5,153 nt of DNA, taken from Escherichia coli. GTDB taxonomy: Bacteria; Pseudomonadota; Gammaproteobacteria; Enterobacterales; Enterobacteriaceae. How positions within the stretch are numbered: the first letter of the stretch is position 1; every line of letters begins with the position of its first letter. Location of the stretch: assembly GCF_013315695.1 (NCBI RefSeq), contig NZ_CP054358.1. The stretch is one strand, 5' to 3'. A program made the translations under genes and the position numbers. This document shows, one piece after another, positions 1 through 5,153 of this stretch. A model generated the notes under the pieces. It was not told the DNA's origin and did no database searches. It saw only the letters and a program-made list of their open reading frames with translations.

Positions 1-53
1 CATCCAACAAGGAGGTTTATAGCGAATATTCCCACAAAAAATCTTTTCCTCAT
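1..53 (-). CDS. kil: Colicin release (lysis) lipoprotein Kil, 5-prime portion: start codon at 53..51, 17 codons plus 2 nt before the window edge; continues at 5153..5069
   Basis: Reverse complement of 1..53 translates to MRKRFFVGIFAINLLVG followed by TG, which with the complement of base 5153 completes a Cys codon, giving a lipobox L-V-G-C. This N-terminus matches the ColE1 Kil protein as I remember it. A Shine-Dalgarno AAGGA (complement of 61..65) sits 7 nt upstream of the ATG. The gene lies downstream of cea and imm on the cea strand, as in pore-forming colicin operons. Confidence 0.85.
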   Translation of the reverse strand, partial: MRKRFFVGIFAINLLVG

Positions 54-100
54 AACTCGATCCTTATAAAATGAAAAGAATATATAACGAGGTTTAATTT

Positions 101-442
101 ATGAGTTTAAGATACTACATAAAAAATATTTTGTTTGGCCTATACTGCGCACTTATATATATATACCTTATAACAAAAAACAACGAAGGGTATTATTTCC
201 TAGCGTCAGATAAGATGCTATACGCAATAGTGATAAGCACTATTCTATGCCCATATTCAAAATATGCTATTGAACACATATTTTTTAAGTTCATAAAGAA
301 AGATTTTTTCAGAAAAAGAAAAAACCTAAATAATGCCCCCGTGGCAAAATTAAACCTATTTATGCTATACAATCTACTTTGTTTGGTCCTAGCAATCCCA
401 TTTGGATTGCTAGGACTGTTTATATCAATAAAGAATAATTAA
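101..442 (+). CDS. imm: Colicin E1-type immunity protein (inner-membrane protein, 113 aa)
   Basis: The 113-aa product [34 protein letters not shown]... is very hydrophobic with about three predicted transmembrane segments, and matches the ColE1 immunity protein as remembered. It is antisense to and convergent with cea; the stop codons overlap (cea ends at 439, imm at 442). GAGG at 90..93 lies 7 nt before the ATG. The gene is markedly AT-rich compared with its neighbours. Confidence 0.93.
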
Positions 443-2004
443 ATACCCAACACCTCATTTATAGTATTAAGTTTATTCTTATCAATAAAGGCACATAGAA
501 TGCCTGTAACAATAGCAATCCCCCAGATACCTAATGTAGTTCCAGCAAGCACACTAAAAAGTAAAACAACAACATAACTAACTCCAGCATCTACAGCTTT
601 CTTCTCTAATGTAAGAAATAGCGGCTTCCAGTCACCTGTATCCTTAATTTTTAGGATATCAGATACCACATCATATCCAAAAGAAACATGTCCCGTAATC
701 TTCAAGTACTTGGCAAACTGATCTAAATGCTTAGCCCAGTCTTCATACTTAACCGCCTCCAGTGCATTGAAAATTGCATCACGGTCTGCTTTGCTGAATT
801 TCTTATTTAATACATCCTTGTATTTCTCAAAAGCAGCTAGAGCTTCATTCACATTGCTGATTTTCTTACCTTTAGATTTATCAGCAAGTTCCTGTGCCAT
901 TTTTGAATATTTTTCACCATATTTTTCAGATAGCGTTTGATAAAAGCTAACTGTTGCATCCACAGCATCCTTAATCTGCGAGTTCAGGAGATTAGTCTGT
1001 GCTGTTTTCAAATTATCTTCAGCATCATGAATACGTGAAACTGCTGTACTTCGCTTATTATTAGCCTGAGAAATAGCCTCTTGGATTCCATTTATCTCAG
1101 AGCTAATCTGGTTAAGACGCGTTTCTGATGCTGTTACCTGCTTTTGTTTTTCCTCCATCTCATCACCAGCTCTCGCCCGTAGTCTGGTGGCCTCAAAAAA
1201 AGGACGACTCTGAAGCGGATCATTCGCCCTAGGAGATAAAAGTTTAACCCTTTCATCCAGTTCTTTATATTTAGCAGATGCCTGATCCAACTCATTTCGT
1301 TTTCCGGACAGCGTATTCGTTTCTGCATCACGGGCATGAATACTGGAGCTTAAACGGGTATTGAGCGTATTAATCTCTTCATCCACTTTCGCCAGCTCAG
1401 ATTGTGCAGCAGCAAGATTTTTTTGTGCCACCTCCACAGCCCGGGCCTCTTCACTCAATGCTGCCAGGCGTTTCTCTTCATCCTCAGCCAGTTTCAATTG
1501 GCGTTCTGTTTCAGCCTGCTCCTTCTCTATCTCTTTACGTCGTTGTTCTGCTTCCTGAAAAGCCTTTTCCGCAGCTTCCGCTTCTTTACGGGCTTTTTCT
1601 TCTGCTTTTGCAAGGCGCAACCGCTCTGCTTCTGCCTGCATCGCTGCATTATTGGCATGAGCCAGGTCAATAACCTCCGGATGAGTGGAATTATGGCGAA
1701 GCGCCTCATTCACAATATCCTTCAGATGTTGAGTCAGCGCATCCCGGTTTGCTTTCGCTTTAGCCTGTGCTTCTGCGGCAGCTTTTGCTCGGGCAGCCTG
1801 TTCTGCCTGCGTTTTCTTCAATTGAGCAGTAGACCATTTAGCTGTGGCATGAATGGCTGCAGAACTTTCACTTTTGCTACCTCCAGTTCCACCACCACCG
1901 CCAGAGCCACTCCCGTCTGGATTACCATTCAAAAGAGTAATGATTACCTGCCCCTTATCATCATAAGGAACACCATCTTTATAGTACGCTACAGCTGTTT
2001 CCAT
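439..2004 (-). CDS. cea: Pore-forming colicin, colicin E1 type (521 aa): glycine-rich N-terminal translocation region, central coiled-coil receptor-binding region, C-terminal channel-forming domain
   Basis: Product begins [27 protein letters not shown]...[18 protein letters not shown] and ends ...[47 protein letters not shown] (hydrophobic hairpin of the channel domain). It is collinear with colicin E1 (522 aa) from memory, with scattered substitutions. AGAGGA precedes the ATG. The promoter with LexA boxes is immediately upstream. Confidence 0.96.
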
Positions 2005-2051
2005 TATAAAATCCTCTTTGACATTAAAAACAAATAGTTAAAAGCAATATA

Positions 2052-2082
2052 CTGTATATATAATCACTGGTTTTATATACAG
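2052..2082 (-). promoter_or_regulatory. Twin overlapping LexA (SOS) boxes of the colicin operon
   Basis: Read on the - strand: CTGTATATAAAACCAG (complement of 2067..2082) and GTGATTATATATACAG (complement of 2052..2067). Both are close to the CTGT-N8-ACAG consensus. They lie between the -10 hexamer and the cea start, as in ColE1. Confidence 0.8.
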
Positions 2083-2086
2083 TTTA

Positions 2087-2115
2087 AAATTACGCCGCTG
2101 CATTTTCCCTGTCAA
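2087..2115 (-). promoter_or_regulatory. sigma70 promoter of the cea-kil operon (-35 TTGACA at 2115..2110, 17-bp spacer, -10 TAATTT at 2092..2087)
   Basis: Reverse complement of 2086..2116 reads TTGACAGGGAAAATGCAGCGGCGTAATTTT. This is a perfect -35 with a 17-bp spacer, and the predicted start site falls inside the LexA boxes. Confidence 0.75.
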
Positions 2116-2263
2116 CCCTGTGGATTTTCATTTTTGTGAAAACGATCAAAAAAACAGCCACCCACACCACGTGCTATTTCCACCCGATGCCACAAAAACC
2201 AGCACAAACATTACCGTTCTCAGACCTCATTATGTTTTACTGAAACCATGAGATGAGACACCT

Positions 2264-2701
2264 ATGGGACACTGTAACTTTATGGCATGGCACACACTCC
2301 GGGACGCACTGAAAATGACTGGAAGATCGCGTTCACAGTTTTACCGTGATATGCGCTCAGGTCTTGTCAGTTACCGTACCAGCCAGGACGGACGACGGGA
2401 GTTTGAAACCAGTGAACTGATCCGGGCATACGGCGAATTAAAGCGGAATGAGACACCAGAAAGGCACACTCAAGGACACTCAGAAAAACCTCATGATCAG
2501 CAGACAGAACGCATTCTCCGGGAACTGAATGAGCTGAAACAATGCCTGACGCTGATGCTTGAGGATAAACAAGCCCAGGATACGGAGCGCCGGCGCCAGG
2601 AAGCAGAACGGAAACAGCTACAGAATGAGATAGCCCAGCTCAGGCAGGCTCTGGAGCAGGAAAAGAAACGGGGATTCTGGTCCAGGCTGTTCGGTCACTG
2701 A
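2264..2701 (+). CDS. Hypothetical DNA-binding protein (145 aa): N-terminal AlpA/Xis-like helix-turn-helix followed by a charged coiled-coil segment; function unknown
   Basis: Intact 145-aa ORF in otherwise uncrowded DNA. Residues around 9-55 (WHTLRDALKMTGRSRSQFYRDMRSGLVSYRTSQDGRREFETSELIRAY) fit the excisionase/AlpA-type HTH pattern (L..a...tG.SRS..Yr....G......gg.r.f...e). The C-terminal part (ERRRQEAERKQLQNEIAQLRQALEQEKKR) is a heptad-like coiled coil. The ribosome-binding site is weak (GAGA upstream of the ATG at 2264) and the true start could be an internal Met, so the start is uncertain. A relationship to the entry-exclusion region reported for ColE1 is possible but I cannot confirm it from memory. 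Confidence 0.6.
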   Translation: MGHCNFMAWHTLRDALKMTGRSRSQFYRDMRSGLVSYRTSQDGRREFETSELIRAYGELKRNETPERHTQGHSEKPHDQQTERILRELNELKQCLTLMLEDKQAQDTERRRQEAERKQLQNEIAQLRQALEQEKKRGFWSRLFGH

Positions 2702-2781
2702 ACGCGCTCAGAAACTGATGATAAGATAATCTTCGGATAATAACTCACCGAGAATAAATACTTTAAGGTAGGGAGACACTC

Positions 2782-3201
2782 ATGAGACGTACCGGAAACA
2801 AACTTTGTCTTATCGCCATGATAACAGCAACAGTAGCTCTCACAGCCTGTACCCCAAAGGGCAGCGTGGAACAACATACCCGGCATTACGTATATGCTTC
2901 TGATGACGGTTTTGATCCCAACTTTTCCACCCAAAAAGCCGACACAACACGAATGATGGTGCCTTTTTTTCGGCAGTTCTGGGATATGGGAGCTAAAGAT
3001 AAAGCGACAGGAAAATCACGGAGTGATGTGCAACAACGCATTCAACAGTTTCACAGCCAGGAATTTTTAAACTCACTCCGGGGCACAACTCAATTTGCGG
3101 GTACTGATTACCGCAGCAAAGACCTTACCCCGAAAAAATCCAGGCTGCTGGCTGACACGATTTCTGCGGTTTATCTCGATGGCTACGAGGGCAGACAGTA
3201 A
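2782..3201 (+). CDS. Predicted lipoprotein (139 aa; signal peptide with lipobox L-T-A-C, mature protein about 116 aa, Thr at +2), function unknown; candidate surface/entry-exclusion-type protein
   Basis: Strong Shine-Dalgarno AGGGAG (2770..2775) 6 nt before the ATG. The N-terminus MRRTGNKLCLIAMITATVALTAC has a positively charged n-region, a hydrophobic core and a lipobox Cys. The mature part is hydrophilic with no catalytic motif I can recognise. The stop codon (3199..3201) lies 5 bp from the XerD arm of cer. Confidence 0.75.
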   Translation: MRRTGNKLCLIAMITATVALTACTPKGSVEQHTRHYVYASDDGFDPNFSTQKADTTRMMVPFFRQFWDMGAKDKATGKSRSDVQQRIQQFHSQEFLNSLRGTTQFAGTDYRSKDLTPKKSRLLADTISAVYLDGYEGRQ

Positions 3202-3205
3202 GTGG

Positions 3206-3235
3206 ATTTACCATAATCCCTTAATTGTACGCACC
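3206..3235 (-). other. cer: cer-type Xer site-specific recombination core (XerC arm, 8-bp central region, XerD arm)
   Basis: Reverse complement of 3206..3235 is GGTGCGTACAATTAAGGGATTATGGTAAAT, matching the ColE1 cer crossover core from memory (XerC site GGTGCGTACAA, central TTAAGGGA, XerD site TTATGGTAAAT). Confidence 0.85.
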
Positions 3236-3335
3236 ACTGAAACGCGCTGAACGCGATTCTGACGCAGACACCGCAAAAAGAGATGTTTTACCCCGGAAAA
3301 ACAGGAAGGATGCGTCAGGATCGTTTTCAGCTCTC

Positions 3336-3349
3336 TGCATAGCTATGCA
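3336..3349. promoter_or_regulatory. Candidate ArgR box within the cer accessory sequences
   Basis: Perfect 14-bp palindrome TGCATAGCTATGCA at the distance from the Xer core where the cer ARG box lies. Assignment is by position and symmetry only. Confidence 0.5.
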
Positions 3350-3425
3350 TGAAAGCGAATGGTGATCACTTTGGGAGCTTACGGTGTTCATACCGTCAGT
3401 TTTCGACAGTTTTCTCTCCGGGAAG

Positions 3426-3773
3426 CTAATCTGCCATAAGCCTGGATAACAGGGCACGGTGATACTCCGTAATAGCGATCAGCACCTCCGCATACTCCCT
3501 GTCCCCGACACGCTTGCCGTCGATAAAGAGTTTTTTCTGTAACGCCCCCAGTCTCATAACTTCTTTCAGTACCCGATCATCAGTCAGTGAGTTAACTTTC
3601 TTACCGAGAGCTGCCGCCCGTAAAAAACCGGAAACGGTCTTGCCGCATTCAGCAGCCCTTTTTCTGATTTCCTGGTCTTCTTCTGCCGTCAGACGAACAG
3701 GGCGACTGATAGCCCGCCTGCGCGTATTACTTCCACTTCGTTTTGTCATAAAACATGGCTCCGTATCTGACAT
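3426..3773 (-). CDS. mbeC: Mobilisation (relaxosome accessory) protein of the MobC/MbeC family, ribbon-helix-helix type; alternative start at 3749 gives 107 aa
   Basis: Product ...RRRAISRPVRLTAEEDQEIRKRAAECGKTVSGFLRAAALGKKVNS...LGALQKKLFIDGK... has the MobC-family signature (R.VRLT.EE...I...A...G.SVS.F.R..ALG). GGAG (complement of 3759..3762) sits 9 nt upstream of the internal ATG at 3749, so that may be the true start. The oriT-like region is immediately upstream. No relaxase gene follows. Confidence 0.85.
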   Translation of the reverse strand: MSDTEPCFMTKRSGSNTRRRAISRPVRLTAEEDQEIRKRAAECGKTVSGFLRAAALGKKVNSLTDDRVLKEVMRLGALQKKLFIDGKRVGDREYAEVLIAITEYHRALLSRLMAD

Positions 3774-3900
3774 GGGTGTCGGGGCAAAGCCCTGACCAGG
3801 GTAATTGTAATAGCGTGCATGTATGCGCGGTATAACAATTACACATCCTGTCCTGTCAGCAAGTTCGAATTACCGACAAAGGCACGGCAGTTTTTTGGCA
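3774..3900. other. oriT/bom-like region (origin of transfer) upstream of mbeC, with inverted repeat 3801..3812 / 3831..3842
   Basis: GGGTGTCGGGGCAAAGCCCTGACCAGG (3776..3802) resembles the start of the pBR322/pMB1 bom region (GGGTGTCGGGGCGCAGCCATGACCCAG) as remembered. It is followed by the inverted repeat GTAATTGTAATA ... TATAACAATTAC, a typical oriT hairpin. The nick position is not determined. Confidence 0.5.
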
Positions 3901-4032
3901 GTGACAGTATTGTCAGGCAGAAATACCCGTCAAAGCGTCAGACGGCAGAATACCGGCGGTAAAACAGTCGAAAAGTGGTACGCGATATAATCACACAACG
4001 CAGATGACAGACAGAACGGAGAAAACGAAAAG

Positions 4033-4227
4033 ATGAACAAGCAGCAGCAAGCCGTACTCAACATGGCAGGATTCATAAAAAGCCAAAGCCTGACGCTGCT
4101 CGAAAAGCTGGACGCACTCGATGCTGACGAACAGGCTACCATGTGTGAGAAGCTGCACGAACTCGCAGAAGAACTCCAGAACAGCATCCAGACACGCTTT
4201 GAAGTAGAAAATAGCACAGAGAGATAA
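4033..4227 (+). CDS. rom: Rom/Rop (RNA one modulator), 64 aa, four-helix-bundle regulator of the RNA I-RNA II kissing complex
   Basis: MNKQQQAVLNMAGFIKSQSLTLLEKLDALDADEQATMCEKLHELAEELQNSIQTRF... aligns along its length with pBR322 Rop (MTKQEKTALNMARFIRSQTLTLLEKLNELDADEQADICESLHDHADELYRSC...). GGAG precedes the start; the gene is adjacent to oriV and oriented towards it. Confidence 0.9.
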   Translation: MNKQQQAVLNMAGFIKSQSLTLLEKLDALDADEQATMCEKLHELAEELQNSIQTRFEVENSTER

Positions 4228-4868
4228 CGCTCAGGACAGGATACCGAACGGCACAACAGAGCGTAAGGAGAAAATGTCACATAAGGCGCTCTTCCGCTTC
4301 CTCGCTCACTGACTCGCTACGCTCGGACGTTCGACTGCGGCGAGCGGTGTCAGCTCACTCAAAAGCGGTAATACGGTTATCCACAGAATCAGGGGATAAA
4401 GCCGGAAAGAACATGTGAGCAAAAAGCAAAGCACCGGAAGAAGCCAGCGACGCAGGCGTTTTTCCATAGGCTCCGCCCCCCTGACGAGCATCACAAAAAT
4501 CGACGCTCAAGCCAGAGGTGGCGAAACCCGACAGGACTATAAAGATACCAGGCGTTTCCCCCTGGAAGCTCCCTCGTGCGCTCTCCTGTTCCGACCCTGC
4601 CGCTTACCGGATACCTGTCCGCCTTTCTCCCTTCGGGAAGCGTGGCGCTTTCTCATAGCTCACGCTGTTGGTATCTCGGCTCGGTGTAGGTCGTTCGCTC
4701 CAAGCTGGGCTGTGTGCACGAACCCCCCGTTCAGCCCGACCGCTGCGCCTTATCCGGTAACTATCGTCTTGAGTCCAACCCGGTAAGACACGACTTAGCG
4801 CCACTGGCAGCAGCCGTTGGTAACTTGGTTAGCAGAGCGATGATGGCGCAAATGGTGCAACAGAGTTC

Positions 4869-4898
4869 TTGAAGTAGTGGCCCGACTACGGCTACACT
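4869..4898 (+). promoter_or_regulatory. RNA I promoter (-35 TTGAAG, 18-bp spacer, -10 TACACT)
   Basis: Hexamers positioned as in pMB1; the RNA I start at about 4905 lies 7 nt downstream of the -10. Confidence 0.6.
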
Positions 4899-4904
4899 GG
4901 AAGG

Positions 4905-5012
4905 ACAGTATTTGGTATCTGCGCTCTGCTGAAGCCAGTTACCTCGGTTAAGCAGTTCCCCAACTGACTTAACCTTCGATCAAACCGCCTCCCCAGGCGG
5001 TTTTTTCGTTTA
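4905..5012 (+). ncRNA. RNA I (antisense copy-number control RNA, about 108 nt)
   Basis: Starts ACAGTATTTGGTATCTGCGCTCTGCTGAAGCCAGTTACC, identical to the 5-prime end and stem-loop 1 of pMB1 RNA I. Ends in a stem (CCGCC 4985..4989 / GGCGG 4996..5000) followed by TTTTTT. -35 TTGAAG (4869..4874) and -10 TACACT (4893..4898) are upstream. Confidence 0.85.
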
Positions 5013-5020
5013 CAGGCAGC

Positions 5021-5049
5021 AGATTACGCGCAGAAAAAAAGGATCTCAA
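5021..5049 (-). promoter_or_regulatory. RNA II promoter (-35 TTGAGA at 5049..5044, 17-bp spacer, -10 TAATCT at 5026..5021)
   Basis: The complement of GGATCTCAAG...AGATTACGCG gives TTGAGA and TAATCT, the same elements as the pBR322 RNA II promoter. Confidence 0.7.
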
Positions 5050-5060
5050 GAAGATCCTTT
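5034..5060 (-). terminator. Hairpin plus short U-run just downstream of the kil stop; candidate terminator of the cea-kil transcript, overlapping the RNA II -35 region
   Basis: Arms AAAGGATCT (5038..5046) and AGATCCTTT (5052..5060) with a 5-nt loop. On the - strand the hairpin is followed by TTTT (complement of 5034..5037). The kil stop is at 5071..5069. Confidence 0.4.
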
Positions 5061-5068
5061 GATCTTTT

Positions 5069-5153
5069 CTACTGAACAGAGATCCCCGTCAATTTAGAAG
5101 AAGATGATGGAGCCACAGTCCCTCCCTGAACATCACGTATATAGTTAGCCTGA
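5069..5153 (-). CDS. kil: Colicin release (lysis) lipoprotein Kil, 3-prime portion (residues about 18-45 plus stop at 5071..5069); joins 1..53 if the molecule is circular
   Basis: Reverse complement of 5153..5069, in the frame set by bases 2..1, reads (C)QANYIRDVQGGTVAPSSSSKLTGISVQ then TAG. This is a near-exact continuation of the ColE1-type lysis protein, giving a 45-aa lipoprotein overall. Neither the ORF track nor a linear gene finder can see it because it is split by the window boundary. Confidence 0.8.
   Translation of the reverse strand, partial: QANYIRDVQGGTVAPSSSSKLTGISVQ

Follow-up and report, generated by a model that had tools for sequence, protein, structure and literature searches.

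The colicin operon examined here resembles that of the laboratory plasmid ColE1, but its proteins deviate from the reference. This raises the question whether it represents a new variant, a degraded copy or a natural lineage in its own right, and whether the deviations affect receptor use, translocation or immunity. The window, i.e., the whole stretch of DNA analyzed, comprises an entire circular ColE1-type plasmid of 5153 bp. Its sequence gives us high confidence that the locus would be an intact, functional colicin E1 operon of a second natural allele class, located on a plasmid of the pHUSEC41-4/pSS046_spB type.

Operon architecture and regulatory elements

The anatomy of the locus, its identities to known sequences, its divergence pattern and its prior records were all observed directly. 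The following features were assigned:

2087..2115, minus strand: cea promoter with the -35 element TTGACA (2115..2110), a 17-nt spacer and the -10 element TAATTT (2092..2087), by direct reading and alignment to the ColE1 promoter
2052..2082, minus strand: twin LexA (SOS) boxes, by pattern search, equal to the ColE1 twin box at 29 of 31 positions
2013..2017, minus strand: Shine-Dalgarno sequence AGAGG, 8 nt 5' of the cea ATG, with AAAGAGGATTTTATAATG being the same as in ColE1
439..2004, minus strand: cea, colicin E1 structural gene, 521 aa, natural-isolate allele, by ORF, PF01024 and ColE1 alignment
101..442, plus strand: imm, colicin E1 immunity protein, 113 aa, convergent with cea, by ORF and PF03526
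384..418, no strand assigned: 15-bp inverted repeat directly 3' of the cea stop and within the 3' end of imm, a terminator-like match
1..53, minus strand: 5' part of kil (lysis lipoprotein), joined to 5153..5069 across the circular junction
5069..5153, minus strand: 3' part of kil with its stop codon; RefSeq annotates a 138-nt "colicin release lysis protein" on co-linear plasmids
5038..5060, minus strand: intrinsic terminator at the operon end past kil, a 10-bp stem followed by TTTTTCTGCGC, beginning 9 nt past the kil stop

All elements of the canonical colicin E1-type operon described in the original prediction were recovered (ORFs, promoter, LexA boxes, cea, imm and kil), although kil lies outside positions 439-2115, to which the operon had been assigned, because it spans the window junction. 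The cea promoter was missed by a generic sigma-70 promoter scan and was found via the ColE1 alignment instead. LexA box 1 reads CTGTATATAAAACCAG (2082..2067) and box 2 GTGATTATATATACAG (2067..2052), the two overlapping by one base; their agreement with the 20-nt LexA consensus is 15/20 and 16/20, respectively, and that of the ColE1 boxes 15/20 each. As expected of a colicin E1 operon, cea is thus preceded by an SOS promoter whose two LexA boxes overlap, and the operon closes with the gene of a lysis lipoprotein. The 3' ends of cea and imm share 4 nt. By analogy to the known ColE1 operon layout, the inverted repeat at 384..418 may correspond to T1, the leaky terminator that separates cea from kil; no T-run follows its stem on the minus strand.

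Comparison of the colicin with the reference

The plasmid ColE1 (NC_001371/J01566) served as reference, with the UniProt entries P02978 for Cea and P02985 for Imm. The expectation that both colicin and immunity protein differ from those of laboratory ColE1 was confirmed. In a global alignment, Cea is 87.0% identical to its reference counterpart (454 of 522 columns), leaving 68 differences, with a single gap of one amino acid; the genes differ at 198 nucleotides. The translocation (T), receptor-binding (R) and channel (C) domains are collinear with ColE1 Cea over the full length. A C-terminal pore-forming domain was detected at residues 343-517 (Pfam PF01024, E 1e-33), and the colicin E1 chains 2I88 and 6WXH were retrieved from the PDB, residues 331-521 aligning end to end with the channel domain structure 2I88. 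Searches against NCBIfam, which holds no HMM for colicin E1, Imm or Kil, returned merely spurious coiled-coil matches far below the cut-offs.

Collinearity and the substitutions T28N and K40T had been correctly recognized from the sequence; the divergence itself had been understated, and the differences are clustered rather than scattered. In the receptor domain, 43 of 150 residues differ (71% identity), and the TolC box is 65% identical to that of ColE1, with seven substitutions and a 1-aa deletion in residues 106-114. The channel domain (reference residues 341-522), described earlier as nearly unchanged, is indeed 94.5% identical, but half of its 10 differences among 182 residues lie in or beside the hydrophobic hairpin (A472V, A481V, L486V, S506A, Y507F). 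Within this domain, conservation is lowest in the hairpin region (86% vs 94% overall). No residue differs from ColE1 in the stretch 423-470, which takes in predicted helix VI and almost the whole of helix VII.

Residues known to engage the import machinery are largely retained. Of the residues that PMC9020818 names for TolC contact, only T113 is altered (to I); A116, H117, N119, N120, R129, R131 and the hinge proline (P110 in the reference) are kept. A putative TolC box is recognizable at residues 100-120, hinge proline and contact residues included. Its N-terminal half deviates from the reference, and a helix break is predicted at residues 106-112. The DLAHANN motif is conserved in TolC-using relatives, colicins 5 and 10 included. 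We infer TolC use for the window-type colicin; the literature searched contained no report on TolC dependence of this allele. An AlphaFold model, informative in its coiled-coil parts (T and R) but not in the channel domain (pLDDT <50), places the apex of the R-domain hairpin at residues 257-262 with pLDDT >90. The 14-residue apex motif is conserved in all BtuB-type relatives, which supports the expectation that the window Cea, too, would kill in a BtuB- and TolA-dependent manner.

Immunity and lysis proteins

Imm is 92.9% identical to ColE1 Imm, and the few substitutions anticipated for it amount to eight (T17A, S28N, V35A, Y59H, A61F, N63K, E71R, R72K). Five of them sit in the hydrophilic loop 59-72, outside the three hydrophobic stretches at about residues 7-26, 38-53 and 81-112. 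The protein belongs to the E1-type immunity family (Pfam PF03526, E 3e-35), and its gene lies convergently between cea and kil as in ColE1. Kil comprises 45 aa with the lipobox LVGC, is 93.3% identical to ColE1 Kil (three differences) and matches exactly the Swiss-Prot entry LYS3_SHISO, "Lysis protein for colicin E1*". On nucleotide level, kil was reported to be 127/138 identical to ColE1 in the Riley-1994 ECOR ColE1 plasmids, pColE1-MRE600, pColE1-H22, pSMS35_8, pHUSEC41-4 and pSS046_spB (PMC6234761); the window kil carries the same 11 differences. A search for a Swiss-Prot entry name of colicin E1* gave no match, and Kil is the sole protein linked with the E1* name. Since Cea and Imm are represented in UniRef by unreviewed entries, any Swiss-Prot E1* Cea or Imm is probably less than 100% identical.

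Prior records of the allele

About 25 public 5153-bp plasmids match the window plasmid at 99.7-99.9%. A base-by-base comparison covered three of these records. pHUSEC41-4 of E. coli O104:H4 HUSEC41 (NC_018996) is 3 nt away from the window, with identical Cea, Imm and Kil. pSS046_spB of S. sonnei Ss046 (NC_009346) and the 5153-bp plasmid of S. sonnei CIP_106347 (NZ_CP109778) are each 6 nt away; their Imm and Kil are identical and Cea differs by A335V only. Plasmid B of S. sonnei 53G is the same 5153-bp circle. The 100% identical Cea (WP_000447003.1, as in pHUSEC41-4) is also encoded by pColE1-MRE600 (CP014198.2, 7057 bp) and p582_6888 (NZ_CP120570). These two share the module of cea, imm, exc1 and exc2 with the window, but combine it with mbe-type (MOBP) mobilization genes and a ColE1-like rop, in place of which the window has a NikA-like mobA and another rop. 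Reference ColE1 shares with the window the operon layout, promoter, twin LexA boxes, domain order, the TolC-box core (P110, DLAHANN, R129, R131), the BtuB-type apex, the ten-helix channel domain, the three-helix Imm and the lipoprotein Kil, and differs in its mob and rop segment, which is replaced in the window plasmid.

The allele is widespread: exact matches were found on at least 1000 public contigs each for Cea and Imm, and on 995 for Kil. Protein clusters of the window type hold 752 and 367 member sequences, the reference-type cluster 733. The sequence was deposited from Shigella sonnei Ss046 in 2005, from HUSEC41 in 2012 and from MRE600 in 2016. Riley, Tan and Wang (PNAS, 1994) are said to have probably been the first to describe the window-type lineage. 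The link between their work and this lineage is probable and indirect, running via the kil identity table of PMC6234761. In 2019, a colicin E1 that is 86%/92.9% identical to the prototype was described (PMC6723558). Typing has assigned strains with the window-type allele, MRE600 and S. sonnei, to the producers of colicin E1 (PMC4825418, PMC10924462). The spB colicin E1 of S. sonnei CIP106347 was found to be BtuB- and TolA-dependent, induced by mitomycin C and confirmed by mass spectrometry (PMC10924462). These literature data on receptor and TolA dependence and on SOS induction refer to the A335V variant, which differs from the window Cea at residue 335. Because an identical colicin E1 allele with its cognate Imm has already been described on pHUSEC41-4, pColE1-MRE600 and many other deposited plasmids, the novelty implied by the original prediction does not hold: the window colicin is a common natural allele that is already known.

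Origin and identity of the allele

The split between window-type and reference cea is old and has been kept under purifying selection, with a dS of 0.47 and a dN/dS of 0.14 overall (R 0.30, T 0.07, C 0.07). Of the differing sites, outgroups agree with the window at 26 and with the reference at 30; accordingly, neither allele descends from the other. The implied picture of a reference E1 plus few substitutions thus gives way to that of a sister lineage. That the allele is a young mutant or a degenerating copy of laboratory ColE1, with function perhaps lost or weakened, might be suspected from the common gene order and promoter and from the plasmid being shorter than ColE1 (5153 vs 6646 bp). The long divergence, the even outgroup split and the intactness of all three ORFs argue against such a derivative, as do a backbone (exc1, exc2, ori) likewise diverged by ~9-10%, the wide occurrence of the same protein and the detection of its one-residue variant by mass spectrometry in culture supernatant (PMC10924462). 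We consider this explanation highly improbable and rejected it on the divergence pattern.

Public annotation would suggest yet another identity. Identical proteins are inconsistently named "colicin-10", "colicin transporter" or "colicin-like pore-forming protein"; in RefSeq, the window class bears only the last of these names, and "pore-forming bacteriocin colicin E1" is used for the reference class alone. Surveys relying on names or high-identity matching will under-count colicin E1. The many GenBank records labeled "colicin-10" would make the window protein a Tsx- and TonB-dependent colicin, which we regard as next to impossible. Its identity to colicin 10 (P0093) is 21% in the R domain, 60% in the channel domain and ~55% over the full length. 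The window Cea lacks both the colicin 10 N-terminus and the Tsx-type receptor segment VTGFPGWR, and it has the BtuB-type 14-residue apex; its one-residue variant kills via BtuB and TolA (PMC10924462), and the label was called wrong in PMC6723558 as well. Identity with colicin 10 was rejected by alignment, neither the Tsx-type receptor domain nor the N-terminus being found. Colicins 10 and 5 are nevertheless related to the window Cea in the T-domain core and TolC box (71-73% over residues 45-189), and the pore domain is homologous in colicins 10 and 5 (59-60%) and in colicin K (~51%). In contrast, all three carry a Tsx-type receptor domain (21% identity) and N-termini unlike that of the window Cea. 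Their immunity proteins were too distant for detection by tblastn at E 1e-5.

Proposed mode of action

In the mechanism we propose, LexA would occupy both overlapping SOS boxes and thereby repress the cea promoter. DNA damage would relieve this repression, leading to transcription of cea and, by read-through, of kil, and the Kil lipoprotein would release the colicin from the producer. The coiled-coil receptor domain would bind BtuB via its conserved apex, the translocation-domain hairpin would open at the hinge proline and thread into TolC, and TolA would be needed for import, after which the C-terminal ten-helix domain may depolarize the target cell by forming a channel in its inner membrane. 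The producer would be protected by Imm, which is predicted to span the inner membrane with three helices and would be expressed from a promoter of its own on the other strand, a mechanism that we infer. Colicin, immunity and lysis proteins represent a natural-isolate lineage long split from laboratory ColE1 and held by purifying selection.

Possible functional distinctness of the two allele classes

Two E1 classes differing in this way could be functionally distinct, either as separate immunity groups, through the hairpin and Imm changes, or through different TolC engagement by residues 106-114; judged from the sequences, we consider this rather unlikely. Cross-immunity is the classical criterion for a colicin type. 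If the five hairpin changes together with those in Imm defined an immunity group of its own, and hence effectively another colicin type, reference ColE1 Imm would give no cross-protection, and possibly the reverse would hold too. The low conservation of the hairpin region within the channel domain is in line with this reading, as is the coupling of hairpin type and imm type in all five loci inspected. Two of these five are recombinants (pUTME-12-4-pColE1 and a metagenome contig) that turn reference-type in the hairpin exactly where imm does, and the PLSDB counts agree within each class (~68 Imm and ~70 Cea of the window type, 149 Imm and 147 Cea of the reference type). Such coupling is, however, expected from physical adjacency alone, since imm borders directly on the hairpin codons. 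Each of the five hairpin substitutions is conservative, and in Imm, TM2 and TM3 are identical, TM1 differs by T17A only and most changes fall in the hydrophilic loop. Helices VI and VII, which lie in the invariant stretch 423-470 entirely or nearly so, are reportedly implicated in Imm recognition by the work of Zhang and Cramer (1993) and of Lindeberg and Cramer (2001); our literature search on immunity determinants in these helices gave nothing usable. The typing of MRE600 and the S. sonnei strains as colicin E1 producers (PMC4825418, PMC10924462) also speaks against a separate group, for which we see only a slim chance.

Natural plasmids uncoupling hairpin type from imm type were absent among the five loci inspected, compared with ~218 records in PLSDB, and a cross-immunity assay between E1 alleles was not found in the searchable literature. 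The recombinant metagenome proteins (P0048, P0051) may be assembly chimeras and were for that reason not relied on; the isolate plasmid pUTME-12-4-pColE1 has the same breakpoint. Overall, the sequence argument leans towards cross-protection between the window type and prototype ColE1.

As a discovery, the allele carries little weight, having been deposited repeatedly, with its divergence printed in 2019 and a one-residue variant functionally tested. Nevertheless, mechanistic work on colicin E1, including the structures 2I88 and 6WXH, the TolC-box mapping and the immunity genetics, has been performed nearly exclusively on the reference allele class. If the two classes were functionally distinct, "colicin E1" in surveys would lump two competing toxins.

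The colicin operon and its plasmid

All elements of the canonical colicin E1-type layout with twin LexA boxes, as described in the original prediction, were found in the window:

2004..439, minus strand: cea (colicin E1), 521-aa ORF, Pfam colicin pore domain PF01024 (E 1e-33)
101..442, plus strand: imm (immunity protein), 113-aa ORF, PF03526 (E 3e-35), convergent with cea with a 4-nt overlap
53..1 joined to 5153..5069, minus strand: kil (lysis lipoprotein), 45 aa, lipobox LVGC, downstream on the cea strand
2115..2110 and 2092..2087, minus strand: cea promoter, -35 TTGACA and -10 TAATTT, from alignment with the ColE1 promoter
2082..2067, minus strand: LexA box 1, CTGTATATAAAACCAG, 15/20 of the 20-nt LexA consensus
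2067..2052, minus strand: LexA box 2, GTGATTATATATACAG, 16/20 of the same consensus
5060..5038, minus strand: terminator after kil, hairpin then T-run, operon end
384-418: inverted repeat, 15-bp perfect stem, within the imm 3' end and 21 nt past the cea stop (opposite strand from imm)

The two LexA boxes overlap by one base and together equal ColE1 at 29 of 31 positions, and the ribosome-binding region upstream of cea is the same as in ColE1. The inverted repeat at 384-418, without a T-run after it on the cea strand, may be the leaky attenuator T1 that separates cea from kil.

The window is a complete circular plasmid of 5153 bp in circular permutation and no fragment, since kil leaves the left end and resumes in frame across the junction. 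A linear annotation would miss this gene, as it spans the junction (1-53 and 5069-5153). About 25 public plasmids, each exactly 5153 bp, match the window over its full length at 99.7-99.9%. When three of them were rotated into register and compared base by base, pHUSEC41-4 (NC_018996, E. coli O104:H4 HUSEC41) differed from the window by 3 nt, and pSS046_spB (NC_009346, Shigella sonnei Ss046) and NZ_CP109778 (S. sonnei CIP_106347) by 6 nt each.

RNAI, the antisense replication regulator, lies at 4907-5009 on the plus strand (Rfam RF00106, 87 bits), within an ori region (4256-5153) that is ~90.5% identical to ColE1. The backbone is a mosaic, with a 1-kb segment giving no blastn match to ColE1:

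3258-4255: segment common to many 2.7-4 kb cryptic mobA-rop plasmids at 93-98%
3773..3426: mobA (NikA-like MobA), within this segment
4033..4227: rop, encoding a Rop different from that of ColE1, within this segment
3235..3206: cer core, identical to the 30-mer of ColE1

The left junction of the segment is ~20 bp from the cer core, a position that would fit a hybrid arising at or near the Xer site. No relaxase ORF was found in the plasmid, though MOB-suite assigns 'MOBF'.

Divergence from the reference allele

Comparison with the laboratory plasmid ColE1 (NC_001371, hereafter the reference) confirmed that the window carries another E1 allele, including the substitutions anticipated in Imm and the two quoted for Cea (T28N, K40T). 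The Cea differences, expected to be scattered, are instead unevenly distributed, being concentrated in the receptor domain and in the TolC box.

Divergence of the window proteins from the reference (amino-acid identity; Cea regions in reference residue numbering)
Cea: 87.0%; 68 differences, one a single-residue deletion; 198 nt
Cea 1-99: 97%
Cea TolC box 100-120: 65%; changes crowded into 106-114
Cea 121-190: 94%
Cea receptor domain 191-340: 71%; 43 changes
Cea channel domain 341-522: 94.5%; 10 changes
Imm: 92.9%; 8 substitutions
Kil: 93.3%; 3 substitutions

Between the two cea genes dS is high (0.47) at an overall dN/dS of 0.14 (translocation domain 0.07, channel domain 0.07, receptor domain 0.30). 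Polarisation of the differing Cea sites with four more distant relatives placed 26 in agreement with the window and 30 with the reference, and the backbone flanking the operon (exc1, exc2, ori) is ~9-10% diverged. In combination, these sequence comparisons point to sister lineages that separated long ago and are both under purifying selection. The view of the window cea as the reference gene with a few acquired substitutions is ruled out by dS, the polarisation and the backbone divergence.

Receptor and translocator use

A functional counterpart is plasmid spB from S. sonnei CIP106347 (PMC10924462, 2024), which carries cea, cei, cel, mobA, exc1, exc2, rop and cer, the gene set of the window; as deposited, it shows 6 nt differences from the window and a single changed Cea residue. 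In that study, E. coli killing was lost on curing spB and required BtuB and TolA, while the colicin E1 level rose with mitomycin C, as confirmed by mass spectrometry. These data on a one-residue variant largely answer the question of receptor use.

With respect to the translocator, cryo-EM of ColE1-T in TolC (PMC9020818) defined the contacts T113, A116, H117, N119, N120, R129 and R131 and a hinge at P110. Among these contacts only T113 is changed in the window Cea (to I), with the hinge proline and the DLAHANN segment intact. DLAHANN is kept in every aligned TolC-using relative, including colicins 5 and 10, while the preceding residues vary freely; judged from this conservation, TolC use is very likely retained.

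An AlphaFold model of Cea, built from 16 relatives, showed confident coiled-coil hairpins, that of the translocation domain breaking at 106-112. The receptor hairpin (pLDDT >90) has its apex at 257-262, formed by the motif SPRANDPLQ(S/N)RPFF, which every E1-type receptor domain shares, even where identity in this domain falls to 59%, and which the Tsx-type colicins among the aligned relatives lack. Most receptor-domain substitutions map to the stalk, where 192-216 pairs with 297-337; only three lie within 243-274.

Immunity and recombinant alleles

Imm has three hydrophobic stretches, of which TM2 and TM3 equal the reference and TM1 carries T17A; five of its eight changes lie in the hydrophilic loop 59-72. 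On the colicin side, half of the ten channel-domain changes are located in or beside the hydrophobic hairpin (A472V, A481V, L486V, S506A, Y507F).

The natural isolate plasmid pUTME-12-4-pColE1 (NZ_CP157099.1) carries a cea of window type to ~codon 461 (breakpoint at cea nt ~1257-1386), followed by a reference-type hairpin, the reference imm and a reference-type backbone. By pairing them, it shows that the reference Imm tolerates the window-type residues 359, 383 and 416-421. A metagenome contig has the same breakpoint plus a second switch, within the 5' half of cea, back to reference-type sequence. A third colicin E1 allele, ~95% identical to the window in nucleotides, occurs in pSMS35_8 (NC_010485.1) and in NZ_CP128975.1; its receptor domain mixes window-type and reference-type markers, with hairpin and imm of window type. 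In NZ_CP128975.1 cea is unannotated and has a 10-bp gap near its 3' end.

Hairpin type was uncoupled from imm type in none of the five loci examined, as would be seen if window-type and reference E1 formed separate immunity groups. However, both are adjacent on the DNA, which alone would produce the coupling and deprives it of proof for a specificity difference. Moreover, TM2 and TM3 are identical, as are channel residues 423-470 (with predicted helix VI and almost the whole of helix VII), and the hairpin changes are conservative, so that separate groups are possible but unlikely. The literature search found no published cross-immunity test between the two E1 allele classes.

Related colicins and remnants

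Colicin 10 and a colicin 5-like protein share 71-73% identity with the window Cea over translocation residues 45-189, 21% in the receptor domain and 59-60% in the pore; colicin K matches at ~51% over the C-terminal 47%, and colicins Ia and Ib in the pore domain only. None of the immunity proteins of colicins 10, 5-like, K, Ia and Ib matched the window Imm (tblastn, E 1e-5). With only 21% receptor-domain identity to colicin 10, the identical proteins labelled 'colicin-10' in GenBank are misannotated. Identical Cea is also named 'colicin-like pore-forming protein', 'Colicin-E1' and 'chromosome segregation ATPase', and Imm 'colicin transporter', while RefSeq reserves 'pore-forming bacteriocin colicin E1' for the reference allele class.

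Domain shuffling within the colicin family is exemplified by a chimeric colicin of 466 aa, from a cluster with 8 member sequences: its translocation domain is of E1 type, its receptor segment of Tsx type (like colicins 5, 10 and K) and its pore domain again of E1 type, at 93% identity to the window pore domain. The chromosome of E. coli Nissle 1917 (NZ_CM189242.1, 1915630-1915889) holds a 260-bp remnant that consists of the two termini of a cea of window type (98.1% identical) and adjoins a frameshifted exc2 and IS fragments. Such remnants, also present at ~128 chromosomal places in B2 strains, appear to come from a ColE1-like colicin module that inserted into the chromosome and then decayed.

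Occurrence and earlier reports

The novelty considered for this variant was not borne out. The exact Cea is encoded by pHUSEC41-4, p582_6888 and pColE1-MRE600 (the colicin E1 plasmid carried by MRE600, a strain used in ribosome biochemistry), by at least 22 PLSDB plasmids and on at least 1000 contigs, likewise at least 1000 for the exact Imm; Kil is identical to the Swiss-Prot entry LYS3_SHISO, 'Lysis protein for colicin E1*'. Clustering at 90% gave window-type clusters of 752 and 367 member sequences and a reference-type cluster of similar size (733). PLSDB holds ~68 window-type Imm and ~70 Cea versus 149 and 147 of reference type. A screen of 5426 complete E. coli genomes gave 36 records matching the window-type cea at >=99% and 137 matching at 80-90%, the range in which the full-length reference-type genes fall.

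The divergence had been reported in 2019 (PMC6723558) for a colicin E1 and immunity protein 86% and 92.9% identical to the prototypes P02978 and P02985, figures equal to those computed for the window; the authors found this E1 nearest to pColE1-H22 and regarded such sequences as mislabelled 'colicin 10'. For kil, PMC6234761 listed 127/138 identity to the ColE1 gene in the Riley-1994 ECOR ColE1 plasmids, pColE1-MRE600, pColE1-H22, pSMS35_8, pHUSEC41-4, pSS046_spB and 53G plasmid B, and the window kil has the same 11 nt differences. The window operon is thus an ordinary natural colicin E1: widespread, repeatedly deposited, noticed before and functionally exercised.

Follow-up and report, generated by a model that had tools for sequence, protein, structure and literature searches.

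A colicin E1 plasmid of Escherichia coli with an NTP16-group backbone and a probable dependence on a relaxase supplied in trans

The window considered here, that is, the whole stretch of Escherichia coli DNA that was analysed (5,153 nucleotides; RefSeq assembly GCF_013315695.1, contig NZ_CP054358.1), carries an oriT-like site and one small open reading frame next to a Xer recombination site, and raises the question of how such a plasmid could be transferred and whether it has lost a relaxase gene of its own. A preliminary description had taken the region for a ColE1-type mobilisation operon reduced to oriT plus mbeC, with the mbeA relaxase gene deleted up to cer. The pairing of an oriT with a single accessory gene stands, but the identification of that gene as mbeC does not, as it is NikA-like and lies beside an R64-type oriT. 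We favour, with a probability of about 90%, the interpretation that this is an NTP16-group plasmid with an R64-like oriT, its own nikA, cer and a ColE1-derived colicin cargo, which would travel as a relaxase-in-trans 'hitcher', rather than a ColE1 derivative minus mbeA. What appears to be a crippled ColE1 mobilisation region would then be a widespread strategy, maintained by selection, in which a plasmid carries only oriT and an accessory protein and relies on IncI-complex helpers. This biology is already published (Moran & Hall, Plasmid 2017; the survey of Branger et al., 2019; matings in PMC8623487 and PMC9282650), and the main value of the present analysis lies in the correction of gene family, helper and history.

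Gene content of the circle and the search for a relaxase

The 5153-bp window is a whole circular plasmid, with the colicin lysis gene kil spanning its two ends (minus strand, 53..1 joined to 5153..5069; 45 aa from translation). Many circular records of 5153 bp have been deposited that are 100% identical to the window over positions 3150-4050, for example E. coli pHUSEC41-4 (NC_018996.1), which is 99.9% identical over its full length; in the same region S. sonnei Ss046 (NC_009346.1) is 99.9% identical. The plasmid type is already known from these repeated deposits, and its colicin E1 variant has been counted in a published survey (PMC6807383). Positions 1..3205 form a cargo module with similarity to ColE1 and genes on both strands, comprising kil, imm (101-442, plus strand), the colicin E1-like cea (439-2004, minus strand), exc1 (2264-2701, plus strand) and exc2 (2782-3201, plus strand). 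The genes imm, cea and exc1 follow the annotation of pHUSEC41-4 and ColE1, and exc2 encodes an Exc2 family lipoprotein (E = 4e-52) and ends 4 bp from the Xer core. An RNAI/RNAII replicon and rom are both present, as evidenced by Rfam and by alignment to the plasmid pCRP3: the ColE1-type origin occupies 4256..5050 (plus strand), with RNAI at 4907-5009 (RF00106, 87.4 bits), and rom/rop, which is named "Rop family protein" in identical records and is part of the NTP16-group backbone, lies at 4033..4227 (plus strand). Between exc2 and rom, the order given previously was confirmed in all its positions, with an open reading frame ending at 3426 and followed by cer accessory sequence, the Xer core and then the lipoprotein gene on the other strand.

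The earlier statement that no relaxase is encoded also holds. Two IncI-type NikB proteins gave no matches at E<=10 in tblastn searches of the circularised window, and the sole match for MbeA, MbeB and MbeD at the same threshold was one of 29 aa to MbeA (E = 0.006), inside exc1, which was judged meaningless. In the IncI1 plasmids pESBL-12 and pC32_2, a nikB gene of 2700 bp (899 codons plus stop) begins 10 bp beyond nikA. Because the window is a complete circle and its longest stretch without an assigned feature is 259 bp, there is no room in it for a relaxase gene.

A NikA-like gene beside an R64-type oriT

The open reading frame 5' of cer (3426..3749, minus strand; 107 aa in its RefSeq form) is assigned here as nikA, encoding a predicted ribbon-helix-helix (RHH) relaxosome accessory protein. 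Its start is placed at the second ATG (3749), with GGAG 9 nt upstream, and an upstream ATG at 3773 would extend the frame to 115 aa (3426..3773); the stop codon occupies 3426-3428. Pfam identifies the product as NikA-like (PF21983, E = 5e-18) and it scores 112.7 bits against NCBIfam NF041264, for which the curated cut-off is 80, so that both resources put it in the NikA-like/MobA family (NF041264) and not with MobC. It shares 53% identity over 102 aa with NikA of IncI1/R64 (E = 4e-38), and it also matches the N-terminal RHH domain of R64 NikA in the Protein Data Bank (2BA3, E = 2.4e-5). A tblastn search of the window with ColE1 MbeC returned no significant match (best E = 1.5). The mbeC label was rejected on the combination of absent MbeC similarity and 53% identity to NikA. 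The same protein accession, WP_000166966.1, is shared by the window and the plasmids pU302S, pCRP3, pGDE043-5, pE110019_5 and pPSS-15_3.

The naming of this gene and of its plasmids in public resources warrants a separate remark. RefSeq calls the window's nikA product 'MobA', and MOB-suite and PLSDB type NTP16-group plasmids as carriers of a 'MOBF relaxase', though none is encoded. These are two annotation traps which the present case illustrates.

Upstream of nikA lies an oriT of R64/IncI1 type (3781..3856, plus strand), recognised by similarity to IncI1 oriT. It comprises a short GC-rich palindrome (3781-3800), a 20-nt imperfect inverted repeat with arms at 3801-3820 and 3823-3842, which is predicted to bind NikA, and the nick-region motif ACATCCTG|T (3843-3851). 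Over 85 bp, window positions 3774-3856 share 84.7% identity with the oriT upstream of nikA in pESBL-12, and the oriT of pC32_2 is 78.8% identical; palindrome, inverted repeat and nick-region motif are all kept between the window and IncI1 oriT. We take the IncI1/IncP nick-region consensus to place the nick within the ACATCCTG|T motif, and by this analogy nicking is predicted between 3850 and 3851 on the plus strand. A scan of 3150-4100 for promoters and terminators yielded one promoter-like site (3933..3906, minus strand, directed towards oriT and nikA), which was no more than shuffled sequences gave.

Mosaic structure and the Xer border

Could the region nonetheless be a ColE1 mobilisation operon (oriT-mbeC-mbeA-mbeB-mbeD) that lost mbeA and everything after it, with its endpoint at cer, leaving a remnant in need of MbeA from a ColE1-like plasmid? 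The premise concerning ColE1 itself was confirmed in the ColE1 record (NC_001371), where mbeC comes first (1867-2190), mbeA (~2180-3733) overlaps its stop and the cer core (3909-3938) lies beyond the operon. As a deletion derivative of ColE1 would have them, the window's colicin and exc genes and its cer core also resemble those of ColE1, at 90-95% identity. Similarity to ColE1 is, though, limited to window positions 4256-5153 and 1-3257, at 90-94% identity, and the intervening 998 bp (3258-4255), which hold the cer accessory sequence, nikA, oriT and rom, have no blastn match in ColE1 at E<=1e-5. A match to this segment, at 99.8% identity, is found instead in pCRP3, a cryptic NTP16-group plasmid (3.2 kb) from Citrobacter rodentium. 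Relative to ColE1 the window thus has a replaced segment and not an internal deletion. The loss of mbeA from a ColE1-type operon thus finds no place in the alignment, which shows no deletion endpoints to map. Further evidence against this history comes from the open reading frame, in which MbeC similarity is undetectable (tblastn E>1) and NikA identity is 53%, from the oriT, which matches IncI1 and not ColE1, from rom, which falls within the replaced segment, and from the absence of any relaxase remnant in tblastn of the circularised window. From sequence comparison we regard the ColE1-deletion history as refuted, with a residual probability that is close to negligible.

The window is instead a mosaic of an NTP16-group backbone and a ColE1-like colicin module. 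Homology to pCRP3 spans 3206 to ~5051, at 95-96% overall and 99.8% over 3206-4260, and includes all 195 of 195 positions of rom and 189 of the 190 positions of the cer accessory sequence. Mapping of identity in windows of 50 alignment columns against pCRP3, ColE1 and pU302S located a switch within the origin, which is pCRP3-like (99-100%) up to ~4791 and ColE1-like from ~4792. Both joints of the mosaic fall in sequence that is shared by the parents, one at 3206-3257, made up of the cer core and the next 22 bp, and the other in a conserved part of ori.

The first of these joints coincides with a cer-type site that begins directly 3' of nikA, with 190 bp between the nikA stop and the core. The Xer core (3235..3206, minus strand) consists of the XerC arm GGTGCGTACAA, the 8-bp central region TTAAGGGA and the XerD arm TTATGGTAAAT, and is identical to the ColE1 cer core. 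The adjoining accessory sequence of this multimer resolution site (3236..3425, minus strand) aligns with that of ColE1 cer, the global alignment of the two sites having 163 identical positions in 276 columns. An ArgR-box-like element (3334-3351) lies in register with ColE1 cer, at 117 nt from the core in the window vs 116 nt in ColE1. Both arms, the central region, the accessory sequence and the ArgR-like box, which are the features of a cer-type site, can therefore all be recognised in the window. Homology with other NTP16-group members breaks off precisely at the outer edge of the XerD arm (3206), and ColE1 similarity crosses from the cargo side through the core up to 3257. Beyond the XerD arm the group carries a variety of cargoes, including aph(3')-Ia in pU302S and, elsewhere, TEM, a reverse transcriptase, a NERD protein and NYN+HTH proteins; the core itself occurs in two variants within the group. 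The Xer core, which had earlier been placed at a deletion boundary, is on these alignments no such boundary but a family-wide border between an NTP16-type backbone and interchangeable cargo, as the title of Moran & Hall 2017 also indicates.

Comparison with published plasmids places the window in the NTP16 group or pCERC7 family, with a backbone that runs from 3206 to ~4790. The group was defined by Moran & Hall (Plasmid 2017, 89:42) and, in the summary given in PMC9282650, its members have an identical NikA (53% to R64), an oriT with no more than 3 mismatches and no NikB. Branger et al. 2019 (PMC6807383) describe the same group as 'MOBRNA type 5'/NTP16 group and report within it a highly conserved cluster that contains six colicin E1 plasmids, the colicin E1 operon being the sole colicin operon seen in two plasmid families. 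More specifically for pCERC7, a gain of the R64 oriT region has been described (PMC11389934). The window has the family NikA, an R64-like oriT upstream of it, no relaxase, the multimer resolution site (mrs) beside nikA and a variable adjoining segment, all of which are traits of the group.

A tblastn search with NikA across the 72,556 plasmids of PLSDB returned 380 records with at least 95% identity, 3658 below 60% and 7 in between. Among the matches listed, those of at least 95% were nearly all on small plasmids and those below 60% mostly on large conjugative plasmids, whose NikA proteins were 53-55% identical to that of the window and in no listed case above ~55%. A 281-bp junction probe, combining the 3' end of nikA with cer accessory sequence and counted where at least 80% was covered, found the nikA-cer junction intact in 370 PLSDB records; set against the 380 records with NikA of at least 95%, this indicates that essentially every plasmid with this NikA shares the junction. 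The hosts of these about 370-380 module-bearing plasmids are Escherichia, Salmonella, Shigella and Klebsiella. None of the NTP16-group relatives that were examined encodes a relaxase. The preliminary description had conceded that its history would fail if the lineage never had mbeA downstream of its accessory gene, and the relatives bring the evidence close to that point, in that all of the ~370 close relatives in PLSDB share the nikA-cer junction and those examined lack a relaxase. An ancestral nikAB state was also sought among intermediate NikA variants in a large protein search, in which no ancestor was found and most hits were near-identical proteins on small contigs. Of the more distant variants recovered, one with 67% identity was encoded by an NTP16-group plasmid that has a pair of IS3-family-type transposases downstream of its cer site, and another with 64% identity came from a metagenomic contig of 1.8 kb, in which the 570 bp following the gene contain no nikB.

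Maintenance, helpers and relation to known systems

The absence of a relaxase from the window could also mean that the mobilisation system is decaying, as had been proposed as one option, with oriT and nikA drifting as relics of a captured nikAB module minus nikB. The divergence of NikA, which among the matches listed is only 53-55% identical to that of any sequenced conjugative plasmid in PLSDB, would be in keeping with such drift. Comparison of the window with five relatives of varying divergence (pU302S, pF18S013-4, pGDE043-5, pE110019_5 and pPSS-15_3) points the other way. Identity to the window was 313-324/324 for nikA and 74-76/76 (97-100%) for the oriT core (3781-3856), in comparison to 164-170/190 (86-89%) for the cer accessory sequence and 158-180/195 for rom, the latter two being put at about 86-92% together. 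Four relatives differ from the window in nikA by 11, 7, 4 and 2 nucleotides, and all of these differences are synonymous, with 0 amino-acid changes. Synonymous-only change in nikA combined with a conserved oriT is the mark of purifying selection on both the protein and the site. Retention of the module in about 370-380 PLSDB plasmids also speaks against decay, as do the published matings, in the accounts given by PMC8623487 and PMC9282650, in which members with an identical NikA were mobilised by IncI1/R64. On this sequence evidence nikA and oriT are the best-conserved parts of the backbone, and the mobilisation system does not appear to be decaying; we strongly disfavour the decaying-remnant interpretation and give it a very small probability.

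We posit that a maintained nikA and oriT would function with a relaxase from elsewhere in the cell. By analogy with R64, the plasmid's own NikA would bind its oriT at the 20-nt inverted repeat that adjoins the nick region, and would bring in NikB, the relaxase of an I-complex conjugative plasmid present in the same cell. NikB would then nick at the conserved ACATCCTG|T motif, and the coupling protein and type IV secretion system of the helper would carry the strand into the recipient. These contacts of NikA with the repeat and with NikB, like the exact nick position, are inferred from the R64 system.

Published matings of sister plasmids suggest that the helper to be expected is an I-complex plasmid with NikB and not a ColE1 plasmid with MbeA. 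More specifically, pU302S, which carries nikA plus oriT only, was mobilised by IncI1 helpers and not by IncX (PMC8623487), and NTP16 was mobilised by R64 (Moran & Hall 2017, as reported in PMC9282650). The need for a relaxase in trans, as stated in the preliminary description, is thus retained, but the ColE1-like MbeA helper named there is not, given the mobilisation of pU302S and NTP16 by IncI1/R64. This changes the predicted transfer range of the colicin plasmid, for which an I-complex plasmid would be required and another ColE1 plasmid would not suffice.

A further alternative is that the module works, with its true helper belonging to another conjugative lineage that has a better-matching relaxase, and with IncI1 mobilisation representing a weaker cross-reaction. 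The existence of such an unsampled helper lineage was raised as a possibility in PMC9282650, which also reports mobilisation of pU302S by F at a very low frequency (~1e-6). The gap in NikA identity across the 72,556 PLSDB plasmids, with small plasmids at >=95%, conjugative I-complex plasmids at <=55% and 7 records between, would fit this idea, as would the metagenomic NikA with 64% identity, whose gene likewise has no nikB next to it on its short contig. Against it, the nick region and repeat are near-identical to those of IncI1 oriT, pU302S and NTP16 do move with IncI1 helpers in the accounts of PMC8623487 and PMC9282650, and a better-matching conjugative plasmid was not found. We therefore consider a non-IncI1 true helper improbable, and continue to favour mobilisation by I-complex helpers.

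An extension of the favoured interpretation can be put forward tentatively. NikA is 53-55% identical to its conjugative counterparts and essentially invariant in hundreds of small plasmids, which suggests that it may be a self-contained 'adaptor' that has diverged from its source, either giving the plasmid an oriT specificity of its own while it can still capture NikB from other sources, or tuned to an unsequenced helper. The same proposal holds that the plasmid arose as a recombinant through the cer core (3206-3257) and ori (~4790). We regard the two parts together as a speculative possibility, with the odds somewhat against it. If true, exchange at cer and ori would have moved a colicin E1 module from ColE1, which has its own relaxase, to a relaxase-in-trans backbone, thereby narrowing the range of helpers.

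Placed among known systems, the window resembles the oriT-nikA-nikB region of IncI1 R64 in the architecture of its oriT, with a nick region, inverted repeat and GC-rich palindrome at 79-85% identity, in the transcription of nikA away from oriT, and in a NikA of the RHH fold family (2BA3). It differs from R64 in that nikB and the transfer genes are absent, with cer following nikA instead, in the 20-nt arms of its inverted repeat, which are longer than those of R64 (PMC9282650), and in the only 53% identity of NikA; the window carries half of the IncI1 NikA/NikB relaxosome and is not a complete member. With the NTP16 group (pU302S, pCRP3, pMUT1 and NTP16) it shares a ColE1-type ori, rom, R64-like oriT, nikA, cer-like mrs and the lack of nikB, together with a cargo that starts right where the XerD arm of the mrs ends. 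The difference lies in the cargo alone, here colicin E1, imm, kil, exc1 and exc2, a variant that Branger et al. had already counted within the group; the RNAI end of the window's ori is, in addition, ColE1-like and not pCRP3-like. In ColE1 the mobilisation region likewise lies between rom and cer, with an RHH-type accessory gene first, the cer core is identical, and cer adjoins the 3' end of the mobilisation genes, the core being 176 bp away from the stop of mbeA in ColE1 and 190 bp away from that of nikA in the window. The accessory protein is MobC/MbeC in the Mbe system of ColE1 (MOBP5/HEN) and NikA in the window, with undetectable similarity between the two, the oriT of ColE1 is of another type (bom), and ColE1 encodes its own relaxase MbeA, where the window encodes none.

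Typing of nikA-only plasmids and a divergent NikA

The nikA-only plasmids NC_018996.1 (pHUSEC41-4), NC_003114.1, NC_006815.1 and others of the pCERC7 family (loci L001 and L005–L011) are all typed 'mobilizable; relaxase MOBF' by MOB-suite via PLSDB, and their gene is named 'mobA' in RefSeq. None of the plasmids so typed, these three accessions and others, encodes a relaxase gene, and both the MOBF type and the 'mobA' name seem to be artefacts of automated labelling that recur systematically across the nikA-only family. A 1789 bp metagenomic contig (L013; Logan, SRR10527121) encodes at 896–1219 a NikA with only 64% identity to that of the window (3426–3749, minus strand), and its oriT and nikA DNA is 69% identical to the window. 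No NikB-like sequence was found within 570 bp 3' of this nikA, nor any cer-like core. This contig may represent a second, divergent nikA-only lineage. In window 3150–4100, the sole sigma-70-like match (TTGACG-16-AATACT; 3906–3933, minus strand) lies 5' of oriT (3781–3856) and is directed at nikA. This site might serve as the promoter of that gene, but such matches are no more numerous than in shuffled sequence.

Xer core variants and the cargo boundary

The family has two versions of the Xer core, as seen at 3206–3235 of the window and at the equivalent sites of L005–L011. The window, pCRP3, pPSS-15_3 and ColE1 share the core GGTGCGTACAA-TTAAGGGA-TTATGGTAAAT with an 8-bp central region, while the cores of pU302S, pGDE043-5 and pE110019_5 resemble GGTGCGCGTAA-TGAGACG-TTATGGTAAAT and their central region is shorter. 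Similarity between plasmids stops exactly past the XerD arm, a boundary that would fit an exchange of cargo at this site. Beyond the core, the cargo adjoining the multimer resolution site includes a reverse transcriptase family protein in pPSS-15_3, a NERD-domain protein in pMS6192D, and NYN-domain and HTH proteins in pGDE043-5; such genes may be defence or toxin-type functions carried by a common backbone.

Circularity, exc1 and the mosaic origin

The colicin lysis gene kil (5069–5153 joined to 1–53, minus strand; 45 amino acids, beginning MRKRFFVGIFAINLLVGCQ) crosses both window ends, and the window is therefore the entire circular plasmid, linearised within kil. The exc1 ORF ('entry exclusion protein 1'; 2264–2701) has a weak, below cut-off NCBIfam match (E = 3.5e-11) to NF038291, a family of plasmid replication DNA-binding proteins, and resembles MbeA residues 321–349 over 29 amino acids (E = 0.006). 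These similarities suggest that exc1 encodes a DNA-binding protein of the HTH type and not one that acts in surface exclusion.

The origin (4256–5050) is mosaic. Segment 4942–5035 has no close likeness to either pCRP3 or ColE1, segment 4256–4791 is 99–100% identical to pCRP3, and segment 4792–4941, comprising the 5' part of RNAII and the start of RNAI, is nearer ColE1 (43–49/50 versus 25–36/50), a mosaicism that could affect incompatibility grouping.

Follow-up and report, generated by a model that had tools for sequence, protein, structure and literature searches.

The minus-strand segment at 3206-3420 is, judged by its sequence, a cer-type plasmid multimer-resolution site whose dependence on Xer, ArgR and PepA is assigned by homology. 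It lies in a window of 5,153 nucleotides, the whole stretch of DNA that was analysed; elements of its kind are already known, and the plasmid family has been sampled extensively. We consider it probable that this non-coding, mosaic site makes no canonical Rcd RNA from a promoter homologous to that of ColE1. The preliminary description of this DNA had held that the accessory region probably encodes Rcd, a reading for which the sequence gives no support at the level of "probably".

The window is a complete small colicin plasmid (5153 bp, pSS046_spB type), 99.9% identical end to end to dozens of 5153-bp records from E. coli and Shigella, including Shigella sonnei Ss046 (NC_009346). Its layout was drawn from reading of the sequence together with open reading frames, Rfam, Pfam and public annotations, as follows.

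101-442, + strand: colicin immunity gene
439-2004, − strand: E1-like pore-forming colicin
2264-2701, + strand: exc1
2782-3201, + strand: exc2
3426-3773, − strand: nikA/mobA relaxase accessory gene, NikA-like (Pfam E = 3.5e-18; public annotation)
4033-4227, + strand: rom
4907-5009, + strand: RNAI of the ColE1-type origin (Rfam, 87 bits)

The nikA gene lies directly upstream of the accessory region on the same strand, and a nikA transcript would run into it. In identical plasmids the colicin release (lysis) gene occupies 5069-5153 joined to 1-53 on the − strand, coordinates that were derived from the 135-base offset of an identical plasmid's record. Since this gene is cut by the window ends, the window is a circular permutation of the plasmid.

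The elements of the resolution site, and the open reading frame that crosses it, are these.

3206-3216, − strand: XerD-binding half-site TTATGGTAAAT, read directly, same as in ColE1 cer
3217-3224, − strand: central (crossover) region of 8 bp, TTAAGGGA, read directly, same as in ColE1 cer
3225-3235, − strand: XerC-binding half-site GGTGCGTACAA, read directly, same as in ColE1 cer
3336-3349: ArgR box TGCATAGCTATGCA, a perfect 14-bp palindrome aligned with the ColE1 ArgR box
3350 to about 3420, − strand: distal accessory arm, placed by homology to sites of the same lineage
3221-3457, − strand: open reading frame of 78 aa with a GTG start, spurious

Read from 3235 to 3206 on the − strand, the core is GGTGCGTACAA-TTAAGGGA-TTATGGTAAAT and is identical to the core of ColE1 cer, its 8-bp central region falling within the 6-8 bp that separate the half-sites in cer-type sites. 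TGCATAGCTATGCA is the sole ARG-box-like match (TGMATWNNWATKCA) in the window; chance would give 0.01, and one turned up in 3 of 200 shuffles. It stands 100 bp from the XerC site, a single box at about 100 bp being the criterion for a cer-type site. The accessory region, found on the XerC side only, runs from 3236 to about 3420 (approximately 185 bp, the typical length for cer being about 180-200 bp). Homology with cer-like sites starts at the core; BLAST follows it to about 3386 in plasmids lacking nikA, and in one more distant site it can be traced by eye to about 3420, so that 3236-3420 is a reasonable delimitation; its distal arm (3350-3420) is presumed, by analogy, to be contacted by PepA. 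The site reads from accessory region to core on the − strand, the same direction as RNAII, which must lie on the − strand because RNAI is on the + strand. This accessory-to-core orientation along RNAII has been reported for all ColE1-like plasmids (PMC2831885). Core, ArgR box, spacing, orientation and homology thus all fit the cer-type accessory region of expected length that had been placed at 3236-3420. The preliminary description had also pointed to a central palindrome at 3336-3349 as a sign of Rcd; the palindrome is present at exactly those coordinates but does not speak for Rcd, since it is the ArgR box.

By analogy with cer, two directly repeated copies of the site would synapse in a plasmid dimer, with ArgR on the palindromic ARG box at 3336-3349 and PepA wrapping the flanking accessory DNA (3236-3335 and about 3350-3420). 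The interwrapped complex would limit XerC/XerD strand exchange at the core (3206-3235, with its 8-bp central region) to one molecule, and exchange within the dimer would restore monomers.

The 78-aa frame is, on comparative grounds, an artefact and not a gene, and the accessory region is accordingly read as non-coding. It had been described as spanning the Xer core together with the accessory region; it does include the XerC half-site and part of the central region, where its stop codon TAA lies (3223-3221), but not the whole core. Translated in the register of the window ORF, the frame is broken by stop codons in 14 of 19 window-type sites, most commonly by a stop directly after the ArgR box (IAMQ*), and in several sites it is shifted relative to nikA. 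The DNA features are kept in these same sites, and it is this comparative evidence that tells against a gene. The frame has no Pfam match, and no CDS is annotated over the accessory region in two records of the identical plasmid (PGAP, GenBank) or in 14 diverse relatives, with PGAP making no 78-aa call in any of them. The earlier judgement that the ORF is non-coding therefore holds, given the stops in relatives, the lack of a Pfam match and its absence from the RefSeq records of the same plasmid. A real small protein at 3221-3457 (−) would have in its favour an SD-like GGAG 7 nt upstream of the GTG and the deposition of the exact 78-aa sequence as an "uncharacterised/hypothetical protein" (Shigella sonnei), in a 74-member cluster and on at least 1000 contigs. 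These deposits, however, were called automatically and never reviewed, and many are "partial" where a contig ends. The frame also runs over the XerC site, the ArgR box and the 3′ end of nikA; we find a genuine protein here scarcely credible. Automated callers do report this frame, and the resulting "hypothetical protein" entries are artefacts; the proper label for the segment is Xer multimer-resolution site with ArgR box, not CDS. Public records of the plasmid also carry short "hypothetical protein" or "replication initiation protein" CDSs in the RNAII/origin region, at 4415-4786 (+), 4714-4872 (+) and about 4355-4510 (−), which lie across the primer RNA and are probably spurious ORFs as well.

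Any verdict on Rcd depends on where Pcer and its transcript lie in ColE1. Rcd is induced in plasmid dimers, binds tryptophanase and raises indole. Its gene lies inside cer and the RNA measures about 70 nt (PMC4393325, PMC4493468, PMC5357621); the literature describes it as one long stem-loop. It is transcribed in the RNAII direction, along which RNAII read-through reaches the ArgR/PepA region before XerCD (PMC2831885), and mutations in Pcer or rcd leave recombination unaffected (PMC4393325, PMC4493468). The −35 and −10 elements of Pcer are separated by 15 bp (PMC5935869), a conserved 15-nt sequence lies within Rcd (PMC5935869, citing Sharpe 1999), and Rcd has been regarded as something that cer-like sites have in general (PMC2831885, PMC5935869).

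The standard promoter/terminator scan, which allows spacers of 16-18 bp only, returned no match in the window or in ColE1 cer; given that restriction it is blind to Pcer, and it was replaced by our own hexamer scan. Pcer is an atypical, regulated promoter whose activity is not readable from sequence alone. Its hexamers were therefore inferred here, as TTGCAT-15-TAAAAT, from the published constraints combined with a hexamer scan of ColE1 cer, in which two pairs spaced by 15 bp tie at 8/12 consensus matches. The rival pair, TGAACG-15-TACAAT, is situated in the ColE1 XerC site, and its transcript would begin in the core and exit cer; as Rcd is encoded within cer and Pcer mutations leave recombination intact, TTGCAT-15-TAAAAT was taken as Pcer. 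The chosen pair overlaps the ArgR box in ColE1, the left half of the box coinciding with the −35 element, and a 2001 study by Chatwin and Summers reportedly agrees with this assignment. A transcript from it would extend from about 3827 to the T run at 3905 of NC_001371 (77-79 nt), and the ColE1 RNA folds as one long stem-loop (−36.4 kcal/mol, z = −5.5). We identified the 15-mer GGGTGGTTTGTTGCC as the Rcd motif, given that its one- and two-mismatch variants fit the 93.3% and 86.7% identities in PMC5935869. At 3836-3850 the NC_001371 record itself carries a 1-base deletion (GCGCAG against GCGGCAG; TTTTTAGGG against TTTTTCGGG) that sets it apart from every other ColE1-type site sampled. Within rcd, this difference may reflect either an error of the old sequencing or a variant private to this record.

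Cer-like sites for comparison were gathered by a genome scan with the core pattern, by BLAST against PLSDB and from 23 fetched records. The genome scan returned 11 loci, mostly small-plasmid contaminants in unrelated assemblies, which were used as extra sequences. Identical cer cores with E. coli-type plasmid sequence occur in assemblies labelled Hymenobacter, Streptomyces, Bacillus, Rhizobium, Collinsella and others, most likely through laboratory or sample contamination. A metagenome scan with a 14-base lineage-specific pattern gave 120 loci, made up of 118 chance matches and 2 duplicates of known variants, and added no diversity. One 7.6-kb metagenome contig harbours a ColE1-type and a window-type site in the same orientation about 2.4 kb apart (approximately 2740-2885 and 5100-5260). 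Its ColE1-type site is complete, with TAAAAT and the 15-mer kept and a different core, TTAAGATA-TTACGTTAAAT.

Across this collection the segment between the ArgR box and the XerC site falls into two classes, ColE1-type and window-type (NTP16/pMUT1), which account for 2489 and 857 PLSDB plasmids respectively; about one in four of the cer-like sites detected in PLSDB thus has the window-type arm. The elements of the window that correspond to Pcer and Rcd by position are the following.

3324-3329, − strand: TGAAAA at the position of the inferred Pcer −10, with A at position 2 and T at position 6 absent
3311-3323, − strand: 5′ arm CGATCCTGACGCA of a long inverted repeat, 13 pairs with one C·A mismatch in the window
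3281-3295, − strand: register equivalent of the Rcd 15-mer, reading CGGGGTAAAACATCT, with about 4/15 identical in ungapped register
3254-3266, − strand: 3′ arm TGCGTCAGAATCG of the same long inverted repeat, placed where the Rcd stem has its 3′ arm
3240-3255, − strand: small G+C hairpin CGCG-TTCAG-CGCG followed by TTT, beside the XerC site, present in both lineages and paired by RNAalifold

The geometry is the same in both classes: the TGCAT hexamer stands 15 bp from the −10 position, which in turn is 87-88 bp from XerC (88 in the window). In the window the −35 position is occupied by ATGCAT at 3345-3350, made up of the distal half of the ArgR box plus base 3350. The −10 itself differs. It reads TAAAAT in 12 of 13 ColE1-type sites and TAACAT in the remaining one, against TGAAA[A/G] in all 20 window-type sites (20/20), where both key bases are lost. 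Our hexamer scan of the − strand between the ArgR box and the hairpin revealed no sigma-70-like promoter with A2/T6 and at least 7/12 matches, and inspection by eye for sigma-32, sigma-E, sigma-54 and sigma-28 promoters near TGAAAA gave no convincing match. Nearly invariant among ColE1-type sites, the 15-mer GGGTGGTTTGTTGCC has no match anywhere in the window, even when up to 3 mismatches are tolerated. From the ArgR box to the XerC site about half of the columns are identical between ColE1 and the window, by a manual count on one alignment. In this alignment to ColE1 cer, the comparison that the preliminary description had named as the way to locate Pcer and Rcd, the Pcer/Rcd segment is not conserved.

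The two classes also differ in structure. The ColE1-type stem comprises 17 pairs, 91% paired, with 8 compensatory changes and a covariation of 0.42 against 0.22 in shuffles (0/500 shuffles); together with the 15-mer and the −10 it serves as the positive control for a conserved Rcd. The window-type stem has 13 pairs, 1 compensatory change and 2 conserved mismatches, with 85% of cells paired against at most 37% when the arms are slid. The CTGACGC core of its 5′ arm is invariant throughout the lineage, and changes in the 3′ arm are mostly uncompensated. With 17 distinct sequences at 89% mean column identity the window-type sample has little depth, so its scant covariation counts as weak negative evidence. 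RNAalifold assigns −37 kcal/mol to the ColE1-type alignment and −13 kcal/mol to the window-type one. Within the window, a repeat search recovered a 21-nt, 86%-complementary pair (3246-3266 / 3311-3331), and the − strand from 3318 to 3240 folds with −24.8 kcal/mol (z = −2.6), modestly better than shuffles; the inverted repeat is real but modest. The hairpin beside XerC is terminator-like but weak, with a T run of 3-4 bases and a score below the threshold of the terminator scan, which placed no terminator between nikA and the core.

A covariance model built from ColE1-type Rcd sites scores its own members at 74-107 bits and window-type sites at 12.6-33 bits. Its best match in the window is the positional homologue at 3236-3333 (−), with 14.5 bits and E = 0.058. 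Neither the window nor the cer region gave a relevant match in Rfam, a result that is uninformative because Rfam has no Rcd family, and the ColE1 rcd control likewise went without a match. The earlier claim that this region probably encodes Rcd is not borne out, given TGAAAA at the −10, the missing 15-mer and 14.5 bits against 74-107.

The hairpin loop reads in opposite orientation in the two lineages: CGCG-CTGAA-CGCG in ColE1 (NC_001371 3889-3901) and CGCG-TTCAG-CGCG in the window (3243-3255) and NTP16, with CTGAG and CTCAA as other loop variants. The difference looks like a hairpin inversion. Inversion of the whole inner segment relative to ColE1 was considered and rejected, as the T tracts and flanks align directly and the covariance model matches the − strand only.

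The site is most closely related to nmr of NTP16 and to the mrs found in the pCERC7 group of nikA-bearing plasmids (pMUT1, pOSAK1-size plasmids, pU302S). NTP16, pU302S and pCERC7 form a group of small plasmids sharing NikA and oriT (PMC9282650), and the title of Moran and Hall 2017, as cited in PMC10272864, speaks of variable segments beside the multimer resolution site in the pCERC7 group. In NTP16 a window-type site lies directly after the nikA/mobA gene. The accessory arm of the window is 95% identical to that of NTP16, and arm, nikA, oriT and replication region together show 95-98%; over most of this region, BLAST gives 99.6% identity between the window and plasmids of 3173 bp, the size of pMUT1. 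The site of pMUT1 is annotated simply as "Cer" (PMC10859263), and papers on pMUT1 hold no transcript data for the cer region. Shared by the window and the NTP16/pCERC7-group sites are the ArgR box, TGAAA[A/G], the CTGACGCA arm and the hairpin. The core, in contrast, is GGTGCGCGTAA-TGAGACG in NTP16 and the ColE1 core GGTGCGTACAA-TTAAGGGA in the window, and beyond it the window has ColE1-like colicin/exc DNA in place of lsoAB.

Towards ColE1 cer the likeness takes another form. The core and the flanking exc2 end are identical, the distance of the ArgR box, the spacing and the orientation relative to the origin are the same, and the T tracts and terminal hairpin fall in the same alignment columns; TAAAAT and the Rcd 15-mer, however, are missing from the window, and its long stem is shorter and weaker. 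Considered as an RNA, the window segment resembles ColE1 Rcd in strand and position, with the 5′ arm a few bases past the −10 position and the 3′ arm just before the small hairpin. It differs from it in lacking a recognisable promoter, in an unrelated loop sequence, in its low covariance-model score and in its scant covariation.

Identity to NTP16 is 95-98% over 3230-4825, and identity to ColE1 is 90-95% over 1-3257 and 4256-5153. The ColE1-like part comprises the core and everything on its exc2 side, while accessory arm, nikA, oriT and rom are NTP16-like. With a ColE1 core and exc DNA beside an NTP16-like arm, the site reads as a hybrid whose junction falls at the core or adjacent to it. The plasmid as a whole is, by these comparisons, a natural mosaic whose parents meet at the XerC half-site and hairpin (3230-3257), a junction that suggests that the exchange took place at the Xer site or next to it.

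Were a working Pcer present at the homologous position, the region would yield an Rcd orthologue that, in cells containing dimers, stimulates tryptophanase and delays division. Positional homology and identical geometry fit this, as do the ATGCAT at the −35 position, which matches some ColE1-type sites, the inverted repeat where the Rcd stem should be and the hairpin with its T run ahead of the XerC site. The best covariance-model match in the window is moreover the expected segment on the expected strand, and the view of Rcd as common to cer-like sites (PMC2831885, PMC5935869) would extend to this one. Against these stand the loss of both critical −10 bases throughout the lineage, the absent 15-nt motif, a model score far from the lowest member (at least 74), stem changes that are mostly uncompensated and the want of any alternative sigma-70-like promoter between ArgR box and hairpin. 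We accordingly regard a conserved Pcer/Rcd here as unlikely. That an inverted repeat and a hairpin persist is better accounted for by conserved architecture of the site, or by their being remnants.

A divergent Rcd-like RNA might also arise by another route, for example from nikA read-through processed or terminated at the 3243-3255 hairpin. Such a small RNA would derive from a 3′ UTR, would differ in its loop and might differ in its target. That nikA (ending at 3426) lies directly upstream on the same strand with no terminator scanned before the core is compatible with it, and so are the folding of the segment as a closed stem plus 3′ hairpin and the invariance of CTGACGC in the 5′ arm. The argument is purely inferential, though; covariation is weak, the invariant bases could equally be protein-contact or architectural DNA, and a T run of 3-4 bases after the hairpin is short. 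We hold this route to be very unlikely. More broadly, it seems improbable that the NTP16/pMUT1-type arm encodes a divergent Rcd-like RNA by whichever means, be it a non-canonical promoter or processing of nikA read-through; such an RNA would share the stem-and-hairpin layout and may have an unrelated loop and a target other than tryptophanase. A resolution site of conserved architecture that yields no canonical Rcd is the reading we prefer.

Cer-like sites evidently comprise at least two accessory-arm lineages, and a strongly conserved −10, the 15-nt motif and a covarying stem occur only in the ColE1-type. An rcd or Pcer feature should therefore not be transferred from ColE1 to NTP16-type sites by position alone. 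Plasmids of NTP16 type include pMUT1 of E. coli Nissle and small plasmids of Shigella and O157; if they do lack Rcd, the dimer checkpoint would not be universal among ColE1-family plasmids. Alternatively, should it be true that a large lineage is stably inherited without the Rcd checkpoint, the checkpoint would be dispensable.

Two minor observations concern the nikA side of the site. On the + strand at 3403-3437, in the distal accessory arm, there is a weak sigma-70-like TCGACA-18-TAATCT (8/12, chance level) directed antisense toward the nikA 3′ end. Inverted repeats near 3790-3850 look like an oriT and adjoin nikA in a region (3426-3850) from which the relaxase gene is absent; transfer of this plasmid group relies on a helper I-complex plasmid (PMC9282650).

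What the first reader, a model, noticed from the sequence alone, without database searches (positions are those of the whole stretch)
3774..4227. oriT-like element lies between mbeC and rom, with a diverged Rom
In pBR322 the bom-like sequence GGGTGTCGGGGC... lies between rop and the ori. Here the equivalent sequence is on the far side of rom, directly upstream of mbeC, and rom sits between oriT and oriV. Rom is clearly homologous to pBR322 Rop but substantially substituted, particularly in the second helix and the C-terminal tail. Together with the diverged RNA I loops this suggests the replication-control module belongs to a different ColE1-family sublineage than the colicin operon, which would imply a mosaic plasmid.
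Basis: partly seen in the sequence, partly recalled or inferred. Interest (0 to 1): 0.3.

Follow-up and report, generated by a model that had tools for sequence, protein, structure and literature searches.

The report
IncI-type transfer origin on colicin plasmid
The flagged stretch is a transfer origin of the IncI1/R64 type, with its helper-protein gene nikA and a variant rom gene; this well-described module lets an already-sequenced small colicin E1 plasmid ride along with large IncI plasmids, so it is real and mosaic but ordinary.

Summary
The window is a complete 5,153-bp circular ColE1-type colicin E1 plasmid. It is 99.9% identical to pSS046_spB, pHUSEC41-4 and dozens of other records. The motif at 3774, rom at 4033-4227 and the order nikA-oriT-rom-oriV are all real. 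The "mbeC" is actually NikA: it is 53% identical to IncI NikA and has no detectable similarity to ColE1 MbeC. The oriT is of the IncI1/R64 type. It shares only its first ~25 nt with the ColE1/pBR322 bom. No relaxase gene is present. This is the published "NTP16 group" (Moran and Hall 2017). Two members of that group have been shown to be mobilised by IncI1 helper plasmids that supply the relaxase NikB in trans.

Window 4513-5153 plus 1-3235 (RNA I, kil, imm, cea, exc) differs by 1 base from a 6,888-bp MbeABCD-type plasmid. Window 3206-4680 (cer, nikA, oriT, rom, ori-proximal DNA) differs by 4 bases from pCRP3. One junction is exactly the 30-bp cer core. The other is a 168-bp stretch inside oriV that is identical in both lineages. 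So RNA I travels with the colicin operon, and only rom comes from the other lineage.

Verdict: already known, low interest.

The parts
3206..3235 (-). cer core recombination site (XerC arm 3235-3225, central region 3224-3217, XerD arm 3216-3206); this is the left crossover interval of the mosaic
   Evidence: The reverse complement is GGTGCGTACAATTAAGGGATTATGGTAAAT. It is identical to ColE1, the 6,888-bp plasmid, pCRP3 and pMUT1 over these 30 bp. Colicin-lineage identity ends at 3236/3238, and nikA-lineage identity begins at 3206. All five nikA-family comparators begin to align at 3203-3206.
3236..3425 (-). cer accessory sequences, nikA-lineage type
   Evidence: 3247-3425 is 99.4% identical to pCRP3 and pMUT1 and has no BLAST match in the 6,888-bp Mbe-type plasmid. 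The function is inferred from the position next to the core site.
3426..3749 (-). nikA: a 107-aa ribbon-helix-helix relaxosome accessory protein (a longer ORF runs from the ATG at 3773)
   Evidence: Pfam NikA-like PF21983, E=3.5e-18. 53% identical to IncI NikA, E=4e-38. PDB 2BA3 (R64 NikA N-terminal domain), E=2.4e-5. RefSeq protein WP_000166966.1 is identical in pCRP3, pMUT1, pEDL933-2 and pU302S. A GGAG lies 9 nt before the ATG at 3749; there is none before 3773.
3774..3856 (+). oriT of the IncI1/R64 type (the region homologous to IncI oriTs)
   Evidence: An 83-bp match at 75-87% identity (best E=2e-17) in a search whose 3,573 matching records include 1,912 typed as conjugative. In an IncI-gamma/K1 plasmid the match lies immediately upstream of nikA-nikB. 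84/85 identical to pU302S and 85/85 to pCRP3.
3778..3796 (+). Small inverted repeat GTCGGGGC-AAA-GCCCTGAC (the '8-bp repeat' of IncI oriTs); it lies within the 25 nt shared with the ColE1 bom
   Evidence: Read directly from the sequence. The same arms are present in the IncI plasmid and in ColE1. PMC3817090 describes 8-bp and 17-bp repeat sets as the signature of the R64 oriT.
3801..3842 (+). Large imperfect inverted repeat (arms 3801-3820 and 3823-3842); presumed NikA binding site
   Evidence: the repeat finder: 20-nt arms, 85% complementary, 2 nt apart. This matches the 'longer (20-bp) inverted repeats' reported for this plasmid family (PMC9282650).
3843..3853 (+). Nick region ACATCCTG|TCC; the nick is predicted between G3850 and T3851 on the + strand
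   Evidence: The sequence is identical to the IncI plasmid here. The exact nick position is inferred from my recollection of Furuya and Komano 1991 (nick 8 nt from the repeat, IncP-like ATCCTG). Those papers could not be opened.
3857..4032 (.). Spacer between oriT and rom; it presumably holds the rom and nikA promoters
   Evidence: 100% identical to pCRP3 and 82.7-99.4% to other family members. One promoter-like site on the minus strand (3933 to 3906), which is no more than chance expects.
4033..4227 (+). rom/rop: a 64-aa RNA I-RNA II kissing-complex binding protein, nikA-lineage variant
   Evidence: Pfam Rop, full length, E=4.5e-31. PDB 1ROP E=5e-17. WP_001041621.1 is identical in pCRP3. About 54% identical to ColE1 Rom.
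4228..4512 (-). Ori-proximal part of oriV, nikA-lineage type
   Evidence: 4228-4450 is 98.7% identical to pCRP3 but only 84.6% to the 6,888-bp plasmid. The last difference from the 6,888-bp plasmid is at 4512.
4513..4680 (-). Right crossover interval: a 168-bp stretch of the RNA II template identical in both parental types
   Evidence: Three-way alignment.
4681..5055 (-). 5' part of the RNA II template and its promoter, colicin-lineage type
   Evidence: No differences from the 6,888-bp Mbe-type plasmid over 4681-5055 (per-segment values). RNA I and the RNA II promoter are only 67-69% identical to pCRP3.
4907..5009 (+). RNA I antisense regulator
   Evidence: Rfam RF00106, 87.4 bits, E=7.4e-16. 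100% identical to the 6,888-bp plasmid, 73.8% to ColE1 and 68.9% to pCRP3.

Best explanation
Window 3774-3856 is an origin of conjugative transfer of the IncI1/R64 type. It sits directly upstream of nikA, which encodes its own ribbon-helix-helix accessory protein. The plasmid has no relaxase gene.

Proposed mechanism:
- NikA binds the large inverted repeat (3801-3842).
- A co-resident I-complex conjugative plasmid supplies the relaxase NikB in trans. NikB cuts the + strand in ACATCCTG|TCC, predicted at 3850/3851.
- The helper's type IV secretion system then exports that strand 5' to 3'. Under this prediction rom and oriV enter the recipient first and nikA enters last.

rom (4033-4227) is an ordinary but diverged Rop. 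It should stabilise the RNA I-RNA II kissing complex whatever the loop sequence.

The block cer-nikA-oriT-rom plus ori-proximal DNA (3206-4680) is the conserved backbone of the published NTP16/pCERC7 group of ColE1-type plasmids. In this plasmid it is joined to an RNA I/RNA II-kil-imm-cea-exc1-exc2 block that is otherwise found on MbeABCD-type ColE1 plasmids. The hybrid most likely arose from one XerCD exchange at the cer core and one homologous crossover in a conserved part of oriV.

Shown here: the homologies, the gene content, the absence of a relaxase gene, and both junctions at base resolution.
From the literature: mobilisation of family members by IncI1 helpers.
Inferred: the nick position, the strand polarity, mobilisation of this particular plasmid, and the recombination route.
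For: Identity of the module:
- Pfam NikA-like; 53% identity to IncI NikA; PDB 2BA3 hit.
- 83-bp oriT match; 1,912 of the matching records are typed as conjugative.
- An oriT-nikA-nikB layout in an IncI-gamma/K1 plasmid.
- A 20-nt inverted repeat and a conserved nick region.

No relaxase:
- No ORF beyond the annotated genes; seven or eight CDSs in the deposited records.

Family membership:
- The same NikA protein, WP_000166966.1, in pCRP3, pMUT1, pEDL933-2 and pU302S.
- oriT 84/85 identical to pU302S.
- The 3247-4255 block is present in 525 plasmid records.

Function in relatives:
- pU302S is mobilised by IncI1 helpers but not by IncX helpers (PMC8623487).
- NTP16 is mobilised by R64, and the family was defined by Moran and Hall 2017 (PMC9282650).
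- pEC156 was mobilised by R64drd11, and a derivative lacking both of its oriT loci (F-type and R64-type) was not (PMC4743918).

Mosaic:
- 3,876 bp with 1 mismatch to the 6,888-bp Mbe-type plasmid, and 1,475 bp with 4 mismatches to pCRP3. The two segments overlap only at 3206-3235 and 4513-4680.
- PMC6807383 reports that colicin E1 is the only colicin operon found on two plasmid families, including the 'NTP16 group'.
Against: - There are no mobilisation data for this exact plasmid.
- NikA is only 53% identical to IncI NikA, and the oriT is 75-87% identical to IncI oriTs, so efficiency and the preferred helper are unknown.
- PMC9282650 suggests an unidentified helper group may fit better. I found no conjugative plasmid in the sampled hits with a NikA above about 55% identity.
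- pKPN2 has an R64-like oriT but was reported not to be mobilised by R64drd11, so sequence similarity alone does not guarantee function.
- The nick position rests on recalled literature that I could not open.
- The recombination route is inferred from the junction positions only, and its direction (which plasmid was the recipient) cannot be determined.
- The one cointegrate-like record (pF2_18C_Col) may be an assembly artefact.
Confidence: 0.85

Rival explanations
1. One reading: the element is the ColE1/pBR322 bom (the MbeA-type oriT) moved to the other side of rom and paired with mbeC.
For: The first ~25 nt (GGGTGTCGGGGCnnAGCCCTGACC) are nearly identical to the ColE1 bom. The neighbouring gene encodes a small relaxosome accessory protein of the same size (107 aa) as the ColE1 MobC-family protein.
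Against: Beyond 25 nt there is no convincing alignment to bom, while the IncI oriT aligns over 83 bp including the nick region. The protein is NikA-like in Pfam, not MobC. BLASTP finds no alignment to ColE1 MbeC. No mbeA, mbeB or mbeD is present.
Confidence: 0.02
2. The oriT-nikA pair is a decaying remnant left after loss of nikB and no longer supports transfer.
For: No relaxase gene is present. pKPN2, which has an R64-like oriT, was not mobilised by R64drd11.
Against: NikA is at least 99% identical in 327 plasmid records that carry very different cargo. The oriT differs by 0-2 of 85 aligned positions from recently sequenced family members. Two members with the same or near-identical NikA and oriT are mobilised by IncI1 helpers. 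That degree of conservation across cargo types argues for selection.
Confidence: 0.07
3. The apparent mosaic is an assembly artefact, or simply uneven divergence within one lineage.
For: Small ColE1-type plasmids share repeats that confuse assemblers. One related record, pF2_18C_Col, looks mis-joined.
Against: The same 5,153-bp circle appears at 99.7-99.9% identity in many independent records from E. coli, S. sonnei and S. dysenteriae, including pSS046_spB and pHUSEC41-4. Identity to each parental type switches abruptly, from 100% to no match or to below 70%, at two defined points. Uneven divergence does not produce that pattern.
Confidence: 0.01
4. The hybrid arose by two ordinary homologous crossovers, or by replicative template switching, without Xer recombination at cer.
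For: The right junction is a plain 168-bp identical stretch. Nothing here measures Xer activity.
Against: The left junction coincides exactly with the 30-bp XerC/XerD core. That is short for RecA-dependent exchange. It is also the recurrent boundary of variable cargo in every nikA-family plasmid compared, in line with the title of Moran and Hall 2017.
Confidence: 0.2

Closest known systems
pSS046_spB (Shigella sonnei Ss046, NC_009346.1), pHUSEC41-4 (E. coli HUSEC41, NC_018996.1) and about 40 other 5,153-bp records
   Same: The same plasmid: 100% coverage, 99.7-99.9% identity, the same gene order, and the same NikA and Rop proteins.
   Different: A handful of SNPs. Some relatives have small indels or deletions (5,159, 5,014, 4,913, 4,760 and 4,698 bp).
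NTP16 group / pCERC7 family of nikA-bearing ColE1-type plasmids (Moran and Hall 2017; 'MOB_RNA type 5' in PMC6807383), e.g. pCRP3, pMUT1, pOSAK1-type pEDL933-2, pU302S, NTP16
   Same: An identical or near-identical NikA, a conserved oriT with a 20-nt inverted repeat, no nikB, the order cer-nikA-oriT-rom-oriV, and variable cargo that starts at the cer core.
   Different: The cargo here is a colicin E1 operon plus exc1 and exc2. In addition, the RNA I / RNA II-5' control region is not of the family's usual types: it is 100% identical to that of an MbeABCD-type plasmid.
oriT-nikA-nikB relaxosome module of IncI1 plasmid R64 and other I-complex plasmids
   Same: The small and large inverted repeats, an identical nick-region sequence, the oriT immediately upstream of nikA, and a NikA ribbon-helix-helix domain.
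   Different: No nikB. NikA is only 53% identical. The inverted-repeat arms are longer (20 nt against 17). The host is a 5-kb ColE1 replicon that depends on a helper.
ColE1/pBR322 bom with mbeC-mbeA(B,D) (MOB-HEN / MOBP5)
   Same: The first ~25 nt, including the small inverted repeat. Both are oriTs served by an RHH accessory protein. Both are ColE1-type replicons with rom.
   Different: In ColE1, bom lies between rom and oriV and the plasmid encodes its own relaxase MbeA. Here the nick region and the large repeat are unrelated to bom, the accessory protein has no BLASTP-detectable similarity to MbeC, and the oriT lies on the far side of rom.
6,888-bp MbeABCD-type colicin E1 plasmids (e.g. NZ_CP065609.1)
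   Same: RNA I, RNA II 5' part, kil, imm, cea, exc1, exc2 and the cer core: 3,876 bp with 1 mismatch.
   Different: In place of window 3236-4512 they carry their own cer accessory DNA, mbeD/B/(A)/mobC, a ColE1-type rom and their own rom-to-ori region. I did not locate a bom in this record; the exact 12-mer GGGTGTCGGGGC is absent from it.

Membership tests
NTP16 group / pCERC7-type nikA-bearing ColE1-like plasmids | ColE1-type RNA I / RNA II replicon | tested here: met
   Rfam RNAI, 87.4 bits against a gathering score of 47. oriV aligns with ColE1 over 4256-5153.
NTP16 group / pCERC7-type nikA-bearing ColE1-like plasmids | Encodes the family's conserved NikA (reported as identical across members, about 53% identical to R64 NikA) | tested here: met
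   WP_000166966.1 is shared with pCRP3, pMUT1, pEDL933-2 and pU302S. 53% identical to IncI NikA.
NTP16 group / pCERC7-type nikA-bearing ColE1-like plasmids | Highly conserved oriT (up to 3 mismatches) with about 20-bp inverted repeats | tested here: met
   0-2 differences in 85 aligned positions against pCRP3, pU302S, pMUT1 and pEDL933-2. 20-nt arms.
NTP16 group / pCERC7-type nikA-bearing ColE1-like plasmids | No nikB or other relaxase gene | tested here: met
   The six-frame ORF list shows no candidate. The deposited annotations list none.
NTP16 group / pCERC7-type nikA-bearing ColE1-like plasmids | Variable segment placed next to the multimer resolution (cer) site | tested here: met
   Homology to five family members starts at 3203-3206, the outer edge of the cer core.
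NTP16 group / pCERC7-type nikA-bearing ColE1-like plasmids | Mobilised by an I-complex helper that supplies the relaxase in trans | not testable with these tools
   Shown for NTP16 and pU302S in the literature. Not shown for this plasmid.
IncI1/R64-type oriT | Two sets of inverted repeats (small 8-bp, large about 17-bp) next to a conserved nick region, immediately upstream of nikA | tested here: met
   Small repeat 3778-3796 (read directly), large repeat 3801-3842, nick region identical to an IncI plasmid, nikA adjacent. The signature is described in PMC3817090.
IncI1/R64-type oriT | Cognate relaxase NikB encoded in cis downstream of nikA | tested here: not met
   nikA ends at 3426 and is followed by cer, not nikB. 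Compare the IncI plasmid.
IncI1/R64-type oriT | Site- and strand-specific nicking by NikB at the predicted position | not testable with these tools
   The nick at 3850/3851 is an inference from recalled literature. The source papers are not held.
ColE1/pBR322 bom (MbeA-type oriT) | Sequence homology across the bom nick region | tested here: not met
   Only about 25 nt at the left end align. The rest, including the nick region, does not.
ColE1/pBR322 bom (MbeA-type oriT) | Accompanied by an MbeC/MobC-family accessory protein and the MbeA relaxase | tested here: not met
   Pfam gives NikA-like, not MobC. BLASTP finds no alignment to ColE1 MbeC. No mbeA, mbeB or mbeD.
Rop/Rom family | Full-length match to the Rop helix-turn-helix fold family | tested here: met
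   PF01815, positions 1-57 of 57, E=4.5e-31. PDB 1ROP E=5e-17.
Rop/Rom family | RNA-contacting residues of helix 1 conserved (Asn10, Phe14, Gln18, Lys25; the residue list is from memory of Rop mutagenesis work) | tested here: met
   N10, F14, Q18 and K25 are all present in the alignments.
cer-type Xer multimer resolution site | 30-bp XerC-central-XerD core identical to ColE1 cer | tested here: met
   3206-3235 is identical to ColE1.

The most novel reading that the evidence does not exclude
The base-resolution junctions suggest that ColE1-type plasmids swap whole mobilisation modules by pairing one XerCD exchange at the cer core with one homologous crossover in the conserved part of oriV. In this plasmid that would have replaced a self-sufficient MbeABCD relaxase system with a relaxase-less, IncI-dependent oriT-nikA module. 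It would also have replaced rom while keeping the RNA I incompatibility determinant and the colicin operon. The same route may have put a colicin K-type cargo on this backbone (CP125069.1). The general idea, cargo exchange at the resolution site, is already implied by Moran and Hall 2017. What could be new is only the explicit two-junction mechanism and the switch in helper dependence.
Probability: 0.5. Interest if true: 0.25.

Novelty: already known. Interest (0 to 1): 0.1.

Why it matters
It matters mainly for correct annotation.

- This widespread small colicin plasmid of E. coli and Shigella depends on I-complex helper plasmids for its spread. It is not a self-mobilising ColE1 with a relocated bom.
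- Databases label its accessory gene inconsistently (MobA, nikA) and type the plasmid as carrying a 'MOBF relaxase' that it does not have.
- The clean two-parent structure is a tidy textbook example of how ColE1-family plasmids reshuffle modules at cer and oriV.
- It opens no new question.

Tried and rejected
- A relocated ColE1 bom with mbeC: rejected after the three-way oriT alignment and the protein comparisons.
- pF2_18C_Col (9,683 bp) as a natural cointegrate intermediate. It has two directly repeated cer cores whose resolution would give a circle of about 5.04 kb with the window's layout. However, the record is linear and lacks the shared 117 bp at one oriV junction. I therefore treat it only as evidence that both plasmid types occur in one strain.
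- A full-text search for the motif GGGTGTCGGGGC: the top-listed papers were unrelated by title (apparently vector or primer sequence) and were not opened.
- Attempts to open the original R64 oriT papers and Varsaki 2009 failed because they are not held.
- My recalled accession for pU302S was wrong: NC_006816 is pU302L. It was corrected to NC_006815.
- The promoter scan of 3400-4300 gave one site, no more than chance.
- A search for a conjugative plasmid with a closer NikA found none above about 55% among the sampled hits. Six records in the 60-80% band were not inspected.
Full report
**What the window is.** The 5,153 bases are a complete circle. The colicin lysis gene (kil) reads across the end of the window into its start, giving [45 protein letters not shown]. 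The whole window matches 5,153-bp plasmid records at 99.7-99.9% identity over 100% of its length. These include pSS046_spB of Shigella sonnei Ss046 and pHUSEC41-4 of E. coli HUSEC41. At least 43 PLSDB records are 99% identical or better.

The map is as follows:

| Feature | Coordinates | Strand |
|---|---|---|
| imm | 101-442 | + |
| cea (521-aa pore-forming colicin of the E1 type) | 2004-439 | - |
| exc1 | 2264-2701 | + |
| exc2 | 2782-3201 | + |
| cer | about 3206-3425 | - |
| small RHH gene | 3749-3426 | - |
| oriT | 3774-3856 | + |
| rom | 4033-4227 | + |
| oriV | about 4256-5055 | - |
| RNA I | 4907-5009 | + |
| kil | across the junction | - |

**Checking the observation.**
- GGGTGTCGGGGC occurs once, exactly at 3774. 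About 0.0006 occurrences of a given 12-mer are expected by chance.
- rom is a full-length Rop-family protein: Pfam E=4.5e-31 and PDB 1ROP E=5e-17.
- rom is 34-35/64 identical to the Rom of ColE1 and of the 6,888-bp plasmid. Helix 1, with N10, F14, Q18 and K25, is better conserved than helix 2 and the tail.
- In genuine ColE1 (NC_001371) the 12-mer lies between rom (1612-1803) and oriV.
- Two parts of the observation fail. The neighbouring gene is not mbeC, and the sequence is not the equivalent of bom.

**What the element is.**
- The 107-aa protein is NikA-like: PF21983 E=3.5e-18. It is 53% identical to the NikA of an IncI-gamma/K1 conjugative plasmid, E=4e-38. It matches the solved N-terminal domain of R64 NikA, PDB 2BA3. 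BLASTP finds no alignment to ColE1 MbeC.
- Window 3774-3856 matches large conjugative plasmids over 83 bp at 75-87% identity, with a best E-value of 2e-17. Of the 3,573 records matched, 1,912 are typed as conjugative.
- In the IncI-gamma/K1 plasmid I inspected, the match lies immediately upstream of nikA-nikB.
- A three-way alignment shows that the window and the IncI plasmid share three things: the small inverted repeat, the large inverted repeat, and an identical ACATCCTGTCC nick region. ColE1 bom shares only the first ~25 nt, GGGTGTCGGGGCnnAGCCCTGACC.
- The large repeat has 20-nt arms at 3801-3820 and 3823-3842.
- PMC3817090 describes the R64 oriT signature as two repeat sets (8 bp and 17 bp) immediately upstream of nikA.
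- In the window nikA is followed by cer, not nikB, and no relaxase gene exists anywhere on the plasmid.

**It is a described family.**
- The same NikA protein (WP_000166966.1) is encoded by pCRP3, pMUT1 of E. coli Nissle 1917, the pOSAK1-type plasmid of EDL933, and pU302S.
- The oriT differs at 0-2 of 85 aligned positions among these plasmids.
- The 3247-4255 block occurs in 525 plasmid records.
- PMC9282650 summarises Moran and Hall 2017 (Plasmid 89:42). pCERC7, pU302S, NTP16 and relatives carry an identical NikA (53% identical to R64's) and an extremely conserved oriT with 20-bp repeats. They carry no NikB. NTP16 is mobilised by R64.
- PMC8623487 shows that pU302S is mobilised by IncI1 helpers but not by IncX helpers.
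- PMC4743918 shows that pEC156, which carries an F-type and an R64-type oriT, is mobilised by F and by R64drd11, and that a derivative lacking both loci is not. It also notes that pKPN2, with similar sequences, was not mobilised by R64.
- PMC6807383 calls this family 'MOB_RNA type 5 / NTP16 group'. It reports that 6 of 48 members carry a colicin E1 operon in one highly conserved cluster, and that colicin E1 is the only colicin operon found on two plasmid families. The window is evidently one of that cluster.

**How it most likely works.** Homology shows that this is an IncI-type oriT with its own NikA. The rest is inferred from the literature on R64 and on family members.
- NikA binds the large repeat.
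- A co-resident I-complex plasmid supplies NikB. NikB nicks the + strand 8 nt beyond the repeat, predicted at G3850|T3851.
- The helper's secretion system exports the strand 5' to 3'. Under that prediction rom and oriV enter first and nikA enters last.
- The nick position rests on my recollection of Furuya and Komano 1991, which I could not open.
- Rom should act generically on the RNA I-RNA II kissing complex.

**The mosaic question.**
- A 6,888-bp plasmid with mobC and mbeB/D (NZ_CP065609.1) carries the same colicin and immunity proteins. It is identical to the window over 4513-5153 plus 1-3235, with 1 mismatch in 3,876 bp.
- That plasmid has no detectable match to 3247-4255 and is only about 85% identical over 4228-4450.
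- pCRP3 matches 3206-4680 with 4 mismatches in 1,475 bp. It is only 67-69% identical in RNA I and the RNA II promoter.
- The two parental-type segments overlap at two places only. One is 3206-3235, which is exactly the XerD arm, central region and XerC arm of the cer core. The other is 4513-4680, a 168-bp stretch of the RNA II template that is identical in all three plasmids.
- All five nikA-family plasmids I compared begin to align with the window at 3203-3206. The cer core is therefore the recurrent cargo boundary, as the title of Moran and Hall's paper implies.

RNA I and the RNA II promoter (the antisense control and incompatibility determinant) travel with the colicin operon. Only rom, the ori-proximal DNA, oriT, nikA and the cer accessory region come from the nikA lineage.

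The most economical route is one XerCD exchange at cer plus one homologous crossover in oriV. The direction of the exchange cannot be determined. Outside the 5,153-bp family, the best match to the whole 3247-5055 backbone is 97.3%.

**Supporting context.**
- The hybrid-specific junction (exc2-cer-nikA-oriT) is covered at 80% or more in 16 of 5,426 complete E. coli genomes and in 24 PLSDB records.
- A 5,119-bp plasmid (CP125069.1) has a colicin K-type immunity and lysis cargo plus exc2 on the same backbone. This suggests repeated exchanges of this kind.
- pF2_18C_Col (9,683 bp) looks like a cointegrate of both plasmid types with two directly repeated cer cores. However, it is a linear record that lacks 117 shared bases at one junction, so it may be an assembly path through a repeat.
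- NikA identities in PLSDB fall into two groups: 379 records at 95% or more, 2,556 below 60%, and 6 in between. No better-matched helper is evident.

**Verdict.** The element, the plasmid and its family are all already known. Interest is low.

Noticed in passing
window 5071-5153 joined to 1-55 (minus strand): The kil (colicin lysis) ORF runs across the window ends, so the window is a complete circular plasmid rather than a fragment.
   Followed up: yes
window 3774-3798; ColE1 L004 about 1521-1497 (minus strand); IncI plasmid L005 4001-4025: ColE1 bom and IncI-type oriTs share a nearly identical 25-nt element (GGGTGTCGGGGCnnAGCCCTGACC, containing the 8-bp inverted repeat), even though their nick regions and accessory proteins are unrelated. 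Its role in ColE1, and why it is shared, were not resolved. A full-text search for the string listed only papers that looked unrelated by title.
   Followed up: partly
PLSDB typing of L001, L003, L006-L010, L012, L013, L015-L017: MOB-suite typing, as given by PLSDB, lists 'relaxase MOBF' for these nikA-only plasmids, which encode no relaxase at all. RefSeq names the NikA homologue 'MobA'. Both labels are misleading.
   Followed up: no
L014 (NZ_CP043543.1, pF2_18C_Col) 1-9683; cer cores at 3028-3057 and 8072-8101: This record has the layout of a cointegrate of an Mbe-type colicin E1 plasmid and a nikA-type cryptic plasmid. Resolution at its two direct cer cores would give a circle of about 5.04 kb with the window's architecture. 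The record is linear and lacks 117 shared bases at one oriV junction, so it may be an assembly artefact.
   Followed up: partly
L015 (CP125069.1, 5,119 bp); also NZ_CP049851.1 (5,119 bp): A colicin K-type immunity and lysis cargo with exc2 sits on the same nikA-oriT-rom backbone (97.3% identical over 3247-5055). This suggests that colicin modules have been joined to this backbone more than once.
   Followed up: partly
window 4415-4786 and 4714-4872 (+ strand ORFs inside oriV): Some deposited records annotate these ORFs as 'hypothetical protein' or 'replication initiation protein'. They lie inside the RNA II template of a ColE1 replicon, a type known not to need a plasmid-encoded initiator protein, so they are probably spurious.
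   Followed up: no
window 2052-2082: Two overlapping LexA-box-like sequences (CTGTATATATAATCAC and CTGGTTTTATATACAG) lie just upstream of cea, as expected for an SOS-controlled colicin promoter. Read directly from the sequence.
   Followed up: no
PLSDB tblastn with NikA: NikA identities fall into two groups (379 records at 95% or more, 2,556 below 60%), with only six records at 60-80%. Those six were not inspected and could include an intermediate lineage or a better-matched helper.
   Followed up: no
E. coli chromosomes, e.g. NZ_CP082103.1 1174617-1175105: Exc2-like sequence (about 89% identical to window 2711-3199) occurs on E. coli chromosomes. 140 of the 965 matching places for the 2400-4000 query were chromosomal.
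   Followed up: no
window 3933-3906 (minus strand): A single sigma-70-like site (TTGACG, 16 nt, AATACT) points toward oriT and nikA. The count (1) is no more than the shuffled expectation (0.7), so it is not evidence of a promoter.
   Followed up: no

Follow-up and report, generated by a model that had tools for sequence, protein, structure and literature searches.

In the IncI1 plasmid R64, the minimal oriT and the NikA site are located 5′ of the nick, and in the IncP plasmid RP4 the oriT region carries the divergent traJ and traK promoters, which are repressed by relaxosome proteins. The geometry described for R64 includes a long inverted repeat that ends 8 nt from the nick (PMC3817090, PMC4743918), and the R64-type oriT of pEC156 functions with R64drd11 (PMC4743918). 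R64-type modules are also found on small ColE1-like plasmids of the NTP16/pCERC7 group (MOB_RNA type 5), which are described in PMC9282650 and PMC6807383, both citing Moran & Hall 2017. A minority of the members carry colicin E1 (PMC6807383), and the small nikA-bearing members are reported to be mobilisable in what PMC9282650 cites from Moran & Hall 2017.

Here, we analysed a 182-bp non-coding stretch (3851-4032) of one such plasmid, which a first-pass annotation had placed, correctly, between oriT and rom, and whose GGCAG copies and near-palindrome it had put forward as a possible binding site for relaxosome or accessory proteins. Our comparison indicates that this set of motifs is not a protein-binding array and that the stretch is an ordinary intergenic spacer of a known plasmid family. 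The DNA analysed (the window, 5,153 bp) is a complete circular ColE1-like plasmid of the NTP16/pCERC7 group, to which pMUT1, pOSAK1, pCRP3 and pU302S also belong; pSCU-125-4 from E. coli (NZ_CP051704.1) has the same length and is 99.8% identical over window positions 3700-4300. The window carries a colicin E1-family immunity gene (101-442, plus strand), the colicin gene (439-2004, minus strand) and a colicin lysis gene that spans the window ends (about 5069-5153 joined to 1-53, minus strand; placed from the 71-nt offset to pSCU-125-4). These are followed by a gene for a 145-aa protein (2264-2701, plus strand; “hypothetical protein” in the plasmid’s record), the Exc2 lipoprotein gene (2782-3201, plus strand), the XerC/XerD core of cer (3206-3235, minus strand), a nikA-like relaxosome accessory gene of 107 codons (3426-3749, minus strand; annotated “mobA” or “nikA”, as in pSCU-125-4), the annotated rom/rop gene (4033-4227, plus strand; Pfam Rop PF01815, E=4.5e-31) and, by Rfam, RNAI of the ColE1-type origin (4907-5009). 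RNAI was the sole match of an Rfam scan over the whole window, in which the spacer matched no family. The ColE1 counterpart of the 2264-2701 open reading frame is annotated as “entry exclusion protein 1”; the frame itself has no Pfam family above threshold.

BLAST comparison with ColE1 gave 90-95% identity over 1-3257 and 4256-5153 and no match over 3258-4255; the nikA-oriT-spacer-rom block of the present plasmid therefore replaces the bom-rom-mbeABCD block of ColE1. The left ColE1 junction lies about 20 nt past the cer core, a position compatible with the exchange of segments at the multimer-resolution site that has been described in pCERC7-group plasmids. A promoter-like TTCAGC-16-TACAAT (3224-3251, minus strand), scoring 8.5 with the position weight matrix (PWM) introduced below, overlaps the cer core, which we take to be consistent with the P_cer/Rcd promoter arrangement of ColE1 cer.

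The 107-aa protein belongs to the NikA-like family of Pfam (PF21983, E=2.8e-18) and shares 54% identity with IncI NikA, and the adjoining oriT is of the R64/IncI type: its part 5′ of the nick occupies 3774-3850 (plus strand), and 3774-3856 is about 85% identical to the oriT of large IncI-type conjugative plasmids. The first-pass annotation had read the transfer system as ColE1-like and had proposed footprinting with MbeC; that assignment is not supported, and since the module is of the R64/NikA type, MbeC is the wrong protein to footprint. The plasmid has no relaxase gene and is thus dependent on the NikB of a helper. MOB-suite typing in PLSDB nevertheless labels NTP16/pCERC7-group plasmids “relaxase MOBF”, an apparent misclassification to which the NikA-like accessory gene seems to have led.

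Two inverted repeats lie within oriT and outside the spacer: an 8-bp repeat at 3778-3785 and 3789-3796 (GTCGGGGC/GCCCTGAC), and a 20-nt repeat, found by repeat search, whose arms (3801-3820 and 3823-3842) are 85% complementary and whose proximal arm stops 8 nt 5′ of the putative nick. The nick region is MOBP-like, and its core ACATCCTG (3843-3850) is identical in 18 of 18 relatives and aligns with that of IncI plasmids. By analogy with R64 and RP4, from which we take the nick position, we infer that the relaxase cuts between 3850 and 3851, that is, between ACATCCTG and the T that follows it, exactly at the left edge of the spacer. The plus strand from 3851 would then form the 5′ end of the transferred strand and be the first DNA to enter a recipient, and the predicted NikA binding site, like the inverted repeats, would lie to the left of the nick. 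The sequence CCTGTCCTGTCAGC (3847-3860), previously listed among the spacer repeats, is the nick core itself. The bases TCCTGT immediately 3′ of the core (3851-3856, plus strand) are the last that are common to other R64-type oriTs: similarity ends 5-6 nt past the nick in seven independent contexts, including the IncI plasmid. Positions 3857-4032 do not form part of the conserved oriT, as judged from the IncI plasmids and five further R64-type contexts.

Two other plasmids show further arrangements of an R64-type oriT. In pEC881_6 (NZ_CP019023.1), a small ColE1-like plasmid, the oriT lies directly upstream of rom (193-491), with rom in the place held by nikA in R64 and the NTP16 group, a layout that gives a hint of a leftward promoter, located in oriT or past it, being able to express any gene placed there. 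In NZ_CP075714.1 (Col(MG828), 1549 bp), a second, inverted GGGTGTCGGGGCGAAGCCCTGACC element, corresponding to the 8-bp inverted-repeat part of oriT, is located about 150-190 nt after the nick.

Within the spacer, GGCAG occurs at 3886, 3897, 3916 and 3944 (copies 1 to 4) and the T6 run at 3891-3896; the three copies reported earlier around T6 are all in place, and the copy at 3944 had been overlooked. The near-palindrome GACAGTATTGTC (3903-3914) is likewise present as described, self-complementary at 10 of 12 positions. The spacings between successive GGCAG copies (11, 19 and 28 nt) are irregular and show no helical phasing. Four copies of one pre-specified 5-mer would have a probability of about 1e-4; some 5-mer reaches at least four copies in 16% of mononucleotide-shuffled spacers (P=0.16). 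The window contains nineteen 12-mers with at least 10 of 12 self-complementary positions, corresponding to about 0.7 expected per 182 bp. Neither the GGCAG count nor the palindrome is beyond chance. A repeat search detected no repeat family and no inverted repeat inside the spacer; its sole match there was one copy of a two-copy 11-mer, 10/11 identical to the other copy in oriT. The spacer copy (3956-3966) resembles GCGGTAAAACA, part of the predicted NikA-binding arm, and was rejected as a second NikA site because the 11-mer varies among relatives. A scan of the spacer with the IHF consensus found no site at up to one mismatch, and a sigma-54 reading of TGGCAG...TTGTC was rejected by eye, its spacing being 3 nt too long.

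The spacer was found in 382 PLSDB plasmids, all of the NTP16/pCERC7 family, at 82-100% identity, and 18 representatives spanning the haplotypes were aligned for conservation counts and diversity (pi). In 380 PLSDB records NikA has an identity of 95% or more, and the next records fall below 60%. A PLSDB search for deeper relatives of the spacer and NikA returned nothing in the range from about 95% down to 60% protein identity, which makes deeper phylogenetic footprinting impossible in this database. Along the alignment, pi is 0.018 in nikA, 0.027 in oriT, 0.060 in 3861-3912, 0.264 in 3913-3961, 0.075 in 3962-3999 and 0.048 in 4000-4032, followed by 0.068 in rom (0.10 at third positions) and 0.198 in 4228-4283. 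The T6 run and GGCAG copy 2 are kept in 18/18 representatives, as are the TATAAT and GGAG motifs ahead of rom (see below); copy 4 is kept in 16, copy 1 in 12, and copy 3 and the near-palindrome in 4 each. In the other 14 relatives the near-palindrome is replaced by GACAGTGTTGTC (13 plasmids), which is self-complementary at merely 8 of 12 positions, or by TACAGTGTTGTC (1 plasmid). Conservation of the repeats and palindrome in related plasmids had been named beforehand as the decisive comparison, and it is largely absent, T6 and copy 2 being the only invariant ones among the left motifs.

The variation divides the spacer into three blocks. The left block (3857-3912) is family-specific and moderately conserved, and holds copies 1 and 2, T6 and the start of the near-palindrome; 8 of its 53 columns are variable, the same level as at nikA third-codon positions (Fisher p=1.0). 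In so shallow a family this level makes its conservation indistinguishable from neutrality, and the conservation of the block may be neutral. The middle block (3913-3961), which holds copies 3 and 4, is hypervariable and indel-prone, with 37 of 49 columns variable and indels of 11-13 bp; it differs from both flanks (Fisher p about 1e-10), and no other part of the sampled backbone varies as much. In the right block (3962-4032), 12 of 71 columns are variable, compared with 22 of 65 at rom third-codon positions (p=0.03). Two hypervariable intergenic blocks thus flank rom, 3913-3961 and 4228-4283, both with indels. In some plasmids (L007, L017) the left haplotype is joined to a different middle and right haplotype, which suggests recombination within the spacer.

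The same alignment bears on two open reading frames of 47 aa (3819-3962) and 55 aa (3823-3990), both included in the program-made list of frames, that could be taken to encode a small protein. Relatives carry indels of 1, 11, 12 and 13 nt within these frames, so the coding reading is effectively refuted; moreover, both starts fall inside the oriT inverted repeat, neither frame has a Pfam match, and no deposited record annotates either. We regard the chance that a small protein is encoded here as vanishingly small.

These results allow the earlier proposal to be weighed, namely that GGCAG, T6 and the near-palindrome together make up an array bound by relaxosome components (the NikA-like protein, the NikB of the helper or a host bending protein) and so extend oriT 3′ of the nick. 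In favour of such an array are the invariance of T6 and copy 2, the retention of copy 4 in 16 of 18 relatives, the 11-mer at 3956-3966 and the GGCAG copies found 59-79 nt past the nick in the IncI plasmid. However, copy 1 is lost in 6 of the 18 relatives and copy 3 and the palindrome in 14 each, the spacings are irregular, the motif count lies within chance and there is no IHF-like site. In the IncI backbone, GGCAG does no more than make up the two arms of a GGCAGGGC/GCCCTGCC hairpin, and five further R64-type contexts have no GGCAG at distances up to 190 nt from the nick. Relatives also differ in the 11-mer, and the known R64 elements lie on the other side of the nick. A binding array is therefore very unlikely in our view, and the repeats do not bear out the role first suggested for them. 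Nor can GGCAG be counted as a general trait of R64-type oriTs, since it is absent in 5 of 7 independent contexts.

A further possibility is that the spacer is a leading-region element that acts as single-stranded DNA, either as a single-strand initiation or primase site or as a Frpo-like hairpin promoter. Such a role would suit the fairly conserved left block and also the putative place of the plus strand, which, if RP4 and R64 are a guide, would begin the transferred strand from 3851 onward. Yet the spacer folds no better than its shuffles (z = -1.03 for the plus strand and -0.42 for the minus strand), it contains no inverted repeat and has no Rfam match, and homology to the ColE1-type primosome site is found elsewhere, at 4284-4400, inside the region that the plasmid has in common with ColE1. 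IncI helpers, in addition, export their own primase. We consider a single-strand element highly improbable; the preferred reading remains that of an intergenic spacer whose outer parts belong to the neighbouring modules.

Further analysis revealed a leftward sigma-70-like promoter candidate in the spacer (3904-3933, minus strand), which points through the nick, the NikA site and oriT to nikA. It consists of a -35 element TTGACG (3933..3928) and a -10 element that may be either AATACT (3911..3906, spacer 16) or TACTGT (3909..3904, spacer 18); the -10 overlaps the near-palindrome, and GGCAG copy 3 sits in the promoter spacer. Scores were obtained with a crude sigma-70 PWM built from textbook frequencies. 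Its top three matches on the plasmid coincide with the expected positions of the colicin, RNA II and RNA I promoters, which we assume from pBR322 and ColE1, and the matrix can therefore be regarded as calibrated. The highest match of all is in the colicin promoter region (TTGACA-17-TAATTT, minus strand, 2115..2087), and is followed at about 2049-2083 by LexA-box-like palindromes of the CTGTATATA type, presumably reflecting the expected SOS control of the colicin.

The leftward site ranks fourth on the plasmid by PWM, with a score of 9.8-10.2, and a consensus promoter scan returned it as its only match (1 found, 0.6 expected); 15% of shuffled spacers attain its PWM score. The -35 is present in 9 of 18 relatives, a 12-bp deletion removes it in 8 without leaving a good substitute, and the 9 relatives that lack the promoter have an identical or almost identical NikA. 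On these sequence grounds the chances that the site is functional in this plasmid appear about even, and in the family as a whole it would clearly be dispensable. The IncI plasmid has its best leftward candidate, ATGATG-16-TATAAT, in a similar place shortly beyond the nick. A conserved nikA promoter was also sought inside oriT, where the candidates are TG-AATTGT (3840..3835, score 4.9) and TACAAT (3809..3804, score 4.6), both weak. In the IncI-type plasmids L008 and L025, a perfect TATAAT is present on the nikA-sense strand 17-22 nt after the nick and, farther out at 59-86 nt, there is a GGCAGGGC-GCA-GCCCTGCC hairpin; their post-nick sequence is identical though their oriT inverted repeats differ.

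The leftward candidate can be combined with the T6-GGCAG core, which is invariant and lies 41-51 nt past the nick, into a family-specific control element at the leading end. In one version, transcription starting in the spacer and crossing both nick and NikA site would adjust nicking or the dosage of nikA in a hitchhiker plasmid that has no relaxase; in another, the element could be a preferred start site for the Sog primase of the helper on the entering strand. We mention this as a long shot with a slim chance of being correct.

At the other end of the spacer, the TATAAT hexamer (3986-3991, plus strand) is the probable -10 of a rom promoter, with a predicted transcription start near 3998. It begins 47 nt before the rom ATG at 4033, and in ColE1 a TATCAT is found 45 nt before rom; its occurrence at the place of the ColE1 hexamer makes it the probable rom promoter. 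The first-pass annotation had noted a good -10 here with no convincing -35, which our scan bears out: there is no canonical -35, the best pairing being AACAGT with a spacer of 17 and a PWM score of 3.4, and no TG extension. Its suggestion that the rom promoter lies in the spacer is plausible in that TATAAT and the GGAG ribosome-binding site (4018-4021, plus strand) are invariant in 18/18 relatives and TATAAT is placed as in ColE1, and is weakened by the want of an acceptable -35. Judged by its sequence and placement, TATAAT is probably a weak, constitutive rom promoter. Similarity to other rom lineages starts at about 4016. A literature search found no paper giving the rom promoter or the transcription start of pOSAK1.

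The weak -35 leaves some room for the view that the whole spacer is neutral filler, that TATAAT is not the rom promoter, and that rom is transcribed from another or an upstream start, for example from a TTGTCA-type -35 at 3910-3915. Rightward candidates with higher scores (6.6-9.0) do exist, every haplotype having one of its own that is built on TTGTC[ATG] at 3910, and the diversity of 3962-4032 is near the rom coding average. These upstream candidates, however, are conserved in neither position nor sequence, whereas TATAAT and its flanks (GCGCGATATAATCACA) are invariant, neighbouring intergenic blocks being 58-76% variable, and the hexamer matches the ColE1 TATCAT in position. We consider this view unlikely.

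Taken together, the explanation that we favour, and hold to be probable as a whole, is that the 182-bp stretch is a non-coding gap between two divergently oriented modules, a left-pointing one comprising the R64/IncI-type oriT and nikA and a right-pointing one comprising rom and the ColE1-type origin. The first six or so nucleotides would be the 3′ half of the nick core, adjoining the relaxase cut at 3850/3851. The right third (about 3962-4032) would supply the rom signals, that is, TATAAT with its weak -35, a 5′ UTR of about 35 nt and GGAG. The middle would have no conserved function; it is the fastest-evolving, indel-prone part of the sampled backbone and probably a recombination zone between the modules. 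In this haplotype it would hold a good leftward sigma-70 promoter, from which transcription would reach nikA by way of the nick and the NikA site, and the GGCAG copies and near-palindrome would be by-products of base composition and of the -10 of that promoter.

The plasmid family is a known one, and the main value of the analysis is corrective: the transfer module is of the R64/NikA type, the nick falls, by analogy, at the left edge of the spacer, and the repeats do not constitute a binding array. If both promoter assignments are true, they would provide a simple map of nikA and rom expression in relaxase-less “hitchhiker” ColE1 plasmids. Such plasmids include pMUT1 of the probiotic E. coli Nissle, and the map would be useful for engineering rather than conceptually new.

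Set against known systems, the locus recalls RP4 in having candidate promoters next to the nick, with predicted transcription of the accessory gene crossing the nick and the binding site. With ColE1 it shares a rom gene divergent from the gene of an RHH accessory protein, and a -10-like hexamer 45-47 nt before the rom start. The intergenic regions have no detectable DNA similarity, and the accessory protein is MbeC in ColE1 and NikA-like here; the rom/mbeC gap of ColE1 measures 63 bp and has no oriT in it, bom/oriT of ColE1 lying on the other side of rom. The IncI1 plasmids R64 and ColIb-P9 share with it the nick core (ACATCCTG followed by TCC), the long inverted repeat 8 nt off the nick and the 8-bp inverted repeat (PMC3817090, PMC4743918), as well as a nikA gene adjoining oriT and a best leftward promoter candidate beyond the nick. 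In contrast to those plasmids, nikB is missing here, the long inverted repeat measures 20 nt instead of 17 nt, and relatedness 3′ of the nick ends after about 6 nt, the IncI plasmids continuing into leading-region genes and the present plasmid into rom and a ColE1 origin. The closest match is the NTP16/pCERC7 group, which has the same nikA-oriT-spacer-rom-ori backbone, an identical or nearly identical NikA and, in some members as in this plasmid, the colicin E1 operon (PMC6807383). Nothing essential differs from that group, within which the plasmid represents the colicin E1-carrying 5,153-bp subtype with the “A” spacer haplotype, characterised by four GGCAG copies and an intact TTGACG.

Follow-up and report, generated by a model that had tools for sequence, protein, structure and literature searches.

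The RNA I gene of this small Escherichia coli plasmid is very probably a natural recombinant with combinatorial specificity, in which stem-loop 1 and the pair formed by stem-loops 2 and 3 behave as reassorting modules. The window analysed here, a stretch of 5153 bases, is a complete circular plasmid that matches, over its full length and with 99.9% identity, database records of exactly 5153 bp. As we read the sequence, everything up to 4944, namely the putative promoter P1, the 5' tail and stem-loop 1, is of the ColE1/pMB1 type and stem-loops 2 and 3 (4945 to about 5015) are of the CloDF13/ColK type, and this control cassette is carried on a mob-rop-ori backbone like that of plasmid pCRP3. The parts of the mosaic are all known, namely ColE1, CloDF13 or ColK hairpins on a catalogued plasmid, and the whole is an ordinary common variant that would probably allow the plasmid to coexist with its relatives. 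The features of the plasmid and of its replication control region are collected in Table 1.

Table 1. Features located on the 5153-bp window, with the evidence on which each was placed
Feature	Position	Strand	Evidence
Colicin immunity gene	101-442		
Colicin E1-type pore-former gene	439-2004	-	ORF and domain annotation
Entry-exclusion genes exc1 and exc2			annotated in plasmid records
pCRP3-like backbone (mobA, rop, origin-proximal RNA II)	3206-4790		identity in 50-nt windows
NikA-like accessory mobilisation gene (mobA), 107-aa product	3429-3749 (longest ORF 3426-3773)	-	Pfam PF21983
rop/rom, 64-aa protein	4033-4227	+	Pfam PF01815 (Rop), E = 4.5e-31
Primer precursor RNA II, toward an origin near 4459-4463	4460-5013	-	about 90% identity to the ColE1 ori
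Putative RNA I promoter P1 (-35 TTGAAG 4869-4874, -10 TACACT 4893-4898)	4869-4898	+	homology
RNA I gene (antisense RNA of 108 nt that represses the RNA II primer)	4905-5012	+	Rfam, three-hairpin fold
5' tail of RNA I, ACAGUAUUU, 9 nt, single-stranded	4905-4913	+	unpaired in the MFE fold; same as ColE1
Stem-loop 1, loop CUGCUGA at 4926-4932	4914-4943	+	Rfam structure line; identical to ColE1 and pMB1
Putative recombinant CloDF13/ColK-type block, stem-loops 2+3 (5' ~70 nt of RNA II)	4945-5015		informative sites
Stem-loop 2, apical UUCCCCAA, CCCC at 4958-4961	4946-4974	+	MFE fold, alignments; identical to CloDF13 and pSS046_spA
Stem-loop 3 and intrinsic terminator, loop CCCC at 4991-4994	4982-5003	+	identical to ColK and pSS046_spA
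Putative RNA II promoter P2 (-35 TTGAGA 5049-5044, -10 TAATCT 5026-5021)	5021-5049	-	homology

The plasmid and its RNA I gene

Among the records of 5153 bp are pSS046_spB (Shigella sonnei Ss046) and pHUSEC41-4 (E. coli O104:H4 HUSEC41), and pColE1-H22 is a near-identical variant of 5159 bp (99.8%). At least 43 PLSDB records hold the whole plasmid at 99% identity or more. No relaxase ORF was found in the 5153-bp window by means of the ORF list and Pfam. The predicted Rop protein is 63% identical to that of ColE1 and carries the same accession (WP_001041621.1) as the Rop of pCRP3, a 3.2-kb cryptic plasmid of Citrobacter rodentium. The two plasmids also have in common the NikA-like gene and those two-thirds of RNA II that lie nearest the origin. 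Identity to pCRP3 in 50-nt windows is 98-100% from 3206 to about 4790 and 44-70% from about 4790 onward, and the RNA I of pCRP3 has loops unlike those of the window in all three hairpins. MOB-suite assigns both the window plasmid and ColE1 to rep_cluster_2350.

In a first-pass annotation made from the sequence alone, the stretch 4905-5012 had been read as RNA I, and this identification holds; the presence of rop agrees with it. The Rfam family RF00106 (RNAI) matches 4907-5009 on the plus strand along the full length of the model (1-102), with a score of 87.4 bits (E = 7.4e-16) for a gathering score of 47. The sequence folds into three hairpins at -41.8 kcal/mol, compared with -20.6 +/- 3 kcal/mol for shuffled versions (z = -7.06), and none of the 200 shuffles was as good. 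Its ends were placed by alignment to ColE1 RNA I, and the strings quoted in the annotation lie at 4905-4943, 4944-4974 and 4982-5006. A terminator scan called a terminator-like site at 4982-5003, followed by a T-run at 5001-5006. For the structure of this RNA we relied on the Rfam alignment and on single-sequence folds. When 63 RNA I sequences of the family were aligned with MAFFT and passed to RNAalifold, stem-loops 1 and 3 were recovered with compensatory changes; stem-loop 2 was not recovered from this uncorrected alignment, in which the types are misaligned by at least one base.

RNA I is predicted to be antisense to the 5' end of RNA II inside a ColE1-type origin, and the ColE1 ori region and 4256-5153 agree at 90.5% of positions. 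The position of the origin itself is one that we take from aligning the window to ColE1/pMB1. P1 is presumed to correspond to the ColE1/pMB1 promoter, and both of its putative hexamers are kept in ColE1 in our alignments. P2 is likewise assumed from homology, with RNA II presumably starting near 5013, and the P2 region (5021-5060) has the same sequence in ColE1, CloDF13 and ColK. A generic sigma-70 scan of 4780-5153 called no site, neither P1 nor P2, so that both promoters are assigned purely by their homology to ColE1/pMB1.

Mosaic structure of the RNA I sequence

The tail and stem-loop 1, which make up the first 39 nt of RNA I, are identical to those of ColE1 (NC_001371) at 39 of 39 positions, as the first-pass annotation had claimed for pMB1/ColE1. 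The same 39 nt are found in pMB1-type vector sequence contaminating public genomes (e.g., loci L037 and L084), and this contamination also verified the pMB1 strings that the annotation had quoted. Together with this tail and the whole of stem-loop 1, the window shares with ColE1/pMB1 (pBR322, pUC) the mechanism, the architecture and the hexamers of the putative P1. Stem-loops 2 and 3 differ from their ColE1/pMB1 counterparts and, in the folds that we ran, are kept as hairpins, again as had been proposed; their loops read UUCCCCA and UCCCCA, whereas those of ColE1/pMB1 read UUGGUAG and U/CUGGUAG. Counted over the tail with stem-loop 1, the stem-loop 2 segment and the stem-loop 3 segment, in that order, differences from ColE1 amount to 0/39, 18/40 and 11/34 (stem-loop 2 being counted with its linker and stem-loop 3 with its tail), from CloDF13 to 6/39, 1/38 and 2/31, and from ColK to 5/39, 4/38 and 0/31.

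The departure from ColE1 is confined to a short block, and the earlier view that it is local, with the rest of oriV conserved, is borne out. Mismatches to ColE1 number 16/435 in 4510-4944, where the two ori regions are 96% identical, 37/79 in 4945-5020 and 11/133 in 5021-5153; the first two intervals differ with a Fisher p of 4e-22. At sites where ColE1 and CloDF13 differ from each other, the window shows a ColE1-type run within 4883-4944 whose sole break is at 4899, is of the CloDF13 type at every informative site in 4945-5012, and is mixed past 5012. In a sliding identity comparison, the 40 columns at 4945-4984 are identical to CloDF13 (1.00). The switch from ColE1 to CloDF13 sits in the conserved GCCAGTTACC motif that separates stem-loop 1 from stem-loop 2, and recombination is the parsimonious explanation for the stem-loop 2/3 block.

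Close relatives of each part can be named. CloDF13, the source of the pCDF vectors, has the same stem-loop 2 as the window, and its stem-loop 3 carries the window's loop on a stem in which one compensatory pair differs (G-C to A-U). Its loop 1 is CUGCGAA rather than CUGCUGA, and the remaining ori is about 80% identical to that of the window (85/440 mismatches in 4510-4944). The pColK-K235 sequence agrees with the window throughout stem-loop 3 and the leader that follows it, and its stem-loop 2 is that of the window with a loop shorter by one base, whereas its loop 1 is CCACUAA. RNA I of the pSS046_spA type has the window's stem-loops 2 and 3 and differs in loop 1 (CUCGUGA), stem and tail (9/39); it is carried by small strAB-sul2 plasmids, pE2348-2 and p9123 among them, and was found in 179 PLSDB records at 99% identity or more. 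In ColA, the loops of RNA II SL1 and SL2 are GGGG (PMC5935869), so loops 3 and 2 of its RNA I would be CCCC, like those of the window. The p15A replicon (pACYC vectors) is of the same family, but all three of its loops differ from those of the window.

These comparisons do not sustain the idea of a new divergence in stem-loops 2 and 3, as the former is that of CloDF13 and the latter that of ColK. The loop set is distinct insofar as none of ColE1, pMB1, p15A, CloDF13 and ColK matches it in all three loops, but taken one by one the loops are those of ColE1, CloDF13 or ColK, and loop by loop this is the outcome that the first-pass annotation had named as its refutation. The bases identical to the window in loops 1, 2 and 3 are 7/7, 2/7 and 2/6 for ColE1; 7/7, 2/7 and 1/6 for pMB1; 5/7, 7/7 and 6/6 for CloDF13; 4/7, 6/7 and 6/6 for ColK; and 3/7, 2/7 and 2/6 for p15A, whose reference was checked against locus L048. 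Because the hairpins were already known, the allele is widespread and the plasmid is catalogued, the case for a newly diverged specificity is weakened.

Pairing specificity and compatibility

The binding pathway of Tomizawa describes how RNA I meets its target. In ColE1, the earliest contact is made by complementary loops of RNA I and of the nascent RNA II, which form a kissing complex that is stabilised by Rop; pairing next begins at the RNA I 5' tail, from where it spreads, and the duplex so formed blocks the formation of the RNA II primer (PMC11012335; 10.1101/2021.11.25.470029). Incompatibility is determined by RNA I, which works in trans (PMC3478263). One point mutation in RNA I can alter incompatibility, and in engineered loop variants compatibility is no simple function of loop divergence and may be directional. 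The 5' tail matters in RNA I biology (PMC11012335), a role that we carry over to the tail of the window on account of its identical sequence, where it would presumably apply as well. The RNA I of the window would set copy number by pairing with the 5' end of RNA II. Since kissing takes place at three loops and the tail locks the complex, specificity would be combinatorial, and the window allele combines loop 1 of ColE1 with CCCC loops 2 and 3. The engineered orthogonal ColE1 origins of Chaillou et al. (10.1101/2021.11.25.470029) acquired new compatibility through loop changes with the hairpins kept; they are laboratory loop libraries on one backbone, whereas in the window whole stem-loops would have been swapped naturally between lineages.

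We compared six genomes in which a plasmid bearing the allele resides beside another ColE1-type plasmid, a sample too small for statistics. In S. sonnei Ss046 and CFSAN030807, the partner is the 8.4-kb resistance plasmid spA, whose stem-loops 2 and 3 are identical to those of the window; spA and spB differ in these two genomes at 2/7 loop-1 bases and by further changes in stem and tail. The partner in E. coli HUSEC41, pHUSEC41-3, agrees with the window in the tail, in stem-loop 3 and, apart from a loop shortened by one base, in stem-loop 2, and differs from it in loop 1. All three loops differ in the partners found in E. coli SMS-3-5, E. coli LH10-b-1 and S. dysenteriae NCDC 599-52. The partner in NCDC 599-52 has a mob-rop-ori backbone 95.8% identical to that of the window, and the second plasmid of LH10-b-1 combines a p15A-type stem-loop 1 with ColE1-type stem-loops 2 and 3. 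Loop 1 of the partner thus differs in all six genomes, and stem-loops 2/3 are shared in three of them. Because of this sharing, stem-loops 2/3 are not what separates the window plasmid from those partners: it is loop 1 that distinguishes it from three of its six observed neighbours, which turns round the emphasis of the first-pass annotation. Another pair, from Pseudenterobacter timonensis (L052 and L053), shares loops 2/3 and has different stem-loops 1. Three further plasmids of carrier strains, pSS046_spC, GN06667 unnamed5 and pSMS35_4, were checked as partners and are not of the ColE1 type. Among the best 60 matches of two E. coli searches, no genome combined the window allele with an RNA I of the true ColE1/pMB1 type, and the two sets overlapped only in LH10-b-1; chance alone would give about 2 such genomes in 5426. 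Co-residence is no proof of stable compatibility, as colicin/immunity or antibiotic selection could keep both plasmids. A dependence of this relaxase-less plasmid on a co-resident relative for transfer, as envisaged in the first-pass annotation, is a conjecture.

Replicons of the p15A type are the standard compatible partners of pMB1 (10.1101/2021.11.25.470029; PMC3478263), and loop 2 (UUGGUAG) is the only loop that those two share. Just one of the three loops of the window matches pMB1/ColE1, as is the case for p15A and pMB1, and for this reason it is plausible that the window plasmid is compatible with pMB1/ColE1 replicons. Reduced cross-recognition with ColE1/pMB1 is a reasonable expectation from the mismatches in loops 2 and 3. 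By the same kind of comparison, the window plasmid should be compatible with p15A replicons and should be incompatible with natural plasmids bearing the identical allele.

It is conceivable, although we lean clearly away from it, that the window has no specificity separate from that of ColE1/pMB1, kissing at loop 1 and pairing of the tail leading to a stable duplex of about 40 bp and to partial or one-directional incompatibility. The tail and stem-loop 1 that are shared with ColE1/pMB1 at every one of their 39 positions would nucleate stable pairing, so some cross-inhibition is possible, and both the importance of the tail in RNA I biology and the observation that loop divergence alone does not predict compatibility, which can be directional, fit such an outcome. 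Two of the three loops nevertheless mismatch at 4-5 positions each, and p15A is compatible with pMB1 despite one common loop. The co-resident plasmids bear on the question through their loop 1, which differs from that of the window in 6/6 genomes while 3/6 share stem-loops 2/3, but six genomes are too few, and a partner lacking the ColE1 loop 1 is what chance would be likely to give.

We regard it as unlikely that the plasmid is instead, in function, a member of the CloDF13 (or ColK) incompatibility group and so has a specificity that is already characterised. Such a placement agrees with the identical stem-loop 2, with the identical loop 3 on a stem bearing one compensatory change, and with 5/7 matching bases in loop 1. 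Against this, spA and spB stand in exactly the same loop relation (5/7, 7/7, 6/6) and reside together in two independent S. sonnei genomes, and the Pseudenterobacter timonensis plasmids show a like pattern. In the tail and stem-loop 1, spA has 9/39 differences and CloDF13 has 6/39, and incompatibility can be changed by single loop mutations. Because plasmids that share two of three loops are still seen together, the window plasmid is probably compatible with CloDF13, and compatibility with ColE1/pMB1 is plausible on the same ground.

Probable reassortment of hairpin modules in the family

In PLSDB, 89 records match the 141-bp RNA I region (4890-5030) with 99% identity or more. The exact 141-bp allele (100%) is present in at least 55 complete E. 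coli genome records, on plasmids of 4.8 kb or larger, and every named carrier has a strain name of its own. The allele is thus one that works in nature. A flank-anchored pattern scan of one genome per species, in which conserved flanks were required, gave at least 80 loci; together with the reference plasmids they comprise 61 distinct RNA I sequences, from which the following counts, not corrected for phylogeny, were taken. The CCCC loop-2/3 pair (UUCCCCAA / CUCCCCAG) is accompanied by 8 types of loop 1, and 3 loop-2/3 pairs accompany the loop 1 of ColE1. Combinations of loop 1 with loops 2+3 form a closed cycle that runs from ColE1/ColE1 through ColE1/CCCC, ColK-type/CCCC, ColK-type/UUGCUG and p15A-type/UUGCUG to p15A-type/ColE1. 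For cycles to close in this way, stem-loop 1 and the stem-loop 2+3 pair must have been exchanged repeatedly. The two behave as modules that reassort at the conserved GCCAGUUACC junction, and the RNA I of the window is one product of this general reassortment.

Point mutation of stem-loops 2/3 in place from a ColE1/pMB1 ancestor under selection, with the likeness to CloDF13/ColK arising by convergence, was rejected on the pattern of informative sites and is very improbable: the pressure on loops is diversifying, and stems in the family do show compensatory changes, but the block equals CloDF13 exactly over 4945-4984, stem-loop 3 equals that of ColK with 0/31 differences, stems and linkers included, the switch is abrupt and involves all informative sites from 4945 to 5012, and the same block is found on many unrelated types of stem-loop 1.

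Recombination between hairpin modules, the reading that we prefer for the window, may extend to the family as a whole. In this wider form, ColE1-family specificity would evolve mainly through module swaps at GCCAGUUACC and not through point mutation, giving combinatorial incompatibility types on near-identical backbones, with loops 2/3 co-varying and loop 1 often the sole separator of plasmids in one cell; we consider this generalisation about equally likely to prove right or wrong. The window plasmid, with a ColE1 loop 1, CloDF13/ColK loops 2/3 and a pCRP3 backbone, would be an example of such module swapping. For the window itself the analysis is mostly a clarification, in that the feature is real and consists of known parts on a known plasmid, and the building of family specificity by reassortment of hairpin modules is the somewhat more interesting general lead.

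Replicon typing lumps plasmids of this kind together, and their coexistence would be decided by an RNA of about 100 nt made of exchangeable hairpins. Typing of ColE1-like plasmids by their loops would forecast coexistence better than similarity over the whole origin. If compatibility holds, origins of the window type would be extra compatible high-copy replicons for work with multiple plasmids, and the persistence of several ColE1-type plasmids together in Shigella and E. coli would be explained. Of the plasmids that persist together, one carries colicin E1 and another carries resistance to streptomycin, sulfonamide and tetracycline.

Loop 2 and loop 3 within one RNA I

In a single RNA I, loops 2 and 3 mostly carry the same core, as seen across the 61 distinct sequences obtained from the loci with a family RNA I (L002-L094) and the reference plasmids. 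In 42 of the 61, the two loops have a core of 6 nt or more in common. ColE1 has UUGGUAG twice, CloDF13 has the same doubled core as the window (Table), and further doubled cores include UGCCAGG and UUGCCGG; p15A RNA I is an exception to the resemblance. The longest string common to loops 2 and 3 averages 5.41 nt, compared with 3.15 nt when the loop 3 sequences are reassigned at random between plasmids, and none of 5000 shuffles attained the observed mean in this test, which ignores kinship among the 61 sequences.

RNA I cassettes and their backbones

Plasmids p3 and p2 of a single strain, Shigella dysenteriae NCDC 599-52 (L094, L095), have mob-rop-ori backbones that are 95.8% identical and share a Rop protein accession. 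Their RNA I cassettes have nothing in common, which makes the pair a natural case of cassette replacement on one backbone. A further type of chimera joins a p15A-type stem-loop 1 to ColE1-type stem-loops 2 and 3; it is found at L031 and in the colicin R plasmid pLH10-b-1-D (L087).

Composition of the window plasmid

The window plasmid itself appears to have arisen by fusion of the ColE1 colicin/exclusion region to a backbone of pCRP3 type: its mobA-rop-origin-proximal segment is 98-100% identical to pCRP3, a cryptic 3.2-kb plasmid of Citrobacter rodentium (L093), and blastn finds no ColE1 match to 3258-4255. A plasmid family of 2.7-3.9 kb from E. coli, Shigella and Salmonella matches the same segment at 92-98% identity. 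The only Pfam match in the colicin is the pore-forming domain; several GenBank records of the plasmid name the product 'colicin-10'. The NikA-like protein is the sole mobilisation gene product encoded, and the whole window contains no relaxase ORF, despite which the PLSDB entry (MOB-suite typing) calls the plasmid 'mobilizable, relaxase MOBF'.

Features of the window plasmid discussed in the text
Feature	Position	Strand	Remark
Colicin gene region	439-2004	minus	~90% DNA identity to plasmid ColE1 counterpart
mobA (NikA-like), rop and origin-proximal segment	3206-4790		delimited by identity to pCRP3 (L093)
NikA-like ribbon-helix-helix protein	coding 3429-3749, within 3426-3773	minus	107 aa
Loops 2 and 3 of RNA I	4956-4963 and 4990-4995		core UCCCCA in both

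Two RNA I genes in one genome, and vector origins

The 3917-bp MAG contig SAAB01000110 (L019) carries two different RNA I genes (259-349 and 3762-3852); two ColE1-type replicons may have joined here in a cointegrate, or the contig may be misassembled. In Pseudenterobacter timonensis (L053, L054) and in E. coli U90 (NZ_CP068037, NZ_CP068038), two separate contigs or plasmids of one genome have the same RNA I, or the same stem-loops 2 and 3. If plasmids with identical RNA I are incompatible, this would not be expected. Such duplicates may represent fragments, multimers, or plasmids kept by selection.

Vector origins of the pUC/pBR322, p15A or CloDF13 type are present in many species-representative 'genomes' of unrelated organisms (among L007-L086), including Streptomyces, Cutibacterium, a Nitrospira MAG, Arthrobacter and Hymenobacter, and are assembly contamination.

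What the first reader, a model, noticed from the sequence alone, without database searches (positions are those of the whole stretch)
5021..5071. Colicin/lysis operon runs head-to-tail into the RNA II promoter; a shared hairpin is both terminator candidate and part of the RNA II -35 region
cea-kil and RNA II are both on the - strand. The kil stop (5071..5069) is only about 20 bp from the RNA II -35 hexamer (5049..5044), and the only terminator-like structure (5038..5060 hairpin followed by a 4-U run) overlaps that hexamer. SOS-induced transcription of the colicin operon could read through or occlude the replication primer promoter, coupling colicin induction to copy-number control. The terminator is weak by sequence (short U-tract).
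Basis: inference. Interest (0 to 1): 0.35.

Follow-up and report, generated by a model that had tools for sequence, protein, structure and literature searches.

The report
Colicin-operon terminator overlapping ColE1 primer promoter
The hairpin just after the colicin lysis gene is real and appears to serve both as that operon's end-of-transcription signal and as part of the promoter for the plasmid's replication primer, but this is the standard layout of ColE1-type colicin plasmids, and whether it links colicin induction to copy number was not tested here.

Summary
The window is a complete 5153-bp circular ColE1-type plasmid. Its colicin is 87% identical to colicin E1 and its origin 92% identical to ColE1. 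On the - strand, kil ends at TAG 5071-5069. Eight nt later comes a 10-bp hairpin (5060-5038, -10.1 kcal/mol) followed by a run of seven T (5040-5034). The RNA II -35 hexamer TTGAGA (5049-5044) lies in the loop and 3' arm. The junction differs from reference ColE1 by one base, so the layout is already known.

Comparison with other plasmids supports the dual-use reading. Large plasmids that carry a colicin operon but no RNA II keep the homologous hairpin and T-run; there the stem is perfect (11-12 bp) and the TTG of the -35 is lost. ColE1-type replicons without a lysis gene keep TTGAGATCC nearly unchanged, while the 5' arm and the T-run often decay. The two arms also hold the conserved pair of Dam GATC sites of the ColE1 primer promoter.

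The functional claim, that SOS-induced transcription reads through or occludes the primer promoter and so changes copy number, is plausible from the geometry but remains inference. Novelty: already known. Interest is low to moderate.

The parts
2067..2115 (-). SOS-regulated cea promoter: -35 TTGACA at 2115-2110 and a LexA box CTGTATATAAAACCAG at 2082-2067, with a second, overlapping, weaker box downstream.
   Evidence: The LexA box has one mismatch to CTGT-N8-ACAG. The layout matches the ColE1 cea promoter as I recall it.
439..2004 (-). cea, a colicin E1-type pore-forming colicin of 521 aa.
   Evidence: ORF. It is 87% identical over its full length to the colicin of reference ColE1. RefSeq annotates it as a colicin-like pore-forming protein.
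101..442 (+). imm, the colicin E1 immunity gene, convergent with cea and lying between cea and kil.
384..418 (.). Strong inverted repeat just downstream of the cea stop and inside the 3' end of imm. It has a 13-bp stem (-23.3 kcal/mol) and no U-tract on the - strand. It is the candidate proximal attenuator (T1) of the operon and also the imm terminator on the + strand.
   Evidence: The T1 role is inferred from the general T1/T2 scheme of colicin operons (PMC2896534; PMC5157957).
1..53 (-). kil (lysis lipoprotein), 5' part. The start ATG is at 53-51, and the gene continues across the circular junction to 5153.
5069..5153 (-). kil, 3' part, ending in the TAG stop at 5071-5069.
   Evidence: and the tblastn result.
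5038..5060 (-). Hairpin AAAGGAUCUU-CUU-GAGAUCCUUU. It is the distal (T2) terminator candidate of cea-kil, and its loop and 3' arm contain the RNA II -35 hexamer.
   Evidence: Conservation is shown. Homologues that lack RNA II are shown.
5034..5040 (-). Run of seven T (the terminator U-tract). It lies inside the -35/-10 spacer of the RNA II promoter.
   Evidence: A T-run of 5 or more is present in 8 of 10 lysis-linked junctions and in 23 of 72 others.
5044..5049 (-). RNA II (primer) promoter -35 hexamer, TTGAGA.
   Evidence: Identical to ColE1. T, T, G and G are invariant across 82 replicon variants.
5021..5026 (-). RNA II promoter -10 hexamer, TAATCT, 17 nt after the -35. The RNA II start is at about G5013.
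   Evidence: The 3' end of RNA I fixes the RNA II 5' region.
5042..5064 (.). Three Dam GATC sites at 5064-5061, 5056-5053 and 5045-5042. The last two form the hairpin cores, lie 11 bp apart and flank the -35.
   Evidence: Sequence. Both sites are present in 60 of 78 distinct replicon variants. The role in hemimethylation and SeqA 'eclipsing' of ColE1-like plasmids comes from bioRxiv 10.1101/2025.02.19.639193, which cites Patnaik et al. 1990.
4907..5009 (+). RNA I antisense regulator, with its own strong terminator at 4982-5003 (-16.8 kcal/mol).

Best explanation
The 23-nt inverted repeat at 5060-5038 is one DNA segment that appears to serve two jobs. As RNA made from the cea-kil operon, it folds into a hairpin followed by a U-run and ends the operon; it is the 'T2' terminator after the lysis gene. 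Release would occur at about 5040-5034, inside the spacer of the next promoter. As DNA, its loop and 3' arm are the -35 hexamer and adjacent bases of the RNA II primer promoter, and its two arms carry the conserved pair of Dam GATC sites that flank the -35. The window carries a compromise form. The stem is weaker than in relatives that have no promoter duty, because the loop must spell TTGAGA. The following are shown here: the anatomy, its near-identity with ColE1, its conservation, and the separate decay of the promoter and terminator features when one function is absent. The following are inferred: that termination actually happens here, how efficient it is, and that polymerases arriving from kil transiently occlude the RNA II promoter. 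A polymerase must transcribe across the -35 to make the 3' arm, and at the release point it would probably cover the -10.
For: (1) Anatomy. (2) The junction from the kil stop to the RNA II start differs from reference ColE1 (NC_001371) by one base. The same lysis-stop, hairpin, RNA II order is found next to colicin K, cloacin-type, colicin S4 and other operons. The stop codon lies 1-11 nt before GGATC in all 10 distinct lysis-linked junctions. (3) Terminator role: in large plasmids with a DNase-colicin, immunity and lysis operon and no RNA II downstream, the homologous element persists (L112-L122). The stem becomes a perfect 11-12 bp (-12.6 to -13.5 kcal/mol) and six T are kept in four of the five distinct variants (one has a T-to-G change). 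The 3-nt loop varies (AGA, AGT, AAG) and the TTG of the -35 is lost. Homology to ColE1 ends at CTGCGC, before the -10. (4) Promoter role: among 82 distinct ColE1-type upstream regions, T, T, G and G of TTGAGA are invariant, while the 5' arm and T-run decay in many lineages without a lysis gene. Only 31 of 82 have 5 or more T, and about 31 of 82 have no more than the 4-bp GATC core paired. (5) ColE2-type plasmids, which have a different replicon, end the lysis gene with an unrelated, stronger terminator (13 bp plus 9 T, -15.4 kcal/mol). A terminator after the lysis gene is therefore the rule. (6) The T1/T2 scheme of colicin operons is described in PMC2896534 and PMC5157957.
Against: There is no transcript 3'-end data. 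The stem is modest (3 G-C pairs, -10.1 kcal/mol) and the pattern alone is within chance for this window. Covariation across replicons is weak: 75.6% of cells paired against 73.8% in shuffles, reached by 4 of 500 shuffles, a level that unconstrained alignments can reach. G-U mismatches outnumber A-C only 32 to 18. Two lysis-linked junctions (colicin S4, L007; Raoultella, L069) have long stems but no U-run. Several ColE1 replicons with co-directional upstream genes lack the U-run or the 5' arm (L014, L022, L025, L026). The large-plasmid homologues may represent a single ancestral transfer, so they count as few independent events.
Confidence: 0.7

Rival explanations
1. Coupling device. The terminator is leaky by design. 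After SOS induction a substantial share of cea-kil transcripts reads through into RNA II, giving 5'-extended primer transcripts, and/or occludes the RNA II promoter. Colicin induction would then measurably change plasmid copy number.
For: The stem is weaker than in promoter-free homologues (-10.1 against -12.6 to -13.5 kcal/mol) and weaker than the ColE2-type T2 (-15.4 kcal/mol). The kil stop codon is only 8 nt from the stem, so a terminating ribosome could shorten the stem (inference). The release point lies between the -35 and -10, so occlusion is geometrically unavoidable. In MFE folds, read-through RNA keeps only 30 of 47 RNA II pairs. From memory, not verified here: reports of ColE1 DNA increase after mitomycin C (DeWitt and Helinski 1965) and of upstream-initiated primer transcripts in the CloDF13 cop-1(Ts) mutant (van Putten et al. 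1986).
Against: No data on read-through or copy number were found. Seven consecutive U after a conserved stem is a competent terminator form. Induced cells lyse, so selection on copy number after induction may be weak. The extra pairing of read-through RNA with RNA II stem-loop III is not conserved across replicons.
Confidence: 0.2
2. DNA-level element only. The inverted repeat exists because two Dam GATC sites 11 bp apart, plus A/T-rich flanks, are selected around the -35 for promoter strength and SeqA-mediated post-replication eclipse. On this view the resemblance to a terminator is incidental.
For: The GATC core is itself palindromic, and both sites are present in 60 of 78 variants. The element is kept in replicons with divergent or no upstream genes. 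Covariation is weak. The literature describes a conserved Dam site pair and eclipsing.
Against: It does not explain why the stem and T-run persist, and the stem improves, downstream of lysis genes where there is no RNA II and the -35 TTG is lost. It also does not explain the 12-13 bp extended stems in L007 and L069.
Confidence: 0.1
3. Bidirectional or antisense insulator, or mRNA stabiliser. The hairpin mainly stops + strand transcription (RNA I read-through) from entering kil as antisense, or it protects the 3' end of kil mRNA from exonucleases rather than terminating transcription.
For: The repeat is also scored on the + strand, with the tail GATCTTTTCT (-10.3 kcal/mol). An A-run 5' of the stem pairs with the U-run in the MFE fold. 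A 3'-protective role was suggested for the ColE7 T2 hairpin (PMC2896534).
Against: RNA I has its own strong terminator 35 nt upstream on the + strand (-16.8 kcal/mol). The + strand tail is interrupted and is poorly conserved in other replicons. A stabiliser role presupposes that the 3' end forms here, which makes it compatible with the best explanation rather than a true rival.
Confidence: 0.08

Closest known systems
Reference plasmid ColE1 (NC_001371): junction between kil and the RNA II promoter
   Same: Same gene order and strand, same stop codon context, and the same hairpin, T7 run, -35 TTGAGA, 17-nt spacer and -10 TAATCT. There is one base difference between the stop codon and the RNA II start. 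The ori region is 92% identical and the colicin 87% identical.
   Different: This plasmid is 5153 bp rather than 6646 bp and lacks most mob genes. It has a third GATC (5064-5061) where ColE1 reads GATT. Its RNA I and RNA II loop sequences differ.
T2 (distal) terminators of colicin operons, for example ColE2 and ColE7
   Same: A hairpin plus U-run placed just after the lysis gene of an SOS-controlled colicin, (immunity), lysis operon (PMC2896534; PMC5157957; L109 and L110).
   Different: In ColE2-type replicons T2 is an unrelated and stronger hairpin (13 bp, 9 T, -15.4 kcal/mol) that sits about 25 nt after the stop codon and does not overlap any replication promoter.
Homologous hairpin after the lysis gene on large colicin-bearing plasmids (L112, typed IncFII, and L113-L122)
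   Same: Homologous sequence from the lysis gene 3' end through AAAAGGATC...GATCCTTTTTTCTGCGC.
   Different: There is no RNA II or RNA I downstream. The stem is a perfect 11-12 bp, the loop varies, and TTGAGA is replaced by GAGAGA, GTGAGA or AGGAGA.
Dam/SeqA-sensitive GATC pair of the ColE1/pBR322 primer promoter
   Same: Two GATC sites flank the RNA II -35, here at 5056-5053 and 5045-5042. They are conserved in ColE1-like plasmids and implicated in hemimethylation 'eclipsing' (citing Patnaik et al. 1990).
   Different: That literature treats them as DNA methylation sites. Their role as the two arms of a terminator hairpin for the upstream operon is a separate, RNA-level reading.
Promoter occlusion and transcriptional interference between tandem promoters (general concept)
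   Same: An upstream, inducible, strong promoter (cea) fires into a downstream, constitutive, weaker promoter (RNA II) on the same strand.
   Different: Here a terminator is embedded in the downstream promoter itself. No interference measurement exists for this pair in what I could search.

Membership tests
Intrinsic (Rho-independent) terminator | Stable stem-loop containing G-C pairs in the transcript | tested here: met
   10 bp, 3 G-C pairs, 3-nt loop, -10.1 kcal/mol, z = -3.0. It is at the weak end compared with the RNA I terminator (-16.8 kcal/mol) and the ColE2-type T2 (-15.4 kcal/mol).
Intrinsic (Rho-independent) terminator | U-rich tract immediately 3' of the stem | tested here: met
   Seven consecutive T at 5040-5034. 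Four remain unpaired if the AAA:UUU pairs form.
Intrinsic (Rho-independent) terminator | Transcript 3' ends map to the U-tract | not testable with these tools
   This needs Term-seq, 3' RACE or in vitro transcription.
Colicin operon distal terminator (T2) | Lies directly downstream of, and co-directional with, the lysis gene of a LexA-controlled colicin operon | tested here: met
   The kil stop is 8 nt before the stem. A LexA box and the cea promoter are at 2115-2067. The operon order is shown.
Colicin operon distal terminator (T2) | The element stays with the lysis gene independently of the replicon | tested here: met
   The homologous hairpin and T-run follow lysis genes on large plasmids that lack RNA II.
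ColE1-type RNA II primer promoter | -35 TTGAGA, 17-nt spacer and -10 TAATCT at the position homologous to ColE1 | tested here: met
   Identical hexamers and spacing to NC_001371. The -35 is conserved in 82 variants. The generic sigma-70 scan misses the promoter because the -10 matches TATAAT at only 3 of 6 positions.
ColE1-type RNA II primer promoter | Overlapping antisense RNA I whose 3' end abuts the RNA II start | tested here: met
   Rfam RF00106, 87.4 bits against a gathering score of 47, at 4907-5009 on the + strand.
ColE1-type RNA II primer promoter | Mapped transcription start, and primer processing at ori | not testable with these tools
   The start at about 5013 is inferred by homology only.
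Dam/SeqA-regulated origin-proximal GATC pair | Two GATC sites about one helical turn apart at the primer promoter, conserved among ColE1-like plasmids | tested here: met
   Sites at 5056-5053 and 5045-5042, 11 bp apart. Both are present in 60 of 78 distinct variants.
Dam/SeqA-regulated origin-proximal GATC pair | Hemimethylation-dependent SeqA binding or replication delay | not testable with these tools
   Known only from the literature.

The most novel reading that the evidence does not exclude
The terminator embedded in the primer promoter is tuned to be leaky. In SOS-induced cells, read-through from the derepressed colicin promoter would yield 5'-extended primer transcripts and/or promoter occlusion. 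Either would shift plasmid copy number in the minority of cells committed to colicin release, for example by amplifying colicin gene dosage before lysis. Replication control would then be wired to the SOS response through a 23-nt dual-use element shared by over a thousand natural colicin plasmids.
Probability: 0.2. Interest if true: 0.5.

Novelty: already known. Interest (0 to 1): 0.22.

Why it matters
ColE1-type origins are the basis of most cloning vectors and of thousands of natural small plasmids. The comparison suggests where the left boundary of this origin comes from. The inverted repeat around the RNA II -35 looks like the colicin operon's terminator fused to the primer promoter and to a Dam site pair. 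If read-through or occlusion turned out to be substantial, colicin induction and plasmid copy number would be mechanically linked, and vector designs that place strong promoters upstream of the origin would be affected by the same element. As it stands, the finding re-describes the canonical ColE1 layout. The comparative dissociation of the two functions is a useful but modest addition.

Tried and rejected
(1) Covariation test of the hairpin over 82 distinct ColE1-type upstream regions. The signal was weak: 75.6% of cells paired against 73.8% in shuffles, reached by 4 of 500 shuffles. I do not use it as proof of an RNA structure.

(2) Strand test using G-U against A-C mismatches. The result was 32 against 18. 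This is too small, and it is confounded by the T-rich 3' side.

(3) The idea that hairpin plus U-run is a general insulator wherever a co-directional gene lies upstream. I rejected it. L014, L022, L025 and L026 have co-directional upstream genes but a poor U-run or no 5' arm.

(4) Complementarity between the promoter spacer/-10 (5034-5017) and RNA II stem-loop III, which would make read-through RNA self-inhibiting or resistant to RNA I. It is not conserved: median z = 0.11, and only 3 of 87 replicons fall below -2.

(5) The first LexA-box search used the wrong spacing. It was corrected.

(6) Primary papers were not held in the library. These were Patnaik 1990 (PMC208666), Waleh and Johnson 1985 (PMC390921) and Cascales 2007 (PMC1847374). 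A search for van Putten 1986 found nothing, and Chan 1985 has no PMC id. Statements about those papers are from memory and are marked as such.

(7) The literature search on cruciforms gave nothing specific to this repeat.

Full report
**What the window is.** The 5153 bases are a complete circular plasmid. They match many 5153-bp E. coli and Shigella plasmids end to end at about 99.9% identity, for example NC_009346 from S. sonnei Ss046. The plasmid is of ColE1 type.
- RNA I is found by Rfam (RF00106, 87 bits, 4907-5009 +).
- It encodes rop, exc1, exc2 and a short mobA/nikA-like protein.
- It carries a colicin operon on the - strand: cea at 2004-439, a convergent imm at 101-442 (+), and kil.
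- The colicin is 87% identical to colicin E1 of reference ColE1, and the ori region is 92% identical.
- Upstream of cea there is a TTGACA -35 (2115-2110) and a LexA box CTGTATATAAAACCAG (2082-2067), so the operon is of the SOS-controlled type.

**Checking the observation.** Because the window is a permuted circle, kil crosses its ends. It starts at ATG 53-51, continues from 5153, and ends at the TAG stop 5071-5069. It encodes 45 aa with the lipobox LVGC and is annotated as a colicin release lysis protein in the identical RefSeq record.

On the same strand, 8 nt after the stop, lies AAAGGATCTT-CTT-GAGATCCTTT (5060-5038). This gives 10 pairs including one U-G, 3 G-C pairs and a 3-nt loop. It is followed by TTTT, so there are seven consecutive T in all (5040-5034). 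Its free energy is -10.1 kcal/mol, z = -3.0.

TTGAGA (5049-5044), a 17-nt spacer and TAATCT (5026-5021) are identical to the corresponding ColE1 sequence. The position of RNA I puts the RNA II start at about 5013. The hairpin is the only terminator-like site between the kil stop and the RNA II start.

Two corrections apply. The U-run is not short; it is 7 long, and the weak point is the stem. The pattern by itself is not statistically unusual in this window: 9 terminator-like sites against 5.4 +/- 2.3 expected.

**Is it special to this plasmid?** No. From the stop codon to the RNA II start, the junction differs from reference ColE1 (NC_001371) by one base, GATC here against GATT there. The same order (lysis gene stop, hairpin, RNA II promoter) occurs next to colicin K, cloacin-type, colicin S4 and other operons. 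The stop codon lies 1-11 nt from GGATC in all ten distinct lysis-linked junctions I collected. A tblastn search finds kil relatives in 1433 PLSDB plasmids.

**What the element does: comparative evidence.** I collected 82 distinct upstream regions of ColE1-type RNA II genes.
- 23 came from annotated plasmids chosen across the identity range.
- The rest came from a pattern scan of species-representative genomes. That scan was anchored on the -10 and the RNA II start, not on the hairpin.

Aligned on the -35 (A1), the findings were:
- T, T, G and G of TTGAGA are invariant.
- GATC-N7-GATC around the hexamer is present in 60 of 78 distinct rows.
- The outer stem (AAA/TTT) is common.
- About 31 of 82 pair no further than the GATC core.
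- Only 31 of 82 have a T-run of 5 or more.
- Formal covariation is weak: 75.6% of cells paired against 73.8% in shuffles, reached by 4 of 500 shuffles. The excess of G-U over A-C mismatches is small, 32 against 18.

Within ColE1 replicons, then, the conserved core is explained mainly at the DNA level, by the promoter and the Dam sites. A recent preprint reports that the pair of origin-proximal Dam sites in ColE1-like plasmids mediates hemimethylation and SeqA 'eclipsing'. It cites the 1990 work on GATC sequences in the primer promoter.

**The reverse case.** This is the informative comparison. ColE2-type colicin plasmids have a different replicon. They end the lysis gene with an unrelated and stronger terminator: 13 bp plus nine T, -15.4 kcal/mol. 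A terminator after the lysis gene is therefore the rule, as the T1/T2 scheme in the literature states (PMC2896534; PMC5157957).

Large plasmids that carry a DNase-colicin, immunity and lysis operon have no RNA I or RNA II nearby. These are L112, which is typed IncFII, and ten further contigs of 50-190 kb (L113-L122). The lysis protein concerned is listed in 5208 blocks of the collection. In all of them the lysis gene is followed by the homologue of the window's element: CAGTA(A/G)-AAAAAATAAAAGGATCTC-NNN-GAGATCCTTTTTTCTGCGC. After that point homology to ColE1 stops, just before the -10.

In these copies the features separate cleanly:
- The stem is a perfect 11-12 bp (-12.6 to -13.5 kcal/mol).
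- The run of six T is kept in four of the five distinct variants (L120 and L122 have a T-to-G change).
- The 3-nt loop differs between variants (AGA, AGT, AAG).
- The TTG of the -35 is gone.

Where there is no primer promoter, the hairpin and U-run are maintained and the -35 is not. Where there is no lysis gene, the -35 is maintained and the hairpin's 5' arm and U-run often are not. This double dissociation is the best evidence available here that the window's element serves both functions. The window's form, with an inner U-A and a U-G pair and the loop CUU, is the compromise that keeps TTGAGA readable. One caveat applies: the large-plasmid copies are closely related and may reflect few independent events.

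**Mechanism and its uncertain part.**
- Shown: the anatomy, near-identity with ColE1, conservation, and dissociation of the two feature sets.
- Inferred: polymerases coming from kil release at 5040-5034.

That release point lies between the -35 and -10 of the RNA II promoter. Every polymerase that reaches the end of kil must transcribe across the -35, and at the release point it would probably cover the -10. Some transient occlusion of the primer promoter therefore follows from the geometry. Whether it matters depends on the flux from the cea promoter past the strong hairpin downstream of cea. That hairpin (384-418) has a 13-bp stem, -23.3 kcal/mol, and no U-run on the - strand.

The stop codon is only 8 nt from the stem, so a terminating ribosome could shorten the stem. 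This is inference.

Read-through RNA would contain the whole of RNA II with a 5' extension. In MFE folds it keeps 30 of 47 RNA II pairs, because the promoter spacer/-10 (5034-5017) is complementary to stem-loop III. That complementarity is confined to ColE1 and this lineage and is not conserved, so I give it little weight.

I found no measurement of read-through, occlusion or SOS-dependent copy number for ColE1 in the searchable literature. Older reports that I recall could not be checked. These are ColE1 DNA increase after mitomycin C, and upstream-initiated primer transcripts in a CloDF13 cop mutant.

**Verdict.** The 'shared hairpin' reading is supported by comparison. The coupling hypothesis is untested. 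The arrangement is the canonical ColE1 layout, so novelty is 'already known' and interest is low to moderate.

Noticed in passing
window 5017-5034 (-) and 4918-4931 (+): The RNA II promoter spacer/-10 reads TCTGCGC-GTAA-TCTGCTG. This is a near copy of RNA I nt 12-25 (TCTGCGCTCTGCTG), so it is complementary to RNA II stem-loop III (inverted repeats I4 and I5). A read-through transcript would carry a cis 'RNA I-like' segment.
   Followed up: yes
window 384-418: A 13-bp perfect inverted repeat (-23.3 kcal/mol) lies inside the 3' end of imm and just downstream of the cea stop. It has a T-rich tail only on the + strand. It probably terminates imm and only attenuates cea-to-kil transcription (the T1-type site).
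   Followed up: partly
L111 about 575-625 (CP088437, IncK2/Z plasmid), and L009 (TEM-1 upstream of the same hairpin): A Tn3-family terminal inverted repeat (GGGGGCTGAAGTCCAATGGAACGAAAACGTACGTTAGTG) replaces the last codons of a lysis gene. In L009 a Tn3 with blaTEM-1 sits just upstream of the hairpin, as I recall it does in pBR322. The A/T-rich end of the lysis gene looks like a recurrent Tn3-family insertion point.
   Followed up: no
loci L027, L029, L031, L072, L085, L088 and others: ColE1-type or p15A-type RNA II promoter regions turn up on short contigs in assemblies labelled Streptomyces, Cutibacterium, Streptococcus, Solirubrobacter, Hymenobacter and others. Vector or enterobacterial plasmid contamination of those assemblies is the likely cause.
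   Followed up: no
window 439-2004, and the records listed: Some GenBank records of this same plasmid call the colicin 'colicin-10', yet it is 87% identical over its full length to colicin E1. Some records also truncate the immunity gene annotation (228 nt against 342 nt).
   Followed up: partly
L003 784-942, L004 637-780, L009 581-739 and others: RefSeq annotates small ORFs antisense to RNA II, just downstream of the RNA I region, as 'replication initiation protein' in several ColE1-type plasmids. ColE1 replication needs no plasmid-encoded initiator, so this looks like an annotation artefact.
   Followed up: no
L006 440-489 (CP067975, Klebsiella cloacin-type plasmid): The T-run is 5 instead of 7. 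This shortens the -35/-10 spacer of the RNA II promoter to 15 nt, an unusual spacing for a working sigma-70 promoter.
   Followed up: no
window 5042-5084: Four GATC sites fall within 43 bp: 5084-5081, 5064-5061, 5056-5053 and 5045-5042. Reference ColE1 lacks the second one (GATT).
   Followed up: partly
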